From Alphaproteobacteria bacterium (GTDB taxonomy: Bacteria > Pseudomonadota > Alphaproteobacteria > RF32 > CAG-239), in NCBI GenBank assembly GCA_045603405.1, contig JAZUMA010000032.1:64102-128101 (forward strand): 64,000 bases of DNA. Direction: 5' to 3'. The notes beneath the pieces were generated by a model. That model made no database searches. It worked only from the letters and a program-made list of their open reading frames with translations, and was not told the origin of the DNA. Made by a program: the position numbers and the translations under genes. This document shows positions 1-64,000 of this stretch, in pieces (the first letter of the stretch is position 1; each line of letters starts with the position of its first letter).

Positions 1-453
1 TGCCATAATCTTAAGAGGATCATCAGCGGTCTTAATCTCAAGTAAAGCTGTTTCAATAGCTGCATAATTAGCAGTAATTTCGTTCCAAATACGAAGTTTA
101 TAATACTCTAAGGGTGAAACTTTATAAGCATATTTATTATTGTGTTCATGCCATTTTTCATGGGAAAAATAAGGAAGTTGCATATGATAACTATTAGCAT
201 TTTCAACATAGTTTCGAACAATTTTACCCGGAATATAATACATGACCGCCGGAGTTCCCATATACAAGGTATCATTTTGAAAGGTAACCACTTGCACAGG
301 AGAAAGCACCATTGGAGCATTATCATTAGACTGCTTAGTTTTACTAATATACACGCCATATGTACCGGCAGCAATACCAACCGCAAGAGCCAAAATACTG
401 ACTGATGTAAGTAGATTTTGTTTAAGTTTTCTATGAACACACTTCTTTTTCAT
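1..453 (-). CDS. hypothetical membrane-anchored protein, partial (3' end runs off the window)
   Basis: Own minus-strand translation from the ATG at 451-453: MKKKCVHRKLKQNLLTSVSILALAVGIAAGTYGVYISK... It stays open to base 1 (151 codons) and has an N-terminal hydrophobic anchor. It is absent from the ORF track because no stop lies in the window. The listed ORFs 108..440 and 142..405 are in other frames. Confidence 0.5.
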   Translation of the reverse strand, partial: MKKKCVHRKLKQNLLTSVSILALAVGIAAGTYGVYISKTKQSNDNAPMVLSPVQVVTFQNDTLYMGTPAVMYYIPGKIVRNYVENANSYHMQLPYFSHEKWHEHNNKYAYKVSPLEYYKLRIWNEITANYAAIETALLEIKTADDPLKIMA

Positions 454-510
454 CTCAACTTCCTACTAGAAAATAATATTATTTTTCAGATTTAAAGTCA
501 AGATAATAAC

Positions 511-546
511 AAAAAAAGAAGCGTAAAAACTTATGCTTCTTTTTTT
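511..546 (-). terminator. intrinsic terminator downstream of proS (bidirectional shape)
   Basis: A 9-bp stem (gaagcgtaa / ttatgcttc) with an aaac loop is flanked by an A-run (511-517) and a T-run (540-546). It lies 20 nt past the proS stop. Confidence 0.6.
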
Positions 547-565
547 ACTGTACATGACTATAAAA

Positions 566-2083
566 TCAATAAGAACGTGCATATATAACATCTAATGTTG
601 CCTTCTTGCCGGAAAGAAGACATTCACCTTCCGTACCGGTTTGGTCAAAAGGAATACAACGGATATTAAGACGCATTTCTTTTAATTTTTCGATAGTATT
701 TTCATCACCACACCATTTACCACGTACAAAAGCAACCTTTTTAGTATTTTCATCAGTTAAAAAGGTATTTGAATTAGCAAAATAAGCTTCAAATTCTGTT
801 TTTGTTTTTATTTCTGTAACAATATTATGTGATAGACGATTTTGGGCAACAGCAAGCATATCCTGTTGAATTTGTTGTAACCTAGAAGAAATAGACGCAA
901 CAAAGGTATTGGAATCTTCAAAATTCTTCCATCCGTCTTGATTAATTTTTATCCTATTTCTATACATAACGGCTTGTTTTTCTAAATCTTTTGCTCCAAC
1001 TTCCACAATAAGCGGTGCACCTTTTCGTGTCCATTCCCACATTTTATCAACCGATTCTTTTAAACGGTTATCTAATTTAACTCGTACACATTCTCCGGCA
1101 AAAGTTTGTTCTTTAAGCAGCGAGCGTAATTTTTCAGTATAAGCCATAATCTCCGTAGCTTTATTCTTATCTTTTAATATAGGGATAATAACTACTTGAT
1201 AAGGTGCTAGTTTAGGAGGAACACACATTCCTTCATCATCAGCATGTGTCATAATCAATCCGCCGATAAGTCGTGTAGAAACACCCCAAGAAGATGTATA
1301 AGCATATTCTTGTTCATTATTGGCATTAACAAACTTAATATCAGCCGATTTTGCAAAATTCTGCCCTAAAAAGTGCGATGTTCCGGCTTGTAAAGCCCGT
1401 CCGTCTTGCATCATTGCTTCAATACAATAGGTGGTAACCGCACCCGGGAATTTATCAAATTCCGGTTTCTTGCCAGAAATTACCGGCATAGCCATATCAT
1501 TAACACATAAATCTTCATACACTTTAAGCATTAACTCGGCCTCTTGCTCAGCTTCTTCAAAGGTTGCATGAGCCGTATGTCCTTCTTGCCAAAGAAATTC
1601 GCGTGTACGCAGAAATAGACGCGGTCTCATCTCCCAGCGTACGACATTTGCCCATTGATTAATTAATACCGGTAAATCGCGATAGGAATGTACCCATTTA
1701 GAAAAAGAGTCGGCAATTATTGTTTCAGAAGTCGGACGAACAATAAGAGGTTCTTCTAGAGGACTGGCCGGCACAAGTTTTCCATCCACTTTGTTTAAAC
1801 GCGAATGTGTGACAACAGCCATTTCTTTGGCAAATCCTTCAACATGATCAGCTTCTTTTTGAAAATAACTCAAAGGAATAAACAACGGAAAATAACAGTT
1901 TTCATGATTTGTTTCTTTAATTTTTTCATCAAGAAGGTGCTGAATACGCTCCCAAATTCCGTACCCCCAAGGTTTAATAACCATACACCCTGGAGAAGAG
2001 GAAACTTCGGCCATATCTGCAACGGCAATGACATTTTGATACCATTCAGGATAATTATTTTTTCTGATATTTTGCAAAGTCAT
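566..2083 (-). CDS. proS: prolyl-tRNA synthetase (archaeal/eukaryote-like class II type)
   Basis: 505 aa. The N-terminus YPEWYQNVIAVADMAE..GCMVIKPWGYGIWERIQ and the class II core motifs are typical of the ProRS type that lacks the bacterial insertion domain. Confidence 0.93.
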   Translation of the reverse strand: MTLQNIRKNNYPEWYQNVIAVADMAEVSSSPGCMVIKPWGYGIWERIQHLLDEKIKETNHENCYFPLFIPLSYFQKEADHVEGFAKEMAVVTHSRLNKVDGKLVPASPLEEPLIVRPTSETIIADSFSKWVHSYRDLPVLINQWANVVRWEMRPRLFLRTREFLWQEGHTAHATFEEAEQEAELMLKVYEDLCVNDMAMPVISGKKPEFDKFPGAVTTYCIEAMMQDGRALQAGTSHFLGQNFAKSADIKFVNANNEQEYAYTSSWGVSTRLIGGLIMTHADDEGMCVPPKLAPYQVVIIPILKDKNKATEIMAYTEKLRSLLKEQTFAGECVRVKLDNRLKESVDKMWEWTRKGAPLIVEVGAKDLEKQAVMYRNRIKINQDGWKNFEDSNTFVASISSRLQQIQQDMLAVAQNRLSHNIVTEIKTKTEFEAYFANSNTFLTDENTKKVAFVRGKWCGDENTIEKLKEMRLNIRCIPFDQTGTEGECLLSGKKATLDVIYARSY

Positions 2084-2240
2084 GTTAAAATGTCCTCTAT
2101 AATTTGAAATAAATCGAGCACCAGTAAATACTAAAAAAGCAGAACTGTCAAGAATATAAGTGTATAAAAAAAAATGTTTCTTTAATTTTTTCTAAACTTA
2201 TGTTACAAAACAACCCGATGTGGATATAGAAGGAAAAAAA

Positions 2241-2621
2241 ATGAAAAAAATTTTTACGGTGATAATGCTCGCTTTAACCTTAATGTTAGGTGGATGTAAT
2301 GAGAAGCAGACAAATAATCGGATATATGTTTTTTATCAACATGGATGTGGGCATTGCGACCATGCACACAACTATATGAAAAGATATTATAGAAATTACG
2401 ATATAAGAGAGTTAAATATACATGAAGGGAATAATATGGGATATTTGCTGCGTTTTGCCAGAAAATATCGTATTCCGGAACAACAGTTGGGAACGCCGTT
2501 AATTGTAATGGGAAAGCATTATATCATGGGGTGGGGCGAAGAACAACAAAGACAGTTTAATCGTTATGCTAAGAATTTTCACCCTCAAAACAAACCAGGC
2601 AACAGAAGAATCAGAAATTAA
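2241..2621 (+). CDS. thioredoxin-fold lipoprotein with CxxC motif
   Basis: MKKIFTVIMLALTLMLGGC is a lipobox signal, followed by the redox motif HGCGHCDHA. A GAAGGA SD lies 6 nt upstream of the ATG at 2241. The GTG start at 2220 in the track is less likely. Confidence 0.6.
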   Translation: MKKIFTVIMLALTLMLGGCNEKQTNNRIYVFYQHGCGHCDHAHNYMKRYYRNYDIRELNIHEGNNMGYLLRFARKYRIPEQQLGTPLIVMGKHYIMGWGEEQQRQFNRYAKNFHPQNKPGNRRIRN

Positions 2622-2767
2622 AAATAAAGAATAATTGATATAAAGATTGCTATAAATGAAATCTTGTGTAAAGAAATAAGTTTTATATTGGAAAATAAAT
2701 GCACAAATATAAAATAAAACCACTTTCGTGAAAACGGAAACAAGGCAATGTAAATTTGGAGACCAAA

Positions 2768-3781
2768 ATGAGTGATAAAGCGATGAAGATTATTTTATCT
2801 GTATTGACAGGGATTCTACTGATATTAATTATAGGCCTATTTGCTTTTAAAGGTGGTGTTACAAAAGCGGATTTAAATAAAATTGCACTACGCATAGGAG
2901 AATTACGCCAGTATAGAACAATGAATCGTGCAGATATGAACACGATGATGGAAAAAGCATTTTCTCGGTTAGGTTATAATGTAGTATCTTCAACAGAAGA
3001 TAATTTGTATCCTTCAGTATCAGAAGATGCAGGTGTTAACGTTTATGTGCGCGGATACAATAAGTTCACGGAATTAAGACCAAACAAAAAAGCGGTAAAT
3101 ATCCTTTATATTCGTGATTTTGATTCGCTGTATCCTGAAGAGCTAGATGCTTTTGATGGTATAGCAACATCGTCTCATGATTTTTATAACTATGTTATGA
3201 GCAGTGGTTATGCTGCAGCATATATACCTGAATTTACGGATCCTGCGGTATTTTATCCGTCAGTACAAGAAAGTCTGACAACTGATTTATTATATGTTGG
3301 GGATAACGATCGATTCAGTCCGGCAATTGATTCTGCTCTAAAAGCAAAATTACCTGTAAGTGTTTATGGTCGCTTTTGGAATGATAATATAGAGAAAGAG
3401 TATATTAAAGGCGAATATATTCATGAAAATGATTTAGGTGCATATTTCTCTTCCGCTAAGATTAATCTAGTCCAGATGAGTGAAACTGAGGCTCGTTTCG
3501 GCATCATCCCTTCTCGAGTTTTCGATATAGCCGCATCGAAAGGTTTTATGATAGCTCCATATAATAAAGAAATAGAAGCCGTCTTTGGTGATGCTATTCC
3601 GATGTTTAACAATGAGCAAGAATTAAAAGCTCTTTATGAAAAATACATCAATGATCCGAAAGCTCGGGCAGAAAAAGCAGAAAAAGCATATAGGATTACT
3701 GTGGCAGAATATAATATGGATGCTTTTGCTCAGCGTTTAAATGGGTTAATTGAATTTTTGATTAATGAGAAAAAACTCTAA
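2768..3781 (+). CDS. membrane-anchored CgeB-like glycosyltransferase-domain protein
   Basis: It has an N-terminal TM helix. The C-terminal segment FDIAASKGFMIAPYNKEIEAVFGD..FNNEQELKALYEKYINDP resembles CgeB/DUF3880-type GT1-like domains. A GGAG SD lies 6 nt before the ATG at 2768. Confidence 0.5.
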   Translation: MSDKAMKIILSVLTGILLILIIGLFAFKGGVTKADLNKIALRIGELRQYRTMNRADMNTMMEKAFSRLGYNVVSSTEDNLYPSVSEDAGVNVYVRGYNKFTELRPNKKAVNILYIRDFDSLYPEELDAFDGIATSSHDFYNYVMSSGYAAAYIPEFTDPAVFYPSVQESLTTDLLYVGDNDRFSPAIDSALKAKLPVSVYGRFWNDNIEKEYIKGEYIHENDLGAYFSSAKINLVQMSETEARFGIIPSRVFDIAASKGFMIAPYNKEIEAVFGDAIPMFNNEQELKALYEKYINDPKARAEKAEKAYRITVAEYNMDAFAQRLNGLIEFLINEKKL

Positions 3782-4270
3782 ATGAAATATTTGACCGGAC
3801 ATAAGGCTTTATTATATCTGGTGTTAATAATAGCGGTAGTGTTGCTTTGCATACTGCCGCTGTTATTTAATAATGAAAATAAGCTATATATATATACTGA
3901 TAAAATACCACAACAATCTTTTCTAAATGAATTAAAGCAAACAGGTTTTAATGTGATGTTAAACAGTCATAATAAACCTAAAGAGGGAAGTGATGCGCTT
4001 TGGCTTTCCGTGCCGCAACAATTAGAAGAAATACAAGATAATAACTTTCGGTTTAATTTTGTGTATACGGAAGATAATTATCCATTTGATTGGCAACAGT
4101 TAAAGATACCGGTTATTATGCTGACGCCACATCAAAAAATATATGAACATTATATGCGCTCAAATGTACCGACGGCCAAATTTAAGCTTACAGATAAAAC
4201 ATCCGCTCAACGTTTCTATGACATATGGAAATGGCTAAATGAAAATAGGCAAACTAATTTTGCTGATTAA
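3782..4270 (+). CDS. hypothetical membrane-anchored protein
   Basis: Its ATG directly follows the upstream stop (taaATG). It has one N-terminal TM helix and no recognisable motif. Confidence 0.4.
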   Translation: MKYLTGHKALLYLVLIIAVVLLCILPLLFNNENKLYIYTDKIPQQSFLNELKQTGFNVMLNSHNKPKEGSDALWLSVPQQLEEIQDNNFRFNFVYTEDNYPFDWQQLKIPVIMLTPHQKIYEHYMRSNVPTAKFKLTDKTSAQRFYDIWKWLNENRQTNFAD

Positions 4271-4949
4271 TAATATCTGCGGCATCCAACATCTCATCAA
4301 TAATCAACTTATGCGCAATTCCTTCGTACTCTAAAGCAGTCCATGCAATATGGTGTTGTTCTAACCATTTTTTTGTAAAATCAAGAGTTTTGTATTGAAC
4401 AGAAATATCGCCAGTACCATGAAACAAATAGACTTCCGGATGAGAAACAATTTCTTTATCGAGTAAATCTTTACCGCAAACAATACCGGCAAAAGGAAAA
4501 ATTCCGCCTATCTCATAACGTCTTGTTAATCCTGTATAAAGAGCCAGCATTGCCCCTTGAGAAAAGCCCATAACATAAGTATTTTTATTTTTAATATGAT
4601 GTTTTCTTTGCAATTGTGTAATAAAACGATTAACTCTTTTTGCAGCTGAACTGATACGAGTACCGGCACGATTATAAATTTCAACAATTTCTTCGGTGGG
4701 TGTTTCAGGCAATCGTCTTCTTTTATCCGGATCAATATCTGTAAGCGGATACCATTGCCTTTTTTCAGGATGTCTTTCACTGGGCATATCAGCTTCCGGC
4801 ATAACAATCAGTGTATTTTCAAGATTTTTTGCTAATATCTCGGCATAAGGATAAACATCATCAGCAAAGCTCGTATAGCCATGCAAAAAGATAATAAGTT
4901 TTTTTACTGCACCTTTTGGCTTAATTTGTTTATAGCAAAATTCTGTCAT
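4254..4949 (-). CDS. phospholipase/carboxylesterase-family alpha/beta hydrolase
   Basis: It has the GFSQGAML nucleophile elbow, a late HG.GD segment and the size typical of the Abhydrolase_2 family. Confidence 0.7.
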   Translation of the reverse strand: MTEFCYKQIKPKGAVKKLIIFLHGYTSFADDVYPYAEILAKNLENTLIVMPEADMPSERHPEKRQWYPLTDIDPDKRRRLPETPTEEIVEIYNRAGTRISSAAKRVNRFITQLQRKHHIKNKNTYVMGFSQGAMLALYTGLTRRYEIGGIFPFAGIVCGKDLLDKEIVSHPEVYLFHGTGDISVQYKTLDFTKKWLEQHHIAWTALEYEGIAHKLIIDEMLDAADIINQQN

Positions 4950-5023
4950 AAATCACCTTCACAAACTTATAGATAAAGATAAAAGATTAAAATATAGCTA
5001 ATAAAAATGAGGTAAAAAAATGG

Positions 5024-5052
5024 TTGACAATTAAAAAAACAAGAACTAAATT
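5024..5052 (+). promoter_or_regulatory. putative sigma70-type promoter of lexA
   Basis: TTGACA (5024-5029), a 17-nt spacer, then TAAATT (5047-5052), about 30 nt upstream of the lexA ATG. Confidence 0.5.
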
Positions 5053-5057
5053 AGAAC
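5043..5057 (+). promoter_or_regulatory. SOS box, direct-repeat type GAAC-N7-GAAC
   Basis: GAACtaaattaGAAC overlaps the -10 element of lexA. This direct-repeat form is the LexA operator described for Rhizobiales/Rhodobacterales, not the palindromic gamma-proteobacterial or Firmicutes box. Confidence 0.7.
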
Positions 5058-5082
5058 AAAATGTGGATGAAAGGGGGACAAA

Positions 5083-5742
5083 ATGTTAACACCAAAGCAA
5101 CTGAATTTGTTAATATATATTGACGAGTTTATTAAGACACATGGTCATTCTCCATCTTTTGAAGAGATGAAAGAAGCCGTAAAGTTGAAATCCAAATCAG
5201 GTATTCATGTGATGCTAAATTCTCTGGAAGAACGTGGTTTTATTCGCAAATTAGCGCATAAAGCTCGTGCTTTGGAAGTTTTAAAAGTGCCATCTCATAC
5301 AGAAAACATACTACCTACACGAGATATTGCTAACGAAAATGCAGAAACAGATTTTTCTTTAATGATTCCTTTATATGGTAAAATTGCCGCCGGTACACCG
5401 ATTGAAGCCATCGCTAATCCGTCAGAATACATTTATATTCCTAAAACTTTTTCGACATCATCGGAACTTTATGCACTAACAATTGAAGGAGAGTCGATGA
5501 TTGAGGCGGGGATTTTTGATGGAGATACGGCAATTATACGTCGTGCAAATAGTGCTGATAATGGGCAGATTGTCGTTGCATTGGTTGACAACGAAGAAGC
5601 GACCTTAAAAGTGCTAAATAAAAAATCCGGCAATGAAGTATGGTTGCTGCCTTGCAATAAAGATTATGCCCCGATTAAATTAACTAAAGATCGCTTGAAA
5701 ATTCAAGGTGTTCTGTATGGAATTGTGCGTAAATATAACTAG
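5083..5742 (+). CDS. lexA: LexA repressor (S24 peptidase)
   Basis: It has an N-terminal winged helix (SPSFEEMKEAV..GIHVMLNSLEERGFI), an AG cleavage site (IAAGTPIEA), and the GESM..DGD and KxL motifs of S24. Confidence 0.95.
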   Translation: MLTPKQLNLLIYIDEFIKTHGHSPSFEEMKEAVKLKSKSGIHVMLNSLEERGFIRKLAHKARALEVLKVPSHTENILPTRDIANENAETDFSLMIPLYGKIAAGTPIEAIANPSEYIYIPKTFSTSSELYALTIEGESMIEAGIFDGDTAIIRRANSADNGQIVVALVDNEEATLKVLNKKSGNEVWLLPCNKDYAPIKLTKDRLKIQGVLYGIVRKYN

Positions 5743-5750
5743 GAGATAAA

Positions 5751-6413
5751 ATGAAAAGAATAGCTATAATAACAGCAATGCAAAGTGAATATGATGCGGT
5801 TAAATCATTATATACATTTATAGAGGATAATAATCATGCTAGAGCTAAAGTAGATGATAAAGAGATATTGTTAATTAAATCCGGAATTGGGAAGGTTAAT
5901 GGTGCACTAGCAGCGCAAGAAGCCTGTCAAAGTGGAGTTGATTTAGTAATAAATACCGGTCTTGCCGGCGGAATAGATAACTGTTTGCAACAAGGTGACA
6001 TTGTGTTAGCAAGCCATGTATGCTATCATGATGTTGATTGTGGAGAAGGCAATGCTTTGGGGCAAGTTCAAAATTTACCATTATACTTTAATTCTCCGCA
6101 AGAAATTTTACAAAAAATATCACAAGCAGCTCCGCATTTTAAACAAGGGTTAATTGTGACCGGTGATCAATTTTTAACAGATATAGTAAGGTTGCAAGAA
6201 ATAAAAAAAGCATTTCCGTCAGCTTTAGCTGTTGATATGGAGAGTGCCGCTATTGCTCAAACATGTTATTTAAATAAAGTAGCCTTTATTTCTTTGCGGA
6301 TAATCAGTGACGTTGTTGGTAAAGAAAATCAAGTAGAACAATATAATAGCTTTTGGCATAATATGCCGCATCAAGCAGCTGAAATGTTAGATACGGCAAT
6401 CAAATCCATATAA
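5751..6413 (+). CDS. mtnN: 5'-methylthioadenosine/S-adenosylhomocysteine nucleosidase
   Basis: MKRIAIITAMQSE.., SGIGKVNGA, and VDMESAAIAQ are Pfs/MtnN hallmarks. Confidence 0.9.
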   Translation: MKRIAIITAMQSEYDAVKSLYTFIEDNNHARAKVDDKEILLIKSGIGKVNGALAAQEACQSGVDLVINTGLAGGIDNCLQQGDIVLASHVCYHDVDCGEGNALGQVQNLPLYFNSPQEILQKISQAAPHFKQGLIVTGDQFLTDIVRLQEIKKAFPSALAVDMESAAIAQTCYLNKVAFISLRIISDVVGKENQVEQYNSFWHNMPHQAAEMLDTAIKSI

Positions 6414-6432
6414 TGCAAAATTTCTTAATATC

Positions 6433-6469
6433 AAAAAATCCCGCAGGAATATTTCTTGCGGGATTTTTT
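6433..6469. terminator. bidirectional intrinsic terminator between convergent mtnN and the DUF805 gene
   Basis: aaaaaatcccgcagg..cttgcgggatttttt: a GC-rich stem flanked by an A-run and a T-run. Confidence 0.7.
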
Positions 6470-6486
6470 ATGAAAAAGGAGTATTA

Positions 6487-7527
6487 TTACAACCCTTGCG
6501 CAGCTTTCATATAACCTGAGATAAGCCCGGCGATGAAAGATATGGTAGAAATAATAACTAAGCACCAAACTGTGTACTTTAATCCGAGCATTTTGTGCCT
6601 TTCATCATTATAGACGACTTTCCCGTACTCATTATCTTTTTCATCACTTTCATAATAAGATACGACAATACCGATTTTAGTGCTATAGTAACAGATGATC
6701 AATATAGTAAAGGCAATTAAAAGACCGCTCAATGAAACATACCAGCTTAAAGAAGAAGGTTCATAATTTTGCTTATCATATGCAACAGCAATGCCACACA
6801 TAATAACAGTAACAATAAAGGCAAATATAGCATAAACCAATGGCCTGTAAAATCCTTTCCATGCAGTATGACCGGTGTCATGAATACGTCTGACGCATAT
6901 AGAAAGTCCAACAAATACGGAAACAATTAAAAAGACAGAAAAATAAAGAATCCCGACTGTTAGTGAAACAAATTCAGACAATAACAGGGCTCCGCCTATG
7001 CCAAAAATTAAAGCGAAGAATAAATTAATCAACGTAAAAGACCAAAACTCATAACGCGAAGTACGTCCTTTATAATTAAAAATATTTTTATATGCACGCG
7101 CCCAAGCTGCCCAAGCACCATCCTTACAACAGCAACATTTAGATTTTGCAGACAAATCTGCTTTAATCTCAGCTAATTTACGAGCAGCGGCTTGTTGGGC
7201 AGAATTTTTAACCGCTAAAACTTCATCTCTTTTAACGGCGGCTTTATTCTCTTTTCTCTCAACCGGAGCAGATGTGGTTTTTACAGCTTTTTTAACGGTT
7301 TTTGCAGCTTTTTTAGAAGCTTTTTTCTCCTCATTATGGGCTTTGATTTCCAAAACCTGTTCAACCGGATTAACATTTTCCTTTATAGGAATTTGTTTAT
7401 CCAATACTTTCTCTTCTACTTTTTTAATAGCAGGTTTCTTTGTTGCTGCCGCCTTAGAAGAAACCTTTTTAGGAGCGGGTTTCTTTACAGCCTTTTTCGG
7501 CTCTTGAACAGATGTTTTGCTAACCAT
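6487..7527 (-). CDS. DUF805-family membrane protein with a long Lys/Ala-rich N-terminal region
   Basis: The DUF805 signatures RYEFWSF and RRIHDTGHTAW are followed by multiple TM helices. The N-terminal ~150 aa are AKK/KKA/KKP repeats, followed by a CCCC run. The start was moved to MVSKTS (7527); the track's extension reads as low-complexity upstream sequence. Confidence 0.7.
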   Translation of the reverse strand: MVSKTSVQEPKKAVKKPAPKKVSSKAAATKKPAIKKVEEKVLDKQIPIKENVNPVEQVLEIKAHNEEKKASKKAAKTVKKAVKTTSAPVERKENKAAVKRDEVLAVKNSAQQAAARKLAEIKADLSAKSKCCCCKDGAWAAWARAYKNIFNYKGRTSRYEFWSFTLINLFFALIFGIGGALLLSEFVSLTVGILYFSVFLIVSVFVGLSICVRRIHDTGHTAWKGFYRPLVYAIFAFIVTVIMCGIAVAYDKQNYEPSSLSWYVSLSGLLIAFTILIICYYSTKIGIVVSYYESDEKDNEYGKVVYNDERHKMLGLKYTVWCLVIISTISFIAGLISGYMKAAQGL

Positions 7528-7620
7528 AATTATCCTCATAAAAAAAATTAACTTCACTATGATGATAATCAAAAAGATGATAATTACAAGAGCTTATCCG
7601 TTTTAAACCACAGTTTTTTC

Positions 7621-7660
7621 AATAAAAACAAAAAATCCCGTCAGTCATAGCGACTGACGG
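7621..7660 (-). terminator. orphan intrinsic-terminator-like hairpin in a divergent intergenic region
   Basis: A perfect 9-bp stem ccgtcagtc/gactgacgg (7638-7660) is followed on the minus strand by a U-tract (the complement of the A-run at 7626-7635). No gene ends here. Confidence 0.4.
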
Positions 7661-7719
7661 AAATATTTTGGCGATTCCGTCAACTAAAATCGTACACGCG
7701 AATATGTCATAAAATTAAA

Positions 7720-7748
7720 TTGACAGAATAGGGCAAAAGTCTTAGTCT
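7720..7748 (+). promoter_or_regulatory. putative pgi promoter
   Basis: TTGACA (7720-7725), a 17-nt spacer, then TAGTCT (7743-7748). Confidence 0.4.
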
Positions 7749-7783
7749 CACACCATTAATAATGATAGATAAGGAGATATATA

Positions 7784-9436
7784 ATGGCTGTGTCACCGGC
7801 TGTAGCAGAATTGTTAGAAGAATATAAACGTTTTGCGCCATTAACAATGAAAGAATTATTTGCTAAAGACGAAAAACGTGCTGAAAAATATACCATAGAG
7901 TTTGAAAATCTTACTTTTGATTATTCAAAAAACCGCTTTGATGAAAATGTTTTGCAAGCTCTGTTAGCTTTGGCAGAAGAACATCACTTAAAAGACCGCA
8001 TAGAAGATATGTTTAGCGGCAAAAAAATTAATATAACCGAAAATCGTGCGGTTTTGCATACGGCATTGCGTAATTTTTCCGGCAATTCTATCTGTGTGGA
8101 TGGTCAGGATGTTATGCCGGAAATTCGCCGCGTTTTAGCTAAAATGAAAGATTTTTCCGAAGCTGTTCGCAATGGAACATTCAAAGGTTATACCGGCAAA
8201 AAAATAACCAATATTGTTAATATCGGTATTGGTGGGTCTGATTTAGGTCCGTATATGGTTACGTCTGCCTTAAAAAAATATTGGGCAAAAGACATAAATT
8301 GTTATTTTATTTCTAACATAGACGGCACTGCCTGCGCAGAAGTTTTAAGTAAAATCAATCCTGAAGAAACATTATTTATTGTCGCATCTAAAACTTTTAC
8401 CACCATAGAAACTTTAACCAATGCCAAAACTTGCCGCGAATGGCTGGTTAAAGCTTTGGGTGATAAAGCTGTTGCTAACCATTTTGTTGCCCTGTCAACT
8501 AATGCCAAAGCCGTTGCCGAGTTTGGCATTGATACCGCTAATATGTTTGAATTTTGGGATTTTGTTGGCGGTAGATATTCTTTATGGTCAGCTATCGGTT
8601 TATCAATAGCATTAGCGATTGGTTATGATAATTTTGAAGCCTTATTAAAAGGTGCCGAAGCCATGGATAAGCATTTCCGTACCGCTCCGTTTGATAAAAA
8701 TATTCCGGTTATCATGGCATTGCTCGGTATTTGGTATAATGATTATTATAACATCCATCGTTATGCGGTCATTCCCTATGACCAATACTTGAAATTCTTG
8801 CCGTCATATCTTCAGCAATTAGATATGGAAAGCAATGGTAAGTCTGTTCGCTTAGATAATAAGAAAATTACCGATTATGCCACCGGTCCGGCATTATTTG
8901 GCGGGGCAGGGACGGATGTTCAACATTCTTTCTTCCAATTATTGCACCAAGGAACAGAACCTGTACCGGTAGATTTTATTATTCCGGCTGTTTCACAAAA
9001 TGAAATCGGTAAACACCATGAGATTTTATTAGCTAATATTTTAGCGCAAGCAGAAGCCTTGATGAAAGGTAAAACAGAAGAAGAGGCGGCTGCAGAATTA
9101 AAAGCTGCCGGCAAAGATGAAGCAACAATCGAAAAATTGAAACTTAATAAGAGTTTTGCCGGAAATCGTCCGAGCAATATGTTTATCATAGATAAACTAA
9201 CCCCATATAATTTAGGTATGCTGATTGCTATGTACGAGCATAAGGTTTATACCCAAGGGGTTATATGGGAAATCGATTCGTTTGATCAATGGGGTGTTGA
9301 ACTTGGTAAACAACTGGCTTTGAAAATCTTGCCGGAATTGGAAGAGGGGGTATCTGCCAATCATGACAGCTCTACAACGAAATTGATAAATAAAGTTCGT
9401 AAGTTGCGTGTTAAAATGACCTCAAAAGCAGCTTAA
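7784..9436 (+). CDS. pgi: glucose-6-phosphate isomerase
   Basis: 550 aa with the full-length PGI signatures DYSKN, GIGGSDLGP, GGRYSLWSAIG and QHSFFQLLHQG. An AAGGAG SD is present. Confidence 0.95.
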   Translation: MAVSPAVAELLEEYKRFAPLTMKELFAKDEKRAEKYTIEFENLTFDYSKNRFDENVLQALLALAEEHHLKDRIEDMFSGKKINITENRAVLHTALRNFSGNSICVDGQDVMPEIRRVLAKMKDFSEAVRNGTFKGYTGKKITNIVNIGIGGSDLGPYMVTSALKKYWAKDINCYFISNIDGTACAEVLSKINPEETLFIVASKTFTTIETLTNAKTCREWLVKALGDKAVANHFVALSTNAKAVAEFGIDTANMFEFWDFVGGRYSLWSAIGLSIALAIGYDNFEALLKGAEAMDKHFRTAPFDKNIPVIMALLGIWYNDYYNIHRYAVIPYDQYLKFLPSYLQQLDMESNGKSVRLDNKKITDYATGPALFGGAGTDVQHSFFQLLHQGTEPVPVDFIIPAVSQNEIGKHHEILLANILAQAEALMKGKTEEEAAAELKAAGKDEATIEKLKLNKSFAGNRPSNMFIIDKLTPYNLGMLIAMYEHKVYTQGVIWEIDSFDQWGVELGKQLALKILPELEEGVSANHDSSTTKLINKVRKLRVKMTSKAA

Positions 9437-9454
9437 TAAAAATACCAAAACAAA

Positions 9455-9485
9455 AGAGGCCTGCGCATATGCACAGACCTCTTTG
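9455..9485. terminator. hairpin terminator between convergent pgi and the 184-aa ORF
   Basis: agaggcctgcgcatatgcacagacctct is an imperfect long stem. The U-tract is better on the minus strand (cttttgtttt). Confidence 0.5.
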
Positions 9486-9500
9486 GGAAATAGAAAATTA

Positions 9501-10055
9501 CTACCTCACACATTTCGTCAAGCACTCTAAAACTGCTTGACTTCTCTCATCTAATGTTGCCTCATCAATTCTTTCTAACAAATAATCGTAACTTTCTTTC
9601 GAGATGTATACATCGGCATATTCCATAACAGCACTCAGGACCAGAGGATCAATTTTTGTGATACCTTTAGGAAACATCCGAGAGTCAACGGAATCGGCAA
9701 CCCAAGCGTTTATGAGCGCCTCTCCAACACCCCATTCTTTCCATAAATCAAGCTCTTTAAGAACTTCAAGTTTGCCATCTTTAGGCATTGGATTATCAAG
9801 GGCTACGCATACTAATCCTGAACAAACGTTATCAAGCGCCCAATCTCCACCATTCCTATTGTCACGGACAGCCACCACAACCTCTTTACGGGCTTTAAGC
9901 GAATATCTGGAGTAATCTTTTGGAATAAATCCAGCCGTCCTATAGTTATCCCATCTACCATATATGATACTGAGGGCCAATGGCGGTGTAAGGTCATTCT
10001 TTGCAAATTCTTTCAAAAAATTAGGAAGAATTGTTTTTTGGGTTGTTTGTTTCAT
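9501..10055 (-). CDS. hypothetical protein (no recognised family)
   Basis: This 184-aa ORF has coding-like composition and lies between two terminator-like regions. No motif was recognised by eye. Confidence 0.4.
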   Translation of the reverse strand: MKQTTQKTILPNFLKEFAKNDLTPPLALSIIYGRWDNYRTAGFIPKDYSRYSLKARKEVVVAVRDNRNGGDWALDNVCSGLVCVALDNPMPKDGKLEVLKELDLWKEWGVGEALINAWVADSVDSRMFPKGITKIDPLVLSAVMEYADVYISKESYDYLLERIDEATLDERSQAVLECLTKCVR

Positions 10056-10145
10056 AATTTAAAAAAAATTTAAGTTACACAATAAAATAAAAACACATCG
10101 CGAAAGTAATGACATAATTACTTTTTGTCAAGAAAAAATAGTAAA

Positions 10146-10901
10146 TTAATTAATTTTATTAAACAATCTCTTCCATCTGATAGAGGTTATCCAAGAAATC
10201 GGATTATACCATCTTGACGTATCATCATGCGAATAGAATAAAAAGCGCGCTTTTCCTTCAATATTATCAAAAGGAACCATGCCGACATCTTTACGAGAGT
10301 CGTTAGAATTATCCCGATTATCTCCCATCATAAAATAATGATTTGCCGGTATTGTAAATTTAGGTGTATTATCAACCACCATAACGTCATCGCTGTATTC
10401 CAGAATGCGATGTTCTTTCCCACCGGGTAAACTCTCTTTATATTCGGTAAATTCTTGCGGAAAAGGGGTATATTCACGAATAACATAACGTCCGATTTTT
10501 TCTCTTTCTACTAATTTATCATTAATATACAAACGTCCTTCAGTCATTTGTACGGTATCACCCGGCAATCCGATTACCCTTTTTATATAATCTGTTGAAT
10601 TATCAATAGGGGACTTAAATACAACCACGTCACCGCGTTCGGGTAAATCTTGCCAAAATCTTCCTTGAAAATTTGGAAAACTAAAAGGAAAGGAGTGTTT
10701 GGAATAACCATATGTATATTTGGAAACAAACAAAAAATCCCCAACTTCAAGTGTAGGATACATAGAACCTGAAGGAATCTTGAACGGCTCGAACCAAAAA
10801 GTGCGAATGAGCCCGGCAATAACTATAGCATAACAGATAGTTTTAAAAGTTTCCCCTAAACCATCTTCTTTTTTATCATCATCGATTTTTTTGTTTTCCA
10901 T
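10146..10901 (-). CDS. lepB: signal peptidase I
   Basis: It has an N-terminal TM helix, SGSMYPTL (catalytic Ser box), YIKRVIGLPGD, and GDNRDNSNDSR. Confidence 0.9.
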   Translation of the reverse strand: MENKKIDDDKKEDGLGETFKTICYAIVIAGLIRTFWFEPFKIPSGSMYPTLEVGDFLFVSKYTYGYSKHSFPFSFPNFQGRFWQDLPERGDVVVFKSPIDNSTDYIKRVIGLPGDTVQMTEGRLYINDKLVEREKIGRYVIREYTPFPQEFTEYKESLPGGKEHRILEYSDDVMVVDNTPKFTIPANHYFMMGDNRDNSNDSRKDVGMVPFDNIEGKARFLFYSHDDTSRWYNPISWITSIRWKRLFNKIN

Positions 10902-10997
10902 AATACACCAAATAAACGATTAAAACCTCTTACGACTATATTATATACTAAAAGCCTATTGCAAGCAGAAAGGAAGATATACACAAAAAGCTAAGCT

Positions 10998-11657
10998 TTA
11001 GTGGGTGTCATCTTTATTTAATCGCCGTTGGATATCATTAATTTGATTTTGTAAATTTTTGATAATAATGTCATAAGGATCTTGGGTTTTGTTGCTGATA
11101 CCATACGGCACAAAAGAATTACTGCGAGTAGCATCTGTTTTATGAGCGGCCACGCCGATAACGGTTGTATTAGCTGCTACATCTTTGACAACAGTAGCGT
11201 TTGCACCGACTTTTGCATTTTTACCAACCGTAATCGGACCTAAAATTTGCGCACCGGCTCCGATAGTTACATTATCTTCAATAGTAGGATGCCGTTGATT
11301 ATTTTTATTATTTACCGATTTCGTTCCCCCTAAGGTGACCCCGTGATAAAGCATAACATTGTTGCCGATAATAGCCGTTTCGCCGATAACAGTACCCATA
11401 CCATGGTCAATAACAACATGTTGCCCTATTTTAGCTCCCGGGTGAATTTCAATACCTGTCAGAAAACGCGCAAATTGAGAAATAAGCCGAGCAGAAAGCC
11501 GCCAATTTTTAAGCCATAAAAAATGAGCTAAGCGATAAAAGAGTAAACAATGAAGGCCTGGAGAACATAAAAAAGCCTCTAATCTGCTGTTTGTAGCAGG
11601 ATCTTTGGCAATGATTGTATCAAGTTCGCTAAGAAAATTCTTGAAATTTGTTTTCAT
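10998..11657 (-). CDS. cysE: serine O-acetyltransferase
   Basis: The [22 protein letters not shown] segment is followed by left-handed beta-helix hexapeptide repeats and [15 protein letters not shown]. Confidence 0.85.
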
Positions 11658-11755
11658 ATTTGCTATAACCCCAAAAATATTAATAACAATTTAAGAAACG
11701 TTATGCTAATATAAACACCAGTTTTAATGAAATCAAGGATAAAAAAGAGTTTATC

Positions 11756-12577
11756 ATGGTAGAAGTAATCATTAATGGACACGCCGGTAGATTAGAAGGG
11801 CGCTATCACAAAGCTAAACGTGCAGATGCACCTGTTGCATTGATTTTGCACCCGCATCCTCAATATGGCGGCACAATGAACAATAAAGTAGCTTATGCTC
11901 TATTTACCTGTTTTAAGGATTTAGGCTTTTCGGTTTTACGCTTTAATTTTCGCGGAGTCGGACGCTCTCAAGGAGATTTTGAAGATGGTCCGGGAGAATT
12001 ATCAGATGCAACAATGGCACTAGATTGGTTACAAGCAAATAATCCGGATGCGCGCCAGTGTTGGATTGCCGGTTATTCGTTTGGCGCTTGGATCGGGTTG
12101 CAATTATTAATGCGCCGTCCTGATATTAATAATTTTATTGCAGTATCTCCGCCGGCGAATGAAAAAGATTTCAGTTTTTTGGCACCATGTCCGACATCAG
12201 GGTTAATGATTCAAGGTGGCAAAGATGAAATATGCGTACCGCAAATGGTGGAAGATTTAGCCAGACACTTGAATATGCAACGTCATATAGATGTTGATTT
12301 TGCAATGATAGAGGATGGAGACCATATGTATAATGGACATTTGGTTGATTTGTACAAAATCGTTGGAAATTATGTGATTGCTGCATTACAGAAAAAAGCG
12401 CCGGCGAAAAAGCGTCGCGGTCGTCGTAAAAAATCTGAAATTGCCGAACAGCTTATGCTGGAAGAACAACAAGCGGCAGGAGAAGATAACGATCTTCTTG
12501 ATGATGATTATGAGGAAGATTTTGATGATGAATCTTCAGAAGATGATTTCGATGATGACTATGACGATAAAGAATAG
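11756..12577 (+). CDS. alpha/beta hydrolase (COG2945-like) with a basic-then-polyacidic C-terminal tail
   Basis: It contains LHPHPQYGGTMNNKV, FNFRGVGRSQG and GYSFGAW (nucleophile elbow). The tail reads KKAPAKKRRGRRKK followed by DDDYEEDFDDESSEDDFDDDYDDKE. Confidence 0.7.
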   Translation: MVEVIINGHAGRLEGRYHKAKRADAPVALILHPHPQYGGTMNNKVAYALFTCFKDLGFSVLRFNFRGVGRSQGDFEDGPGELSDATMALDWLQANNPDARQCWIAGYSFGAWIGLQLLMRRPDINNFIAVSPPANEKDFSFLAPCPTSGLMIQGGKDEICVPQMVEDLARHLNMQRHIDVDFAMIEDGDHMYNGHLVDLYKIVGNYVIAALQKKAPAKKRRGRRKKSEIAEQLMLEEQQAAGEDNDLLDDDYEEDFDDESSEDDFDDDYDDKE

Positions 12578-12596
12578 GTAAATTTATCACCAATGC

Positions 12597-12630
12597 AAAA
12601 AAAAAGACCGCTTGATAGGCGGTCTTTCTT
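12597..12630. terminator. bidirectional intrinsic terminator
   Basis: aaaaaaaaagaccgc ttgatag gcggtctttctt lies between convergent genes. Confidence 0.7.
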
Positions 12631-13444
12631 AATAAAAGCACAGAGTTATATTATTTTCATGATAAAGGAAAAACTTACAAAATTTCCTAAATAGGCTATC
12701 TGCAAAGGGGAGGCCTTTTTTATAGAATTGATATAAAGTTTCTTGATGCTTTCTCCAAAAATCGTCACATAGCTTGGCCGGTATACTAGTATCGCAACAG
12801 TCGGCATAACGAAAAGTTTCAGGGATGTTTTCGTTATATGCATCACGATATTTTTTGAGAAGACCAAGAAGAATATCAAAAGCTCTTGGTAAGCCTTTTT
12901 CAAAACAAATGACAACTCTATCCAAGATACCATTATCATACAAGAGAGCATCATTAGAACATAGGCGTGTGTAGAGGTTAAGGCATCTACCAGCTTCATC
13001 TATACCTTTTTCCAATCCGGTAGCAAGAATATTCAGAACCTTAGCGCGAAATTCATCATCGGCTTTATTTTGCTCTTGTCGGCTATAAGGACAAAGATAT
13101 TTCTTAGGTTTACGATAGAGAATATAGTATAAAAGCACATTGTAACTATATTCTTTGCCGTCATCACCACATTTCAAAATTTCATTCAAAATTTTGTCAG
13201 AGACTTCTTTACCTTTTTTTATGTAACTTGCAAGAAAAACACTCACATCAGGAATGTCATTGCGAATACAATCAACAAGAATAAGCATGTCATCTTCACT
13301 AAGAGTATAAAGAGCTGAGGTACAGAGGCATTTTTCCGCAAGCTGAATAAACGGATAGGGTTCATAATATCGATACACCTTATAAAAACTAAGTCGCATC
13401 AATATATTTCTTGTTTTTATACTTAACGTTTTTTCTTGATCCAT
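12629..13444 (-). CDS. hypothetical Cys-rich protein
   Basis: The start was set to MDQEKTLSIK (13444), because the track's 316-aa version runs through the tRNA-Ser terminator. No family was recognised; the protein has many Cys residues. Confidence 0.4.
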   Translation of the reverse strand: MDQEKTLSIKTRNILMRLSFYKVYRYYEPYPFIQLAEKCLCTSALYTLSEDDMLILVDCIRNDIPDVSVFLASYIKKGKEVSDKILNEILKCGDDGKEYSYNVLLYYILYRKPKKYLCPYSRQEQNKADDEFRAKVLNILATGLEKGIDEAGRCLNLYTRLCSNDALLYDNGILDRVVICFEKGLPRAFDILLGLLKKYRDAYNENIPETFRYADCCDTSIPAKLCDDFWRKHQETLYQFYKKGLPFADSLFRKFCKFFLYHENNITLCFY

Positions 13445-13562
13445 AATAAAAGAATTAATTGTTATACATAAATATATTTGTTTACCAAAATGATAGAAGA
13501 TTTTTCCTTTAAAGCAAGTTTTTTTTGTACAATTATTATATAAAACAGAAGGGAAAACACCC

Positions 13563-13592
13563 ATAAAAAAAAAGACCACCTCACGGCGGTCT
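13563..13592 (-). terminator. intrinsic terminator of tRNA-Ser
   Basis: The minus strand reads agaccgccgugaggugguc followed by U9, immediately 3' of the tRNA. Confidence 0.75.
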
Positions 13593-13599
13593 TCTTTAT

Positions 13600-13690
13600 T
13601 GGCGGAGATGTAGGGATTCGAACCCCAGGAGGACTTGCGCCCTCGTCTGATTTCAAGTCAGGTGCATTAAACCAGCTCTGCCACATCTCC
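13600..13690 (-). tRNA. tRNA-Ser (anticodon UGA), CCA encoded
   Basis: Reverse complement: GGAGATGTGGCAGAGCTGGTTTAATGCACCTGACTTGAAATCAG..long variable arm..GGGGTTCGAATCCCTACATCTCCGCCA. It is 91 nt, with anticodon loop CTTGAAA. Confidence 0.9.
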
Positions 13691-13704
13691 ATCAAACAGA
13701 GAGA

Positions 13705-13733
13705 AAAATAATAAACAAAAATAGAAACGTCAA
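13705..13733 (-). promoter_or_regulatory. putative tRNA-Ser promoter
   Basis: On the minus strand: TTGACG, a 17-nt spacer, then TATTTT, about 15 nt upstream of the tRNA 5' end. Confidence 0.4.
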
Positions 13734-13793
13734 GAACTTTTTTACTTTTTTGTGAAAAAATCATAAATAAGTAGACGATAAAAAGGAGGAAAA

Positions 13794-14729
13794 ATGCGGT
13801 ATAATTTGATAGCATCACCGATATATGACTATTTAAAACAAAATTTATTACAAAAGAGTAAGTTGTTTCATGATGTAAAGATTGAAAACAGTCGTTTTCC
13901 TGATGGGGAAAGGTATTTTAGAATTAAAAATCCGGCTTGTATATCAGGTTGTCCGGCCGTATATATTTGTGGAACAATAAGCGATGAAGCTATTTTTGAA
14001 GCATATAATATGAGTTGTGCACTGGTAAGAGAAGGATGCTCAGCTTTACATCTGGTTATCCCATATTTTGGTTATTCAACAATGGAACGGGCACTAAAAG
14101 AAGGAGAGATAGTTTCTGCTAAAAACATTGCACGTTTATTAAGTTCCATTCCATTGTCAGCCCAAGGGAATTATGTTTATCTTGTAGATATTCATTCTTT
14201 AGGAACGCAATATTATTTTGAGCAAAATATTCATCCGATACATTTAACAACAGAGCCGATATTAGATAAAATAATTGCAGATATAAGAAAAAAGAGTAAA
14301 AATATTGTCTTAGCCTCTGCAGATATGGGGCGCGCAAAATGGATAGAAAATTTAAGTAATCGTTTAAGTATACCTGCAGCTTACATTATGAAAAGACGTT
14401 TATCTGGAAGCAAAACGGAAGTTGTTGCTTTAAATGCTGATGTTAAAGGAAAAAACATTATTATTTTTGATGATATGATAAGATCAGGAACATCTATTTT
14501 ACATGCTGCTGAGGCCTATAAATCAATTGGTGCCAAAGATATATATGTTTTATGTGTACATGGAATTTTTGTAGACAGTGCCATTGAAAATATACAGAAT
14601 AGTGGCTTAATAAAAGGTATTTACTGCACCAATACACATGCTAAAACCACTAAAATAAAAAGTGACTTCGTAAAAGTTTATGATATGTCTGAAATTATCT
14701 TACAAGGAATAAAATGCGGATTAAAATAA
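13794..14729 (+). CDS. prs: ribose-phosphate pyrophosphokinase family protein
   Basis: It has the RFPDGE motif, the PRPP-binding loop IIIFDDMIRSGTS, and the expected size. An AGGAGG SD is present. Confidence 0.8.
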   Translation: MRYNLIASPIYDYLKQNLLQKSKLFHDVKIENSRFPDGERYFRIKNPACISGCPAVYICGTISDEAIFEAYNMSCALVREGCSALHLVIPYFGYSTMERALKEGEIVSAKNIARLLSSIPLSAQGNYVYLVDIHSLGTQYYFEQNIHPIHLTTEPILDKIIADIRKKSKNIVLASADMGRAKWIENLSNRLSIPAAYIMKRRLSGSKTEVVALNADVKGKNIIIFDDMIRSGTSILHAAEAYKSIGAKDIYVLCVHGIFVDSAIENIQNSGLIKGIYCTNTHAKTTKIKSDFVKVYDMSEIILQGIKCGLK

Positions 14730-15305
14730 AATTTTAGGAGTACGGAATCTCTTATTTTTGCTGTCATAAGTAACTTTAAGAACAGAGCCGTTATCAAGAG
14801 ATATTTCTTTTTTTAAATAACTCTCCGTAAAAATACGAATAAACATTCCATGTGATATTATCAAAACGTTGGAACGACCATCTTCATAAAGTCTGTTCAT
14901 AAATTTAATAAAACGTTGTTGTACTTCTCCTATAGTTTCTCCTCCCGGATAAGCTATAGCATAACGTTCACGATTATTAATATCATTAAAGGCATGATAA
15001 ATATAAGAAAATTTAGCTTCTAAATCAGTTTTTTTGACACCTTCTGCCTTACCGAAATCAATTTCGCGCAACTTTTTTGTATAATGAACAGGTAAGTCTA
15101 ATAAATTACTTATAATATTAGCTGTTTTTCTTGCCGGTTTCAAGTCACTTGCATAAATCGTTTCAATATTTTGATTTTTTAGCTTTTCTGCGGCCAAAGT
15201 TGCTTGTTGCAGACCGGTTTGATTGAGAGATACATCTTTCAAACCAAGAACACGACAAGAAGCATCCCAGTCTGTTTGTCCATGCCGCATCAGATATACA
15301 ATCAT
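14721..15305 (-). CDS. histidine phosphatase (phosphoglycerate mutase family)
   Basis: It has the N-terminal RHGQTDWD catalytic motif and a later SHG motif. Confidence 0.8.
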   Translation of the reverse strand: MIVYLMRHGQTDWDASCRVLGLKDVSLNQTGLQQATLAAEKLKNQNIETIYASDLKPARKTANIISNLLDLPVHYTKKLREIDFGKAEGVKKTDLEAKFSYIYHAFNDINNRERYAIAYPGGETIGEVQQRFIKFMNRLYEDGRSNVLIISHGMFIRIFTESYLKKEISLDNGSVLKVTYDSKNKRFRTPKILF

Positions 15306-15397
15306 ATAGAATTATCCCCGATTAGAAATTAACTTTCTAGTAAACTAGAAGTAATAAAACATAAAATCAATATCAAATGAATGAATAATCCACATTT

Positions 15398-16618
15398 TTA
15401 TACAGTTTTAGAAAGAGCGCAAAAGAAAAAGCCATCAGTTTTTGTTGTTAAAGGTGAAAATTGCAGCCAATTAGAGGTTTTGAATGGAAAAACAGGCAAA
15501 TCCAATAGTGTTTTCCATAATTTTTCATGGTCGAGTAGAGAAAATTCCGGATGTTTTTGTAAAAAATCTGTTATTTGATTTTCATTTTCTTCAGCTAAAA
15601 CTGAGCAAGTCATATAAATCAGACGACCACCGGTTTTAGTATGTTTTGCACCAAAATAGAGCAACTCTGCTTGTGTTTTACAGATATCTCTTAATTTATC
15701 GGGGGTTAAGCGATATTTTGCATCAGGAGCGCGTCGCCATGTTCCACTGCCAGAACAAGGTGCATCTATAATAAAGCGATCATAATCAGTATCAATAACG
15801 GTATTTATAATTTTAATATTTTGGATATTAAGTCTTTCTGCTCTTTTTTTGATTTTATTTAAACGATTTTGATTAATATCATGCACCCAAATAACTCCGT
15901 CGTTATGCAGTTCGGCACCTATAGCCAAAGCTTTTCCTCCTGCTCCGGCGCAATAATCTATAATTTTATGATGTGCTTTTGCCTGACATAATAAAGCCAA
16001 GAGTTGAGACCCTTCATCCATAACTTCAATGTCTCCGTCTTGGTAAGTCATACAATTATTTAGATTTATCCTTTCTTCTGAACGCAAGCCTATAGGGGAA
16101 AGAGGCGTCTTTGAAAAAAATAAACCTTCTTTTTTTAAACGCAAAAGAGCTTCTTCGCGAGATGTAAAATTAACCCGAACATCAGCCGGAGCGATATCAT
16201 TAAGGGATATCAGTAGATTTTTATTATCAATTTTATCAATAAGCCATTGAGGGCATTCGTAACGCGCTGTATCTGAAAATGTGTCACATTGATGTGCGTG
16301 TGTTAAATACATTTTTTCTTCTTTGTCAAGCATCGTCGGAGCATACGCCTCCCCATTAAATAAGAGTTCCAAATCCTGGTCGTTAAGGGCAAGCGCCGTT
16401 AGAAGACGCGCAGATAAATTTCCTCTAAGCATCTCTGTATATTTTGTACGATGACGAATGATTTTCCACGTTAAATCTGTAATAAAGCGCCGATCTTTAG
16501 CGCCGATATAATGCCTGTTTTTTAAATATTTATCTAAGATGATATCTGCAGGCAAGTGATCTTGTAAAACCTCTTGCATAATTTCTATTACGGCTTGTAC
16601 TCGGCTGGCTTCTCTCAT
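15398..16618 (-). CDS. rsmB: 16S rRNA (cytosine-C5)-methyltransferase, RsmB/Sun family
   Basis: An NusB-like N-terminal domain is followed by DYCAGAGGK (SAM motif I), DAPCSGSGTWRR, and TCS (catalytic Cys motifs). Confidence 0.85.
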   Translation of the reverse strand: MREASRVQAVIEIMQEVLQDHLPADIILDKYLKNRHYIGAKDRRFITDLTWKIIRHRTKYTEMLRGNLSARLLTALALNDQDLELLFNGEAYAPTMLDKEEKMYLTHAHQCDTFSDTARYECPQWLIDKIDNKNLLISLNDIAPADVRVNFTSREEALLRLKKEGLFFSKTPLSPIGLRSEERINLNNCMTYQDGDIEVMDEGSQLLALLCQAKAHHKIIDYCAGAGGKALAIGAELHNDGVIWVHDINQNRLNKIKKRAERLNIQNIKIINTVIDTDYDRFIIDAPCSGSGTWRRAPDAKYRLTPDKLRDICKTQAELLYFGAKHTKTGGRLIYMTCSVLAEENENQITDFLQKHPEFSLLDHEKLWKTLLDLPVFPFKTSNWLQFSPLTTKTDGFFFCALSKTV

Positions 16619-16767
16619 TTTCTCTTACCTATAATGAACATATAAGCTATGCTATAACTGTTATTTTTTTCTTTTTCAAGGTTTTATTTAACAACAAAAG
16701 ATTTTTGTTGCCAAAAAGTGAAAAATATGCTATACACCACCAGACTTAAATTTAAGAAAGTAAAAAA

Positions 16768-17979
16768 ATGGAAAAAATTCTTGTATTAAATGCCGGCTCA
16801 ACAACTGTTAAATTTCAACTTTATAACATAAATGATACCCAGCATGAAATAATAACCGGCGGTGTCGTAGAACGAATAGGATTAGATGGTGCTAAACTGA
16901 TTGTTAACACCAATACAGGTAATCCTTTAACATATGAACTTGTTATTGAGAATCATAAAGCAGCAATTAATACAATTTTGCAGTTTTTAAGTAAAAAGTA
17001 TATCAAAGATGCCTCAGAATTGGCTGCTGTGGCACACCGTATGGGGTACGGCGGTAAATATGACAGCTGTGCGGCAATAGATGATGATGTTATGCAAGAA
17101 TTGTATCGAAGCATTCCATTAATTCCGTTACATGGTCCGGCCATAGAAAAAGGTATAAAAGCTGCACAAGAATTATTGCCAAATGTTTTACAAACAGCTG
17201 TTTTTGATACTGCTTTTCATCAAAGTATAGAAAAAGCCGGCCAATTATTTGCTTTGCCGGAAGAATATCGTGAAGGAATGCAAATTAGACGCTATGGTTT
17301 TCATGGTCCATCACATAATTATGTGACTGATAAAGCCGCTGAATATTTAGGTTATAAAGGTCGTTTCATAAGTTGCCATTTAGGTGGAGGTGCATCAATA
17401 ACTGCGGTTAAAGATGGTAAAAGTTTTATGACTTCAATGGGCTTTACACCGATGTCTGGCATTGTGATGTCTACACGTCCTGGAGATATTGATCCTTATA
17501 TTCCTTTACATATTATGAAGACGCAAAATAAAACGGCAGATGAAGTTAATGCTATACTTAATAAACAAAGCGGTTTATATGGTTTAACCGAAGGTCATGC
17601 CGATATGCGTGATATTTTGGAAGAAGCTAAAAAAGGCGATGAAAAGTGTGTTCTTGCGCTTCGTTTATATATATATAATATCTTAAAGACGATAGGTTCG
17701 TATGTGGCTCTGATGGGGGGGGTAGATGCGTTGATATTTACAGCCGGTATTGGTGAGAAGAGCTCATATATTCGTGAAAAATTATGTGAAAAGCTAGGTT
17801 TTTTAGGCATAAAATTGGATTCGGGGGCAAATTTGCAATATCCTGCGCCCACAATAATCAGTACAGCAGAAAGTTCTGTTAAAGTTATGGTAATTCCAAC
17901 CGATGAAGAGCTTATGATGGCAAAAGAAACGTATAATATATACAAGAAGCAACTAGAAGAAGAAAAGCAAGCAGTTTAG
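16768..17979 (+). CDS. ackA: acetate kinase
   Basis: It contains ILVLNAGSTTVKFQLY, HRMGYGG, RYGFHGPSH, and EELMMAKET near the C-terminus. Confidence 0.95.
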   Translation: MEKILVLNAGSTTVKFQLYNINDTQHEIITGGVVERIGLDGAKLIVNTNTGNPLTYELVIENHKAAINTILQFLSKKYIKDASELAAVAHRMGYGGKYDSCAAIDDDVMQELYRSIPLIPLHGPAIEKGIKAAQELLPNVLQTAVFDTAFHQSIEKAGQLFALPEEYREGMQIRRYGFHGPSHNYVTDKAAEYLGYKGRFISCHLGGGASITAVKDGKSFMTSMGFTPMSGIVMSTRPGDIDPYIPLHIMKTQNKTADEVNAILNKQSGLYGLTEGHADMRDILEEAKKGDEKCVLALRLYIYNILKTIGSYVALMGGVDALIFTAGIGEKSSYIREKLCEKLGFLGIKLDSGANLQYPAPTIISTAESSVKVMVIPTDEELMMAKETYNIYKKQLEEEKQAV

Positions 17980-17987
17980 GAACAAAG

Positions 17988-18629
17988 ATGCTAAAAACAT
18001 TAATGCCATCACTTTATCAATTAATTTCAGCTGATTATAAATCTGTCAAAACAGCAGAAAGTGAGAAAATTATTGAATCGATGTTGTTCGGATTAAAAGC
18101 AGTTGAAAATCCGGAATTACGCCAAATATCGGGAATTCCAGGCGCAGGCAAGAGTACTTATTGTCAAATGCACTTGCCGACAAATTTTCTTTATTTAAGC
18201 TTTGATAAAATAATGGTTGCTCTATCCGGATATCAAAAAACATTAGCTGAAGAAGGCGCTATAGCTGCTTATAAAAAATATGAAATGCCTGCAAGAATTA
18301 TAGGTTACGAGTTATTGCGCCGAGCAATAAGAAAACATTATAATATCATTTTTGAGCATAGCGGAACCAACAATGCACATATAGAAATGTTTAAAAATTT
18401 ACCTAAAAAAGGCTATAAAACTGCTGTAGAATTTATTGTTTGTGATGCCAAAACAGCGATAAAACGCACCAAAGAAAGAGCAAAAAAAATTAATCGTTAT
18501 ATTTCGGAAGAAGTTGTTAAAGAACGTGCCGCTGGCTTTAATAAATATGCCTCAATTTATCAAAAAATAACAACAGAAATAAAATATCTGGATGGTACAA
18601 ATAATTTTCATCCATTAAATAAAATTTAA
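17988..18629 (+). CDS. P-loop kinase, zeta-toxin/AAA_33-like
   Basis: The Walker A motif GIPGAGKST sits about 50 aa from the N-terminus of a 213-aa protein, as in zeta-toxin-like kinases. It begins 8 nt after the ackA stop, and no epsilon-like small ORF is adjacent. Confidence 0.5.
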   Translation: MLKTLMPSLYQLISADYKSVKTAESEKIIESMLFGLKAVENPELRQISGIPGAGKSTYCQMHLPTNFLYLSFDKIMVALSGYQKTLAEEGAIAAYKKYEMPARIIGYELLRRAIRKHYNIIFEHSGTNNAHIEMFKNLPKKGYKTAVEFIVCDAKTAIKRTKERAKKINRYISEEVVKERAAGFNKYASIYQKITTEIKYLDGTNNFHPLNKI

Positions 18630-18678
18630 TAAAGATATAATAAAAAGAAATTAGATTCATTATTATAGGATATTTATC

Positions 18679-19569
18679 ATGAAAAAATATTTACTTTTAA
18701 TTTCTTGCTCGATATTGGCAGCACAAGCTGTTATTGCGCTTACGGCCGATGAACAACTGAGTAATATGAAAGAGATGTTTATAAAAGAGTTTCAAAATAT
18801 GGATACAGATAAAAACGGTGAAATTAACCGTGATGAGTATCTGACTTACCAGTTTGAAACGTTTCGAGCCAATATTATAAATGCAGATGGTTTTGATAAG
18901 CCGGCACCGGCAGAAGAGAAATTACCACAAGATAAAGTCGATACAGATACTGTTTCAACAGAAGCAACAACCGGAGAAGATGTTGAACTTGGTGGAGCAT
19001 CATCTTTAGTCAGTGATATGGCAAATTTTAAGCTTGAAGATTTAGAAGATGAGGCAGATAAAACTGTCAACACACTAACCAAAGAAGATGTTATGCCTGA
19101 TGACTTATCGCTGATAACGGATGATTTGTTGGCTACAGAAGGTGAACAGGCTGAAGCACAGACAGATTCATCAGAGGCATCAAAAACAGAAAAAGAAGCA
19201 GATGCAGAAGCAGAAAATGTTTCCGAAGTTGATGAAGATGCTCAGATGAATGAGTTGATAAAGACTGTTCAAGCAACTTTACCCAAAAAAATAGATGAAA
19301 TCACCTCATGGACGGATATTCAATATGAAAATAAGGTGATAAGTTATATTTATACGGCAGACATTGATGTGTCAGAATATTCCCCTGGGGATTATAATGA
19401 ATTGGTAGAAAATATCCAAAATGAAGCCTGTGTTAAAGCTAATAAGGATATGTGCCCCAAGGTTAAATCAATGTTTATTGACCGTGGAATCAATATGAAA
19501 ATCAGATATTTAGATAAGAAATCTACACAAATAGGTGAATGTGACTTTAATCAAAATACTTGTCAATAA
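18679..19569 (+). CDS. secreted acidic protein with an EF-hand calcium-binding loop
   Basis: It has a signal peptide (MKKYLLLISCSILAAQAVIA), the EF-hand loop DTDKNGEINRDEY, and a long D/E/T-rich linker. Confidence 0.55.
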   Translation: MKKYLLLISCSILAAQAVIALTADEQLSNMKEMFIKEFQNMDTDKNGEINRDEYLTYQFETFRANIINADGFDKPAPAEEKLPQDKVDTDTVSTEATTGEDVELGGASSLVSDMANFKLEDLEDEADKTVNTLTKEDVMPDDLSLITDDLLATEGEQAEAQTDSSEASKTEKEADAEAENVSEVDEDAQMNELIKTVQATLPKKIDEITSWTDIQYENKVISYIYTADIDVSEYSPGDYNELVENIQNEACVKANKDMCPKVKSMFIDRGINMKIRYLDKKSTQIGECDFNQNTCQ

Positions 19570-19587
19570 AAGCTTTTTAAAACGTCT

Positions 19588-19621
19588 AAAAAAAGCGCGG
19601 CATTTTGTCGCGTTTTTTTTA
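19588..19621 (+). terminator. intrinsic terminator
   Basis: aaaaagcgcg gcattttgt cgcgtttttttt. Confidence 0.7.
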
Positions 19622-19910
19622 TTGACCAATTGACAAAAACATGATATTCTAAAAACCTAAAAATATAGATATATAAATTATTATTAACTAAAACAGAGTA
19701 AACTGTTAAACAGAAGATATTTAGGTTAACAAGGGATATACAATGGTTCAAAAGATTTTTGTATGTTTTTTGTTAATCACAGTTTGTTGTGTTGCTTAGA
19801 AGGTGGTAGAACTGACACCGATGCTCGTACGCTGAGAGATGGCAAAACACAGATTGTTAAAATAGATTTTAGACGTTTAATAAGCGCTTTGTTTCTTAAA
19901 AACCAAAGTT

Positions 19911-21008
19911 ATGGAAAAAAAATTCCAAGACAAGTTTGAAATGCTCCAAGGATGGTTAGGAGGACTATATCTCCTAATAGGAGAGTTTGTAATTATGATT
20001 GCGGCAACCCAGTTTCATTTCTGGGGATGTTCAGCTATAGTTTTTACAACCACAAGCATCTTGTTGGGGGTTGGCATAATCCTCGACTCTATTTGGTTCG
20101 TACCAACAGGGTATGTTGGGATTTTGACAATTGTTGGAAAACAGGTCAAGAAGTCATACCGTGAAGGGATTCGTTTCAGGATTCCATTTATATCCGATAC
20201 TAAGTTACTACAAATCAACGATCAAGCGATAGTACTTGAAGATTCGTTAAAAAAAGTAATATCGAGAAATAGAATGGATCAGTTCAAGGTGATATGTACA
20301 TACACATTGAAAGAAAAAGATGCCTACTGGATAATCGCCCGTTTAGGAGAAGACTATATGGAAAAATTCCTAAGACCATGGGTCGATGCGGCAATTGACA
20401 CAATTGTTGGAAAATTAACGTATGCTCATTTTCAAGGCAAAAAAGATGAGATACAGATTTGGTTATCCAAATTTGTCAGATATTCTTTGGCTAAACAAAT
20501 GTCACAGAGCACGGCTCACTTAGCTAGTGGTAGGACATTTGAAATAACAGAATGTCACTTAGAAACTGTTATAAATCCTGACGGTACGGTTGAAATGGAA
20601 AATCTTATCATAGATGACAAAGGAGGAATAGAACAAGTTATAAAACTGGATTTTGTTGAAAGTCAAACTATACTGGATGGTGTTAATCCATTTGATAAGG
20701 TAATTATCGAGATTAACAACTATTCTTTCGAAAAAGCCTATGAAGAAGCCAAAGCAACTGTAAAGGTTGCAGAGGCAGGAGTGGAAGCTGCTAAACGAAA
20801 CGCCGAAAAGGTGGAAATTGACACCAATGCTTTGGCTTACGCGACGAAAGAAAGAGGTGCAGCTGAAGCTAAAGCTTATGAGTATAAGGTAAAAGCCTTA
20901 GGCGGTGATCCCAATGTGTTGGCTAAATTTGAGATAGCGGATGCAATCCGCAAACACCAAGGGACTATTGTGTTGGGCAAAGATGTCGCCCCAGTTTTGA
21001 ACACATAA
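19911..21008 (+). CDS. SPFH/band-7 (prohibitin-like) domain membrane protein
   Basis: Two N-terminal TM helices are followed by GYVGILTIVGK..GIRFRIPFI (an SPFH beta start) and an Ala/Glu-rich coiled coil (AEAGVEAAKRNAEK..AAEAKAYEYKVKALGG). Confidence 0.7.
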   Translation: MEKKFQDKFEMLQGWLGGLYLLIGEFVIMIAATQFHFWGCSAIVFTTTSILLGVGIILDSIWFVPTGYVGILTIVGKQVKKSYREGIRFRIPFISDTKLLQINDQAIVLEDSLKKVISRNRMDQFKVICTYTLKEKDAYWIIARLGEDYMEKFLRPWVDAAIDTIVGKLTYAHFQGKKDEIQIWLSKFVRYSLAKQMSQSTAHLASGRTFEITECHLETVINPDGTVEMENLIIDDKGGIEQVIKLDFVESQTILDGVNPFDKVIIEINNYSFEKAYEEAKATVKVAEAGVEAAKRNAEKVEIDTNALAYATKERGAAEAKAYEYKVKALGGDPNVLAKFEIADAIRKHQGTIVLGKDVAPVLNT

Positions 21009-21026
21009 GCCATAACTCTATTTAGG

Positions 21027-21060
21027 AAAAACCCTGTTACATTATGTGGCAGGGTTTTTC
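21027..21060 (+). terminator. intrinsic terminator after the SPFH gene
   Basis: aaaaaccctg..cagggttttt. Confidence 0.65.
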
Positions 21061-21153
21061 TTTACCGTAAATAATGCGGAAAATCCAAGATATTACTTGC
21101 CAAAGAACAACTTTTCCATCAAAATACCTCAAATAACAGAAAAGGAGAATAAA

Positions 21154-21663
21154 ATGCAACGTGTCGGAGAGTTTGAAAAAGTCAGTTTTAATCAGTTTAA
21201 GCAAGCTTGGGAAAAGATTTATGTAGATACGGAACATGAAATTAAACAACTTTATGAACAAATAAAATTACCGATTCGAGCCACCAATGGTTCTGCCGGA
21301 TATGATTTTTTTACCCCGATAGAGCTGCATCTTGCACCAAGACAAACAATCCTTATTCCGACCGGCATTCGGGTAAAAATAGAAAATGGTTGGTTTTTAG
21401 GTATTTTTCCTAAATCAGGTCTCGGCTTTAAATACCGTTTGCAGCTAGATAATACAGTAGGCGTAATAGATAGTGATTACTATTACTCAGACAATGAAGG
21501 ACATATCTTTGTAAAAATAACCAATGACAGCACAGAAAATAAGACTTTAGAACTTAAAGCCGGCGCATCAATCTGCCAAGGTATATTCTTACCGTTTGGT
21601 ATCACTTATAATGACAATGCCACAACAATTCGTAACGGCGGTTTAGGTTCTACTTCCAAATAA
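21154..21663 (+). CDS. dut: dUTP diphosphatase (trimeric family) with a short N-terminal extension
   Basis: It contains GSAGYDFF, GVIDSDY, and a C-terminal RNGGLGSTSK. An AAGGAG SD lies 6 nt upstream of the ATG at 21154. The longer track ORF starts inside the upstream terminator. Confidence 0.85.
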   Translation: MQRVGEFEKVSFNQFKQAWEKIYVDTEHEIKQLYEQIKLPIRATNGSAGYDFFTPIELHLAPRQTILIPTGIRVKIENGWFLGIFPKSGLGFKYRLQLDNTVGVIDSDYYYSDNEGHIFVKITNDSTENKTLELKAGASICQGIFLPFGITYNDNATTIRNGGLGSTSK

Positions 21664-21700
21664 AGAGTATCTGAAAGCTATCCACGAGTCTTTATTAAAA

Positions 21701-23137
21701 TCAGCGTAGTCTTATTTTGCCCAATAAAACAATAACTGTAATAACTTCAAGCCTTCCTAAAAACATCACAAAAGAAAGAATATATTTAACAAAAGGCGTA
21801 AAATGTGCAAAATTCCCCTTAGGCCCAATATCAGGGGTTAAACCTGTACCGACACCGGAAATTGTTCCGACTACAGCCCCTAAAGCGGTTGTAAAATCAA
21901 TACCGCTGAATGTAAGTATTAGTGTAAAAATAAAAATAGCCAACAAGAAGGCCAACAACAAAGCAAAAACAGAAGAAACAATTTTATCGTCAATAACTTT
22001 ATTGCCCGCTTTCATAATTGTAACTTGATGTGGCGAAAGAGAGGTTGTAATATGTTTCTTCAAAAATGCCATAACCACCTGCCAACGAAAAATTTTAATT
22101 GAACCGGTAGTCGAACCGGTACATCCGCCATGCAAAAAAAGTGCTAAAAAGAGCACAATAGCCCAAGAACCCCAAGTAGTATAATCTGAAGAATAAATAC
22201 CGGCTGTTGTAATTGTGCCGATAACGTTAAAGGCAACAACTCTTAAAACATCTCCAAAAGATTTATCTTGCTTAAACCAAATATAACAAGATAATAGAAG
22301 TACATATAAACAAATCAATTTAAGAAAAGTATTAACTTGTGCATTATCAATAACCGATTGCCAGTTTCTTCGTTTGCCGATTAAAATAAAATAAGTAATT
22401 GGTAGCGCTCCTAAGAGCATAAAAAAGGCAATAACACATTCAATCGTCAGACTGTTATAAAAAGAAATAGAATCATTTTTAATAGAAAAGCCTCCGGTAC
22501 TGAGTGTTGAAAGAGCCCATGTAACAGCATCAAACCAATTCATACCGGAAAATTTCAACAAGCATGCACATAAAACATTCAATAAAACATAGACAATAAT
22601 AATGTCATTGGCAATATAACGGATTTTAGGCAAAAATTTCTCTTCTGTATCAGAATTTTCTCTACTGAAAAGGTGCATACCTCCGGTACCCAAAAAAGGT
22701 GAAAGAGCTACGGCGAAAATAATAATCCCGATACCACCTAAGCCGTTAAGCATTGCTCGCCATAATAAAATTGATTTCGGTAAAGCTTCGACATTGGTAA
22801 AAATTGTTGAACCGGCAGTAGTAATACCGGCTGTTGCTTCAAAAATTGCATTATGTAACTCACCGGTATAATACCAAAAAGGAATAGCACAAATCAACGG
22901 TGTAATAAACCATGAGCAAACAGTGATAAGATAACCTTGTAAGATGGAAATTTTTTGAATTTCGCCATAGTGTGCCAGAAACAAAGCTCCACCAAAAAAA
23001 ATAGCAATTAATCCGCTTTGAACAAAGGCATAATCTATATGACCGCTATAATAGAGCAAGGCAAATGCCGGTATCATCATCATCGTTCCTAATACCAACA
23101 TAATAAATCCGTTAAGCATAAAAACCGGTCGCCACAT
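21701..23137 (-). CDS. trkH: TrkH/KtrB-family potassium uptake membrane subunit
   Basis: 478 aa, polytopic, with repeated selectivity-filter-like motifs (TAGFS-like TTAGST, STGGFS, TTAGIY, TGSTTGS). Confidence 0.88.
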   Translation of the reverse strand: MWRPVFMLNGFIMLVLGTMMMIPAFALLYYSGHIDYAFVQSGLIAIFFGGALFLAHYGEIQKISILQGYLITVCSWFITPLICAIPFWYYTGELHNAIFEATAGITTAGSTIFTNVEALPKSILLWRAMLNGLGGIGIIIFAVALSPFLGTGGMHLFSRENSDTEEKFLPKIRYIANDIIIVYVLLNVLCACLLKFSGMNWFDAVTWALSTLSTGGFSIKNDSISFYNSLTIECVIAFFMLLGALPITYFILIGKRRNWQSVIDNAQVNTFLKLICLYVLLLSCYIWFKQDKSFGDVLRVVAFNVIGTITTAGIYSSDYTTWGSWAIVLFLALFLHGGCTGSTTGSIKIFRWQVVMAFLKKHITTSLSPHQVTIMKAGNKVIDDKIVSSVFALLLAFLLAIFIFTLILTFSGIDFTTALGAVVGTISGVGTGLTPDIGPKGNFAHFTPFVKYILSFVMFLGRLEVITVIVLLGKIRLR

Positions 23138-23230
23138 CTATTTTCCCATTCATAAAAAATTAAGATAAAATAAACATAACAAAAAGGGGTTATTTTTCAA
23201 TACTTACCATTTTTTTCCACAAAATGCTTA

Positions 23231-24760
23231 TCAAAGAGAAATCCAATACCAAATAAAATTAGCAGTAAAGGCAAATACAATAAGAAAAGCGCACAAAAAA
23301 TTTTGTATGATTGATGGTGTTTTTTGCATTGTTTGACCGAGTAAAAGGACAAAAGCTAAAGGCAACAAAGCGATATAACGAAAATCTTGGTTACACATAA
23401 AAGGATGCTTTAGACTTAATAATACCATTCCGCATAAAAGACTTAGAATAAGGGTACAGGAAAACAGCGCTAAAAAAACATTTTTCGTTTTATAAAAAAT
23501 AGAAAAAAGAGATACCAAAACGAACGCTGTAATGATTTTATAAAACGTTGTGAATATAGGAAAAAGCCATGAAATATTATGTCCGCGGTAAGAAAAGTCA
23601 TCTTCACCGAATAAAGCTGTTTTGGTTAGTGTTTCCCATAAATTGATGCCGAAGTTATGGTAAAACAAGTCTTGATAAGTAAACATTGGTAAAGGCGAAA
23701 ACCTCTGCCATAAACTATATTCTGTTAAGCTTAAATGTGGTTGTGGCGGGATAAAGTCATAATGAATATGTAAAAAGAAATACTGATACATTGGCCAAAT
23801 GGAAATTCCTAAACACAAAAACAAACCAAAAACAGTAAGCTCACTTAAAACCCTTTTAGAACGTTTTTGCCATAAATAATAAAGCAAAGCTGATGCAATG
23901 GCAGGTAAGACAAGTATACCCGAAAGTTTTGTTAATGTTGCAGCGGTTACAAAAAGCCATATATAACATAATTTCTTTTTGCTCCCATCTTTTGAATAGA
24001 GAAGGGCGTAATATAAAGCTACGGCTTGTAATGGTAACAATAAACAATCATTATTAATAAAACCGGAAATAGCATTATATTCCGGAAAAAAGACCACAAA
24101 AGCCAATAAAGAAATAAATATGCTATTAGAAAAATTGAATAATTTTAAAATGCGGGCAGCAATCAGTCCATACCACATCATATAACAAACAAATAATATT
24201 TGTAGAGCTTCGTTTATATTATTTTGATGAGAAACAAAAAAATTTCCCAGTCGCATGAAAATAGCAGCTATAAAGAAATGCAGAATAGGGTGATATGTTG
24301 AATAACTGGGACGAGTGAGTAGGGGATTTTCATGCCAAAATAAGAAGTTATTTTCTAATATATATTCAAAATAATTATAACAAGAAGCAAAGTCATGTTG
24401 AACATCAGAAATTGTAGTATTTGTAACAAAAGAAAGATGAAAAAAGGCAGCAATCCATATTAAATAATATTTATAAGTATCAAAAGAATATGCTGTTCCG
24501 CAGTATAATGTTACAGCTAAAAAAAGAATAAATAACCACGGTGCAAAAATTATAGGAGATACGAAATAAGTTATTGCAAAAATTAAAATAGCTGAAATTG
24601 TAACAAAAAAAACTTTATCACCGCGAATACCTGTCGGATTAACTATAATAACTAACAATTCGGCCGCTAAAAGATTATATTGTGTACATTGAAAAAGTGT
24701 AAGAGACCAAAAAATGAAAAAGGTCATTAAAAAATGCATATATGTTATTTTTCGTACCAT
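23231..24760 (-). CDS. polytopic membrane protein, possibly an ArnT/PMT-like (GT-C) glycosyltransferase
   Basis: It has about 13 predicted TM helices with an aromatic-rich periplasmic loop. The family assignment rests on architecture only. Confidence 0.35.
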   Translation of the reverse strand: MVRKITYMHFLMTFFIFWSLTLFQCTQYNLLAAELLVIIVNPTGIRGDKVFFVTISAILIFAITYFVSPIIFAPWLFILFLAVTLYCGTAYSFDTYKYYLIWIAAFFHLSFVTNTTISDVQHDFASCYNYFEYILENNFLFWHENPLLTRPSYSTYHPILHFFIAAIFMRLGNFFVSHQNNINEALQILFVCYMMWYGLIAARILKLFNFSNSIFISLLAFVVFFPEYNAISGFINNDCLLLPLQAVALYYALLYSKDGSKKKLCYIWLFVTAATLTKLSGILVLPAIASALLYYLWQKRSKRVLSELTVFGLFLCLGISIWPMYQYFFLHIHYDFIPPQPHLSLTEYSLWQRFSPLPMFTYQDLFYHNFGINLWETLTKTALFGEDDFSYRGHNISWLFPIFTTFYKIITAFVLVSLFSIFYKTKNVFLALFSCTLILSLLCGMVLLSLKHPFMCNQDFRYIALLPLAFVLLLGQTMQKTPSIIQNFLCAFLIVFAFTANFIWYWISL

Positions 24761-24854
24761 GACACATCCTCAAATAGAATTCATTTATTAAGGTAATTGA
24801 AAAGAATTCTTAAAGCAAGACAAATTAAAAAAATACAACAAAGAGTTCTAATAT

Positions 24855-26495
24855 TTATCTGGATGCTAAATAACGAGAGAAATATGCTGTACGAGGATCA
24901 ACTTTTTCGTCATTTAGATGAGTCTCAAAATGGAGATGCGAACCGGTAGATATTCCGGTAGAGCCTACATAAGCAATAGTTTGCCCTTTTCTTACTCTTG
25001 TTCCGGGTTTAATCCCTTTGGCATACTTATACAAATGTGCATATGCAGTAGAAAGTCCATGATTATGCTCAATAACCACATATTTTCCATAACCACCATT
25101 CCACTTGGCAACTCGCACAACGCCGTCTGCTGGAGCTACAACTGGTGTTCCTAAAGGTGCAGCAATATCAACGCCTGTATGCATTTTACGTCTTCCTGAA
25201 AAGGGGTGCTTTCTATAACCATAATTTGAAGAAATATATGCAGAAGCAGATTGAATAGGTTGTACATCTAATAAATAAGGTTGCCTGGTTGTTTTTATTT
25301 GTTTTGTATTTTTTTGTTTTGTTTTTTCAGATTTTGATTTTACCTTTTTAACTTTAATATCTATATTTGGCTGTTCATTATCTGTTATTTGTGCTAAACT
25401 ATCTGTTGATGGAAAAGAAAAAGCTGCGGCAACTTGAGATGGAACTGGTTCGACATATTTGGTATAAAGTGAATGAATATCAACTTTTTTAGGAGTAACA
25501 GCGGCTTTACATGCTTGTTTATAACCCCAAAATTCTAAAGCAAAGAAAGGAACAACAATAGCCGCACATTTTAAGGCTTTTTTGCTATTGTCCAAAAAAC
25601 TAGGAGATAAAGGAATAACTTTCGCTTTAGGTAAGGTAATATTTAATGATTTTTTTAAATCACTCAAATGAACGGCATGGACTTTATAACACTTCTTTAT
25701 TCCTTTTAACCAATTAAATAATGATTTTTTAGATAAAGTAAATGAAGGCAAATGATACGTTAAATGCTTTTTGGAAGAACATAATGGAACAATAAGTGCT
25801 TGAGAAGACGGTTCTTTTTTATCAAAATTATAGTAAGTCGATGCTTTACTTGTTGATTTATTCTTTTGTGTCGATTCATTTAAAAAAGCACTAAAATAAG
25901 GCAATTGTTTTTTATCAAAATCAGATAAAAAGTCTGACACAGATCCTTTATATCTTGAAAGATTCATCTTAAAACGGGCATAATCTTTTTTTGCAATATT
26001 TAAGTCATTCAATAAAACGGTCAGTTTATCAAAGTTACAATGACGCAATAATTCTTTTGCAGGTTCATCGAGCAATAACAGATTAGTGTGCCCATTTTTC
26101 CAATCATGCATCTTTTTTTGTAAAGCTGAAATATCACAAGCTTTTTGAACCGGAGAGGTAATGTTTAATTTTTTTATTTTACAGGGTAGAGGAACACTAA
26201 GTTGTTTATTGTTCAACAAAGAGAGAAATTGTTTTTTATAACAGAGTCGAGCATCTGCAACAGCAAAAGGTAACCTCATCTTGTCATTCTTCATAAATTG
26301 CTGTGAAAGTGTCAGAATATCTCTGGCATGAGCAGATAAATAATTATTAAGAGCTGTGTCATAATTTTGTTTCAATTGAGCATAAGTATGATAATGCTGA
26401 GAAAAGGCTTTAGCAGTAATAGGCACACCTAACGCATTACAAACAGTATGCATTTCCTCAAAAGAACAGATAGATGTTTTATTTTGTTCTAACAT
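24855..26495 (-). CDS. M23 (LytM-type) metallopeptidase with a large unknown N-terminal region
   Basis: The C-terminus contains HTGVDIAAPLGTPVVAPADGVV..GSTGISTGSHLHFE (the HxxxD and HxH zinc motifs). Confidence 0.8.
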   Translation of the reverse strand: MLEQNKTSICSFEEMHTVCNALGVPITAKAFSQHYHTYAQLKQNYDTALNNYLSAHARDILTLSQQFMKNDKMRLPFAVADARLCYKKQFLSLLNNKQLSVPLPCKIKKLNITSPVQKACDISALQKKMHDWKNGHTNLLLLDEPAKELLRHCNFDKLTVLLNDLNIAKKDYARFKMNLSRYKGSVSDFLSDFDKKQLPYFSAFLNESTQKNKSTSKASTYYNFDKKEPSSQALIVPLCSSKKHLTYHLPSFTLSKKSLFNWLKGIKKCYKVHAVHLSDLKKSLNITLPKAKVIPLSPSFLDNSKKALKCAAIVVPFFALEFWGYKQACKAAVTPKKVDIHSLYTKYVEPVPSQVAAAFSFPSTDSLAQITDNEQPNIDIKVKKVKSKSEKTKQKNTKQIKTTRQPYLLDVQPIQSASAYISSNYGYRKHPFSGRRKMHTGVDIAAPLGTPVVAPADGVVRVAKWNGGYGKYVVIEHNHGLSTAYAHLYKYAKGIKPGTRVRKGQTIAYVGSTGISTGSHLHFETHLNDEKVDPRTAYFSRYLASR

Positions 26496-26728
26496 ATGTA
26501 CCTCTTACCAAAGTTAACAAACCATAACATAAAATAAACAAAAAATCAACAAATATTTTAAAAAAATAAAATAAGCTATAAAACAGGTTTATTTAAATTT
26601 CTTATTATGAGAAACATAACATATATTCATGTAAAATTTACTTATTTGTCAAATTTTGTCGTTTTTAATGCATTAATAATCTAAGATTATTAGCAATAAA
26701 ATGGCGATTGTGTGTAGCTTGTTTTTTG

Positions 26729-26756
26729 TTGACAATTATCCGTTGTATTCTATACT
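26729..26756 (+). promoter_or_regulatory. putative psd promoter
   Basis: TTGACA (26729-26734), a 16-nt spacer, then TATACT (26751-26756). Confidence 0.4.
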
Positions 26757-26783
26757 CACTGCAAAATATATAGGAGATATGTT

Positions 26784-27653
26784 ATGTCTGCATTATTAGA
26801 TAAATTTAAGGTAAAATCACAATATGTATTACCTAAAAAAATCTTATCACGGATTGTTGGCAAACTTGCTTCAGCAAAGATGGGAAGTGCAACTACATTT
26901 ATGATAAGAAGTTTTATAAAATACTATAAAGTTGATATGAAGGATGCTGAAATTAAAGACATAAAACAGTATAAATCGTTTAATGAATTTTTTACTCGTG
27001 CATTAACTAAAAAAGCTCGTCCGATAGCTTCTGCATCAAATCTGTTAACCAATCCTGCAGATGGAACAGTCAGCGAATTTGGGGAAATTTATAAAGATGC
27101 TATACTCCAAGCCAAGGGCCATTATTACAGTTTAACGGCGTTACTAGGAGGAGATAACAAAGATGCCGATAAATTTATGGGCGGTTCTTTTTTGACAACG
27201 TATCTTTCTCCCAGTAATTATCACCGTGTTCACATGCCATTTGATGGAAAACTTGAGAAGATGATTTTTGTCCCAGGAGATTTATTCTCCGTTAATCCTC
27301 TAACAGCAAATAATGTTGATAATCTGTTTGCCCGAAATGAACGAGTTATTTGCTTTTTTAAAAATAGTAAAATAGGTGATTTTGCTGTTATTTTAGTAGG
27401 AGCAACAATTGTTGCTAGTATAGAAACGGTTTTTGCCGGTACTGTTGCCCCATCTGGCGGACATGAAAAAAATATTTATCATTATGAAAAAGACAAAATA
27501 GTACTAAAAAAAGGTGCAGAATTAGGACGCTTTTCGTTGGGAAGTACGGTAATTTGCATCTTTCCCCCGCATAAAATATCATTTTTGGAATCAGTGCAAA
27601 AAGGCAAATCTGCTGAAATGGGAACGGCTTTTGCTGAGATAACCAAAAATTAA
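26784..27653 (+). CDS. psd: phosphatidylserine decarboxylase proenzyme
   Basis: It contains YLSPSNYHRVHMP and the self-cleavage site FSLGSTV near the C-terminus. Confidence 0.9.
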   Translation: MSALLDKFKVKSQYVLPKKILSRIVGKLASAKMGSATTFMIRSFIKYYKVDMKDAEIKDIKQYKSFNEFFTRALTKKARPIASASNLLTNPADGTVSEFGEIYKDAILQAKGHYYSLTALLGGDNKDADKFMGGSFLTTYLSPSNYHRVHMPFDGKLEKMIFVPGDLFSVNPLTANNVDNLFARNERVICFFKNSKIGDFAVILVGATIVASIETVFAGTVAPSGGHEKNIYHYEKDKIVLKKGAELGRFSLGSTVICIFPPHKISFLESVQKGKSAEMGTAFAEITKN

Positions 27654-28297
27654 TGCTTATGTTTTTTTATAAAATCTAAAACTTTCTTAAAACAACTGAA
27701 TGTAGCCGGTGCTGTCCAAAAAGAGACAGAGACCTCTTCAATGCCAAGCTCTTTACAAATTCCGATACGATGATGACCTTGTAAAAGTTGATCTTTAACG
27801 CCTAATTTACGATTTAGCATAACAAACATCGGATGATTATAATCATAACCTTTCTTTTTAATTGAATTTTTCAATTTCTCATATCTTTTTTGAGCTTCTT
27901 CACGCTCAATATGCCAACGCTTATTATTAAGTTGATATGCATTACTCTCGTTTCTTTCACCGCGAGGTAAATCAGCATTAATAATATCTTTAAGCCGAAC
28001 TCTGAAAATATCTTGACTGCGAACATAGAAATGTCTTTTAATCGGCTTGACCAAGGTTAGTATCAAACTGATAAAAGCAGGATAAGAATAATAAACAATT
28101 TTGGTTTTAATATAATTACCGTCTATTTGCGATAAATCAGGTAATCGAACACAATTAATCGTCCCTTCTTTATGAAGCAATAATATGGCCGTATCCGTAG
28201 AAAAGGGGAACTTATATTCTAAATTAATAACCGGTAATTTATGTAAATCTTCGGCCTTAATATAATAAAATTCTGAAGAATAAACCAATCGTTGCAT
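27650..28297 (-). CDS. hypothetical protein with a ParB/sulfiredoxin-like C-terminal segment
   Basis: The segment QLLQGHHRIGICKELGIEEVSVSFW resembles the ParB-N/Srx fold core. The gene is tightly packed behind a GT2 gene (2-nt gap). Confidence 0.3.
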   Translation of the reverse strand: MQRLVYSSEFYYIKAEDLHKLPVINLEYKFPFSTDTAILLLHKEGTINCVRLPDLSQIDGNYIKTKIVYYSYPAFISLILTLVKPIKRHFYVRSQDIFRVRLKDIINADLPRGERNESNAYQLNNKRWHIEREEAQKRYEKLKNSIKKKGYDYNHPMFVMLNRKLGVKDQLLQGHHRIGICKELGIEEVSVSFWTAPATFSCFKKVLDFIKKHKH

Positions 28298-28299
28298 AA

Positions 28300-29244
28300 C
28301 TACTCTCTGGATCGTAAGACATTATCTAAGCTCAAGAAACGATGAGCAAGTTGCTCTAAAAAAGCAAAATCGGGTTGAACCCTAAAAATTTTTGCCTTAA
28401 CATAGCGTAAAAAATCAGCTGTCCAATAAGGATGGTTAAAATTTTTTTTAACAAATTTCCAGTTGGCAGATAAAGCTTTCATATAGATCAACGCTGCAAC
28501 ATCTTTATCCAAATCTTCGTAGTAGTCAAGCAACATATCGTAGTGAGCAAAAAAACGATCGTTATCTAACTGAACAGTATTTTTACTTAAATTATTCGTT
28601 TCTTTTGGCACTAACACAACATCAGCAAATATCTTAATAACACCCTTAGCTAGTCTGGCAGCTCTAAGTGGAATACTCTCATCTTGTATAAATACACGCG
28701 TATCAGCGCCACCGGCTTTTTGAATGACTTTTCGTCGTATTAACTGTCCCATACGCGTAAAACGCCCTTTTAAAATAGCACGCATAGCATCTTCTTTATA
28801 ATTGTATTGAAAATCTTCGGACATTTTTTCATGACAAATACTTTCAGGTTCTGCCCCCGTCTTTTTGAAACATCCGTAGACCATATCAGCATTATGTTTT
28901 AAGGCTAATTTTAGCATAATTTCCGTAGAATTAAGCGGTAGAATATCATCAGAATCAAGCATCCGAACCCAATCACCATGAGCTAATTTAATTCCTTGAT
29001 TTATAGAAATAGATGTCCCATTATTTATATTTTTAGTAACTATTGTTACATTTTTTATATTTTTTGTTTTTTTATGAATAATATCAACCGAATGATCACT
29101 TGATACATCATCAACAAATATAAATTCAGGATTTTTCAAACCGGTTTGATTTAACAGAGCTTCCAAGACCGCCGGTAAATAATACTCTTTATTATAAACG
29201 GTCATAACAAATGAAACATCAATTTTTTTATTACTTACGGTCAT
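28300..29244 (-). CDS. family 2 glycosyltransferase
   Basis: It contains VSFVMTVYNKEYYL, VDDVSSDHS, and DSDD (the DxD motif). Confidence 0.8.
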   Translation of the reverse strand: MTVSNKKIDVSFVMTVYNKEYYLPAVLEALLNQTGLKNPEFIFVDDVSSDHSVDIIHKKTKNIKNVTIVTKNINNGTSISINQGIKLAHGDWVRMLDSDDILPLNSTEIMLKLALKHNADMVYGCFKKTGAEPESICHEKMSEDFQYNYKEDAMRAILKGRFTRMGQLIRRKVIQKAGGADTRVFIQDESIPLRAARLAKGVIKIFADVVLVPKETNNLSKNTVQLDNDRFFAHYDMLLDYYEDLDKDVAALIYMKALSANWKFVKKNFNHPYWTADFLRYVKAKIFRVQPDFAFLEQLAHRFLSLDNVLRSRE

Positions 29245-29309
29245 AATTCTATCTCATCAAAACACTTGTTGCTATGATATTATCTAAAAAATAATTTGCA
29301 ACTAAAAAG

Positions 29310-30044
29310 TTAAAAATTTGCGTGGCTTACTTCATTGTTATCTTTATAAATAACCAAACGTATCAAATTACCTTTTTCATCAAATTCTTTGGAGGTCCCT
29401 TGCAATAAATCATTTTTTCTGTAAGCAAGTATATGTGGTTTGCCGTTTTTATAATAAGAGAAAGCCGGACCGTTTCTTTTTCCGTTTACATATTCCGTAT
29501 AAGCAATAAGGTTATTCTTTTTTGTATAAAAACGAGCCGGGCCGTTTTCTTTACCTTTGGCATAAGTTATAGAACTTTTAACTCCTCCGTGGTCATAGTA
29601 TTCTTCAAATACACCGTTCTTTTTACCATGAATATAACTTCCTTTTTGCCTTAAATAACCATTTTCATAAAAAGCTGTTTGTCCGCCGTTAAGTTTCCCT
29701 TTCTCATAGTTAAAGACTTCATTTTCTTGTCCGTTATCATAATAACTAATGGTTTTACCATGTGGTAAGCCGTTTTTATATTGAGCAACCAAAATAGGGC
29801 TTCCTTTTTTATTATATGCTTTATAGATACCATGTATTTTACCATCAACATAATGAATTTCTTCTAATAATTGCATTTTTTTACTGTATTTATGGTAGAT
29901 TCCTGTAATTGGGCGATGATTGGCATCAACGCGTACATCATTTTCTTCAATAGATGTTTCATCTGTATAAAGAGTGGTAAGTTGTCCTACAGCGCAGTTA
30001 TTTAGTAAAAGGGAAGCCCAAATCACAAAAAGTATTTTTTTCAT
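29310..30044 (-). CDS. MORN-variant repeat (YwqK-like) lipoprotein
   Basis: The signal MKKILFVIWASLLLNNC is followed by about 7 repeats of the form Y.NG...G....Y..NG. Confidence 0.65.
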   Translation of the reverse strand: MKKILFVIWASLLLNNCAVGQLTTLYTDETSIEENDVRVDANHRPITGIYHKYSKKMQLLEEIHYVDGKIHGIYKAYNKKGSPILVAQYKNGLPHGKTISYYDNGQENEVFNYEKGKLNGGQTAFYENGYLRQKGSYIHGKKNGVFEEYYDHGGVKSSITYAKGKENGPARFYTKKNNLIAYTEYVNGKRNGPAFSYYKNGKPHILAYRKNDLLQGTSKEFDEKGNLIRLVIYKDNNEVSHANF

Positions 30045-30169
30045 CATCAATTCCAATCATAAATTGACACATTAATAAAAAGAAAAAAGATAAATATCAA
30101 TTTTTTTTATATGATATCCTAAAGAAAACAAAAAGCGTCTGCTAATTACATTATAGGTCAAAATAAAAC

Positions 30170-30766
30170 TTATTTTTTCTTATATCCGACAGCCATAGTA
30201 ATAACAACCTCTTTTTCATCATCAAATTTTAGAGCTTTATTAACAGCATTTCTGTCATAGGCCCCGCGTACAACACAAGCTAAATTATTCGCACTACAAT
30301 AAAGTCCTGCATTTTGATACATAGAACCGGCATGCATGTCACCGAATTTTTTATCTTTAGTGACAAATAGTAAATGAACAGGTGCATTAACAGCATAATC
30401 TTGTTCTTTTCCGACCAAGCCTCTTAAATCGGTGTTGTCAATTTGTTTTAACAGATTCTGATGAGCATCATAAATATAAACACCGCTTGCAAGTAACACA
30501 TAAAGTTCCATTTCCTGCAAATTACGCGCCGTTGGTATAACTCGTTTTCCATCATCTGAAGAAATTCCCCAAGTTACCCATAATAAATTACTTAAATCCT
30601 GATCAGAGATCATTTGAGTATCAATCATTCTTTCAGCTCTTCTATTTTTTACAGCATCCATTAAAGGTATACCGCCATTTGTTTCCGGTGTTTTTAGTTG
30701 AATGTCTGCAGCATAAACGGTTGTCGCACTCAACATAAACAAAACCATCAATAAAAATTTTTTCAT
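30170..30766 (-). CDS. secreted nitroreductase/SagB-type family protein
   Basis: The start was reset to MKKFLLMVLFMLSATTVYA (a signal peptide). The body (RR..ISDQDLSNLLWVTWGIS..R.IPTARN) resembles the nitroreductase fold. Confidence 0.5.
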   Translation of the reverse strand: MKKFLLMVLFMLSATTVYAADIQLKTPETNGGIPLMDAVKNRRAERMIDTQMISDQDLSNLLWVTWGISSDDGKRVIPTARNLQEMELYVLLASGVYIYDAHQNLLKQIDNTDLRGLVGKEQDYAVNAPVHLLFVTKDKKFGDMHAGSMYQNAGLYCSANNLACVVRGAYDRNAVNKALKFDDEKEVVITMAVGYKKK

Positions 30767-30923
30767 AGCAATCTCCGTAATATAATCAGTCTGCCATAAG
30801 TATAGACTTAAAAAATAAAAAAACAGTAAAAAATGAAATTGTGGCAAAAATAACTTATTACTTGCGAAATCATTAAAAATATGCAAAACTGTAAACATTA
30901 TAAAATCCGAAACGGAGAGAACA

Positions 30924-31670
30924 ATGGCAAAAGAAAAAATTTACATGGTAACAGGTGCGGCAGGAACAGTCGGGCAGCATTTATTAACACATTTGGTCAA
31001 TAATGGTTGTAAGGTATTAGCAATAGGGGATACATCGGATTCGTTCTCTCCGGAAGTGTTAAAAAACCGCCATATAAAAGTAACGACGGCTTTGCCGATA
31101 TGTGCGGAACATTTTAAAAAAAATGATGTACAATTTTGCTTTGGTGATATGGGAGATATATCTTTTTGGGCTTCAGTTTTTGCCGCAGCAGATAAAGGAA
31201 ATATTGAAATTGAATTTCTTTTCCATCTTTCAGGTAATAAACTCATACAAAAACACTCTCCGGCAGCCTATCATCCGGAATATGGAGCTGCAGTAAATTT
31301 ACTGGAAGTAGCCAGAGCTTATTGGCAGGAACATAAAAAAACATTTAAAGGTTTCTTTTATGCCGCGGATACAGGTAAAAAAACATCTAAACAGATTGAA
31401 AAGTTGATTGAAAAAATAAAAGAAAAAGATAATTTTCCCGCTGTTATTTATTACACTTCTCCAGTTACAATGATAGGCAACGGATATAACGGAAAGACAC
31501 CTTTTTCTTTACTTTATAGAGTTGTAACCCCAATAAAACCGGTAAACGGTCAGCTGGCATGGAAAAAAGAAGCAGATGATGAGTTAAGTTATATTGCCGG
31601 TTTAAAAAAGGCGACAGATAAAATTTTAACTCAGATAGCCGAGAAAAAAAAGATTACCTTAGAGAATTAA
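30924..31670 (+). CDS. NAD(P)-binding Rossmann-fold protein (SDR/epimerase-like)
   Basis: The N-terminus carries VTGAAGTVGQHL (a TGxxGxxG motif). Confidence 0.5.
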   Translation: MAKEKIYMVTGAAGTVGQHLLTHLVNNGCKVLAIGDTSDSFSPEVLKNRHIKVTTALPICAEHFKKNDVQFCFGDMGDISFWASVFAAADKGNIEIEFLFHLSGNKLIQKHSPAAYHPEYGAAVNLLEVARAYWQEHKKTFKGFFYAADTGKKTSKQIEKLIEKIKEKDNFPAVIYYTSPVTMIGNGYNGKTPFSLLYRVVTPIKPVNGQLAWKKEADDELSYIAGLKKATDKILTQIAEKKKITLEN

Positions 31671-31833
31671 TGCCTAAAATGCTTTTGTCAAAAAAAAATA
31701 ATTATTTTCTTACAATGGGTTAATTTTATATATTTTCAAGCCGACAAAAAACAATTGACAATATTATAATTTTTTGTTAATAAAAAAAGCGAAAGTTTAC
31801 TATTTTATTAACCAATTATTTATCTTATTAATT

Positions 31834-32556
31834 ATGAAGAAGTTTTTATTCGCGGCTGCGATAGCGATAGTATTGGCAGCCTTTATCGGTTCTTGCACTC
31901 AGAAAAAAGAAGAAACAAAGGTCCCTGAGGGTACCCCCATCGGCGCGCTCTTCTTGGTGACAAAAGATGATAGCACCAAGGTGCTAAAAGACAGCACAGG
32001 TTATGGAATCGGTGACATCTACACGGATGTATCAATTGATTCCAACGGGTTCATCGTCGCAGTCAAGCAAGATGGCGATATGGACTTGATGACCGCCAAG
32101 GGGGCAACATTCGCCCACTGTACAGAATATAGCATTCTGCCTTACTACCAGACCACCGACAAGGCCAGCGACAAGAAATTCGTCGCCACCACGGTTGGAA
32201 GCAACGGTAACCACCTGGCTTTTGATTTTGATACCCAGAAGCGTCTGGTTGACGTGGAGGGTATCAAAGACGTCACATTGCCACTTGACAATGGCTATGT
32301 GATATTTAAGATTAAAGGTAAGTGGGGTGTGGCCAAGCAGGATGCCTCAGAGCCTCTTTTTGGGGCTACGGCTACGGCTGTCGGCGTAGTTACCACTACG
32401 CAGGGAAGGATATATTTTTATATCCAAAACTCACAAGGCTCTGGGCTGTATGATGAAAAGGGAGATGGCATTAAATACGCCACTCCAAAAACGATTGGCG
32501 GAAAAGAACTCTGGAAAGTGGGGTCATGTTTTGCCCGTGTGGTTAATAATATTTGA
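31834..32556 (+). CDS. lipoprotein of unknown function, strongly GC-shifted
   Basis: The start was reset to MKKFLFAAAIAIVLAAFIGSC (lipobox). It has a KGKWGVAKQD WG-like repeat. Hand-counted 60-nt lines at 32101-32220 are 53-60% G+C, against about 25-40% for the neighbours. Confidence 0.6.
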   Translation: MKKFLFAAAIAIVLAAFIGSCTQKKEETKVPEGTPIGALFLVTKDDSTKVLKDSTGYGIGDIYTDVSIDSNGFIVAVKQDGDMDLMTAKGATFAHCTEYSILPYYQTTDKASDKKFVATTVGSNGNHLAFDFDTQKRLVDVEGIKDVTLPLDNGYVIFKIKGKWGVAKQDASEPLFGATATAVGVVTTTQGRIYFYIQNSQGSGLYDEKGDGIKYATPKTIGGKELWKVGSCFARVVNNI

Positions 32557-32569
32557 TCTCAACACAAAC

Positions 32570-32605
32570 AAGAAACTCCCGTTCCGTAAGGTTCGGGAGT
32601 TTCTT
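32570..32605. terminator. 12-bp hairpin between convergent genes
   Basis: aagaaactcccg / cgggagtttctt is a perfect stem. The U-tract is weak on the + strand and moderate on the - strand. Confidence 0.5.
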
Positions 32606-32612
32606 GTGCCTG

Positions 32613-33236
32613 CTATAAATATAATCTTTTTTCAATACCAACAGTTGTCGATTCACTATGTCCTGAATAGAGCAGGGTATTATCCGGTAATTTAAGCACT
32701 TTTTCTTTAATACTGCTTATAAGCTGTTGATAGTTTCCTCCCGGCAAATCTGTTCTGCCGTAACTGCTCTTAAAAATCGTATCGCCGGTAAAAGCTATAT
32801 GATTTTCATCATCATAATAAAGTACACTATCTGCGGTATGACCTGGAGTATGAATAACTTTAAGTTTAATATTTCTTTCTTTATCTGTAACCACTTCTTC
32901 ATCTTGCAAATATTGTGCATTATATAAACAAATTTCTTCACTCCAAACCGCGGAAAGATTCATTTCTCCGTTTTCTAAATAATCTTTACCGTTCTTATGA
33001 ATATAATATGGAATTTGTAATTCTTTAGCAATTTTCTCTACTGCACCGATATGGTCAAAATGTCCGTGTGTCAGTAATATTTTCTCGATTATCCAGTTAT
33101 TATCTTTTATTATACTTAAAAGTCTGCCGGCTTCTGCTCCTGGATCAATTAAAAATCCGTGTTGCGAGCTCTCATCAATATAAAAATAGGCATTAACGGT
33201 AATCATTTCCGTAACCGGTATTTGTTTAACAAACAT
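32613..33236 (-). CDS. MBL-fold metallo-hydrolase (glyoxalase II-like)
   Basis: It contains LLTHGHFDHIG (the HxHxDH motif) and a later TPGHT. The start was reset to MFVKQIP. Confidence 0.85.
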   Translation of the reverse strand: MFVKQIPVTEMITVNAYFYIDESSQHGFLIDPGAEAGRLLSIIKDNNWIIEKILLTHGHFDHIGAVEKIAKELQIPYYIHKNGKDYLENGEMNLSAVWSEEICLYNAQYLQDEEVVTDKERNIKLKVIHTPGHTADSVLYYDDENHIAFTGDTIFKSSYGRTDLPGGNYQQLISSIKEKVLKLPDNTLLYSGHSESTTVGIEKRLYL

Positions 33237-33353
33237 CTCATTCCTTTTTAAAATATCATAACCATAGCAAAGTCTAAATATAAAATATTTAAATAATGTA
33301 AATATAAAAAAGCCGGAATAAATTTCCGGCACATTCTTTTACGAATATTAAAA

Positions 33354-33707
33354 TTATTGCTGAACGGTAGCTGATTCTACATCAATTTCAATATTTTCAT
33401 TTCCGTTGCGATCAATTTCCCCCATTATTTGTACAGTACTTCCGGGAGTAGCCGCAACTCCAACCCAATCATCGTTATCAATTTCAACAATAACTTCACC
33501 GCTATTGTCTTTTAACTTGTATTTTTCATTTCCTAGATTTTCTGTAATCGTCCCGATAATCATAACGTTTGAATCATCAGGCATTTGCATGGCTTCGCTA
33601 ATAGTAACGGCCGTCATATTAGAATTATCAGCCATATCGTCAGCTTGCACTTGTAAAGCATAAACACCTAAACCGGCTAACAAAACAACAAATATTTTAT
33701 TCATCAT
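33354..33707 (-). CDS. YgiW/BOF-family periplasmic OB-fold protein
   Basis: It has a signal peptide (MMNKIFVVLLAGLGVYALQVQA), and YKLKDNSGEVIVEIDNDDW is typical of the family. Confidence 0.6.
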   Translation of the reverse strand: MMNKIFVVLLAGLGVYALQVQADDMADNSNMTAVTISEAMQMPDDSNVMIIGTITENLGNEKYKLKDNSGEVIVEIDNDDWVGVAATPGSTVQIMGEIDRNGNENIEIDVESATVQQ

Positions 33708-33828
33708 AAACTCCTTAAAATCATTATACCGTACACATAAATAGTAATGGTCAGATGATATTTCAATAAAACTATATTTTAACAAATAAAAGAAAAGAGA
33801 CAAGATTGATATCTTACCTCTATTTTTT

Positions 33829-34668
33829 TTAACTCAGTTTGTTTTTTAAGCTCGCCAATCTTTCGATTCTATCTTTTGTACTCGGGTGAGTCGCAAAAAG
33901 ATTAGAAAAACCGTTGGGAATTCCGCTGAAAGGATTGACAATAAACATATGCGCCGTTTGTGAACTCGCAGCTTGCATTTGATAATGTTTTGCAAAATCT
34001 TCTAATTTGGAGAGCGCAGACATCAACCACTCCGGATGTTTTGTTAAACGAGCAGCGCCTTCATCTGCAGCATATTCGCGTGTTCTGGAAATAGACATTC
34101 TGACAATCATCGCGGCAATAGGCATTAATACGGCAGCAATCAAAATAGCCGGATTTCTAGATCTGGAAGTGTTTTTGGAATTTATTAGGGAAATTTTTCC
34201 CAAATAAGCAACCGCTCCGGCAAACACAGCAGCAATAGATCCGGTTAAAATATCATAATGTTTAACATGACTCATTTCGTGCGCTAAAACACCTTCAATT
34301 TCTTCTTTAGAAAGGCTCTGTAATAAACCTTGTGTAGCAGCAACGGCTGCATGTTTAGGATTTCTTCCTGTGGCAAAAGCATTAGGAACTTGTTCCGGAA
34401 TAATATAAACTTTCGGCATCGGTAAATCGGCTTCTTTTGCCAAACGCTGCACAATATCATAAAGCACAGGTTCACTTCTTTCATTAACCTCTTTAGCCTT
34501 ATATTGTTTCAAAACCAATTTATCACTAAAGAAATATCCGTAAAAATTCATAGCTAAGGCTGCCCAAAAAGCAACTCGCATACCTTCTTCGCCGCCTAAA
34601 AGGTTGCCGACAAACATAAAGATTAAAAATAAGCAACCCATCAGGCATAAAGTTCTAAAACGTCCCAT
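33829..34668 (-). CDS. htpX: HtpX-family M48 zinc protease
   Basis: TM helices are combined with the HEMSHVKH zinc motif and an HPSTKDRIERL C-terminus. Confidence 0.9.
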   Translation of the reverse strand: MGRFRTLCLMGCLFLIFMFVGNLLGGEEGMRVAFWAALAMNFYGYFFSDKLVLKQYKAKEVNERSEPVLYDIVQRLAKEADLPMPKVYIIPEQVPNAFATGRNPKHAAVAATQGLLQSLSKEEIEGVLAHEMSHVKHYDILTGSIAAVFAGAVAYLGKISLINSKNTSRSRNPAILIAAVLMPIAAMIVRMSISRTREYAADEGAARLTKHPEWLMSALSKLEDFAKHYQMQAASSQTAHMFIVNPFSGIPNGFSNLFATHPSTKDRIERLASLKNKLS

Positions 34669-34881
34669 AGTAAAACCTCTCTGAAATATTTTAACAATGA
34701 AAATAATCTAAAACATTTTTTTTATTTCGCAATATATAATTGACAAGAAAATAAAAATCTTTTAAAAAAAGGTCGTTAGAGATTTAATATAATCTTAAAG
34801 ATTAACAAATATAGTGCAAATATTATAATTCAGGTTCGCTTGAATGTAATATTTTGTCTTAACATTTTAGAGGAAAACAAT

Positions 34882-37308
34882 ATGTCAGCAGTAAAAAAGA
34901 TTAGTAAAGCGGTATTACCCGCTTTGTTGGTTATGTTTGCGGGGCTGAAAGGCGCTTTTGCTTCAGAAATTGATTTAAAAGTTCCAATGTTGGATGTTGA
35001 TTATAATATCTGGGGAGTAGCGATTAACGGCGCACAAATTCTGACTTACGGTCTGGGTATCTGTGTATTAGGTTTGATTTTCGGACTTTATGAATTCATA
35101 AAGATAAAGAAAATGCCTGCACATGAATCAATGTTAAAAATTTCAAATTTGATTTATGAAACCTGTAAGACTTATATGAAACAACAAGCAGTACTTCTTT
35201 TGATATTAGAAGTATTTATTGCTGTTTGCATTTTTTATTACTTCTTTTATCTAAATAATACTCCGTTACCGAAAGTATTGACCGTTTTAGGTTGGTCTAT
35301 ATTAGGTATCTTAGGTTCGTATTGTGTGGCATGGTTTGGTATGCGTATTAATACCTATGCAAACTCTCGCACTGCCTTCTTATCCTTAAAGGCTAATCCT
35401 TACAACGTACAAAATTTACCATTGCGTTCAGGTATGTCTATTGGTGTTTTATTAATTTGTGTTGAATTAATAATGATGATTATCATTTTATTATATGTAG
35501 ACAGAGAAAGCGCCGGTGCATGCTTTATTGGTTTTGCAATTGGTGAATCTTTAGGCGCTTCGGCATTGCGTATTTGCGGCGGTATATTTACCAAAATTGC
35601 CGATATTGGTGCGGATTTAATGAAGATTATTTTCCGTATTGATGAAGATGATGCCAGAAATCCTGGAGTTATTGCCGACTGTACCGGTGATAATGCCGGT
35701 GACTCAGTCGGACCTACTGCTGATGGTTTTGAAACTTACGGCGTAACCGGTGTTGCTTTAATTTCATTTATTGTTTTAGCTGCCGGTATGCAATATATTT
35801 CAAATGGTGATTTAGCTTTAATGCAAAATGGTATAGATATTCAAGCACGCTTAATTGTTTGGATTTTCACTATGCGTGTTTTAATGATTTTAACGTCACT
35901 GGCCGCCTATGCAATTAATAATATTGGTTGCAAAGCCATATTTGGTAAAGCAAAATCATTTAACTTTGAAACACCTTTAACATCATTGGTTTGGGTTGCT
36001 TCTATAATTTCTATTATGATGACATTTGGGGTATCATATATCATGATTGGTGATATGGGGCCTGATTTATGGTGGAAATTATCGGTTATCATAAGTTGCG
36101 GAACATTCGCAGCAGCAATTATTCCGGAATTTACCAAAATCTTCACTTCATCAAAGTCTCAACATGTACAAGAAATTGTAAATGCCAGTCGTGAAGCCGG
36201 TGCATCATTAAACATAATTTCAGGTATTATTGCCGGTAATTTCTCAGGTTTCTGGAAAGGTTTGGTAATGGTTGGTTTAATGGCCGTCGCTTACTTTACT
36301 TCTAAAGAAGGTCTGGATGCATTTATGGTTTATCCGACAGTATTTGCTTTCGGTTTAGTTGCATTTGGTATGTTGGGCATGGGACCGGTTACCATTGCCG
36401 TAGACAGTTATGGTCCGGTAACAGATAATGCTCAATCCGTATTTGAATTATCTCAAATAGAGCAGATTAAAGGTATCAAAAAAGAGATTGAAAAAGATTA
36501 TGGCTTTACACCTGATTTTGAGACCGGAAAGCAATTATTGGAAGAAAACGATTCTGCCGGTAACACCTTTAAGGCAACTGCTAAACCTGTGTTGATAGGT
36601 ACAGCAGTGATTGGTGCAACAACGATGATTTTCTCAATCATTTTATTGTTAAATTTACAATTAAACCTGCTTGATCCGAATGTATTGTTTGGATTGATGT
36701 TAGGTGGGGCAATCATTTATTGGTTCTCCGGTGCATCAATGCAAGCGGTTTCAACCGGCGCTTACCGGGCTGTAAATTACATCAAAAAGCATATTAAACT
36801 GGATGGCAAAAAAGCAGCATCAATCGAAGATTCAAAAAATGTCGTTCGTATTTGTACAATATATGCACAAAAAGGTATGTTAAATATCTTTATTGTCATA
36901 TTCTCATTTACAATAGCTTTCGCTTGTTTTGATGCAAATTTATTTGCCAGTTATTTGATTTCAATTGCTGTTTTTGGTTTATATCAAGCATTATATATGG
37001 CGAATGCCGGAGGTGCTTGGGATAATGCCAAGAAGGTTGTTGAAGTTGATCTGCATGAAAAAGGTTCAGATTTACATGCGGCAGCAGTTGTTGGCGATAC
37101 AGTTGGTGATCCGTATAAAGATACATCATCTGTTGCGCTAAACCCAATTATCAAGTTTACAACGTTGTTTGGGTTATTGGCTGTAGAAATGGCTGAAAGT
37201 GCACCGCGCTGTGTATCTTTATCATTAGGCATAGCTTTCTTTGTTGTAGGCTTATATTTCGTCTGGCGGTCATTTTACCGTATGCGAATTGAGTCAACCA
37301 AAGATTAA
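34882..37308 (+). CDS. hppA: membrane-integral proton/sodium-translocating pyrophosphatase
   Basis: It contains GGIFTKIADIGADL, DNAGD, DSYGPVTDNA, NAGGAWDNAKK and VGDTVGDPYKDT. The start was reset to MSAVKKISK (ATG 34882). Confidence 0.95.
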   Translation: MSAVKKISKAVLPALLVMFAGLKGAFASEIDLKVPMLDVDYNIWGVAINGAQILTYGLGICVLGLIFGLYEFIKIKKMPAHESMLKISNLIYETCKTYMKQQAVLLLILEVFIAVCIFYYFFYLNNTPLPKVLTVLGWSILGILGSYCVAWFGMRINTYANSRTAFLSLKANPYNVQNLPLRSGMSIGVLLICVELIMMIIILLYVDRESAGACFIGFAIGESLGASALRICGGIFTKIADIGADLMKIIFRIDEDDARNPGVIADCTGDNAGDSVGPTADGFETYGVTGVALISFIVLAAGMQYISNGDLALMQNGIDIQARLIVWIFTMRVLMILTSLAAYAINNIGCKAIFGKAKSFNFETPLTSLVWVASIISIMMTFGVSYIMIGDMGPDLWWKLSVIISCGTFAAAIIPEFTKIFTSSKSQHVQEIVNASREAGASLNIISGIIAGNFSGFWKGLVMVGLMAVAYFTSKEGLDAFMVYPTVFAFGLVAFGMLGMGPVTIAVDSYGPVTDNAQSVFELSQIEQIKGIKKEIEKDYGFTPDFETGKQLLEENDSAGNTFKATAKPVLIGTAVIGATTMIFSIILLLNLQLNLLDPNVLFGLMLGGAIIYWFSGASMQAVSTGAYRAVNYIKKHIKLDGKKAASIEDSKNVVRICTIYAQKGMLNIFIVIFSFTIAFACFDANLFASYLISIAVFGLYQALYMANAGGAWDNAKKVVEVDLHEKGSDLHAAAVVGDTVGDPYKDTSSVALNPIIKFTTLFGLLAVEMAESAPRCVSLSLGIAFFVVGLYFVWRSFYRMRIESTKD

Positions 37309-37315
37309 TGCAAAG

Positions 37316-37349
37316 AAAAAGCGGTCAGAGAAATCTGGCCGCTTTTTTT
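37316..37349 (+). terminator. intrinsic terminator of hppA
   Basis: aaaaagcggtcag agaaat ctggccgcttttttt. Confidence 0.8.
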
Positions 37350-37359
37350 ATACAGAAAG

Positions 37360-37462
37360 CCACCCGCAAGGGGTGGTCTTTTTAATTTTCGCTCGCATAC
37401 TCATACCACAAGGGAAAACCTAAATAAAAGTAATGGGCGTCGAGCCGCCTCGACTGGTTGCG
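37360..37462. repeat. 103-nt direct repeat, copy A (uninterrupted). It contains a terminator-like hairpin and ends with the last 8 nt of tRNA-fMet.
   Basis: It is identical, apart from one T/C difference, to 40554-40577 plus 41273-41351. It starts with ccacccgcaaggggtgg and ends with tggttgcg, the complement of CGCAACCA. Confidence 0.9.
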
Positions 37463-37636
37463 CGCGACTAACAAAAAACGGAAACTTATACCAAGTTAAC
37501 ATATTGATTTTTAATGATAATTCAAATATGCATAAAATCACGATATTTCACCAATCTCCGCCCATCAAAAAATAGAAAATATTATTGAAATTAAAAATAA
37601 ATAAGTTAATATGAAAAAAACATTAAGAGGGGTGAA

Positions 37637-38563
37637 ATGTTTAGATTGTTTTCTCTATTAAAAAAAGAAATAAAACCATATAATAGCGGATATTTGCCAG
37701 AGCTGGATGGGCATCAAATACATTATGTGGAAATAGGTAATCCAAATGGCAAAATTGTATTATCTTTTCACGGTGGTCCTGGTGGAAGATCAAATCCACA
37801 ACGAGCAGATATTTTTGATTTAAAAAAATACAGAGTCATTATGTTTGACCAACGTGGTTGCGGTCAAACTATTTCTAAGGATTTATTATATAAAAATACG
37901 ATACAACAAACTGTATATGATGCCAAACGTGTATTAGATTTTTTAGAGATACAGGAAAAGGTGATTATACACGGATGTTCTTTTGGAACAGCTTGTGCAT
38001 TATTGTTTGCAAGCCAATACAAAGATAAAGTTGCAAGTATTGTTCTTTTGAGTGTCTTTTTGGGCAATACAGAATATGTGCACATGTTTGATGAAGTTTG
38101 CGCATTGTTTTATCCTGAGATAAAGCCGCTGTTTTTTAAAATATCGCAAGGAGAAAATGCTATTGATTATTTTTATCAGTGCGCTATTTCAAATGATGAA
38201 CAAAAGCAAAAAATAGCTTTACAATATTACGGAGCAATAGAGCACTTAATGGGATCAACTAAATGTACTTTTCCAGAAATAGAGGAAATTAATCAATGGA
38301 AGTTAAATAGTTTTAGGGTTTATATGCATTATATACAAAATAAGATGTTTTTACAAGAAAACGAGCTATTGGATATAGCTAGTACATTGGAAAATATTCC
38401 TGTATATATTTTTCATAATCGCTTAGATATGGTATGTCCAGTAGTTAACGCGTATGTTTTAAGTAAAAAGATACCTCAAGCGCATTTGCGTATAGTTGAA
38501 GACAGTGGACATATCAGTAAAAAGATGTTTGACTGTGCACAAACAACATTAACGACCATCTGA
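37637..38563 (+). CDS. pip: prolyl aminopeptidase (S33 alpha/beta hydrolase)
   Basis: It contains the HGGPGG motif, FDQRGCGQT, the GCSFG nucleophile elbow, and a C-terminal SGH. Confidence 0.85.
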   Translation: MFRLFSLLKKEIKPYNSGYLPELDGHQIHYVEIGNPNGKIVLSFHGGPGGRSNPQRADIFDLKKYRVIMFDQRGCGQTISKDLLYKNTIQQTVYDAKRVLDFLEIQEKVIIHGCSFGTACALLFASQYKDKVASIVLLSVFLGNTEYVHMFDEVCALFYPEIKPLFFKISQGENAIDYFYQCAISNDEQKQKIALQYYGAIEHLMGSTKCTFPEIEEINQWKLNSFRVYMHYIQNKMFLQENELLDIASTLENIPVYIFHNRLDMVCPVVNAYVLSKKIPQAHLRIVEDSGHISKKMFDCAQTTLTTI

Positions 38564-39640
38564 AAAATAAGTTGAAGATAAAGAGTTTGTTTGTTCCATA
38601 AATGGAGATTGCGTTAAACGTATACTGCCATTTTTTGAGAATAGTGTAGCATTTATTCCAATAGGTATTGTGAGTTTATATGTACAATGCCCCAAAGGAA
38701 AACCATAAAATAGATTATCAATGTCGTATTTTTGTTTTATTTGATTAAGAAATTTGAAAATTTCTATTTTTTTCTTAGTATCAGGAATAGGATTGCTTCT
38801 ATCGCATATAGAACTGAAAATGATTGCGGATGCTTCAGAAAGTGGAGATGTTTTATTGATAAGATCCAAATAATGTTCAACATTTTCAAGTGTCGTATCT
38901 ATCGTATCCAAAAAGAGCAATCTGCCTTTTAGGTTTTGCATCAATCCTATTTTTTGCAACAAAACAAGAGAGGGTAAAGAAATAACAGAGATATTGCCGC
39001 AAACAAAATCATTTGAACTTAATGAGATATAATGATTATCCTGACGTTGTTTTTTTAATTTTTCAGTTTTTGCATAAATATTGGGGATTTCTGGACTTAT
39101 TGATCCTTTATCAATAGTCATGGCACGCTCATAGTTGCTCATACCTTCAAAAGAAGTATATATGGTTGAGAGAATACGCCAAAAATTAACAATATTATAC
39201 TGAACTTCCCGTTTTGAAGACCGATCATTTAAAAAATTAAGATGAGGGGCGTGAAATGTAACTATATGAGAATTTTCAGAGATAGCTGTCAATAATGATG
39301 AAATATAACTGTATCCACAAATTATTTTAGGATGCTTATTTATTTTATCGAAATCAAGTTTAGCAAGTATATCATAAATTGCAGGCCCACCACAAATAGG
39401 AAACACAGCTTTAACAGCATCATCACAAAAAGCATCTATTAATGCGTGGCATCTATTTTCAGGAGATTGCCAATTTTCGTTAATAATATTATTTTTAACA
39501 TTTAACCCTAAATGTCTGAGATAATCTATAACATAATATTCCTGATTACGAAAACATTCAGGCAATGGACCAGCCGGATTTACTAAAGCCACTGTATCTC
39601 CTGATACAATTTTATGTGGTATGTATTTAATATTATTCAT
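38549..39640 (-). CDS. divergent S66-family (LD-carboxypeptidase / MccF-like) serine hydrolase
   Basis: It contains GDTVALVNPAGPL at the N-terminus, CGYSYISSLL (the G-Y/F-S-D nucleophile motif with D replaced by Y), LLFLDTID (acid position E replaced by D), and GFPLGHCTYKLTIPIG (the His motif). Its start overlaps the upstream stop by 8 nt. Confidence 0.65.
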   Translation of the reverse strand: MNNIKYIPHKIVSGDTVALVNPAGPLPECFRNQEYYVIDYLRHLGLNVKNNIINENWQSPENRCHALIDAFCDDAVKAVFPICGGPAIYDILAKLDFDKINKHPKIICGYSYISSLLTAISENSHIVTFHAPHLNFLNDRSSKREVQYNIVNFWRILSTIYTSFEGMSNYERAMTIDKGSISPEIPNIYAKTEKLKKQRQDNHYISLSSNDFVCGNISVISLPSLVLLQKIGLMQNLKGRLLFLDTIDTTLENVEHYLDLINKTSPLSEASAIIFSSICDRSNPIPDTKKKIEIFKFLNQIKQKYDIDNLFYGFPLGHCTYKLTIPIGINATLFSKNGSIRLTQSPFMEQTNSLSSTYFSDGR

Positions 39641-40373
39641 TATTTACAATATCCAAAATTTTTTGCATATGTTCGTCATCTACGCCATATTGCTTTCGTG
39701 TATCAGCGAAGAAATTATTTTCTATAAAGTTATTATCATCTTTTATAAATTGTGATATTTTAATTAGAGATGACTTAGTATTTTGTTTATACTCACGCAT
39801 TTTAGCATACACACAGTTTCTCAAAAAGACAGTTTCCGAACAAGACAGTGATGAAAATTTACTCTTATCTAATTCAACAGCTAACTCTTCGCGTATTTTT
39901 TTCATTATTTGAAGATAAGAAATATTAGCAGATTTAATATCTCCGTTATCAATGTGTAGCAAAAGTTCATTGAAATTAATATCATTTAAAATTTTATATC
40001 CGAAAGAAATAGAAACATCAGGAGCATCAATTATACAATCCTTTTTTATTATAGAGTTAATATCGTTTTTTATAAAAGAAAAAAAATTATGAACCATATC
40101 ATCATCAGAACAGACACCTATTGCAAAAATTTCTTCGCCAGAAGGAATAAAGGCAAAATCAGTTATAGATGTATACTGGTCAATATAGTGTTTAATAGTA
40201 GCTCCAATTATTCTGTTATATATATCAACCAAGTTTTCAGCCATTGGTCTACCTCGTTGAGATACAAATATACCAAGATTGTCAATATCACCGGTAATGG
40301 CAAAAATTGAATTTTTTGAAGAATCATATTTTTGTATAACTTGAACTATTTTTTTACTCCAAATTCTAATCAT
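39633..40373 (-). CDS. stand-alone GGDEF/Cas10-palm-like nucleotide cyclase (mCpol-like), no sensor domain
   Basis: IFAITGDIDNLGIFVSQRGRPMAENLV aligns by eye to the GGDEF segment D-I-D-x-F-K..G-H..G-D..L and to Cas10 GDISGIQxFI. FIPSGEEIFAIG aligns to GGDEF/GGEEF, and VSISFGY to the following beta strand. An AAGGAG SD is present, and about 100 aa of helical C-terminal tail follows. Confidence 0.55.
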   Translation of the reverse strand: MIRIWSKKIVQVIQKYDSSKNSIFAITGDIDNLGIFVSQRGRPMAENLVDIYNRIIGATIKHYIDQYTSITDFAFIPSGEEIFAIGVCSDDDMVHNFFSFIKNDINSIIKKDCIIDAPDVSISFGYKILNDINFNELLLHIDNGDIKSANISYLQIMKKIREELAVELDKSKFSSLSCSETVFLRNCVYAKMREYKQNTKSSLIKISQFIKDDNNFIENNFFADTRKQYGVDDEHMQKILDIVNNE

Positions 40374-40398
40374 ATAATCTCCTTACAGATATTAAAAA

Positions 40399-40497
40399 TT
40401 ATATAATTAAGAATATAGAAAAGAACAAAAAAAGCAAGAATAAAATACCATTGGCGGTTTCATAAGAATAACCTCCATACTTCTGGCTAGATTTCAT
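40399..40497 (-). CDS. possible 32-aa single-TM micropeptide ORF upstream of the cyclase gene (speculative)
   Basis: Own translation: MKSSQKYGGYSYETANGILFLLFLFFSIFLII*. Its stop lies 25 nt before the cyclase ATG. Its own SD is poorly spaced (about 14 nt). Confidence 0.15.
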   Translation of the reverse strand: MKSSQKYGGYSYETANGILFLLFLFFSIFLII

Positions 40498-40553
40498 GGG
40501 TAGTGAACCAACTCCTTCGTTGCTTCAAGCTATTCTCTATAACCAATAAAAAA

Positions 40554-40577
40554 CCACCCGCAAGGGGTGGTCTTTTT
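40554..40577. repeat. 103-nt direct repeat, copy B, left part (before the IS insertion)
   Basis: ccacccgcaaggggtggtcttttt is identical to 37360-37383. Confidence 0.9.
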
Positions 40578-41272
40578 GTATCCTGAAAACCCCGCGTTAG
40601 ACGCGGGGTTCAGTAAAGCTTATAGCGGTGAAGTTGTCAATGCGCTCCAATTAGGTTAAAATTTTGCGGTCTGCCAAGACGCAAAATACCTAATTGGAGG
40701 TCAATTATGAAAACTGACATAGATAGATTAGCACATACAACATGGAATTGTAAATACCATATTGTATTCGCACCAAAGTATCGTCGTAAAGTGTTTTACG
40801 GTGGTAAACGCAATGAAATAGTAAAAATATTAAAAGAACTATGCCGTTGGAAAGGTGTAGAAATATTGGAAGGAGAAGCTTGTCCAGACCACATACACAT
40901 ATTAGTAAAGATACCACCCAAAATGAGTATTTCAGGATTTATGGGATTCTTAAAAGGAAAGAGTAGTCTCATGATATATGAAAAATGGAGCAACATAAAA
41001 TACCAATACCGAAACAGAGAATTTTGGTGTAAGGGGTACTATGTTGATACGACAGGTAAGAATACCGAAAAAATCATGGAATATATCAGAAATCAGCTTA
41101 AGGAAGATCAAATCGCCGAACAGCTGACAATGGATTTGAACGACCCGTTTACGGGTAAGTAGTAACAGATTGCGTCTGGCAGACGCTAAGCAACCCCGTT
41201 CAGGGGTTGCCAGTGGTAAAGGCTTATAGCCGCATATGAAGAACCCCGCGTTTTACGCGGGGGTTTCTTTTT
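40578..41272 (+). mobile_element. IS200/IS605-family insertion sequence (tnpA only), 695 bp
   Basis: The boundaries come from comparison with the uninterrupted repeat copy at 37383/37384. Subterminal hairpins are aaccccgcg-ttaga-cgcggggtt (40588-40610) and aaccccgcg-tttta-cgcgggggtt (41242-41265). Both the left flank and the IS right end read TCTTTTT. Confidence 0.9.
40707..41162 (+). CDS. tnpA: IS200/IS605 Y1 (HUH) transposase TnpA
   Basis: 151 aa, containing WNCKYHIVFAPKYRRK, PDHIHILV (the HUH motif), and FWCKGYYV (the catalytic Tyr region). Confidence 0.95.
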   Translation: MKTDIDRLAHTTWNCKYHIVFAPKYRRKVFYGGKRNEIVKILKELCRWKGVEILEGEACPDHIHILVKIPPKMSISGFMGFLKGKSSLMIYEKWSNIKYQYRNREFWCKGYYVDTTGKNTEKIMEYIRNQLKEDQIAEQLTMDLNDPFTGK

Positions 41273-41343
41273 AATTTTCGCTCGCATACCCATACCACAA
41301 GGGAAAACCTAAATAAAAGTAATGGGCGTCGAGCCGCCTCGAC

Positions 41344-41351
<8 letters not shown>
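41273..41351. repeat. 103-nt direct repeat, copy B, right part (abuts and enters tRNA-fMet)
   Basis: It is identical to 37384-37462 except C/T at one position. Its last 8 nt are the tRNA-fMet 3' end. Confidence 0.9.
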
Positions 41352-41420
<69 letters not shown>

Positions 41421-41450
41421 ATAAATAACGTTGTAACAAACAACACGCCA

Positions 41451-41479
41451 TATATAAACACGAAAAAAATAATTGTCAA
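41451..41479 (-). promoter_or_regulatory. putative tRNA-fMet promoter
   Basis: On the minus strand: TTGACA, a 17-nt spacer, then TATATA, about 30 nt upstream of the tRNA 5' end. Confidence 0.55.
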
Positions 41480-41558
41480 TAATATTTTTTAAGCTTTTGC
41501 ATAAAAATTTTTTCCATGTTAAACTCACGACATTACTAAAAACACAAAGGAAAACAAT

Positions 41559-42440
41559 ATGACAGACAGCTGTGAAAAAGAGCAACTGAAGATGCATAAT
41601 AATCCGGAGCGAAAATTAGGGATTGTTGCCGGTGGTGGAGAGTTGCCGCATCAAGTCATTGAGTGGTGCCGTCAATATAAACGCGCATACTTTACCCTGG
41701 CTATCAAAGGAAATGCTGATGAAAAATATTTTACTAAAGAGATTCCTCATGAATGGATAAGAATAGGACAAGCCGGTACCGGTTTTAAAAGGATGAAAGA
41801 AGAAGGTGTCAAAGATATTGTTTTAATTGGCACAATCAAGCGTCCTACTCTGGCAGAATTAGTTCCTGATCTACGCACGACGGCTTTTTTTGCCAAAATA
41901 GGTGCTAAATCATTAGGCGATGACGGAATATTGCGCGCATTAGTAAAAGAGATTGAACAAGAAGGGATGAAGGTTGTCGGTATCCAGGAAGTCGTGCCTG
42001 ATTTATTGGTAAAAGAAGGTGTTCTAACTAAAAAATCTCCAAACAATGAAGATGAAGAAGATATTAGAAGAGGTATTGAGGTAGCATCTGTGTTAGGTCG
42101 TTTAGATGTCGGACAATCCGTAATTGTACAACAGGGGCTTGTGCTAGGGTTGGAAGGAATTGAAGGTACAGACAAATTAATTTTACGCTGTGCAGATTAT
42201 AAACGTAAAGGCAAAGAACCGATTTTGGTAAAATTGCGCAAGCCTCAGCAAGATTTCAGAATAGATTTGCCGACGATTGGTATTAATACAATAGAAAATG
42301 CACATAAAAGCGGTTTGAAAGGAATTGCTGTTCACGCCGGTAACACCCTGATTGTCAATGAAAAAGAAGTAATCAAATTAGCTGATAAATACGGCATTTT
42401 TATTGAGGGAATTATTCCATCGGAGTATAGTTCATGTTGA
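41559..42440 (+). CDS. lpxI: UDP-2,3-diacylglucosamine pyrophosphatase LpxI (DUF1009)
   Basis: It contains LGIVAGGGELP, DIVLIGTIKRP, and GQSVIVQQGLVLGLEGIEGTD. It lies directly upstream of, and overlaps, lpxB. Confidence 0.8.
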   Translation: MTDSCEKEQLKMHNNPERKLGIVAGGGELPHQVIEWCRQYKRAYFTLAIKGNADEKYFTKEIPHEWIRIGQAGTGFKRMKEEGVKDIVLIGTIKRPTLAELVPDLRTTAFFAKIGAKSLGDDGILRALVKEIEQEGMKVVGIQEVVPDLLVKEGVLTKKSPNNEDEEDIRRGIEVASVLGRLDVGQSVIVQQGLVLGLEGIEGTDKLILRCADYKRKGKEPILVKLRKPQQDFRIDLPTIGINTIENAHKSGLKGIAVHAGNTLIVNEKEVIKLADKYGIFIEGIIPSEYSSC

Positions 42441-43594
42441 TATATCTAATTGCCGGAGAACCTTCAGGAGATATGCTGGGAGCACGTCTAATGCGTGCTT
42501 TGAAAGAAAAACTGCCAAATATCAAATTTGCCGGTGTCGGTGGTGATAATATGGAAAAAGAAGGCATGGTCTCACTATTTGATATCTCTGACTTGGCAAT
42601 AATGGGGATAGTAGAAGTTATTCCGAGTATTCCGAAAGTTTTACGCCGAATAAGAGAAACAGTAGCTGATATAAAAGAAAAACAACCGGATGTCGTGATA
42701 ACCATAGATAGTTGGAGTTTCTCTGCTCGTGTACACAAAGCTTTACGCAAAAAAGGAATTAAAATTCTGCAGATGCATTATGTTGCTCCACAGGTTTGGG
42801 CCTGGAAAAAAGGTAGAGCCAAAACAATGTATAAATACATAGATCACCTATTGACTTTATTTCCAAATGAACCGGCTTATTTTACTCCATATCATCTACC
42901 ATCAGACTTTGTTGGACATCCTGTTATCGAGAGCTCAATGATAACGGCGGATAAAACAGAATTCATTATAAAATATAAAATACCGGCAGATAAAAAAGTT
43001 GTTTTAATATTGCCGGGGTCTCGTCATAATGAAGTTGCAAATCTCCTGCCGATATTTTTAGACGTTATTGCTGAACTAAAAAAAGAAAATACGAAATTAT
43101 TTTTTGTTTTACCAACAGTTAAAACTGTTGAAAAACGTGTGCGTCAAATAGTTAAAGAAAAAGGTTTAGATATTTTAATAATTAACACTCAAAGTGAGCG
43201 CTATGCGGCAGCACGAGCTTCTATAGCAGCTATTGCAGCTTCCGGAACAGTTGCTTTGGAATTAGCTGTTGTTAATGTTCCGCATTTAGTGGCTTATAAA
43301 GTACCAGCATTAACGGCGTGGTTAGCTAGGCTTTTTACCAATATAAAATATGTAAATTTAACTAATATATTATTAGATAAGCCCATAGTACCGGAACTAT
43401 TGCAAGAAAATTGTGTTAAAGAAAAAATTATGAGAACAACAAAAGAATTACTTGATACAAATTCTCATCTTTATCAAACAGAGCAACAAGGATTCAATGA
43501 ACTAAGAGCAAAGCTTGGTATGGGAAAAGAAAAACCGAGTATGCTAGCGGCAGAAATTATTATACAATCCATAGAAGGGTATAAACAAAAGTGA
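42434..43594 (+). CDS. lpxB: lipid-A-disaccharide synthase
   Basis: It begins MLIYLIAGEPSGD and contains LPGSR.., ASGTVALELA. Confidence 0.9.
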   Translation: MLIYLIAGEPSGDMLGARLMRALKEKLPNIKFAGVGGDNMEKEGMVSLFDISDLAIMGIVEVIPSIPKVLRRIRETVADIKEKQPDVVITIDSWSFSARVHKALRKKGIKILQMHYVAPQVWAWKKGRAKTMYKYIDHLLTLFPNEPAYFTPYHLPSDFVGHPVIESSMITADKTEFIIKYKIPADKKVVLILPGSRHNEVANLLPIFLDVIAELKKENTKLFFVLPTVKTVEKRVRQIVKEKGLDILIINTQSERYAAARASIAAIAASGTVALELAVVNVPHLVAYKVPALTAWLARLFTNIKYVNLTNILLDKPIVPELLQENCVKEKIMRTTKELLDTNSHLYQTEQQGFNELRAKLGMGKEKPSMLAAEIIIQSIEGYKQK

Positions 43595-45549
43595 TCTGGT
43601 GGTTAAAGAAACAATTCTTACGGATAAAATTATACGCTGCAGAAAATTATCAAAATGAGGCAGAAAGTTTAATCATGTGGTATGCAGTATGTTATGCTTT
43701 AGGTGCGGCTTTATATTTATCCTTACCATTTGAAATATCAGCAATAGCAACAGTCATCTTTCTTGAAATAGCGCTATTAATGCTATATTTGACAAGAAAA
43801 AAAGAAAATCTATTCAAACTGTTAACATATATAACTATTTTTATTTTAGGACTTAACGTGGCTAAAGCAGATGCTTCGTATCAGCAATTTAAAATAGAGA
43901 AAAATATACCTGAAATTAGTTATTTACACGGTCATATAGAAGATCTTGATTATAATTCTGCCGGTAAAACCCGTATAACATTAAATCAGGTTGATGATTT
44001 TGAACATAGTATGAAAGGAAAATTTCGTATTAGTACAAAACAAAAATTGCCTTGGCTGCAAAAAGGAAAATGTATAGAACTGATAGCACAATTTCCGCAG
44101 AATTTAAGTACAAATCCTATAGGTAATTATAATTATGAACGAGCACTTTTTTATCAAGGAATAAGCGCCGGTGGATATGCTATTAGTCCTATTTTTGCAT
44201 CTGTATGTGAAAAAAAATCTTCAGGATTTATGCAAAAAATAGAAAAATGGCGTGAAACGATATCGAAAAAAATAATATCCACAACCAAATCGGAACAATC
44301 AGGTATAATTGAAGCATTAACTATCGGCAATAAAAGTCACATATCATCGGATATAACACAAAATTATCGCACATCTGGATTGGCACACGTTTTAGCTATA
44401 TCCGGTATGCACATGGGAATTATCTTATTATTGGTATTTTTTATAATCAGGTTACTGTTAGCACCGATCAGTGCTGGGCAATACGATACACGAAAACCGG
44501 CAGCAATAGTGTCTATGTTTTTCGGATTAGGCTATTTTTTAATATCAGGTCAAAGTATTTCTTGTTTGCGTGCTTTTATTATGACATTAATTATTCTATT
44601 GTCAGTTTGTTTAAATCGACGTGCAATTTCCATTCGTTTATGGGCTTTTGCTCTATTCATAGTTGTTAGTATCAATCCTTCTTCAGTTATAACACCTGGT
44701 TTTTTGATGTCTTTTGGTGCTGTATTAGGACTTATATCTTTTTATGAAGCAAAAGCCGAAAAAATAAAATTATGGTATGAAAAACAAACCATTTATGGAA
44801 AAATTGGTACATATTTTCTGGGAGTGATCATCACAGATACCATCGCTAGTTTGATGACTTTGCCGTATAGTTTATACTACTTTCATCAAGTATCCGTCTA
44901 TACGACATTAGGTAATCTCTTAGCTGCACCGATAATTGCTTTTTGGTTAATGCCGATGGTGTTATTGTTTTTAGTCAGTTTACCGCTTGGCCTTGCAGAC
45001 TATACAATCAGACCATTAGCATCATCTGTAGATGTATTAAACAAAATAACCGCATATGTATCATCATTAGCTGGTGCCCATAGTGGCGAAAATCTGGCAC
45101 AAATGCCTGATTTCGGAATTTTAATAATAACTATGGGACTGTTATGGTTATGCATATGGCAACAGAAATGGCGCTATTGGGGATTTGCTTTAATCGTCAG
45201 CGGTTTTATAAGTTTTTATTTTAGCCCTAAGGTTGATTTCATTTTTGATAAAGGCGGTAAAACTTTTGCCTGTCGAGGCGATGATGGTAGATTATATCCA
45301 ACACCATGGATACATAATAAGTTTTTAAATCATCAGTGGACTAAGCAAGATAAGTTTGATAAAAACAAAACAACAGAGAGTTTGATTTGCACAAAGCAGC
45401 AATGCATCTGCCAAAAACGTATAAAATTCACAAAAGGAAGAGTTTTATTAGACAATAAAACCATTACTTTGAAAGAAAGCGGTTTTATTGATTTAAACAG
45501 GGGAGTTGTTTATTCGCCCAAAAAAGCAAAACGCATATGGAATTACTAG
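43591..45549 (+). CDS. comEC: ComEC/Rec2-family competence membrane protein (no C-terminal MBL domain)
   Basis: Its GTG start overlaps the lpxB stop (GTGA). It is polytopic, with the core motif SGLAHVLAISGMHMG. Confidence 0.8.
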   Translation: MIWWLKKQFLRIKLYAAENYQNEAESLIMWYAVCYALGAALYLSLPFEISAIATVIFLEIALLMLYLTRKKENLFKLLTYITIFILGLNVAKADASYQQFKIEKNIPEISYLHGHIEDLDYNSAGKTRITLNQVDDFEHSMKGKFRISTKQKLPWLQKGKCIELIAQFPQNLSTNPIGNYNYERALFYQGISAGGYAISPIFASVCEKKSSGFMQKIEKWRETISKKIISTTKSEQSGIIEALTIGNKSHISSDITQNYRTSGLAHVLAISGMHMGIILLLVFFIIRLLLAPISAGQYDTRKPAAIVSMFFGLGYFLISGQSISCLRAFIMTLIILLSVCLNRRAISIRLWAFALFIVVSINPSSVITPGFLMSFGAVLGLISFYEAKAEKIKLWYEKQTIYGKIGTYFLGVIITDTIASLMTLPYSLYYFHQVSVYTTLGNLLAAPIIAFWLMPMVLLFLVSLPLGLADYTIRPLASSVDVLNKITAYVSSLAGAHSGENLAQMPDFGILIITMGLLWLCIWQQKWRYWGFALIVSGFISFYFSPKVDFIFDKGGKTFACRGDDGRLYPTPWIHNKFLNHQWTKQDKFDKNKTTESLICTKQQCICQKRIKFTKGRVLLDNKTITLKESGFIDLNRGVVYSPKKAKRIWNY

Positions 45550-45567
45550 GGCTTATTGATATGATAT

Positions 45568-46404
45568 TTATTTTTTAGATTTTAATTTACCAGTAATATT
45601 TTTCAGAGAATTCTCAACAGCTTTGTTAATATCTTCTTGCTTTACTTCTTTACCATTCCAAGATTTAATTGTCTGTTTCATAATGTCCTGTGCCGCTTTA
45701 ATTTGTTCATCTTTTAAGCCGGCCTTGCGACCGTTTTGTTCAATCTTTTCCATAATAGCATCATTCGTTGCTTTATATTCTGCCTGTTTGCTCCAATTAT
45801 CAAAATCAATATAAGCAATTACCAATAAAATAGCAAAAAAGACTAAAGATAAAAAACGAAATTTATGAATTATTCTAACATTATCTTGACCATAAGTTTC
45901 ATCTTCTTTATTTGCCTCACCATAGATATTACTTTCCTTAACTGTTTCTTTTGATAACAAATGAACTAATAAAGCAATCCACAATAGAACAAAGAATAAA
46001 GACCAATAACCTATGAAAAAAGCTGAAAAAGGTAATACAAGAAAAATTCCAAGATAGAGCAGGGCATTTTTGTTAATATCATGCAATCGTCTTACTATAA
46101 CGGCAATTGCCGGAATTAATGAAGCAAACATATAATACAAAGCGAGCGGAATACCAACATAACGACCTAAAGCAACCAATAATAATAAAATAACACCGAA
46201 AGCAGTATAAAACCCCCAGAACTCTAACCTTGTTGCCCGTCCGCGAAAAAGTAAATAGCGTTCTGTGATACCACGAATATAGTAATCAAAAGCATCCCCC
46301 CACGCAGATTTCATATTTCTTTTATCAATTGCATTTTTTTTAATTTGTATTGGCTGTTCTTTAACATCTTTCTCTGCCAAAATATCTTTATCTTTAATCA
46401 GCAT
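45568..46404 (-). CDS. DUF805-family membrane protein (second paralogue)
   Basis: It contains RATRLEFWGFY and RRLHDINKNALLYLG. Its start overlaps the upstream stop (TAATG). Confidence 0.7.
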   Translation of the reverse strand: MLIKDKDILAEKDVKEQPIQIKKNAIDKRNMKSAWGDAFDYYIRGITERYLLFRGRATRLEFWGFYTAFGVILLLLVALGRYVGIPLALYYMFASLIPAIAVIVRRLHDINKNALLYLGIFLVLPFSAFFIGYWSLFFVLLWIALLVHLLSKETVKESNIYGEANKEDETYGQDNVRIIHKFRFLSLVFFAILLVIAYIDFDNWSKQAEYKATNDAIMEKIEQNGRKAGLKDEQIKAAQDIMKQTIKSWNGKEVKQEDINKAVENSLKNITGKLKSKK

Positions 46405-47228
46405 TACTTTTTCTCCTTAGATGTCTCAGATTTTGTATCACCATCATTTGTATCTTTTTTAGATGTTTTCGCATCAGCAAGCAAAATTTCCTTTTGTTCC
46501 GGTTCTGACTTCTTTTTCTTTTCAGTTTTACCATGCGTAACGGAACTGTAAAAGAAATCATACATCTTAAAATAAACAATAGAGTAAAAAACCAATAAGA
46601 TAGTCCTTATCAATTCTACAAAAATCGGACTGATATACTTTAAAGGGAACAATGCAAGAACTAAAATCAAAAAAGAAATAAAAATAATTGCACCGATTTG
46701 TATAATATTTCCTTTTGTTTTTACATAAGTCATCAATAAAGAACGATTTTTTCCGCTAATTTCAGAAACAAAAGCAAAAGAAGGAATAACAAAAAAGACA
46801 ATAACCAATATAAACATTAACAGATACTTGATAATCTGCCAGGTCGCACTTTTTATAATTAAACCTACAACCAGTTTACCGCCAAAAAGAAAATCAGAAA
46901 TAAACCCAAAACCAAAATTAATCAAATAACTGCTTAATGAAAGAATAGCAACAAAAAGTAAAACCGCTGTAAAAAAGCGAACAGTTGCTACAAAAAATAT
47001 ATGTATATCCCACAAAATTTTCTGCTTATAATAACAACCGGCTGCAAAATATAAGAAAAGATAATAATAAGGAATCATTAATATCTTGAAAGAAGTAGTT
47101 CCTATAAACATCGGCATAAGACTGCCTAAAAAATAGAAAACTGTTAAGAAAGTAAAAGCACCTAAATGCGTAACAACATAATGCAATGCATCAATATAAA
47201 CTTTTTTAACAGACAATTTTTCTTGCAT
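46404..47228 (-). CDS. hypothetical polytopic membrane protein with a Lys-rich C-terminal tail
   Basis: It has six or more hydrophobic helices and no recognised family. It lies in a minus-strand operon with accB-accC. Confidence 0.45.
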   Translation of the reverse strand: MQEKLSVKKVYIDALHYVVTHLGAFTFLTVFYFLGSLMPMFIGTTSFKILMIPYYYLFLYFAAGCYYKQKILWDIHIFFVATVRFFTAVLLFVAILSLSSYLINFGFGFISDFLFGGKLVVGLIIKSATWQIIKYLLMFILVIVFFVIPSFAFVSEISGKNRSLLMTYVKTKGNIIQIGAIIFISFLILVLALFPLKYISPIFVELIRTILLVFYSIVYFKMYDFFYSSVTHGKTEKKKKSEPEQKEILLADAKTSKKDTNDGDTKSETSKEKK

Positions 47229-47235
47229 AACAAAC

Positions 47236-48579
47236 CTACTTATGTCTTTTTTCCATATATTCCGTCAACCAATGAATATTATATTGCCCATCAATAAACT
47301 CATTTTGCGATATAATTTCTTGGTGTAAAGGAATGGTCGTTTTAACCCCCATAATTATAAATTCTTCTAATGCACGTCTTAATCTCATCAAAGTTGCATT
47401 ACGAGTTTTAGCATGTACAATTAGTTTAGCAATCATGCTATCATAGAAAGGCGGAATAGAATACCCTGAATAGATTTCTGAATCAACACGGATGCCAAGT
47501 CCGCCTGGTGCATGCCATTCTGTGATTTTTCCCGGACAGGGTGTAAATGTTTCAGGGTCTTCAGCATTAATACGGCATTCAATAGCATGCCCTCTAAATT
47601 GAATATCATCTTGTGTATAACCGAGTGCGGCTCCCGAAGCAATACGAATTTGTTCTTTAACAATATCAATTCCTGAAACTGCCTCTGTAATCGGATGTTC
47701 AACCTGCAAACGCGTATTCATTTCTAAGAAATAAAATTTGCCGTCTTCATACATAAACTCCAATGTACCGGCATTTTGATATCCTATTTTTTGAATAGCT
47801 TTACAAACAATATTACCAATTTCTTCGCGTTGTGACTGGTTTAGAGCAGGAGAGGGACACTCTTCAATTACCTTTTGATGATTACGCTGGATAGAACAAT
47901 CGCGCTCTCCTAAATGAATAACATTTCCATATTTATCCGCCAAAATTTGTATTTCAATATGGCGTGGATGTTGCAAATATTTTTCCATATAAACGACATC
48001 TGAAGGAAAAGCTGCTTTTGCTTCCGCTTTAGCCATCGTATATGCCTCAGCAATTTCTTCATCAGAAAAAGCAACCTTCATCCCTTTACCGCCGCCACCG
48101 TCTTTAGCTTTAATAATTACCGGATAGCCGATTTTATTAGCCCAAGCCTTAGCATCTTCGATACTTTCCAAAGCATCAGAGCCAGGCGTAATAGGTAATC
48201 CTGCATCAATAGCGGCTTGACGAGCTGTAATTTTATCTCCTAAAAGGCGCATCTGCTCTGCGGTCGGTCCGATAAAAGTAATACCATGTAATTCAACCAT
48301 TTCGGCAAAATCAGCATTCTCAGATAAAAATCCGAAACCAGGATGAATAGCGTCTGCTCCTGTAATCAAAGCAGCCGAAATAATTGCTTGTTTATTTAAA
48401 TAAGATTCTGAAGAACGTGCAGGACCGATACATACAGCCTCATCTGCCAAACGTACATGCATGGCATTAGCATCGGCTTCTGAATGTACAGCAACCGTAT
48501 GGATACCCATTTCACGGCAAGCTCTGTGAATTCTCAAAGCTACTTCACCACGGTTAGCAATTAACACTTTTTCAAACAT
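47236..48579 (-). CDS. accC: acetyl-CoA carboxylase biotin carboxylase subunit
   Basis: It begins MFEKVLIANRGEVALRI and has the ATP-grasp motifs GGGGKGM and EMNTRLQVEHP. The start was reset to the ATG preceded by AGGAGA. Confidence 0.95.
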   Translation of the reverse strand: MFEKVLIANRGEVALRIHRACREMGIHTVAVHSEADANAMHVRLADEAVCIGPARSSESYLNKQAIISAALITGADAIHPGFGFLSENADFAEMVELHGITFIGPTAEQMRLLGDKITARQAAIDAGLPITPGSDALESIEDAKAWANKIGYPVIIKAKDGGGGKGMKVAFSDEEIAEAYTMAKAEAKAAFPSDVVYMEKYLQHPRHIEIQILADKYGNVIHLGERDCSIQRNHQKVIEECPSPALNQSQREEIGNIVCKAIQKIGYQNAGTLEFMYEDGKFYFLEMNTRLQVEHPITEAVSGIDIVKEQIRIASGAALGYTQDDIQFRGHAIECRINAEDPETFTPCPGKITEWHAPGGLGIRVDSEIYSGYSIPPFYDSMIAKLIVHAKTRNATLMRLRRALEEFIIMGVKTTIPLHQEIISQNEFIDGQYNIHWLTEYMEKRHK

Positions 48580-48599
48580 AAACTGCTCTCCTAAAGCCA

Positions 48600-49082
48600 T
48601 TACTCAATAACCACTAAAGGTTCGCCATATTCAACCGGATCGCCGGATTCAACCAAAATCTTAACCACTTTACCGCTCTTATGCGCTTTGACAGGATTAA
48701 AAGTTTTCATTGCTTCTACCAAACAAACGGTATCACCTTCTACCACGCTATCTCCCGGTTTAACATAATTTTGTGATTTTGGATCTGCAGAAAGGTAAAC
48801 AACGCCAACCATCGGAGATTTAACGGCATTAGGACTGTTTGTATAATCCTCTTCAACAGAAGAAGCCGTTGTTTCTGATACAGCTGCAACAGGAGTAACT
48901 ACAGTCGGGGCAGAAGCTATTGTCTGCGTTTGCGCATAACTTGTTTGTACGTTTGCGCTTCCCAAATTTCTAGCCAAAGAGATTCGGCAAGTTTCATCTT
49001 CATATTCAAGTTCTGTTAAATTAGTTTTATCCAAGATTTCAGCCAGTTTGCTTATTATTTTTGTATCTATCGGATTAGACAT
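48600..49082 (-). CDS. accB: biotin carboxyl carrier protein
   Basis: It contains the EAMKT biotinylation motif (VEAMKTFNPV) and a Pro/Ala/Thr linker. The start was set at the second of two adjacent ATGs, based on GAGGA spacing. Confidence 0.9.
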   Translation of the reverse strand: MSNPIDTKIISKLAEILDKTNLTELEYEDETCRISLARNLGSANVQTSYAQTQTIASAPTVVTPVAAVSETTASSVEEDYTNSPNAVKSPMVGVVYLSADPKSQNYVKPGDSVVEGDTVCLVEAMKTFNPVKAHKSGKVVKILVESGDPVEYGEPLVVIE

Positions 49083-49269
49083 CATTATCCTCACAATAAA
49101 AATTAAATCTGCACCATCATTAGCCCAAAACAGAAAAAATACAAGCTTTTTCTTTGAATGCTCCCCAATAATACACAAAAAACACTTTTTTTAAGGAAAA
49201 TCTTGCAATTTTGGGTAACTTTATTTTATAATCCTCATCACTGAGAATATTTTGATTAAAGGAACGATT

Positions 49270-50526
49270 ATGGCAAATTTAGAAAGTGTTTTGAAAAACT
49301 ATACAATTTCAGGTGAAATTATCAATGAAACACGCGGTCCGCTCTTAAAAATTATAGAGTTTGAACCGGCACCTGGAACAAAACTTAAAAATATAACCAT
49401 GTCATTAGAAGATATTCGTCGTGAGTTAGGTGTTGCCTCGTTGCGCGTAGAACCGGCAGAAACCGGAAATGCTTTGTTATTTGAGATACCTGCCGAAAAT
49501 TTTGAGACGGTTGATTTTAAGCGGATGCTTGATTCTGAAGAGTTTGAAAAAGCAAAATCTAAATATGCGTTACCAATTTGCTTAGGAGCAGATATCAAAG
49601 GAACACCTGTATTTGCCGATTTAGCCAAAATGCCGCATATGTTAATCGGTGGAACAACAGGTTCCGGAAAATCAGTCGGTTTAAATACTTTTATGCTGTC
49701 TTTAATAGCGGCAAAAAAGCCTGCAGATTTGAAATTTGTGATGATAGATCCGAAAAAAATTGAGTTTACGATATATAATAATCAAAAATATATGATGGGG
49801 CCGGTTATCACGGAAAGTTGGGATGCTGTTAAAGTTTTATCTTTGCTTACAACAGAAATGGATAAGCGCTATGATATATTTGCCGAAAATATGGTTAAAA
49901 ATTTGGCAGAATATAATGAGAGAGGCGATGGACATATGCCTTATATTGTATGTGTAATAGATGAGTTTGCTGATTTAATGGCGGTAGATAAGTCCGTAGA
50001 AAAGGATGTAATGCGGTTAGCACAGAAGGCACGCGCAGCTGGTATTCATTTGATGTTAGCTACTCAACGTCCGTCGGTTGATGTTGTGACCGGAGTGATG
50101 AAAGCAAACTTCCCGACCAGATTGGCCTATAAGATGGCATCCAGGGTTGATTCGCAAACAATTATTGATATGCCGGGTGCTGAAAATTTGATTGGGCGAG
50201 GAGACTGTTTATTTTTAGCATCAGATGGTGCATTAAAACGCTTACATGGTGCATATATGCCGGATGAAGGGATTGCGGAAATGTTGAAGCCCTACGAGGG
50301 GAAAGTTAAGCCTTGGAATTTTCCTGAACAAGAAGAAGTTGTTGCTAAAGGATCAACCGGCAAGCAGGTTGTGGTCAAAAAAGAGAGTATCATTAAGCGT
50401 TGTTGGAAATGGTGGTGTGATCTAGGAACCAGAAAACAACAGCAAATCATCAATATATTCAAAAAATATGTTTTACCGACAATTGTAGCTTGGTATGCAA
50501 CCCACAAAAACAAAAAGAAGAAATAG
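49270..50526 (+). CDS. FtsK/SpoIIIE-family DNA translocase motor, lacking N-terminal TM and gamma domains
   Basis: It has Walker A GGTTGSGKS, Walker B VCVIDEFADL, and ATQRPSVDV. Only 419 aa. The C-terminus is basic and aromatic (CWKWWC..VLPTIVAWYATHKNKKKK). Confidence 0.8.
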   Translation: MANLESVLKNYTISGEIINETRGPLLKIIEFEPAPGTKLKNITMSLEDIRRELGVASLRVEPAETGNALLFEIPAENFETVDFKRMLDSEEFEKAKSKYALPICLGADIKGTPVFADLAKMPHMLIGGTTGSGKSVGLNTFMLSLIAAKKPADLKFVMIDPKKIEFTIYNNQKYMMGPVITESWDAVKVLSLLTTEMDKRYDIFAENMVKNLAEYNERGDGHMPYIVCVIDEFADLMAVDKSVEKDVMRLAQKARAAGIHLMLATQRPSVDVVTGVMKANFPTRLAYKMASRVDSQTIIDMPGAENLIGRGDCLFLASDGALKRLHGAYMPDEGIAEMLKPYEGKVKPWNFPEQEEVVAKGSTGKQVVVKKESIIKRCWKWWCDLGTRKQQQIINIFKKYVLPTIVAWYATHKNKKKK

Positions 50527-50544
50527 AATAGCCATGTGCGCAAA

Positions 50545-51120
50545 ATGAAAGATTTAGGTAGCAGGTTTTTAGCAACTCAAAGACTAGAGTTAAAGTCCCA
50601 AACAATGAAAGAACAAAAACATCTTTGGGAAATTTTAATGCTACCTGAGGTAAATCGCTTTTATTTGACTGTTTCTGCGCCACGCGATAATTTAATGAAT
50701 TGGGAACTTCAAAAAGAATTTTATAAAAAATCAAAAGAACACGCCAAAGACCTTGATGTTTATAAGTGGAGCATCTTTTTAAAAAGAACAGAGACTTGTA
50801 TTGGTCAAATAGATTCACACCAAATAGATAATTTAGATTCGAGTATCAGAGGAATAGGGTGGTACATCGGTCCTAAGTACCAACAAAAAGGTTATGCCAC
50901 CGAGGCTGCTGAAGCGATGATTAAATACTTATTTGCTGAAGTCAAAATAAATTCAATACAAACAAAAGCGGCTGTTAATAATATAGCTTCTTGGAAAATT
51001 ATGGAACATTTGGGGGTTAAGCGATTACCGGAAACATGTTGGACAAACTATACTTTTCTGGATGAACCGGCTGAATGCTATAAATATATCTTGACTGAAA
51101 AGATGTACTTTAAACAATAA
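50545..51120 (+). CDS. GNAT N-acetyltransferase (RimJ/RimL-like)
   Basis: It contains TQRLELK near the N-terminus and the acetyl-CoA motif QQKGYATEAAEAMIKY. Confidence 0.75.
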   Translation: MKDLGSRFLATQRLELKSQTMKEQKHLWEILMLPEVNRFYLTVSAPRDNLMNWELQKEFYKKSKEHAKDLDVYKWSIFLKRTETCIGQIDSHQIDNLDSSIRGIGWYIGPKYQQKGYATEAAEAMIKYLFAEVKINSIQTKAAVNNIASWKIMEHLGVKRLPETCWTNYTFLDEPAECYKYILTEKMYFKQ

Positions 51121-51137
51121 AGAATTTCATTTTTAAA

Positions 51138-51548
51138 CTAATGCAGATATTCTTTTATCACTTGTTTTAGTTTTTCAACATCTATCGTGATTTCATCTTC
51201 AAAAATTAACTCATCGACACTGCATTTTTCTATAGATTGGTACGTTGAATCCATTTTATAAAAAGCAATTTTTTTCTGTAATTTCATTGCATACTCGATT
51301 TCAAAAACACATCCATTGGCAATTTCACCAAAAAACCAGACTTCATCACATCGAGAAATTAAATTATTATTTCCATTACGAATAAGATCTCTGTCAACTA
51401 ATTCATTTAAAAAGTATCCATACACATTAAAAGGATTAATAGGCACTCCGCCGTGTTCAAAAACATATTTACAAACAAGCATCCTCATAAAAAAATTCTT
51501 TTTTGATTGTGCAGTAAAAATAAGCGGTTTTTTTTCGATTAAATTCAT
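51138..51548 (-). CDS. hypothetical protein, nucleoside 2-deoxyribosyltransferase-like fold suspected
   Basis: The pattern PINPF...CDEVWFFGEIANGCVFEIEYAMKLQKKI matches the ..G...E...A..g-K-i arrangement of NDT-like/DUF4406 proteins. The start was reset to MNLIEKK. Confidence 0.35.
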   Translation of the reverse strand: MNLIEKKPLIFTAQSKKNFFMRMLVCKYVFEHGGVPINPFNVYGYFLNELVDRDLIRNGNNNLISRCDEVWFFGEIANGCVFEIEYAMKLQKKIAFYKMDSTYQSIEKCSVDELIFEDEITIDVEKLKQVIKEYLH

Positions 51549-51624
51549 CTGATAGTCCTTATTTGTCAATAACATTGTTAAATATATCATAAATCTATTA
51601 AGAATCAAGTCATAATTAATTTAA

Positions 51625-51702
51625 CAAGCTCGAACCTCGGTTCGATCCCCAAACACAAAAAAACACCCGAGTAGGGTGTTCTTAAATGGTGGCCAGAGAG
51701 GG
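51625..51702. repeat. 78-nt direct repeat, distal copy (a terminator plus the last 16 nt of tRNA-Phe)
   Basis: It is identical to 51875-51952 except A/G at 51651/51901. Confidence 0.9.
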
Positions 51703-51874
51703 CTCGCAGAGCAAAAACAATCCTGTGAATTGTTTTTGCCGAGAGCATCAGTAAATGTTAGTGAGCGACTTTGTGGAAGCACAAACAAAGTGAATGTTAC
51801 AATTATGGGTGTCGAGCCTCCTCGACCTTGTCCGAAGCGCAGTTGGCAAGCGCTAAAGCGCGAGCCATATGGAG

Positions 51875-51936
51875 CAAGCTCGAACCTCGGTTCGATCCCC
51901 GAACACAAAAAAACACCCGAGTAGGGTGTTCTTAAA

Positions 51937-51952
<16 letters not shown>
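51875..51952. repeat. 78-nt direct repeat, proximal copy (overlaps the tRNA-Phe 3' end)
   Basis: See the distal copy. It spans the tRNA-Phe terminator and tRNA positions 61-76. Confidence 0.9.
51905..51930 (-). terminator. intrinsic terminator of tRNA-Phe (a duplicate lies at 51655-51680)
   Basis: The minus strand reads aacaccc uacuc ggguguu followed by a U-run. Confidence 0.75.
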
Positions 51953-52012
<60 letters not shown>

Positions 52013-52025
52013 ATCACGAGATACC

Positions 52026-52054
52026 ATTATAAATGAGATTTTTTTAGTTGGCAA
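52026..52054 (-). promoter_or_regulatory. putative tRNA-Phe promoter
   Basis: On the minus strand: TTGCCA, a 17-nt spacer, then TATAAT, 13 nt upstream of the tRNA 5' end. Confidence 0.6.
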
Positions 52055-52103
52055 GCATTTTTTTTATTTTTCTGCATTTTTTTGCAATACTTTGAATTAA
52101 AGA

Positions 52104-52134
52104 TAAAAAAGGCCGTCATAAAAGACGGCTTTTC
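52104..52134 (-). terminator. intrinsic terminator of htpG
   Basis: aaaaaaggccgtc ataaaa gacggctttt lies just past the htpG stop. Confidence 0.7.
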
Positions 52135-52147
52135 AGCAAAAATAAAA

Positions 52148-53992
52148 CTAAGCCACAAGAGATTTCAAAATAAACTCACTCAATTTCTCATTAAACAAAC
52201 TAGGGTTAGATACCGCTTCTCCTTCGGCTATTTTGGCTTGTTCCAAAATCAGCATGGAAGCATCCTTAACTTCATCTTCATGCCGTTTGTCTTGTACCAA
52301 TTCTGCCAGTTTAATAATAAGTGGATGATAAGGATTTAATTGTAAAACTCTTGTGCTGTCAAAATTCGTCTTCTGCTGATGATTTCGCATCAATCGTTCC
52401 AAATGAATACTCATCTGTCCGTCTTCAACTGTCAGATTTGCCGGACTTGTGGTCAATTTTTCCGTAGCTTCAACTTTACCGGCTTCTCCCTTAAACCATT
52501 CGGTCATTTTATCCATCAACATATGCAAACCTGTTTCATCAGCCTTAGCTTCATTACGTTCAAACTTCAAATCAATATCGGCCTGAGAAATATGCTTTAA
52601 GTTGTGTTCTTTATAAGAGAGCAGGGTTTGTGTCCAAAATTCATCGATTGGATCAGTTAAAAGCAAAACTTCAATATTTTTCTTCTTAAAAGCATCTAAC
52701 TGTGGGTTGCAACAAAGGGTTTTAGCATCATCACCGGTAATATAATAAATATCTTTTTGATTTTCCGGCATATGTGCAATATAATCATCTAAAGAAATCA
52801 ATTTTTCAGGAGATTTAGTCGAATAAAAGCGCGACAAACCGGCGACTTCTTCTCGATTAGCAAAATCTTCGTAAATACCTTCTTTAAAAGCCACTCCGAA
52901 AGCTTTCCAAAATGTTTCATAATCTGTCTCGTTTTCAGCTTTCCTCTTCAATTCTTTAAATAAACGGGAAACAACCCCTTGTCTTATTTTAGCAATCAGT
53001 GCATTATGTTGCAGCATCTCACGCGAAATATTTAATGGTAAATCATGACTGTCAATAATACCTTTAACAAAGCGCAGATACATTGGCATCAAGCCTTCAA
53101 CCTTATCAGAAATAAACACCTTATTAACATATAATTTTATACCTGTTAAACGGTCGGGTTGAAATAAATCATAAGGTGCTTTGGTAGGAATAAATAAAAG
53201 CCCTGTATATTCCAAACTGCCTTCTGCCTTAAAATGCAATGTCATCCACGGATCATCAAAGTTTTTAGTCACATGTTGATAGAAATCTTTGTATTGTTTT
53301 TCGGTAATATCCGCTTTGTTTCTTGTCCATAATGCAGCAGAAGTATTTACGGTTTCTTCTCCGGCTTCTCCAAGATTTAAAACAATTGGATAATCAATAT
53401 GTTCAGAATATGTATGAATGATATTTCTTAAATAAATTGTATCCACATAATCTAAAGCATCATCTTTTAAGTAAAGCGTAATATCCGTACCGTTAGTATC
53501 TTTTTTAGCTTCTGCAATTTCAAATCCGTCGACACCGTTTGACACCCAAGAATAAGCTTGCTCACTATCCGCCCTTTTAGTTACTATTTCAACTTTAGAC
53601 GCAACCATAAAAGCTGAATAAAAACCAACACCGAATTGACCGATTAAATCAACGATAGAACTGTTATCTTTTGCATTTTGTATAAATTCTGCTGTACCTG
53701 ATTTAGCAATTGTTCCGATATGATTAATTAAATCATCTTTGTTCATACCGATACCGTTATCAGAAATCATTAACGTTTTTTTATCTTTATCAGCGGTAAT
53801 AACAATCCGATATGGTGCATCAGATTTCTTTAAGTCCGGATTAGTCAAAGTCCAATAACGTAACTTATCAAGAGCATCTGATGCATTAGAAATCAATTCT
53901 CTTAAAAAAATATATTTTTCAGAATAAAGTGAGTTAATAACAATATCTAAAAGCTTGTTAACTTCTGTTTTAAACTCTATTTTTTCAGCCAT
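52148..53992 (-). CDS. htpG: molecular chaperone HtpG (Hsp90)
   Basis: It contains FLRELISNASDALDKLR, DNGIGM and GQFGVGFYS (a GHKL ATPase), at full length (614 aa). Confidence 0.95.
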   Translation of the reverse strand: MAEKIEFKTEVNKLLDIVINSLYSEKYIFLRELISNASDALDKLRYWTLTNPDLKKSDAPYRIVITADKDKKTLMISDNGIGMNKDDLINHIGTIAKSGTAEFIQNAKDNSSIVDLIGQFGVGFYSAFMVASKVEIVTKRADSEQAYSWVSNGVDGFEIAEAKKDTNGTDITLYLKDDALDYVDTIYLRNIIHTYSEHIDYPIVLNLGEAGEETVNTSAALWTRNKADITEKQYKDFYQHVTKNFDDPWMTLHFKAEGSLEYTGLLFIPTKAPYDLFQPDRLTGIKLYVNKVFISDKVEGLMPMYLRFVKGIIDSHDLPLNISREMLQHNALIAKIRQGVVSRLFKELKRKAENETDYETFWKAFGVAFKEGIYEDFANREEVAGLSRFYSTKSPEKLISLDDYIAHMPENQKDIYYITGDDAKTLCCNPQLDAFKKKNIEVLLLTDPIDEFWTQTLLSYKEHNLKHISQADIDLKFERNEAKADETGLHMLMDKMTEWFKGEAGKVEATEKLTTSPANLTVEDGQMSIHLERLMRNHQQKTNFDSTRVLQLNPYHPLIIKLAELVQDKRHEDEVKDASMLILEQAKIAEGEAVSNPSLFNEKLSEFILKSLVA

Positions 53993-54089
53993 AACATTCT
54001 CCTTGTTTAACTAGCTAAACAACACACAAAAAATATATAGGAAGTTGATTAAACAAACGCAAGCCTATTAAAGAATAAAATTAAAAAAA

Positions 54090-54629
54090 TTATTGAACAC
54101 CTTTTTTTTCTAATAAAGAAACAATAGGTAAGAACCTTTTTTTTCTAGCAATTTCTATAGGTGTTTCATTTTTAGCTGTCAAATAATTCATATCTCCGCC
54201 CAAGTCTATAATTTTTTCAACAGCATCAATTTTATTGCCTAAAATGGCATACATCAAAGGCGTATATCCTTGATAATCAGGGAAATTGATATAAGCTCCG
54301 TTTTTACAAAGCAAATCAATAACATCTATATTTCCTGCTTGTGCAGCATGATGAAGTGCAACGGTACCATCTTTACCACGTTTATTAACAACAGCATCAT
54401 TTAAAATTAAAAACTGTACAAAATTTCTTTTTCCTAACTGAGAAGCAATAATCAGAGGTGTATAACCATCTTTACCTATTTCATCAACGCTATATCCTAA
54501 AATAACCATATCTGAAAAGGCATCCAAATTTTCTTGTTCAATTATTTTGTATAAAGTCTCTTCCTCTGCCTGTACAGAAAAAGAAGATAAAAATAAAATT
54601 GCTAAAACAAGCCGACATATTCGCATCAT
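54090..54629 (-). CDS. secreted ankyrin-repeat protein
   Basis: A signal peptide (MMRICRLVLAILFLSSFSVQA) is followed by about 4 ANK repeats (GYTPLIIAS, GTVALHHAAQAGN, GYTPLMYAILGN, ETPIEIA). Confidence 0.85.
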   Translation of the reverse strand: MMRICRLVLAILFLSSFSVQAEEETLYKIIEQENLDAFSDMVILGYSVDEIGKDGYTPLIIASQLGKRNFVQFLILNDAVVNKRGKDGTVALHHAAQAGNIDVIDLLCKNGAYINFPDYQGYTPLMYAILGNKIDAVEKIIDLGGDMNYLTAKNETPIEIARKKRFLPIVSLLEKKGVQ

Positions 54630-54790
54630 CTAAAATCTCCAATTCAGATTTTTCAAATAACCATCAATGAAAAAACAATAATTTTCCTAATTATAAAGAG
54701 GAAATAATTAAAAAAAAACTAAAATAAAACTTGACAAAAGTAATTTTTTCGGCAAAATTGATTTACTTATAACAATAAAACAAGGATAAA

Positions 54791-56995
54791 ATGACAACAT
54801 TAAAGATAAATAACCAAATTTATCGAAATTCCGTACCTCCTGGAAGACGGAACAGTCTTTTATTGATTTATTATGATTATGTTTTTTTGGTTCAGGCATT
54901 ACAAGAAAAATATAATCGACATTCTATCCGTGAAATAGCACAAACAAGCAAAGAACAAATATTTAATGATAAACCTTCTCCTTGGCTTGTATGTTTGGCA
55001 AACGAAACGGATATTGAAAATTACAATAATTTTATGAATAAAAAAACGATAGATAGAAATAATCATAATTGTTACATCAGCCTTAATTTAACATCCACCA
55101 GCACCATCAAAACCTCGGAAGATATAATATCTGCTCCACAGGATTATGAAATATGGACGCATTATAACACATTACCACATCGTATTGAGCGGTTGACAGC
55201 AGTTGCACAAAAGGGTGAAACCATAGCAGCCACTAGATTTATTGTTGCTGGAAAATATGTTTTAACATATAATGAAAAAGATTCTTCTATAAAATTAGCT
55301 GATATAATGAATAACGAAAATTTCATAAGAAAAATAAATTATATCCTTGATTATTTAGCCAGATTACCACAAGACATAAAAAATTTAGATGAACAACAAA
55401 AAGAAAATATTGAAACAGAAGTTTTCGCAGAAATCACATTGTCATCAATAGAAAGCAGCATTTTAGATACATTATCTTTACTGACAGATGAAAGCCATAA
55501 AGCCATAAAAGACATATTAGAAAAAAGGGTAGGAGAAAGATTTTTGGCACAAGCAGAAAAAGAAGGAATAATCTCATCTGCCTCAAGTTTACAGAATTAT
55601 TTAAATATCAGACATTTATTACATCATCAATGGGATACATTAGATAATCTGGGAAGATTTAATGATAATGAAGCATTAAAAAACAAGGGACTTAGGCAAC
55701 AATTTTTAAATTCATACAGTGAGTTATGCAATAAACCATTAAAAGAACGGATTAAAGGGTATAATGAAGCAGTAAAATTCTATGCTCCACTTGTAGAAAT
55801 GTTAAATCCACAGTTATTTATTCAAAAAGAAAATGAAAGTGATACAGATTTTAACAAACGGATAGAAAAAACAGCAGCATCCTTAAAAAATAAATTAATT
55901 TATATTCAAACATATAAAAAGAAAAAGAATCAGCTGAAAAAGCTTAAAAAACAATTTCCGAATGCTAAAATTATTAATAAAACAGATAAAAGTGATTTAG
56001 ATATTCTATTAAAGAACTGTCAATATCGTCATTTTTTCTCGGAAATATACCAAAAAATAGAATATAAAGTTAATTTATATTGTCTGCTTTCAGGTAAAAA
56101 CTATACTCCTAATTTAGCGTGGAATTATATTTACCGTCATAAACTTATTCCGTCCCAAGAAAAGAATAAATGGGATGTGTATAAAGAAATACGAAACGAA
56201 CTAAGCCATCAATATATGAGTGCAGAAACAAACCAAAGACTGACAGAAATTTTTCCAGCGTTCATCAATAGTGCCATTCAATTAGAGACAAAAATTGATG
56301 CTTTATTACCTGAAGTAAAATCAAAAAGTGATGGTACATGTGTGGCTATTCATCCTGATGGCCGTATAGCAATAATTAATTTTAAAAATCAAACTGTATC
56401 ACAATCAAGTAAAAATAATATAAATAAACATGCGCCAACTATTAAATCTTTTACTGAAGAATATAATGGTGGAATAAGTATAACGACAACAGGAACCGAA
56501 ATTTCTTCTTGTAAATTAAATAACGGAATAGAAATTGATTTTGAAAAAAAACAAATCAAATATACACCTGGTGTAATTGTTTATATAAAAGGCAATCGGA
56601 GGTTTATTAAATCCGCTTTTAATGAAAAAATAATAACAGATGAGAAATTTAAAATATTAAAGTATATTATAAACAACAAAGAAATTAAGATTGGCAAAAA
56701 TGAAAATTGTCGTTTTAATCAAAACCATCAAATCAATATAAATAACCATATGCAAATTAGCGAAGAATCTTGGTCTTCACCACAAGTCGGTAAACAATAT
56801 ATAAAATATTCCGTAGAGGATAATATAGCTAAACTGCAATTTTCTGATAATACTGTATTATGGCTAGAAGAAGATGATATCAGAGTTTTTCATGAAAATA
56901 TCGAATTAACCTATGCTTTAAGGAGAACTTTTGCAGCATCTTATGTTAACGATCAAAATATAATACCGGTAAATAGTATTCAGAAAGCACGTTAA
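54791..56995 (+). CDS. large orphan protein with two HEPN-type R-x4-H motifs (tandem HEPN, putative RNase)
   Basis: The motifs are YLNIRHLLHHQWD (R274..H279, nt 55610-55627) and EIRNELSHQYMS (R468..H473, nt 56192-56209). Both sit in contexts like the NTase-substrate-binding (HI0074/DUF86-like) HEPN motif RNxxxHxY. They are flanked by an unknown N-terminal domain (about 230 aa) and an unknown beta-rich C-terminal domain (about 220 aa). The gene is very AT-rich. Confidence 0.55.
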   Translation: MTTLKINNQIYRNSVPPGRRNSLLLIYYDYVFLVQALQEKYNRHSIREIAQTSKEQIFNDKPSPWLVCLANETDIENYNNFMNKKTIDRNNHNCYISLNLTSTSTIKTSEDIISAPQDYEIWTHYNTLPHRIERLTAVAQKGETIAATRFIVAGKYVLTYNEKDSSIKLADIMNNENFIRKINYILDYLARLPQDIKNLDEQQKENIETEVFAEITLSSIESSILDTLSLLTDESHKAIKDILEKRVGERFLAQAEKEGIISSASSLQNYLNIRHLLHHQWDTLDNLGRFNDNEALKNKGLRQQFLNSYSELCNKPLKERIKGYNEAVKFYAPLVEMLNPQLFIQKENESDTDFNKRIEKTAASLKNKLIYIQTYKKKKNQLKKLKKQFPNAKIINKTDKSDLDILLKNCQYRHFFSEIYQKIEYKVNLYCLLSGKNYTPNLAWNYIYRHKLIPSQEKNKWDVYKEIRNELSHQYMSAETNQRLTEIFPAFINSAIQLETKIDALLPEVKSKSDGTCVAIHPDGRIAIINFKNQTVSQSSKNNINKHAPTIKSFTEEYNGGISITTTGTEISSCKLNNGIEIDFEKKQIKYTPGVIVYIKGNRRFIKSAFNEKIITDEKFKILKYIINNKEIKIGKNENCRFNQNHQININNHMQISEESWSSPQVGKQYIKYSVEDNIAKLQFSDNTVLWLEEDDIRVFHENIELTYALRRTFAASYVNDQNIIPVNSIQKAR

Positions 56996-57009
56996 CTTTT
57001 TATCACAAT

Positions 57010-57038
57010 CATCTATATGACGGTCATAGATTTTTTTT
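57010..57038 (+). terminator. intrinsic terminator after the tandem-HEPN gene
   Basis: catctatatgac ggtcatagat is followed by T8. Confidence 0.6.
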
Positions 57039-57060
57039 ACACATTTATACATTTTTCTTA

Positions 57061-57090
57061 TTGACATTAATAAAAATTAAATGTAATTAT
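57061..57090 (+). promoter_or_regulatory. putative promoter of the tRNA at 57109
   Basis: TTGACA (57061-57066), a 17-nt spacer, then TAATTA preceded by TG (an extended -10-like element). Confidence 0.4.
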
Positions 57091-57108
57091 CACACTCGTT
57101 ACATATAT

Positions 57109-57181
57109 GGCGGGATAGCTCAGTCGGTAGAGCAGAGGAATCATAATCCTTGTGTCGTGGGTTCGAATCCCTCTCTCGCTA
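57109..57181 (+). tRNA. tRNA with CAU anticodon (elongator Met or Ile2), CCA not encoded
   Basis: GGCGGGATAGCTCAGTCGGTAGAGCAGAGGAATCATAATCCTTGTGTCGTGGGTTCGAATCCCTCTCTCGCTA. The cloverleaf folds, with two G-U pairs in the acceptor stem and one U-U in the T stem. The next bases are tta, not cca. Confidence 0.65.
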
Positions 57182-57186
57182 TTAAG

Positions 57187-57217
57187 AAAAACAGAGCCTT
57201 ATGGGTTCTGTTTTTTG
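57187..57217 (+). terminator. intrinsic terminator after the tRNA
   Basis: aacagagcc ttat gggttctgtt is followed by a T-run. Confidence 0.65.
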
Positions 57218-57319
57218 TTTGCTGAAAAAAGCATGTGAAGAAGCACAAAATAGGCAGAATTTGCTTGTCTTTTAGCAAAAAAATGTATAGAATATATATA
57301 CTACAAAACGAAGAAATGG

Positions 57320-58174
57320 ATGTTGATTATGTTTGATTTCAAATTTGATTGGGCTCCGGATATGGAAACCGGATATAGCGATATAGATACACAACACAAA
57401 CAGCTTTTTAAAATAGGACGTGATTTGGAACAGCTGATTCGTATTCAGTGTATAGGGGTTACGGATAAACAGCTTTTAGATATTGTATGCGCACTTCGTG
57501 ATTATACCGGATATCATTTTTATGAGGAAGAACGCATAATGCAGGAAATGAATTATTCCGACACTGCGGCACACAAAAAGTTTCATAAAAAGTGTTCTGA
57601 CTATGTTATGAAACTGGATCTTCCGAAGATTAAAGCAGAACCATTGAAGCAATTGAAGCTGGTTAAAGATGAAGTACAGAACTGGATCATGGCTCATGTT
57701 TTGAGTGAAGATAAGAATATGATCATAGCGTACCGGAAATACTTGGAAGAAGCAAAAGAAAATGCTTCTAAGTCAGATGTTCAGGATGACGAAAAATATG
57801 GCCGTTTACTCAAAGAGTATGATGTGGTGAAACTTTATTTGTACAAGGATCAGACCTGTAAAGGACACCTTGTGGCAGTGTTCAAAGAATCAGCCACCGA
57901 GATGACCCGTTTATCTGCGTTGGAAAGAAACATCTTTTTTGCAGATATTGCAAAGGCAGCTAAGGTTTTGAAAAAGTGTTATGATCCGGATGCAATCTGC
58001 TATATGGATATGGGAGATATGAGAGAAGCGGGAGATAAGCTTACTTATCACATTATTCCTAAGTATAAAGAAGATGGCAATTTCGGAGTTCAGCCAACAA
58101 TTGATTACAATGCGGCATATGAGAATGCACAGCGTTTTGAGGCAATATTTGAAAAGTTGAAGGATAAGTTTTAG
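57320..58174 (+). CDS. bacteriohemerythrin domain fused to a degenerate HIT-like domain
   Basis: The N-terminal half contains DIDTQHKQLF, HFYEEERIM, AHKKFHKK and WIMAHVLSEDKNM (hemerythrin iron ligands). The C-terminal half contains CKGHLVAVFK....KLTYHIIPKY, which is HIT-like with a single His left in the triad. The true start may be the ATG at 57329. Confidence 0.65.
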   Translation: MLIMFDFKFDWAPDMETGYSDIDTQHKQLFKIGRDLEQLIRIQCIGVTDKQLLDIVCALRDYTGYHFYEEERIMQEMNYSDTAAHKKFHKKCSDYVMKLDLPKIKAEPLKQLKLVKDEVQNWIMAHVLSEDKNMIIAYRKYLEEAKENASKSDVQDDEKYGRLLKEYDVVKLYLYKDQTCKGHLVAVFKESATEMTRLSALERNIFFADIAKAAKVLKKCYDPDAICYMDMGDMREAGDKLTYHIIPKYKEDGNFGVQPTIDYNAAYENAQRFEAIFEKLKDKF

Positions 58175-58182
58175 TTGAATTT

Positions 58183-58218
58183 AAAGTTGTGCAGGGTTAA
58201 CTTGCACAACTTTTTTTT
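58183..58218 (+). terminator. intrinsic terminator
   Basis: aaagttgtgcag ggttaa cttgcacaac is followed by T8. Confidence 0.75.
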
Positions 58219-58288
58219 AAAATATAAAACCGATTTTAATTTAGATGCATCTATCCAACATAAGAAATAGAAGTTGAGGAGGATGCAT

Positions 58289-59443
58289 ATGACAATATTA
58301 ATAAAATTATTAGGATTTATAGTAGGATGTTTTACTTTATGTTCCGGAATACAGGAAGAAATCACTGGAATAGCAAAGGAGATTGTTGTTAAGACAGAGA
58401 CGCTTGAAACAAGCGGAGCAGAAACAGAAGAAGCAGAAATAGAAGAAACTGAAACAGAAGAAGCCGCGATGGAGGAACCGGAATCAGAGGAGCCGGTAGC
58501 AGAAGTGCCGGTGATGCAAGCAAAAGAGCTGCCGGAAGTGATTTATAGTGTTACCGGTATGGATGCAGTTATGCATGCAACAAAAGCTTGTAAGATTTAT
58601 GTAGAGCCATCTGGTGATTATGACGAAATGGGAAGCCTCACAAAAGAGCAGGCAATTAGGGTTACAGGTAAGACCGATAATGGTTGGTATCAGGTGGAAT
58701 TCTGCGGTAAGACAGGGTACATAAAAATAAATTTATTAAAAGAACAGGAACCAATACCTGAACCAACGCCGGCGCAAGTAACGAATTATAATGTTTCTGT
58801 AATGGATGTTGTAATGTTCTCAATTTGTGATAGTATTATTTTTAATGGTCCGGATACAGCAAGCGGTGTCATGGGAAGTTTGGTTTTAGACCAGGCAATC
58901 AGGGTTACGGGACAGACTGATACCGGTTGGTATCAGGTAGAGTTCTGTGGTAATACTGGTTACATGACGATGGACATGCTTACTGCAACTGCAAGGGTAA
59001 AGGGACGGCATGAATATTCGGAAGCAGAATTAATTCAGATGGTTCTTGCAGAATGCATCACACCGGGGATGTCTGATTGGGACAAAGCAATTGCTATCAA
59101 TAATTATTTGTGTAATTTCTGCGATTATGATTATACCTATACCTACCGTTCAACATTTGATGCTTTAACTCATGGCCATGTGGTGTGCCAGGGATATGCC
59201 AATGCTTATAAGAAATTAATGGAAGCAGCCGGAGTGAAGACAGATTATATTTCAGGAAAAGGTTGGACCGGCACAGAATGGGGAAGTCATGGTTGGAACC
59301 GTGTAACCATTGGTGGCGTGTATTATTACGTAGACGTTACATGGAATGACAGTATGAGAGGAAATTATTATTTACTTATGGATTATGATACTTTCCACTA
59401 TGACCATTATCAGCAACGCGTGAATCCGTACAGGATAGAGTAA
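58289..59443 (+). CDS. lipoprotein with two SH3b-like repeats and a transglutaminase-like cysteine peptidase core
   Basis: A GAGGAGG SD lies 6 nt before the ATG at 58289, and the lipobox is IVGC. An E-rich linker is followed by a duplicated G(K/Q)TD.GWYQVEFCG.TGY(I/M) module. The C-terminal core contains VCQGYANAYKKLM..HGWN..DVTW (Cys-His-Asp). Confidence 0.7.
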   Translation: MTILIKLLGFIVGCFTLCSGIQEEITGIAKEIVVKTETLETSGAETEEAEIEETETEEAAMEEPESEEPVAEVPVMQAKELPEVIYSVTGMDAVMHATKACKIYVEPSGDYDEMGSLTKEQAIRVTGKTDNGWYQVEFCGKTGYIKINLLKEQEPIPEPTPAQVTNYNVSVMDVVMFSICDSIIFNGPDTASGVMGSLVLDQAIRVTGQTDTGWYQVEFCGNTGYMTMDMLTATARVKGRHEYSEAELIQMVLAECITPGMSDWDKAIAINNYLCNFCDYDYTYTYRSTFDALTHGHVVCQGYANAYKKLMEAAGVKTDYISGKGWTGTEWGSHGWNRVTIGGVYYYVDVTWNDSMRGNYYLLMDYDTFHYDHYQQRVNPYRIE

Positions 59444-59452
59444 GGAGAAAAA

Positions 59453-60322
59453 ATGGATTTTGCATCATTTATACATTGCATAGAAGCAGATAATTTGAAT
59501 GTTCACGGTATTGAAGTATATAAATCAGGAAAACTGGTACATAACTATGGAGATACCGTAGAACACAGGTATCCGGTATATTCCATTACTAAAAGTATAT
59601 TGTCAATTGGAGTAGGGATTGCTTGGGATGAAGGAAGGATAGACCTCGACAAGTGTGTGTTAGATTATATGCCGATAAGCGCAGTGAATAAAATGAACCA
59701 AGAACAACAAGACCTGTACCGTAAGATTACTTTAAAGCGGTTGATGTCAATGTCAGTAAAAGGATATCCTTTTAGAGCCGAAGGAGAAAGCTGGCTTGAT
59801 TATTCGCTTGCATATCCTTTAAAAAATGTGGAAGAAAAAACGTTTGATTATAGCAATATCCCGGCATATCTTGTGGGAGTGGCATTAACGGAGGCGTTGG
59901 GTGAAGATTTGTATGGATTCCTTGAAAGAAAATTATTTGCCCCGCTTGGAATAAATAATATACCGTATTCACGTTGCCCGGACGGGTATATGTATTGTGC
60001 TTCTTCGTTGGAACTATCGGTACACGAGCTTAGCCGTATAGGACTGTTTTTAATGGCAGGGGGAGTGTATGAAGGAAAGCGGTTACTATCAAAGGAATAT
60101 TTAGAAACAGCAACAAGTGTGCAACAGATGACAAGAGAGGGCGGATATGGTTATCTTTTTACAAAATACCGTGACGGATTCAGTCTAAATGGAAAGTGGG
60201 GACAGAAATGTTATGTATTGCCCAAGGATGAACTGGTCATTTCGTTTCTTTCGGATATGCCGGATGGAAGCAATGAAATCAAGGCATATATGGAAAAGTA
60301 TATTCTTATGGATAATTTCTAA
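59453..60322 (+). CDS. beta-lactamase-family serine hydrolase
   Basis: It carries the SxxK motif in VYSITKSILS, has the size and pattern typical of class C/esterase-like proteins, and has a strong AAGGAG SD. Confidence 0.7.
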   Translation: MDFASFIHCIEADNLNVHGIEVYKSGKLVHNYGDTVEHRYPVYSITKSILSIGVGIAWDEGRIDLDKCVLDYMPISAVNKMNQEQQDLYRKITLKRLMSMSVKGYPFRAEGESWLDYSLAYPLKNVEEKTFDYSNIPAYLVGVALTEALGEDLYGFLERKLFAPLGINNIPYSRCPDGYMYCASSLELSVHELSRIGLFLMAGGVYEGKRLLSKEYLETATSVQQMTREGGYGYLFTKYRDGFSLNGKWGQKCYVLPKDELVISFLSDMPDGSNEIKAYMEKYILMDNF

Positions 60323-60413
60323 ATAGAAACGGACTTTTGGGGAAATAGTGACATTTTTTTTGTATCGTGTTACAATATAGTCCTTAATAAAAGTGTAAGT
60401 AAGGGAGACTGAA

Positions 60414-60878
60414 ATGAAAAACGGAAAAAGAATTACTTATTTGTTAGCATCGGTTATGATACTCATATGTTTGCTTTCGGGATGTGGTGATGCCGAAAAG
60501 GTTATAGATGAGACTATGGATAAACTTAATGAAGTGGTCGATAAGTATGGAGAAGAAATCAAAAACGGTATTAAGGATTATATCAAAGATGATATACAAG
60601 GTGCGATAGACGGATTACAGGGAAATGCTAATGTAAAACAGGAGATTGAAGAATATTCTCCTCTTGACGATACAAAAGCCGGTACATATGTGATCATGCT
60701 GGATGATTTGCCTGTTTATTCCGCACCGGATTATAATGCCAAGGTAGTTGATACGTATCCGGAAGGACAAGTAGTAACAGTTTCCGGGGTGTGGAAAGAA
60801 GCCGGTTTTTATGAAGTGGTAGATAATTCCGGAAATATAATAGGATATGTTGATACATTATATTGTAGTGAGCAATAA
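60414..60878 (+). CDS. small lipoprotein with a C-terminal SH3-like domain
   Basis: The lipobox is LLSGC. The C-terminal segment [39 protein letters not shown] is SH3b-like. Confidence 0.5.
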
Positions 60879-60919
60879 TTGGACATAATAACAAAAACGG
60901 TCTGGGATGGAGATATATT

Positions 60920-61486
60920 ATGAGAATCGGAATGGGTTATGATGTGCATAGATTGGTGGAAGGCAGAAAGTTAATCATGGGTGGTGTGGAAATACCGTAT
61001 GAGAAAGGTCTGCTGGGACATTCGGATGCGGATGTATTGTTACATGCCATTATGGATGCATTGCTGGGAGCGGCAGCCCTTGGTGATATCGGTAAGCATT
61101 TTCCTGATACGGATGAGAAGTATCGTGGGATTTCCAGTATTAAGCTTTTAAAACATGTAGGCGAACTCATAAGTGATAATTTCTTTATGATAGAAAATAT
61201 TGATGCAACGATTATAGCACAGGCACCAAAAATGCGCCCATATATTGATACTATGAGGCAGAATATTGCCGAAGCACTGGAGATTGACATATCGCAGGTA
61301 AATGTTAAAGCCACCACAGAAGAAGGGCTTGGATTTACCGGAACCGGAGAAGGAATATCAAGTCAGGCAATTTGTATGCTTAATTCGCCATTGCAGTTTG
61401 CTACGATGGAGGTTACTGAAGACAGTAGTGTATCAGGGACAAAATGCGAGGGATGTAAAGGGTGCAGTAAAGAATACAATAATTAA
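60920..61486 (+). CDS. ispF: 2-C-methyl-D-erythritol 2,4-cyclodiphosphate synthase with a ~30-aa Cys-rich C-terminal extension
   Basis: It begins [12 protein letters not shown] and contains [19 protein letters not shown] and GDIGKHFPD. The extension contains CEGCKGC. Confidence 0.9.
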
Positions 61487-61495
61487 ATAATTCTG

Positions 61496-61542
61496 AACGG
61501 AGAGTTTCAGCTGAAAAGCTAGAATTTCTCCGTTATTTTTTT
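61496..61542 (+). terminator. intrinsic terminator of ispF
   Basis: aacggagag...ttctccgtt is followed by a T-run. Confidence 0.65.
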
Positions 61543-61814
61543 CTATAACAATATTGTTTTTTGACATAAGTACAGGTAAAATATAAATGTAAAAAATATA
61601 TATGAACTCATCTGTGGGAATGATATCTTGTATACATATCATTATATTTATTTTCTAACTAATACCAGTCATGTTAATTTATTTCTTCTCATTTCAGAGG
61701 ATTATCCAAATGAATAGAATTACACTAAATTTTTTGTAAGAGGTTGTTAGATATTTATTTTTTTCGTATAATTCTTACAGAGGAGTTTCATATGGCTTTT
61801 ATGAAAGGCGACTT

Positions 61815-62810
61815 ATGAAACGAAACCAGACAACGTTATCACAAGGCATTGATCTTACAACGGATAAAGAAAGATATGATGCCTGTTGCAAGAGAATTCT
61901 TGCTGAAAAAATTATTCTTGCATGGATTATGAAGCATACCATGATAGAGTATGAATCTTATGAAGTGGGTGAAATTGCAGATAAGTATATTGATGGAAAA
62001 CCGCAGATTGCAAATGTTAAAGTTATGCCTGATGCCGATAGCGTGCCTCGAATTGAAGGAGTGGGCGTAGAAGATAATACTGTTAATGAAGGAACTGTAG
62101 TTTATGATATCAGATTTCGTGCTATTGTACCCTGCACAGAAAAAAGAGTTGAATTAATTATTAATGTAGAGGCGCAGAATGATTATTATCCAGGATATCC
62201 GGTTATTAAAAGGGGAATATATTACTGTGGGCGCTTAATATCATCACAATACGGAACGGTTTTTATCAATTCTCATTATGAAAAAATACAAAAAGTGTAT
62301 TCGGTATGGATATGTACCAACCCTCCAATATCACGTCAATATACGATAACGAAGTATTCAATAAGTGAAAATAATATTGTAGGAAATGTGAAGGAAAAGG
62401 AACAGAATTATGATTTGATGACAGCAGTAGTTGTATGTCTGGGGAAAAACAGTCATAATGAGATAGAAAATAAATTATTAAGCATGTTGGATGTGTTATT
62501 ATCATCTGAATTGGATAAAGAGAAAAAGAAGGAAGTGCTTGAAAAGGATTATGGAATCCCGATGTCTGTCGAAATGGAAGGAGAGATGGAAGATATGTGT
62601 AATCTGAGCGATGGTGTTGAACGTAAAGGAATTGAAAAGGGTATTAAGATTGGGCATGCACAAGGTATAGAAGAAGGAATAGAGCAGGTTCGGCGTACAG
62701 TTGTTATTAATATGCTTCATCTTAATAAAGAAGTTGATGAGATTTGTGCTTGTGTAGGATGTGATAAGGCTTATGTAACAGGAATAAAATCCGAAATCGC
62801 TAATATTTAA
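61815..62810 (+). CDS. Rpn-family recombination-promoting nuclease / PD-(D/E)XK putative transposase
   Basis: The N-terminal nuclease core contains VYDIRF...INVEAQN (D...E.Q/K). The C-terminal repeated EKGIKIGHAQGIEEGIEQ module is typical of this family. Confidence 0.7.
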   Translation: MKRNQTTLSQGIDLTTDKERYDACCKRILAEKIILAWIMKHTMIEYESYEVGEIADKYIDGKPQIANVKVMPDADSVPRIEGVGVEDNTVNEGTVVYDIRFRAIVPCTEKRVELIINVEAQNDYYPGYPVIKRGIYYCGRLISSQYGTVFINSHYEKIQKVYSVWICTNPPISRQYTITKYSISENNIVGNVKEKEQNYDLMTAVVVCLGKNSHNEIENKLLSMLDVLLSSELDKEKKKEVLEKDYGIPMSVEMEGEMEDMCNLSDGVERKGIEKGIKIGHAQGIEEGIEQVRRTVVINMLHLNKEVDEICACVGCDKAYVTGIKSEIANI

Positions 62811-62815
62811 CAGGT

Positions 62816-62844
62816 TGACAATTTTTAATAAATTGAATATAGTA
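62816..62844 (+). promoter_or_regulatory. putative promoter of the T-box leader
   Basis: TTGACA (62816-62821), a 17-nt spacer, then TATAGT (62839-62844). Confidence 0.55.
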
Positions 62845-62850
62845 ATCCTA

Positions 62851-63134
62851 GATAAAAGCTATGAACGGAAAGAGTATATCAAAGGAAAATGACAGAGAGA
62901 GGATGTCACCGGCTGAAAGCATCCTTAATTGGAAATTGATAGAAGTGCATCCGGGAGCTGATTTTGTGAAAGGGATAATGTATCCCCAAGCAAAATACGG
63001 GTTACGTCCGTTATACGTAAAAGTTGCAAAGCTTTGTACTAAGTGTTTGTCACTATAAGTTGCAATGCTTTGAATAAGAGTGGAACCGCGGATTATTCGT
63101 CTCTTACTGTATTACAGTAAGAGACGTTTTGTTT
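62851..63134 (+). promoter_or_regulatory. T-box riboswitch leader (candidate Cys specifier UGC) with a terminator
   Basis: The T-box sequence aagagtggaaccgcgg (about 63075-63090) precedes a perfect 12-bp terminator stem cgtctcttactg/cagtaagagacg (63097-63125) and the tract ttttgtttt. AGAGAG and GAA-gTGC-A elements lie in the 5' part (TGC at 62945-62947). Downstream genes are cysE and cysS. Confidence 0.75.
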
Positions 63135-63241
63135 TATAAGAATAACTTTCGTACTTTTTGAATTGCGAGTATAAGGCAATACACAGAAAGTGATCTATCT
63201 AAGGGTATTAGGCTGAAACAAAGGGAAAAGAAGGAGCAAGT

Positions 63242-63913
63242 ATGGGTTTTATAAAAAATATAAAAAAGGAGATAAAAGTCATACGGGAGCGTGACCCGGC
63301 AATACATTCCAATATGGAAGTGTTTTTGTATCCGAGTTTTAAAGTAATGATCCGATATCGTATGGCCCATAAATTGTATAAAAAGGGACACTATTTCTGG
63401 GCAAGATGGATTAGCCAGCGTGCGGTTAGAAAAACAGGGATTGAAATCCATCCCGGTGCAACAATTGGTGAAGGACTCTTTATAGACCATGGAAATGGTG
63501 TTATCATAGGAGAAACGGCAATTATCGGAAATAACTGTACGTTGTATCAAGGTGTTACCCTGGGGGGTACAGGTAAGGAACATGGAAAAAGACACCCGAC
63601 CCTTGGGGATAACGTAATGGTAAGTGCCGGAGCTAAAGTGTTGGGCTCCTTTAAGATAGGAGATAATTCCAAAATAGGTGCCGGAAGCGTGGTGCTGGAA
63701 GAAGTACCGCCAAATTCTACCGTAGTCGGTGTCCCGGGACGTGTGGTGCGAAGAAATAATTTAAAGCTGCCACAGGAGGAACTGGACCAGACAAACCTTC
63801 CGGACCCGGTGGAAGAAGAATTTGCCAATATAAGGGAAGAAAACCAAGCTTTGCGTGAACGGATTATTAAGCTTGAAAACCTGGTGGAAGCATTTATCCA
63901 GAACCAGCAGTGA
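63242..63913 (+). CDS. cysE: serine O-acetyltransferase (second copy in the window, Firmicutes-like)
   Basis: It contains [47 protein letters not shown], hexapeptide repeats, and a coiled C-terminal tail. A GAAGGAG SD is present. Confidence 0.9.
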   Translation: MGFIKNIKKEIKVIRERDPAIHSNMEVFLYPSFKVMIRYRMAHKLYKKGHYFWARWISQRAVRKTGIEIHPGATIGEGLFIDHGNGVIIGETAIIGNNCTLYQGVTLGGTGKEHGKRHPTLGDNVMVSAGAKVLGSFKIGDNSKIGAGSVVLEEVPPNSTVVGVPGRVVRRNNLKLPQEELDQTNLPDPVEEEFANIREENQALRERIIKLENLVEAFIQNQQ

Positions 63914-63953
63914 TTGGTTAACATAATTATTTTAGAATAGGAGACTAACTAGC

Positions 63954-64000
63954 ATGGAAAATAAATTTTCGTTTTATAACACATTAAGTAAAAAAGTTGA
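63954..64000 (+). CDS. cysS: cysteinyl-tRNA synthetase, 5' end only (partial)
   Basis: Own translation: MENKFSFYNTLSKKV.., resembling the CysRS N-terminus (..LYNTLTR.K). An AGGAGA SD lies 8 nt upstream. Gene order is cysE then cysS behind a T-box. Confidence 0.6.
   Translation, partial: MENKFSFYNTLSKKV

Follow-up and report, generated by a model that had tools for sequence, protein, structure and literature searches.

The question raised by this locus is what a small palm-domain protein, encoded directly beside a serine hydrolase of peptidase family S66, may synthesise and what its neighbours may do with the product. The window, that is, the whole stretch of 64,000 nucleotides analysed here from an alphaproteobacterial contig, carries both genes between direct repeats next to a tRNA gene (Table 1). 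An original prediction, made from the DNA letters, had proposed a sensor-less, mCpol-like cyclase coupled to a divergent S66 enzyme; its open reading frame coordinates were all reproduced.

Table 1. Features of the cassette and its immediate surroundings (positions within the window)
Feature	Position	Strand	Remarks
Left copy of 112-nt direct repeat	37356..37467		Terminator-like hairpin + spacer + 13-nt copy of tRNA 3' end
S33 alpha/beta-hydrolase, prolyl-aminopeptidase-like, 308 aa	37637..38563	+	Pfam Abhydrolase_1 E 1.4e-21
S66 serine hydrolase, 363 aa	38549..39640	-	Both Pfam S66 domains (N-, C-terminal) above cut-off
Palm nucleotidyltransferase/cyclase, 246 aa	39633..40373	-	Predicted; Cas10/GGDEF superfamily, new family
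32-aa ORF in palm leader	40399..40497	-	Not supported as a gene
Right direct-repeat copy, first part (hairpin)	40550..40577		Cut off from the rest by IS200
IS200/IS605-family element	40578..41272, ends approximate	+	Inserted in right repeat; not part of the module
Right direct-repeat copy, second part	41273..41356		Overlaps last 13 nt of tRNA
tRNA-Met (CAT)	41344..41420	-	ARAGORN; Rfam tRNA 57.4 bits

The palm protein and its relatives

The 246-aa protein is best explained as a nucleotidyltransferase or cyclase of a new, small palm family, predicted to be active. The motifs by which it was recognised, GDIDNLG (D29, D31), GRPMAENLV (residues 41-49) and SGEEIF (78-83), are all present, and there is neither an N-terminal sensor nor a transmembrane domain. 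Its description as little more than a palm fits the core (approximately residues 20-130), but not the ~110 C-terminal residues (135-244), which form a conserved helical domain. Among 38 aligned homologues, G28, D29, D31, G41, R42, A45, E46, G79, E80, E81, F124 and G125 are invariant, and the four acidic residues proposed to bind metal (D29, D31, E80, E81) are thus kept in 38/38. In the AF2 model (pLDDT 94.8), D29 and D31 lie at the end of strand 1 and G79-E80-E81 makes up the turn of the beta2-beta3 hairpin, an arrangement shared with GGDEF and Cas10 proteins. Foldseek searches with this model place the protein inside the Cas10/GGDEF palm superfamily: the closest structure is that of Cas10/Csm1 (6xn7_A, E 1e-5), GGDEF domains follow at ~1e-4 and Thg1 is also among the matches (E 1.3e-3). 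No Pfam, NCBIfam or PADLOC model matched the window protein, and the only Pfam palm model touched by the family, Cas10-Cmr2_palm2, was reached weakly by 7/38 members (best E 4.6e-4). The family is sharply bounded and unnamed, with ~90 representatives among 1.84 billion proteins, and was not found in viral contigs. Most members are acidic, as expected for a small-molecule enzyme.

With GGDEF cyclases the palm shares topology and the spacing D-x-D ... G-[HR]-x-x-[GA]-[DE]-x-x-[LV] ... G-E-E-[IVL]-F ... S-x-G, the first interval (nine residues) being the same when the sequence is read against the GGDEF consensus; however, it has no Pfam GGDEF match, no RxxD I-site and no sensory N-terminus. The Asn and Asp that contact guanine in diguanylate cyclases such as PleD are represented by Val37 and Glu46, both invariant in the family. 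Cas10 (Csm1/Cmr2) of type III CRISPR-Cas has counterparts of both acidic metal-binding sites, although the window protein, at 246 aa, consists of one palm without HD domain, second palm or crRNA complex, and no cas genes lie nearby, making activation by target RNA impossible. The term mCpol-like stands only for the minimal, stand-alone architecture, as no mCpol, GGDEF or PADLOC profile was matched. The mCpol proteins (OptS) of Panoptes systems are likewise stand-alone, sensor-less Cas10/GGDEF palms, encoded directly upstream of a partner in a small operon (PMC12657218, PMC12657230, PMC13577387), and a CARF-containing partner is common to mCpol systems and a sister clade of the window family. 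There is, however, no sequence-profile relation between the two families; the window family has the additional helical domain and keeps a GGDEF-like S/G-G-E-E hairpin that is nearly absent from OptS (PMC12657218). It is partnered by S66, S51 and S33 hydrolases and a methyltransferase, or else by a CARF-sigma54 AAA+ protein that is soluble, unlike the 2TM-beta, CARF-2TM, SAVED-2TM and HEPN partners of Panoptes.

Hydrolase partners and gene neighbourhoods

The palm stop overlaps the S66 start by 8 nt (ATGAATAA), as had been noted. In the S66 protein the catalytic residues can be assigned as Ser111, His318 and Asp243; in alignments the first two fall on the Ser and His that MccF-like enzymes use for catalysis, and D243 stands in for Glu. 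The altered motifs of the original description, GYSY and FLDT, were both seen, and across the partner clade GYS-Y/F or GSS replaces the GYSD of MccF. A Ser-His-Asp/Glu triad is kept in 23 S66 partners and, judged by its residues, the window enzyme is catalytically intact. These partners form a discrete clade with its own invariant residues and the signature GFPxGHxxYKLTxP. By sequence and by structure the window enzyme is nearer the MccF clade than LdcA: the best 20 PDB matches to its AF2 model (pLDDT 88) are all MccF-clade enzymes, structures with AMP or aminoacyl-sulfamoyl nucleosides outrank LdcA, and the enzyme reaches 51 bits with the NCBIfam LdcA model, whose cut-off is 378. A separate canonical S66 is also present in at least one genome.

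The expected co-occurrence of S66 with palm homologues holds, since S66 adjoins the palm gene in 30/37 loci (28/35, plus L039 and L041), from about 30 unrelated genomes. A reciprocal search from the S66 clade recovers the palm gene and, when the clade member P0143 was taken as the start, a neighbouring palm gene was predicted and then found. In the 35-locus tally, 17 loci have S51 next to the palm gene and seven a methyltransferase; S33 or PF06821 hydrolases replace S51 elsewhere, and several S51 members do not keep the third residue of the triad. Palm-S51 fusion proteins occur naturally (P0061, P0109). No description of the palm-hydrolase pairing was found in the literature and databases searched.

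The S33 gene of the window is convergent with the S66 gene, their 3' ends overlapping by 15 nt, and its product scores 196.7 bits with TIGR01249, under the cut-off of 259.75. With orthologues within the cassettes of L001 and L021, this aminopeptidase-like protein, first suggested as a possible third component, lies inside a repeat-bracketed cassette in three loci and in two gene orders. The supposed 32-aa micropeptide fared less well: the open reading frame exists, but nothing similar was found upstream of the 17 homologues examined, a 62%-identical one included, and L021 and L030 have no space for it.

In sister palm clades the gene lies directly upstream of one for a CARF (PF09623)-Sigma54_activat AAA+ protein, with a 4-nt overlap in L007, and these loci carry no hydrolase; no CARF gene is present in the window. 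No alignment position separates CARF-linked from S66-linked palms, so both likely perform the same chemistry. The partner combines CARF with a lid and an AAA+ domain for sigma54 interaction, as do the RtcR-like CARF-NtrC-AAA+ proteins, which according to a prediction by Makarova and co-authors act as sensors of nucleotide ligands (PMC4012209). It differs in having a CARF of the Cas_NE0113 type and in the coupling of its gene to a palm synthase, a coupling of which no description was found in the literature searched.

A lone palm without a hydrolase neighbour, at L016, carries D31N. In many loci of the candidate phyla radiation (CPR, Patescibacteria) the palm and hydrolase genes are convergent, and therefore transcribed separately, and most CPR loci are surrounded by housekeeping rather than defence genes. 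RimL/MccE-type GNAT genes lie near the module in L001 and L005, a CCA-adding enzyme is <2 kb away in L003 and L031, and Archease and RtcB belong to the same gene string as the fusion locus. A PADLOC run called no defence system, and the loci have no conserved gene for an exporter or a precursor.

Mobility of the cassette

The 3-kb cassette is mobile. The 112-nt direct repeat at the tRNA gene encloses exactly the S33, S66 and palm genes; its two copies are identical at 108/112 positions after removal of the IS200 element, and the hairpin of the left copy was scored as a terminator-like site. The islet beside tRNA-fMet and an insertion sequence that had been proposed was therefore borne out, with sharper boundaries and with the insertion sequence recognised as an IS200 copy. 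Its transposase (40707-41162) matches Pfam Y1_Tnp (E 1.3e-39) and NCBIfam IS200 (E 1.4e-42), and it has subterminal hairpins at 40585-40611 and 41241-41267 (inverted repeat I1). An STnc490-like RNA was also detected at the element, at 53.2 bits, close to threshold. The tRNA-Met appears initiator-like because of a C1:A72 mismatch, and the cassette appears to have inserted at this gene.

Direct repeats of 40-220 nt enclose exactly the module in the window and in L001, L021, L020, L017 and L026, overlapping a tRNA 3' end in four of these six loci. Genes flanking the module vary from locus to locus, and tRNA genes, of many different identities, are enriched at its edges (P = 0.0016). The G+C content is 27.1% for the palm gene, 30.7% for S66 and 31.9% for S33, compared with a window mean of 34.6%, 36.3% for hppA and 39.2% for lpxI. 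The pair is thus under its neighbours, as claimed, but the hand count of 18-30% overstated the contrast: among 1-kb windows the pair ranks at about the 5th percentile and no lower.

Possible roles of the module

The reading preferred here, tentatively and with rather less than even confidence, is a mobile nucleotide-signal synthase and hydrolase conflict cassette. It is favoured by the high-confidence palm topology with its Cas10/Csm1 and GGDEF matches and invariant acidic residues, by the acidity of most palms, by the varying flanks, repeat brackets and tRNA enrichment, and by the dedicated S66 clade with its intact triad, which occupies the slot of the receptor-effector gene in mCpol operons (PMC12657218). 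The palm-S51 fusions, the D31N of the orphan palm, and the nearness of the S66 model to nucleotide-bound MccF-clade structures, together with the action of the S51 enzyme MccG on aminoacyl-nucleotides (PMC9239234), point the same way. Against it, the hydrolases have no recognisable sensor domain (CARF, SAVED, STING), small-substrate hydrolases offer no evident way to arrest phage or cell, and an operon of palm, S51, S66 and methyltransferase resembles a small-molecule pathway more than a signal-effector pair. The PADLOC null, the absence from viral contigs and the housekeeping surroundings and convergent genes of CPR loci also tell against it, and the V37/E46 exchange makes nucleotide specificity unreadable from sequence.

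A serious rival, although a doubtful one, is aminoacyl-nucleotide chemistry, in which the palm product would be the substrate of the hydrolases. The palm would nucleotidylate an adenosine-containing amino-acid conjugate, much as Cas10 can make SAM-AMP; the resulting aminoacyl- or peptidyl-nucleotide, acting as messenger or toxin, would be decorated by the methyltransferase and dismantled by S66 with S51 (or S33), in signal turnover or toxin-antidote addiction. The rival is serious because both peptidase families include known aminoacyl-nucleotide amidases: MccF (S66) and MccG (S51) of microcin C clusters both cleave the aminoacyl-nucleotide carboxamide bond, as has been shown experimentally (PMC9239234). 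The closest S66 structures are MccF with nucleotides bound, the operon, in which two hydrolases join a nucleotidyltransferase and a methyltransferase, is pathway-like, palm-S51 fusion suits consecutive steps, and addiction modules suit small mobile repeat-bracketed cassettes. Cas10 palms also accept non-nucleotide acceptors, for example in forming AMP-O-Tris (PMC13398931). Palm enzymes, however, form phosphodiester bonds, not amides, so a cleavable amide must pre-exist in the acceptor, and the CARF-type loci have no extra enzymes to build one; a toxin-antidote fusion would be unusual, and neither exporter nor precursor gene is conserved. In microcin C clusters, too, the hydrolases have a nucleotidyltransferase, and in some cases a methyltransferase-fold enzyme, as neighbours. 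Read as a microcin-C-like RiPP biosynthetic cluster, the module would join a nucleotidyltransferase to MccF-like and MccG-like enzymes, with the palm replacing MccB, and the 32-aa frame, inside the cassette and 25 nt upstream of the palm gene, would be the precursor peptide. This RiPP-cluster reading is already close to refuted. Palm modules have no MccB (ThiF/E1-like), MccA peptide or exporter, which makes a microcin-C-type biosynthetic cluster unlikely; the frame is conserved in no relative, has no leader room in two loci, and encodes a peptide ending in LII instead of Asn.

Three further readings are less probable than the substrate one. It is unlikely that the module confers resistance to imported antibiotics of the peptidyl-nucleotide (microcin-C-like) kind, with S33, S51 or PF06821 and S66 dismantling the drug and an auxiliary palm modifying its ribose or raising an alarm signal. 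Stand-alone MccF and MccG homologues do confer microcin C resistance and their recruitment by mobile elements is expected (PMC9239234), consistent with the cassette's mobility and the GNAT genes of L001 and L005. However, those GNAT neighbours are not conserved, the palm is the module's most conserved member and occurs in sister clades with a CARF regulator and no hydrolase, and the decay of the orphan L016 palm indicates mutual dependence rather than an auxiliary role. Slightly more unlikely is a physiological circuit in which the hydrolases would be the input, binding or processing peptides (murein tetrapeptide, dipeptides) and regulating the cyclase by direct contact, as GlmM regulates DacA, thereby coupling a second messenger, with its receptor elsewhere in the genome, to the turnover of peptides or the cell wall. 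The fusions and tight adjacency, the lack of a sensor in the palm and the CPR surroundings would suit this; the rarity and patchiness of the family, the mobility, the remoteness of S66 from LdcA and the separate canonical S66 would not. Repair of RNA or tRNA ends by a Thg1-like palm, with hydrolases freeing the 3' adenosine of aminoacyl or blocked groups and the methyltransferase protecting the repaired end, is improbable. Thg1 among the structural matches, Archease and RtcB, the CCA-adding enzyme, the RtcR-like architecture of the CARF partner (PMC4012209) and the abutting tRNA genes all hint at it, but Cas10 and GGDEF are clearly better matches, the palms are mostly acidic, RtcB adjoins one locus type only and the methyltransferase did not match Hen1 structures. 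The varied tRNA identities and the repeats over 3' ends fit insertion sites rather than substrates.

Under the preferred signal-module reading, the palm would convert NTPs, probably ATP, to a small cyclic or linear oligonucleotide messenger, a product suggested by the pairing of the sister branch with a CARF-sigma54-AAA+ regulator. The messenger would be received by the products of genes that travel with the palm: in the sister branch that regulator, and in the window branch, which often includes a SAM methyltransferase, the MccF-clade S66 enzyme and a second serine hydrolase (S33, or elsewhere S51 or PF06821). As a conjecture, the nucleotide may bind the hydrolases in the catalytic region that recognises adenylate, switching them to act on an aminoacyl-nucleotide, a peptidyl-nucleotide or a short peptide. 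Together the genes would form a conflict cassette, for defence or addiction, that is self-contained and moves horizontally.

Fold and family limits of the palm protein

The 246-aa palm protein and the 363-aa S66 hydrolase are both encoded where the original prediction had placed them, and their reading frames overlap by 8 nt (ATGAATAA). The palm protein has no family match in the Pfam, NCBIfam or PADLOC libraries, and phmmer and profile searches against PDB sequences returned nothing significant. A word-indexed search gathered 51 homologue clusters (187-296 aa), every one of them unnamed. Alignment of 38 of these homologues shows the residues proposed as the metal-binding motifs, D29, D31, E80 and E81, to be invariant, as are G28, L33, G34, G41, R42, A45, E46, G79, F124 and G125 and, in the C-terminal half, R161, D169, K172, F173, R185, K196, Y229 and G230. 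No position of the palm alignment separates members linked to CARF regulators from those linked to S66 enzymes.

The AF2 model of the palm protein (pLDDT 94.8) has a beta-alpha-alpha-beta-beta-alpha-beta palm (strands 22-31, 70-78, 81-88 and 121-129; helices 33-40, 42-65 and 91-112), followed by a helical bundle. Strand 1 ends at D29/D31 and the turn of the beta2-beta3 hairpin is formed by G79-E80-E81, so that the palm topology and the acidic metal-ligand positions of the Cas10/GGDEF superfamily are both present at the level of the fold, with an intact two-metal site. Cas10/Csm1 was the best match in a Foldseek search of the PDB (E 1e-5), together with many GGDEF domains (about 1e-4), both families at probability 1.0, and Thg1 and class III cyclases ranked lower. 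In a viral structure library the matches were phage GGDEF proteins and Thg1. With profiles, the Pfam Cas10-Cmr2_palm2 model was weakly matched by 7/38 members and GGDEF (PF00990) was matched at E <= 1 by neither the window palm nor any of the 38. When 1.84 billion representatives were searched exhaustively with an HMM, 91 proteins were recovered at E <= 1e-3 and 84 at E <= 1e-10, with no continuity into the GGDEF, Cas10 or mCpol families, and GGDEF proteins were not reached. Fold and active site place the protein in the Cas10/GGDEF palm superfamily, and by profile it is a member of neither the GGDEF nor the mCpol family; its own family is small, sharply bounded and separate from those in current profile libraries.

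The description of the protein as mCpol-like was apt in part. Like mCpol (OptS), the minimal cyclase of Panoptes systems, the window palm stands alone, begins its palm at about residue 20, lacks a transmembrane segment or sensor and continues into a helical C-terminal domain. Unlike mCpol, it hits no palm model of Pfam, NCBIfam or PADLOC beyond the weak Cas10 palm2 matches, and its partners are of other kinds. The Pfam copy searched presumably holds an mCpol model. The 50 best structural matches of the palm model do not include the mCpol entry 9NWN.

Partner genes and their linkage to the palm

Linkage was assessed in 35 non-duplicate palm loci from metagenomes and GTDB genomes. The palm-S66 pairing recognised in the window is conserved, with an S66 gene adjoining the palm gene in 28 of these loci and present in two further loci, those of proteins P0061 and P0143. 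The seven loci without an adjoining S66 comprise four of CARF type, one with S51 only (L029), one with only a 105-aa palm fragment (L034) and L016. The L016 palm (7890-8759) has no hydrolase neighbour, carries GDLNNLG as its first metal motif (D31N) and lies beside tRNA-Lys and a GT4 glycosyltransferase gene; it appears to be a decaying copy. The linkage was also tested reciprocally with P0143, an S66-clade member found independently of the palm search, for which a neighbouring palm gene was predicted beforehand. In its locus a convergent gene accompanies S51 and S66, and the 250-aa product of that gene is 35% identical to the window palm (E 1e-43).

Gene order tracks palm phylogeny and falls into four types. 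In type A, found in gut Alphaproteobacteria including the window, the palm gene is followed by a translationally coupled S66 gene, with S33 either downstream and convergent or else upstream. Type B, in CPR (Patescibacteria), has the palm gene followed by convergent S66-S51, with a PF06821 serine hydrolase instead of S51 in one sub-branch, and type C, in Saccharibacteria, Microgenomates and Gammaproteobacteria MAGs, is a co-directional run of palm, S51, S66 and SAM methyltransferase. The methyltransferase matched generic class I SAM methyltransferases only, with no Hen1 or MccD-type assignment. In type D, which includes Zixibacteria, the palm gene precedes one for a CARF (Cas_NE0113)-sigma54-AAA+ protein, so that in this sister branch the palm enzyme has a CARF-sigma54 regulator as its partner. 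The genes that come after those for the CARF-AAA+ proteins were uninformative. One CARF-type module (L007, 1-4765) lies downstream of genes for a ResIII/SNF2-like helicase, a DUF3800 protein and a UDG-like protein, a setting suggestive of restriction or defence; an association of RtcR-like CARF regulators with restriction-modification systems has been noted (Makarova and co-authors 2014, PMC4012209).

Natural palm-S51 fusion proteins were also found (P0061, 488 aa, and P0109), and an S66 gene lies downstream of the P0061 fusion gene. Processing of the palm C-terminus by the carboxypeptidase-like S66, in the style of Cap2/Cap3, is disfavoured because in P0061 this C-terminus is fused directly to S51. 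The P0061 locus (L039, 1-9334) places the fusion and S66 genes in a co-directional string that also holds Archease, RtcB and four uncharacterised genes (307, 175, 564 and 598 aa), which have no Pfam match and are absent near other modules. GNAT genes occur near two Alphaproteobacterial modules (L001, 6782-7369; L005, 3211-3684), match Pfam Acetyltransf_3 and Acetyltransf_1, the Acetyltransf_3 match being weak in L005, and are not conserved across loci. RimL and MccE2 belong to the same GNAT group.

The window S66 scored 76.8 bits with PF02016 (cut-off 25) and 42.7 bits with PF17676 (cut-off 23.7). Its Ser111 and His318 align with catalytic residues of BA_5613 and MccF, and Asp243 stands for Glu; across 23 S66 partners the serine is retained in 22, the histidine in all and an acid, Asp or Glu, in all. 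The partners form a discrete clade with a common signature (GFPxGHxxYKLTxP) and invariant H133, E145, W154 and N187, features lacking in a canonical S66 encoded elsewhere in the L014 locus. Matches down to E 1e-39 keep the signature; it is missing from those that come next, which are canonical secreted enzymes with E of about 1e-22. The window S66 misses the LdcA equivalog cut-off (NF008424, 51.1 bits versus 378), and 20 MccF-clade structures outrank any LdcA structure when searched with its model (pLDDT 88), several of those matched having AMP or aminoacyl-sulfamoyl nucleosides bound. The best sequence matches (4e5s, E 3e-17; Escherichia coli MccF, 5e-9) agree with the structure search. Judged by similarity, the window S66 appears to resemble MccF-type aminoacyl-nucleotide amidases. 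The S51 partners retain the GxSAG serine and the histidine, and in several type C members conservation does not extend to the third residue of the triad. Linkage of the palm to catalytically intact hydrolases is obligate, and some genomes encode it as a fusion with one of them. In one locus (L033, 9353-11468) S51 is followed by two tandem S66 paralogues, the second of which may be an inactive binding subunit because Ala replaces its catalytic Ser (GYAGLS). The 308-aa protein of the window is related to S33 alpha/beta-hydrolases; its orthology to prolyl aminopeptidase is not assured, with 196.7 bits against the NCBIfam equivalog TIGR01249 (cut-off 259.75).

A mobile cassette at tRNA genes

The islet described on first reading as bracketed by repeats is indeed so bounded, by a direct repeat of 98 nt that extends to 112 nt once the IS200 element is removed. 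A terminator hairpin and a spacer make up the repeat together with the final 13 nt of the tRNA-Met gene, which is initiator-like (tRNA-fMet) because of its C1:A72 mismatch. The two copies are 3.08 kb apart and enclose S33, S66 and palm, with no other gene. Of the two copies of the hairpin AAAGCCACCCGCAAGGGGTGGTCTTTTT, one ends hppA and the other insulates the palm leader.

Features of the window and direct repeats at related palm loci
Locus	Feature	Position	Strand	Remarks
Window	GC-rich hairpin AAAGCCACCCGCAAGGGGTGGTCTTTTT	37356-37383 and 40550-40577		Same hairpin at both sites; terminator-like score on both strands
Window	112-nt direct repeat	Left 37356-37467; right 40550-40577 + 41273-41356		108/112 positions match
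Window	S33, 308 aa	37637-38563	plus	Convergent ORF; Pfam alpha/beta-hydrolase fold
Window	S66, 363 aa	38549-39640	minus	ORF; both S66 domains by Pfam
Window	Palm, 246 aa	39633-40373	minus	ORF
Window	IS200/IS605 element	About 40578-41272		Sits in hairpin end of right direct repeat
Window	IS200/IS605 subterminal hairpins	40585-40611 and 41241-41267
Window	IS200-family transposase	40707-41162		Pfam Y1_Tnp
Window	tRNA-Met	41344-41420
L001	63-nt repeat			Right copy overlaps tRNA-Lys 3' end
L017	40-nt repeat			Perfect
L020	115-nt repeat			Touches tRNA-Ile 3' end
L021	Repeat of about 220 nt	1760-1977 and 4769-4985		Reaches tRNA-Gln 3' end
L026	50-nt repeat

Repeat brackets were present in six of the 21 loci examined, the window included, and none of the bracketed cassettes contains an integrase. 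The L021 repeat takes in 85 nt from the 3' end of the S66 gene, and its left copy therefore looks like what is left of a former tandem copy or of inter-cassette recombination. A tRNA gene lies <450 nt from the module edge in 6/29 loci (binomial P = 0.0016 versus flank tRNA density), and flanking genes vary between loci. The module moves as a unit. No palm relative was found in IMG/VR viral contigs. In two unrelated loci (L003, 8982-10472; L031, 4587-6125) a gene for a CCA-adding enzyme lies <2 kb from the module, and seven tRNA genes surround the L003 module.

The strong AT-richness ascribed to the palm/S66 pair proved to be a modest difference, although at the low end of the window (G+C 27.1% for palm, 30.7% for S66 and 31.9% for S33; window mean 34.6%). 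An Rfam scan of the islet detected only the tRNA and an IS200-associated match to STnc490, near threshold (53.2 bits versus a 56-bit cut-off) at the IS200/IS605 5' end (40588-40700), with no riboswitch or other known RNA. Promoter-like sites were no commoner than in shuffled sequence. The 32-aa ORF suggested as a micropeptide gene was rejected, as neither tblastn nor scans for small ORFs revealed a counterpart upstream of any of 17 homologues.

Possible functions of the palm-hydrolase module

That minimal Cas10-like cyclases drive immunity is a recent finding, made in Panoptes, where mCpol constitutively makes cyclic nucleotides that are read by a partner effector; its established partners are effectors in the membrane that carry classical nucleotide sensors, and S-2TM-beta, CARF-2TM, SAVED-2TM and HEPN proteins are described (PMC12657218, PMC12657230, PMC13577387). 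Unlike Panoptes, the present palm proteins are partnered by S66, S33, S51 and a methyltransferase or, in the sister branch, by a CARF-sigma54 AAA+ protein that is soluble, and by no sensor-bearing membrane effector. The same three papers nowhere mention peptidases or sigma54 regulators. Neither palm, S66 nor S33 meaningfully matched any known or candidate defence model of PADLOC-DB v2, and our literature search, whose coverage did not extend to the 2015 founding mCpol paper, found no description of a palm-hydrolase pairing. Within that coverage, the module is a nucleotide-synthase-centred mobile unit with partner genes described nowhere.

The palm enzyme would make a nucleotide messenger, and in the branch of the window the hydrolases would be its dedicated partners. 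We tentatively favour the possibility, at somewhat less than even chances, that they are receivers or outputs of this messenger, because S66 or S51 occupies the operon slot of the mCpol receptor-effector. Both hydrolase families have a known chemistry, in that MccF (S66) and MccG (S51) cleave the aminoacyl-nucleotide carboxamide bond (PMC9239234). This chemistry and the four-enzyme operon would suit a product that is itself an amino-acid-nucleotide conjugate, either an (oligo)adenylate with an aminoacyl or peptidyl group or a decorated derivative, acting as intracellular messenger or toxin and dismantled by the dedicated MccF-/MccG-type amidases, with the CARF-sigma54 branch reading the same compound. 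CARF domains have nucleotides as their ligands, and RtcR-like CARF-NtrC proteins have been predicted to act as sigma54 activators gated by a ligand (PMC4012209). A conjugate of this kind, the main rival of the receiver reading and somewhat less likely than it, would need an acceptor in which an amide bond is already present.

The microcin C-like synthesis cluster raised in the original prediction is nearly excluded, since MccB (ThiF/E1-like), an Asn-terminal precursor and an exporter are absent from the bracketed cassette and unconserved in relatives. A resistance cassette against peptidyl-nucleotide antibiotics and a role of the hydrolases as regulators of the palm cyclase are lesser possibilities beside the receiver reading. 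Repair of tRNA ends or other RNA by the module has a low probability, as adjacency to RtcB and Archease is confined to one locus type in which the unknown neighbours lack Pfam matches, and the palm proteins are mostly acidic.

To our knowledge, accessory systems are poorly known in the Alphaproteobacteria and CPR lineages concerned. The cassette is found in both alike and is a clean example of an integrase-less, repeat-bracketed element at tRNA 3' ends. At its centre is a separate palm family, outside current profile libraries, that is locked to two serine-hydrolase families, gene fusion included, both with characterised members that cut aminoacyl-nucleotide bonds (PMC9239234). There is a realistic chance that new chemistry is involved. 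If the hydrolases are receivers, they would represent a new effector class and a new mode of nucleotide-signal sensing. If they act on the product, amino-acid-nucleotide conjugates would be messengers or toxins made by the palm enzyme. A mobile tRNA-targeting cassette would then carry a signalling or antimetabolite chemistry of a new type, independent of ribosomal peptides and of MccB. A testable case is provided by the CARF-sigma54 branch, in which a dedicated synthase would feed a transcription activator.

What the first reader, a model, noticed from the sequence alone, without database searches (positions are those of the whole stretch)
54791..56995. Orphan 734-aa protein with two HEPN R-x4-H motifs (intramolecular tandem HEPN) and no CRISPR or MNT partner
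Seen in the sequence:
- Two motifs, NIRHLLHHQWD (R274-H279) and EIRNELSHQYM (R468-H473), lie about 195 aa apart.
- Each is preceded by a helical segment resembling the HI0074/DUF86-type HEPN (..EGI....RNxxxHxY).
- They are flanked by an unknown N-terminal domain of about 230 aa and an unknown beta-rich C-terminal domain of about 220 aa.
- The gene is monocistronic, with a putative TTGACA upstream and its own terminator at 57010-57038.
- It is extremely AT-rich; hand-counted lines give 18-30% G+C.
- It is the last gene before a tRNA and a lineage discontinuity.

Established knowledge: HEPN RNases need two R-x4-H motifs to build one composite active site. They achieve this either by dimerising (HepT, Abi and Csm6-type proteins) or by carrying two HEPN domains in one chain (Cas13).

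Inference: this is a single-chain tandem-HEPN RNase whose extra domains may act as sensors or autoinhibitors. That would make it a candidate stand-alone abortive-infection or defence effector. I found no repeat array within several kb on either side, so it is not a recognisable Cas13 locus.
Basis: partly seen in the sequence, partly recalled or inferred. Interest (0 to 1): 0.75.

Follow-up and report, generated by a model that had tools for sequence, protein, structure and literature searches.

The report
Lineage-specific single-chain tandem-HEPN RNase candidate
This 734-aa gene belongs to a previously undescribed protein family, found only in small-genome gut and rumen Alphaproteobacteria, that carries two HEPN ribonuclease domains in one chain; it is inherited vertically rather than sitting in a mobile defence island, so it is a credible new RNase architecture whose biological role is still open.

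Summary
The ORF (54791-56995, +) and both R-x4-H motifs are real. Two such motifs alone are weak evidence (chance about 0.13). Conservation is the strong evidence. In 62 full-length relatives, down to 19% identity, only eight residues are invariant, and four of them are R274, H279, R468 and H473. The two motif blocks are also the two most conserved 15-residue stretches of the protein.

The second domain (aa 400-506) is clearly a HepT/HI0074-type HEPN (hhalign 97.4%, P=1e-11; PDB HEPN toxin 7ae9, E=0.002). The first domain (aa 196-340) is a divergent copy, collinear with HI0074 (E221/A255/R274/H279 against E44/A79/R100/H105).

The family has 118 representatives among 1.84 billion proteins. It occurs only in gut and rumen alphaproteobacterial MAGs. 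It has no MNT partner, no CRISPR array and no PADLOC, phage or plasmid match. It co-diverges with HtpG (Spearman 0.87) but evolves about ten times faster.

So a tandem-HEPN RNase is supported, while a defence role is only a guess. I could not test whether the two motifs face each other. The "lineage discontinuity" is an assembly chimera inside tRNA-Met. Overall this is a new variant of a known kind, of moderate interest.

The parts
54730..54758 (+). Conserved sigma-70-type promoter block: CTTGACA, 16-nt spacer, CAAAAT
   Evidence: Found by the promoter scan. The block CTTGACAAAA..TTTTTCGGCAAAAT is invariant or near-invariant in 6 loci whose X proteins are only 34-60% identical.
54782..54786 (+). 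Shine-Dalgarno AAGGA, 5 nt before the ATG
   Evidence: Read directly from the sequence. The N-terminus aligns with homologues from about residue 5.
54791..56995 (+). Gene X: 734-aa tandem-HEPN protein (stop codon included)
   Evidence: ORF list. There are 17 close and 118 representative homologues, all about 750 aa or fragments. AF2 model has pLDDT 82.6 and pTM 0.67.
54791..55375 (+). N-terminal alpha/beta domain (aa 1-195), unknown fold family; invariant P129, near-invariant W65, P116, E133, G154, Y160
   Evidence: Secondary structure and conservation. No consistent Pfam, PDB or PHROG match. hhalign against HI0074 gives P=0.16.
55376..55810 (+). HEPN-A (aa 196-340): divergent HI0074-type HEPN; invariant E221, A255, R274, H279, R320
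   Evidence: hhalign against HEPN-B gives P=2.5e-4, with R274 aligned to R468 and H279 to H473. hhalign against the HI0074-like family gives P=0.0044, with E221 aligned to E44 and A255 to A79. A global alignment puts R274 on R100 and H279 on H105. The region is predicted all-helical.
55610..55627 (+). R-x4-H motif 1 (R274-H279, RHLLHH) inside the most conserved block of the protein (YLNIRHLLHHQWDTL, aa 270-284)
   Evidence: R and H are present in 62/62 sequences. This is the lowest-entropy window.
55811..55987 (+). Inter-HEPN insert (aa 341-399): small alpha/beta element with conserved E349-S350-x3-F354-x2-R357 and D396
55988..56308 (+). HEPN-B (aa 400-506): HepT/HI0074 (NTase_sub_bind)-type HEPN
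   Evidence: hhalign against 119 HI0074-like proteins gives prob 97.4%, P=1.2e-11. The family profile hits PDB 7ae9_A, 'HEPN toxin', at E=0.0024, with R468 aligned to the residue mutated in entry 7ae6, HEPN(R102A). HI0074 (1jog) scores E=0.1. 13 of 17 members hit PF01934 and PF08780, best E 1e-4.
56192..56209 (+). R-x4-H motif 2 (R468-H473, RNELSH, followed by Q-Y475)
   Evidence: R and H 62/62, N469 58/62, S472 59/62, Y475 44/62. This is the second lowest-entropy window.
56309..56992 (+). C-terminal beta-hairpin-repeat domain (aa 507-734; about 19 strands over aa 508-701; disordered tail aa 720-734)
   Evidence: DSSP on the AF2 model. Only weak fold matches to single-layer beta-sheet and beta-propeller proteins (TCP10 G-box, BamB, WD40), with TM-scores of 0.27 or less.
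57010..57038 (+). Weak AT-rich hairpin plus T8 run after the stop codon (possible terminator, not significant)
   Evidence: -2.8 kcal/mol, z = -0.8. Not called by the terminator scan.
57108..57182 (+). tRNA-Met(CAT), the true downstream neighbour of X in this subclade; its 3' 30 nt (57152-57181) is the chimeric assembly crossover
   Evidence: tRNA called. L049 and L050 have X followed by tRNA-Met. The alignment shows the 5' part identical to alphaproteobacterial tRNA-Met. The 3' 30 nt are shared with a different Firmicute tRNA-Met (L044), which the window then follows at 96.6% identity.
54090..54629 (-). Divergently transcribed ankyrin-repeat protein (179 aa), N-terminus signal-peptide-like by eye; a conserved neighbour, probably not a functional partner
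   Evidence: ORF. Ank Pfam hits in the syntenic genes. tblastn gives 44.5% identity to the L001 copy.

Best explanation
Gene X encodes a new, lineage-restricted family of single-chain tandem-HEPN proteins. I read it as a metal-independent endoribonuclease.

Proposed mechanism:
- HEPN-A (aa 196-340) is a divergent HI0074-type domain and HEPN-B (aa 400-506) is a clear HepT/HI0074-type domain.
- The two pack as an intramolecular pseudo-dimer. R274/H279 and R468/H473 then build the one composite active site that ordinary HEPN toxins make by homodimerising.
- There is no antitoxin, MNT or guide-RNA partner, and the gene is transcribed from its own strongly conserved promoter. Activity must therefore be controlled within the chain. 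The N-terminal alpha/beta domain and the C-terminal beta-hairpin-repeat domain are the candidates for gating or substrate targeting.

Biological setting: the gene is a vertically inherited chromosomal gene (tRNA-Phe/htpG/ank/X/tRNA-Met) of small-genome gut and rumen Alphaproteobacteria. It evolves about ten times faster than HtpG. That pattern fits a conflict-facing or trigger-sensing RNase (phage or stress-induced RNA cleavage) better than a slowly evolving housekeeping enzyme.

Shown: two HEPN-like domains, invariant catalytic-type residues, absence of partners, vertical inheritance and fast divergence.

Inferred: RNase activity, the intramolecular composite site, autoinhibition by the flanking domains, and the defence or stress role.
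For: - R274, H279, R468 and H473 are 4 of only 8 invariant residues in 60-62 full-length members down to 19% identity. The two motif blocks are the two most conserved windows.
- HEPN-B: hhalign against the HI0074-like family gives 97.4%, P=1.2e-11. PDB HEPN toxin 7ae9_A scores E=0.0024, with R468 aligned to the Arg mutated in entry 7ae6, HEPN(R102A). 13/17 members hit PF01934 and PF08780. The exhaustive profile search reaches stand-alone HI0074-type proteins (P0131), which carry precomputed PF08780/PF01934 hits.
- HEPN-A: aligned in register with HEPN-B (P=2.5e-4) and with HI0074-like proteins (P=0.0044, against 0.16-0.41 for control domains). E221/A255/R274/H279 match E44/A79/R100/H105 with near-identical spacing.
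- Fold: the model of aa 193-508 (pLDDT 83.9) has HEPN proteins as its best structural neighbours (1wty_A TM 0.70, prob 0.98; 1wwp, 7ae6, 8xdj).
- No partner: neighbours vary across clades and include no MNT, Cas or array.
- Promoter block conserved in 6 loci.
- Vertical inheritance and rate: Spearman 0.87 against HtpG over 153 pairs. HtpG 97% corresponds to X 72%, and HtpG 84% to X 38%.
- Intramolecular HEPN pairing has precedent in Cas13 (PMC12165695), and two HEPN domains also occur in one chain in CoCoNuT III-A CnuE (PMC11090510).
Against: - No biochemical data exist.
- HEPN-A evidence is sub-threshold on every single test: hhalign probabilities are 43% and 8%, and the global alignment gives P=0.076.
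- Foldseek E-values for the HEPN matches are non-significant (1.6-6.5).
- Pfam hits stay below the curated cut-offs.
- The relative orientation of the two motifs could not be examined because no coordinates or PAE are returned. Inter-subunit pairing (A with B' in a homodimer) or two independent sites are equally possible.
- Nothing links the gene to defence. There is no PADLOC hit, no defence-island context, no patchy distribution, and no phage or plasmid copies.
- A constitutively transcribed toxic RNase without an antitoxin requires an autoinhibition mechanism that is purely hypothetical.
Confidence: 0.55

Rival explanations
1. Housekeeping or lineage-specific RNA-processing or RNA-decay enzyme. 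The tandem-HEPN protein would be a core RNase of reduced-genome gut Alphaproteobacteria, analogous to Las1 in rRNA processing. It would be constitutively expressed and act on defined cellular RNAs, not in defence.
For: - Conserved chromosomal synteny next to htpG, accBC and tRNAs.
- Co-divergence with HtpG.
- Conserved consensus-like promoter.
- No antitoxin or immunity partner.
- Retained, sometimes in two copies, in MAGs that include Ca. Enterousia. That lineage, order Rs-D84, has genomes below 1 Mb (PMC12306168).
- Absent from mobile-element collections.
Against: - It diverges about ten times faster than HtpG (34% identity where AccC is 94% and HtpG 82%), which is unusual for a core processing enzyme.
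- The family is confined to a narrow set of lineages (118 representatives in 1.84 billion proteins).
- Contexts in distant clades are not conserved.
- The fraction of lineage genomes that carry it was not measured.
Confidence: 0.22
2. Exported toxin or effector aimed at a eukaryotic or bacterial partner cell. The HEPN RNase would be delivered outside the producer, which would explain the missing antitoxin and the fast evolution.
For: - Neighbours are repeatedly proteins with eukaryote-like repeats (ankyrin, EF-hand, MORN); the window's ankyrin protein has a signal-peptide-like N-terminus by eye.
- Fast divergence.
- The host lineages are proposed to be partner-dependent (PMC12306168).
Against: - Reading the N-terminus, I see no signal peptide or transmembrane segment in X; this was not tested with a predictor.
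- No secretion-system genes or immunity gene lie nearby.
- Polymorphic-toxin HEPN domains are normally C-terminal cassettes with adjacent immunity genes, by my recollection of that literature. Here the HEPN pair is central and the whole architecture is conserved.
Confidence: 0.08
3. Non-catalytic HEPN scaffold, for example a component or regulator of the phage-derived tail-fibre/holin/spanin cassette that follows X in many relatives. The R/H residues would be kept for ligand or nucleic-acid binding rather than for cleavage.
For: - In 20+ loci X is followed on the same strand by a gene with a phage tail-fibre N-terminal domain (phrog_1640, E=1.5e-29), a holin (E=3.7e-6) and a weak spanin-like ORF.
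- The profile gives a marginal hit to reovirus sigma-1 fibre (E=0.077).
Against: - The cassette is cleanly absent in the window and in its two closest relatives, where X is followed directly by tRNA-Met. It is also absent in all distant clades, yet X keeps all four R/H residues.
- No PHROG or BFVD structural match of substance.
- No homologue in phage collections.
Confidence: 0.06
4. Cas13-like RNA-guided effector whose array or guide lies elsewhere.
For: Two HEPN domains in one chain of Cas13-like size. Cas13 arose by fusion of two HEPN genes (PMC12165695).
Against: - No array or structured RNA in the locus, and no cas gene among the called neighbours of the related loci.
- No Cas13 appears among the listed top-50 fold matches.
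- The HEPN type is HepT/HI0074, not the AbiD/F type from which Cas13 is traced (PMC12165695).
- Loci were not scanned for arrays systematically beyond the window.
Confidence: 0.02

Closest known systems
HepT / HI0074-type HEPN toxins of HEPN-MNT toxin-antitoxin systems (Pfam PF01934 HepT-like, PF08780 NTase_sub_bind; 'HEPN-M' class of Anantharaman et al. 2013, PMC3710099; PDB 7ae9, 1jog, 1wty)
   Same: HEPN-B is homologous at profile level (97.4%, P=1e-11; 7ae9 E=0.0024). It has the RNxxxHxY signature, including the Tyr two residues after His (Y475, 44/62). HEPN-A is collinear with the same domain type. Best structural neighbours are 1wty, 1wwp, 7ae6 and 8xdj.
   Different: - The known proteins are about 130-150-aa single-domain proteins that homodimerise. 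They are encoded next to an MNT antitoxin that AMPylates them (Songailiene et al. 2020, as listed in the references of PMC11090510).
- X is 734 aa with two HEPN copies in one chain plus two extra domains.
- X has no MNT in any locus examined and is not mobile.
Cas13 (type VI CRISPR effectors)
   Same: Two HEPN domains in one polypeptide, which in Cas13 dimerise intramolecularly to form one RNase site (PMC12165695). The size class is similar to compact Cas13s.
   Different: - No CRISPR array or guide RNA.
- No Cas13 among the listed top-50 fold matches.
- The HEPN domains are HepT/HI0074-type rather than AbiD/F-type, so X looks like an independent duplication or fusion.
- Flanking domains are unrelated to REC lobes.
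CnuE effectors of type III-A CoCoNuT (McrBC-related) systems
   Same: A non-CRISPR protein with two HEPN domains in one chain (PMC11090510).
   Different: CnuE has an N-terminal wHTH and a second HEPN with a shortened RxH motif, and sits in McrB/McrC-type operons (PMC11090510). X has two full R-x4-H motifs, different flanking domains and no such operon.
Sensor-fused HEPN RNases that act without an antitoxin (RNase L/Ire1 KEN domains, Csm6/Csx1 CARF-HEPN, ApeA, AbiF)
   Same: The logic of a HEPN nuclease held inactive by, or activated through, fused sensor domains. X is a single-gene system.
   Different: Those proteins use one HEPN per chain and activate by ligand-driven dimerisation. None shares the N- or C-terminal domains of X, and there is no PADLOC match.

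Membership tests
HEPN superfamily | R-x4-6-H motif conserved across the family | tested here: met
   R274/H279 and R468/H473 are present in 62/62 sequences. A polar residue follows the Arg: H or N at 275 in 60/62, and N469 in 58/62.
HEPN superfamily | Significant sequence or profile similarity to an established HEPN family | tested here: met
   Met for HEPN-B: hhalign 97.4%, P=1.2e-11; PDB 7ae9_A E=0.0024; 13/17 members hit PF01934 and PF08780 at up to 1e-4, although below the Pfam cut-offs.
HEPN superfamily | First domain (aa 196-340) is also a HEPN domain | tested here: inconclusive
   In-register alignments to HEPN-B (P=2.5e-4, prob 43%) and to HI0074-like proteins (P=0.0044, prob 8%; controls 0.16-0.41). 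Invariant E221/A255/R274/H279 match E44/A79/R100/H105. This is suggestive, but each test is sub-threshold.
HEPN superfamily | All-alpha up-and-down helical bundle fold | tested here: inconclusive
   AF2 predicts only helices in both regions. The best PDB neighbour is 1wty_A (TM 0.70, prob 0.98), but Foldseek E=1.6. Which half aligned is not reported.
HEPN superfamily | Two R-x4-H motifs juxtaposed in one composite active site | not testable with these tools
   No coordinates or PAE are returned by structure prediction, and both prediction jobs are used.
HepT-MNT toxin-antitoxin system | Adjacent MNT (minimal nucleotidyltransferase) antitoxin gene | tested here: not met
   No NTase gene flanks X in the window or in 40+ loci. 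There is no consistent NTase Pfam hit in the N-terminal domain.
HepT-MNT toxin-antitoxin system | Small single-domain toxin (about 130-150 aa) | tested here: not met
   All full-length members are about 700-810 aa with the same four- or five-part architecture.
Cas13 / type VI CRISPR | CRISPR array (and usually other type VI context) next to the effector | tested here: not met
   No direct-repeat array in 49000-57200 and no Rfam CRISPR or ncRNA match. None seen in the related loci's gene lists.
Cas13 / type VI CRISPR | Structural similarity to the Cas13 bilobed architecture | tested here: not met
   No Cas13 chain among the listed top-50 PDB matches of the full model or the HEPN-region model.
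Known anti-phage defence systems (PADLOC-DB v2) | Match to a defence-protein model | tested here: not met
   0 families at E up to 10.
Defence or abortive-infection genes in general | Mobile or patchy distribution, defence-island context | tested here: not met
   Conserved synteny and co-divergence with HtpG. No copies in IMG/VR, INPHARED or PLSDB. Neighbours are housekeeping or repeat proteins. Presence or absence across whole genomes was not measured.
CoCoNuT type III-A CnuE | wHTH-HEPN-HEPN effector in a McrB/McrC-type operon | tested here: not met
   No McrB/C, helicase or wHTH hits in X or its neighbours.

The most novel reading that the evidence does not exclude
X would be an independently evolved counterpart of the Cas13 solution. 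In this reading a HepT-type HEPN gene duplicated in cis to give a self-contained pseudo-dimeric RNase. Its N- and C-terminal domains sense a trigger, such as a phage protein, a partner-cell cue or an unlinked small RNA. The protein has become a fixed, vertically inherited, antitoxin-free immune or stress switch in ultra-small gut symbiont genomes.
Probability: 0.12. Interest if true: 0.8.

Novelty: new variant of a known kind. Interest (0 to 1): 0.5.

Why it matters
According to PMC12165695, HEPN RNases typically homodimerise, and Cas13 stands out by pairing two HEPN domains within one chain. Type III-A CoCoNuT CnuE is a second reported protein with two HEPN domains in one chain (PMC11090510).

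A third, independent tandem-HEPN lineage would show that cis-duplication of HEPN is a recurrent way to escape the need for dimerisation and for an antitoxin. This one is built from the HepT/HI0074 type, has new flanking domains, needs no MNT, array or operon partner, and has become a fixed chromosomal gene of reduced-genome gut symbionts.

If confirmed, it would provide:
- a compact scaffold for studying how a toxic RNase is gated within one chain;
- a conserved marker gene and a physiological clue for the poorly known Rs-D84/Enterousia-like Alphaproteobacteria.

If it is simply a housekeeping RNase, it is still a new enzyme family for genome annotation.

Tried and rejected
- Direct family searches of X (Pfam, NCBIfam, PADLOC, PHROGs, PDB sequences) gave nothing above threshold. 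Only per-member and profile searches revealed the HEPN signal.
- Full-length fold searches against PDB and BFVD were dominated by weak beta-repeat matches (TCP10 G-box, BamB, WD40; TM 0.27 or less). They were uninformative for the HEPN region and for the N-terminal domain.
- Cas13 or an RNA-guided system was rejected. There are no arrays, no Rfam hits and no Cas13 among the listed fold matches.
- A HepT-MNT toxin-antitoxin system was rejected, because there is no MNT anywhere near.
- A functional link to the phage-like tail-fibre/holin/spanin cassette was rejected. The cassette is absent in the window, in its closest relatives and in distant clades.
- Hidden paralogues among the large unknown neighbours (736, 648 and 754 aa) were rejected. 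hmmsearch with the family HMM finds only X itself.
- A genomic island or HGT boundary at the tRNA was rejected in favour of an assembly chimera.
- Short 'C-terminal-domain-only' hits from the representative search (P0084, P0104, P0093, P0106) look like chimeric or internally deleted gene calls. I did not use them as evidence of domain mobility.
- Covariation or DCA for inter-domain contacts was not attempted, because about 60-100 sequences are too few.
Full report
**1. What is in the sequence**

The ORF at 54791-56995 (+) encodes 734 aa. It has an AAGGA ribosome-binding site 5 nt upstream.

It contains three R-x4-H strings:
- R274-H279 (RHLLHH);
- R468-H473 (RNELSH);

With 30 Arg and 16 His, 0.65 such strings are expected by chance. 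Two or more occur in 13% of shuffles, and two of the stricter R[NH]x3H form occur in 0.25%. The motif count alone is therefore weak evidence.

Gene G+C is 28.4%, against 34.6% for the upstream 54 kb.

No direct-repeat array and no Rfam family other than two tRNAs occur in 48-58 kb.

The proposed terminator at 57010-57038 is a weak hairpin plus a T-run (-2.8 kcal/mol, z = -0.8). The terminator scan did not call it.

**2. The family**

A word-indexed search found 17 full-length relatives (31-60% identity, about 735-790 aa), none with a precomputed Pfam domain.

An exhaustive HMM search of 1.84 billion representatives found only 118 proteins at E up to 1e-3. Nearly all are full-length (about 700-810 aa) or fragments of the same architecture. 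The only outsiders are short stand-alone proteins such as P0131 (139 aa), which match the second motif region. P0131 carries precomputed PF08780 and PF01934 hits, and sources name its relatives 'nucleotidyltransferase substrate binding protein'.

In 60-62 full-length members, down to 19% identity to the window protein, only eight columns are invariant: P129, E221, A255, R274, H279, R320, R468 and H473.

The two lowest-entropy 15-residue windows of the whole protein are 270-284 (YLNIRHLLHHQWDTL) and 463-477 (VYKEIRNELSHQYMS).

In the alignment the Arg of the third R-x4-H (R641) is not conserved. I treat that motif as a chance occurrence.

This is the main result.

**3. Are the two regions HEPN domains?**

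*HEPN-B (aa 400-506): yes.*
- 13 of 17 members individually hit PF01934 (HepT-like), and 13 of 17 hit PF08780 (NTase_sub_bind). The best E is 1e-4, which is below the curated cut-offs.
- The family profile hits the PDB 'HEPN toxin' 7ae9_A at E=0.0024 over 70 columns. R468 and H473 fall on the LRNRLVHEY segment of the toxin, whose Arg is the residue mutated in entry 7ae6, 'HEPN(R102A)'.
- HI0074 (1jog) follows at E=0.1.
- hhalign against an alignment of 119 HI0074-like proteins gives probability 97.4% and P=1.2e-11.

*HEPN-A (aa 196-340): probably.*
- hhalign against HEPN-B aligns AEKEGIIS..NIRHLLHHQ with ..RHKLIPS..EIRNELSHQ in register (P=2.5e-4, probability 43%).
- hhalign against the HI0074-like family gives P=0.0044. 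Control regions (N-terminal domain, linker, C-terminal domain) give 0.16-0.41.
- That alignment puts the invariant E221 and A255 on residues that are highly conserved in the closely related HI0074-like set used (E44 in 119/119, A79 in 111/119). A global alignment puts R274 on R100 and H279 on H105.
- The E-A-R spacing is 34/19 residues in HEPN-A and 35/21 in HI0074-like proteins. The E-to-A spacing in HEPN-B is shorter.

*Structure predictions.*
- AlphaFold2 models are confident: full length pLDDT 82.6, pTM 0.67; aa 193-508 pLDDT 83.9.
- They give an all-helical central region. Each R-x4-H lies at the C-terminal end of a helix.
- A small alpha/beta insert (aa 341-399) separates the two halves.
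- The best PDB neighbour of the central-region model is the HEPN protein 1wty_A (target TM 0.70, probability 0.98), with other HEPN entries (1wwp_A, 7ae6_B, 8xdj_A) also in the top 50. Foldseek E-values are 1.6-6.5, so the fold evidence is supportive, not decisive.
- No Cas13 chain appears among the listed top-50 matches.

I could not test whether the two motifs face each other. The tools return no coordinates or PAE, and both prediction jobs are used.

**4. Other domains**

The N-terminal domain (aa 1-195) is alpha/beta. It contains the conserved LPHRIERY segment, with P129 invariant.

The C-terminal domain (aa 507-719) has about 19 short strands.

Neither has a convincing relative. Full-model fold searches returned only weak single-layer beta-sheet and propeller matches (TCP10 G-box, BamB, WD40; TM 0.27 or less) in PDB and BFVD. 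Per-member Pfam scans gave nothing consistent, and in particular no nucleotidyltransferase.

**5. Genomic setting**

Upstream of X the window has accC, accB, an ftsK-like gene, tRNA-Phe, htpG and an ankyrin-repeat protein whose N-terminus looks like a signal peptide. These are collinear with relatives, at these identities to the L001 copies:

| Protein | Identity to L001 copy |
|---|---|
| AccC | 94% |
| HtpG | 82% |
| Ank | 45% |
| X | 34% |

Thirty-seven GTDB species-representative loci encode the family. All but one (L015) are titled as alphaproteobacterial or proteobacterial; most are MAGs whose isolate names point to gut or rumen samples. Examples are 'Ca. Enterousia sp.' and 'Acetobacter sp. 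46_36'. Three genomes carry two copies. According to PMC12306168, order Rs-D84, which includes Enterousia, has genomes below 1 Mb and a proposed partner-dependent lifestyle.

No relative exists in IMG/VR, INPHARED phages or PLSDB plasmids. PADLOC gives no hit.

In the closer clade the order is htpG(-) ank(-) | X(+). X is then followed by a 269-290-aa protein with a phage tail-fibre N-terminal domain (phrog_1640, E=1.5e-29), a holin (E=3.7e-6), a weak spanin-like ORF, and tRNA-Met.

In the window, and in its two closest relatives (P0002 at 59% and P0003 at 48% identity), this cassette is absent. X is followed directly by tRNA-Met.

In more distant clades the context is different and variable. 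Neighbours include cyclophilin, metK, Bax1-I, GT2 and TfoX, and proteins with EF-hand, ankyrin or MORN repeats. No MNT, Cas, McrBC or other recurrent partner appears.

Pairwise identities of X track those of HtpG (Spearman 0.87, 153 pairs), but X diverges roughly ten times faster:

| HtpG identity | X identity |
|---|---|
| 97% | 72% |
| 90% | 52% |
| 84% | 38% |

The promoter block CTTGACAAAA..TTTTTCGGCAAAAT, about 30 nt upstream of the start, is nearly invariant in six loci despite this protein divergence.

X is therefore a vertically inherited, autonomously transcribed, fast-evolving chromosomal gene.

**6. The 'lineage discontinuity'**

Downstream of 57182 the window carries these genes:
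- a hemerythrin-like gene;
- an SH3/transglutaminase-like gene;
- a beta-lactamase-family gene;
- ispF;
- a PD-(D/E)XK-like gene (by eye, not tested);
- cysE.

A second contig (L044) continues with cysS, a mini-RNase-III gene and a SpoU methylase. I recognise this as a Firmicute gene order.

L044 matches the window at 96.6% identity from position 57115 onward.

The alignment shows three things:
- The first 44 nt or so of the window's tRNA-Met, and its upstream region (57032-57107), are alphaproteobacterial. The tRNA part is identical to L001, L005 and L013.
- L044 carries a different tRNA-Met that shares only the last 30 nt (57152-57181).
- After the tRNA the window follows L044, not the alphaproteobacterial loci.

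Tetranucleotide correlation with the rest of the window drops to 0.896, against 0.976-0.99 for the other segments. In the closest relative with enough flank (L049), tRNA-Met is followed by alphaproteobacterial genes: an aas-like gene, an EF-hand gene, rnhA, a SLFN/AlbA gene and lemA.

The junction is an assembly chimera through a shared 30-mer. It is not a genomic island boundary.

**7. Interpretation**

The best-supported reading is a new family of single-chain tandem-HEPN proteins, most likely endoribonucleases. A HepT/HI0074-type domain has been duplicated in cis.

By analogy with Cas13, where HEPN1 and HEPN2 dimerise intramolecularly (PMC12165695), the two R-x4-H motifs probably form one composite site within the chain. 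Type III-A CoCoNuT CnuE is a further example of two HEPN domains in one chain (PMC11090510). This step is inferred, not shown.

No antitoxin or guide is encoded nearby and the promoter looks constitutive. The flanking domains are therefore the likely regulators or targeting modules. This is also inferred.

Fast divergence with strictly fixed catalytic-type residues fits a conflict-facing or trigger-sensing RNase. But vertical inheritance, conserved synteny and retention in very small genomes fit a lineage-specific housekeeping RNase almost as well.

My estimates:

| Claim | Probability |
|---|---|
| Active tandem-HEPN RNase | about 0.65 |
| Defence or stress-triggered role | about 0.3 |
| Housekeeping role | about 0.22 |
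| Exported toxin | about 0.08 |
| Non-catalytic or phage-cassette-linked | about 0.06 |
| RNA-guided, Cas13-like | about 0.02 |

**8. Novelty and score**

The family is not covered by Pfam, NCBIfam, PADLOC or PHROGs. I found no description of it in four full-text searches for tandem or dual HEPN proteins, HEPN pseudo-dimers and these bacterial lineages.

Tandem HEPN in one chain is already known (Cas13, CnuE). The reasons are that the defence reading lacks support, the composite site is untested, and part of the perceived oddity (the discontinuity and the terminator) is artefact or weak.

Noticed in passing
window 57152-57181 (inside tRNA-Met 57108-57182) and everything downstream to 64000: The contig is an assembly chimera. 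Alphaproteobacterial sequence (1 to about 57151) is joined to Firmicute-like sequence (hemerythrin-like, SH3/transglutaminase, beta-lactamase-family, ispF, cysE) through a 30-nt stretch shared by two different tRNA-Met genes. Tetranucleotide correlation falls to 0.896, against 0.976 or more elsewhere in the window.
   Followed up: yes
L001 12430-13613; L004 12408-13914; L005 12433-13869 (absent from the window between 56995 and 57032): In many relatives a phage-derived cassette sits between X and tRNA-Met. It has a tail-fibre N-terminal-domain protein (phrog_1640, E=1.5e-29), a holin and a weak Rz-like spanin, with no endolysin or other phage genes nearby. It may be a domesticated remnant or a GTA-like accessory locus. 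It is cleanly missing in the window's subclade.
   Followed up: partly
window 54090-54629 (-): A 179-aa ankyrin-repeat protein with a signal-peptide-like N-terminus (by eye) is divergently transcribed from X and conserved in that position across the clade (45-83% identity). Larger ankyrin proteins, EF-hand proteins and MORN-repeat proteins neighbour X in distant clades (L020, L022, L027, L030, L049). These eukaryote-like repeat proteins suggest a host- or partner-associated lifestyle.
   Followed up: partly
window 54730-54758: The promoter block CTTGACAAAA-N-TTTTTCGGCAAAAT is almost invariant across loci whose X proteins are only 34-60% identical. That is more conservation than -35 and -10 elements need, so it may include an operator.
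   Followed up: partly
L015 (CAYVUJ010000134.1, labelled 'uncultured Lachnospiraceae bacterium'): A contig carrying the alphaproteobacterial htpG-ank-X arrangement is binned as Lachnospiraceae. This echoes the Alphaproteobacteria/Firmicute mixing seen in the window's contig and suggests recurrent mis-binning or mis-assembly between these co-occurring gut taxa.
   Followed up: no
L004 4950-7160 (-), L005 5261-7207 (-), L001 17313-19577 (-): Large proteins (736, 648 and 754 aa) with no Pfam or PHROG match lie near htpG or lemA in relatives and are absent from the window's syntenic region. They are not paralogues of X (hmmsearch).
   Followed up: partly
window 56711-56728 (aa R641-H646): A third R-x4-H string (RFNQNH) lies in the C-terminal beta domain. 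Its Arg is not conserved in homologues, so I treat it as a chance occurrence.
   Followed up: yes
proteins P0093 and P0106: Short gene products join the first 60 or so residues of the X N-terminus directly to the C-terminal beta domain, with no HEPN region. They may be internal-deletion pseudogenes or assembly collapses. If real, they would be natural HEPN-less variants.
   Followed up: no
L001 14996-17234; L004 18419-20633; L049 10633-12812: A conserved rnhA, SLFN/AlbA_2 and lemA block lies a few kb downstream of tRNA-Met in the alphaproteobacterial genomes. It would be the true downstream neighbourhood of X in the window's organism.
   Followed up: no
L050 1-76 and 5188-5263: The contig of the closest relative (P0002) starts in tRNA-Phe and ends 7 nt after tRNA-Met. 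This shows that assemblies of these genomes routinely break, or mis-join, at these tRNA genes.
   Followed up: yes
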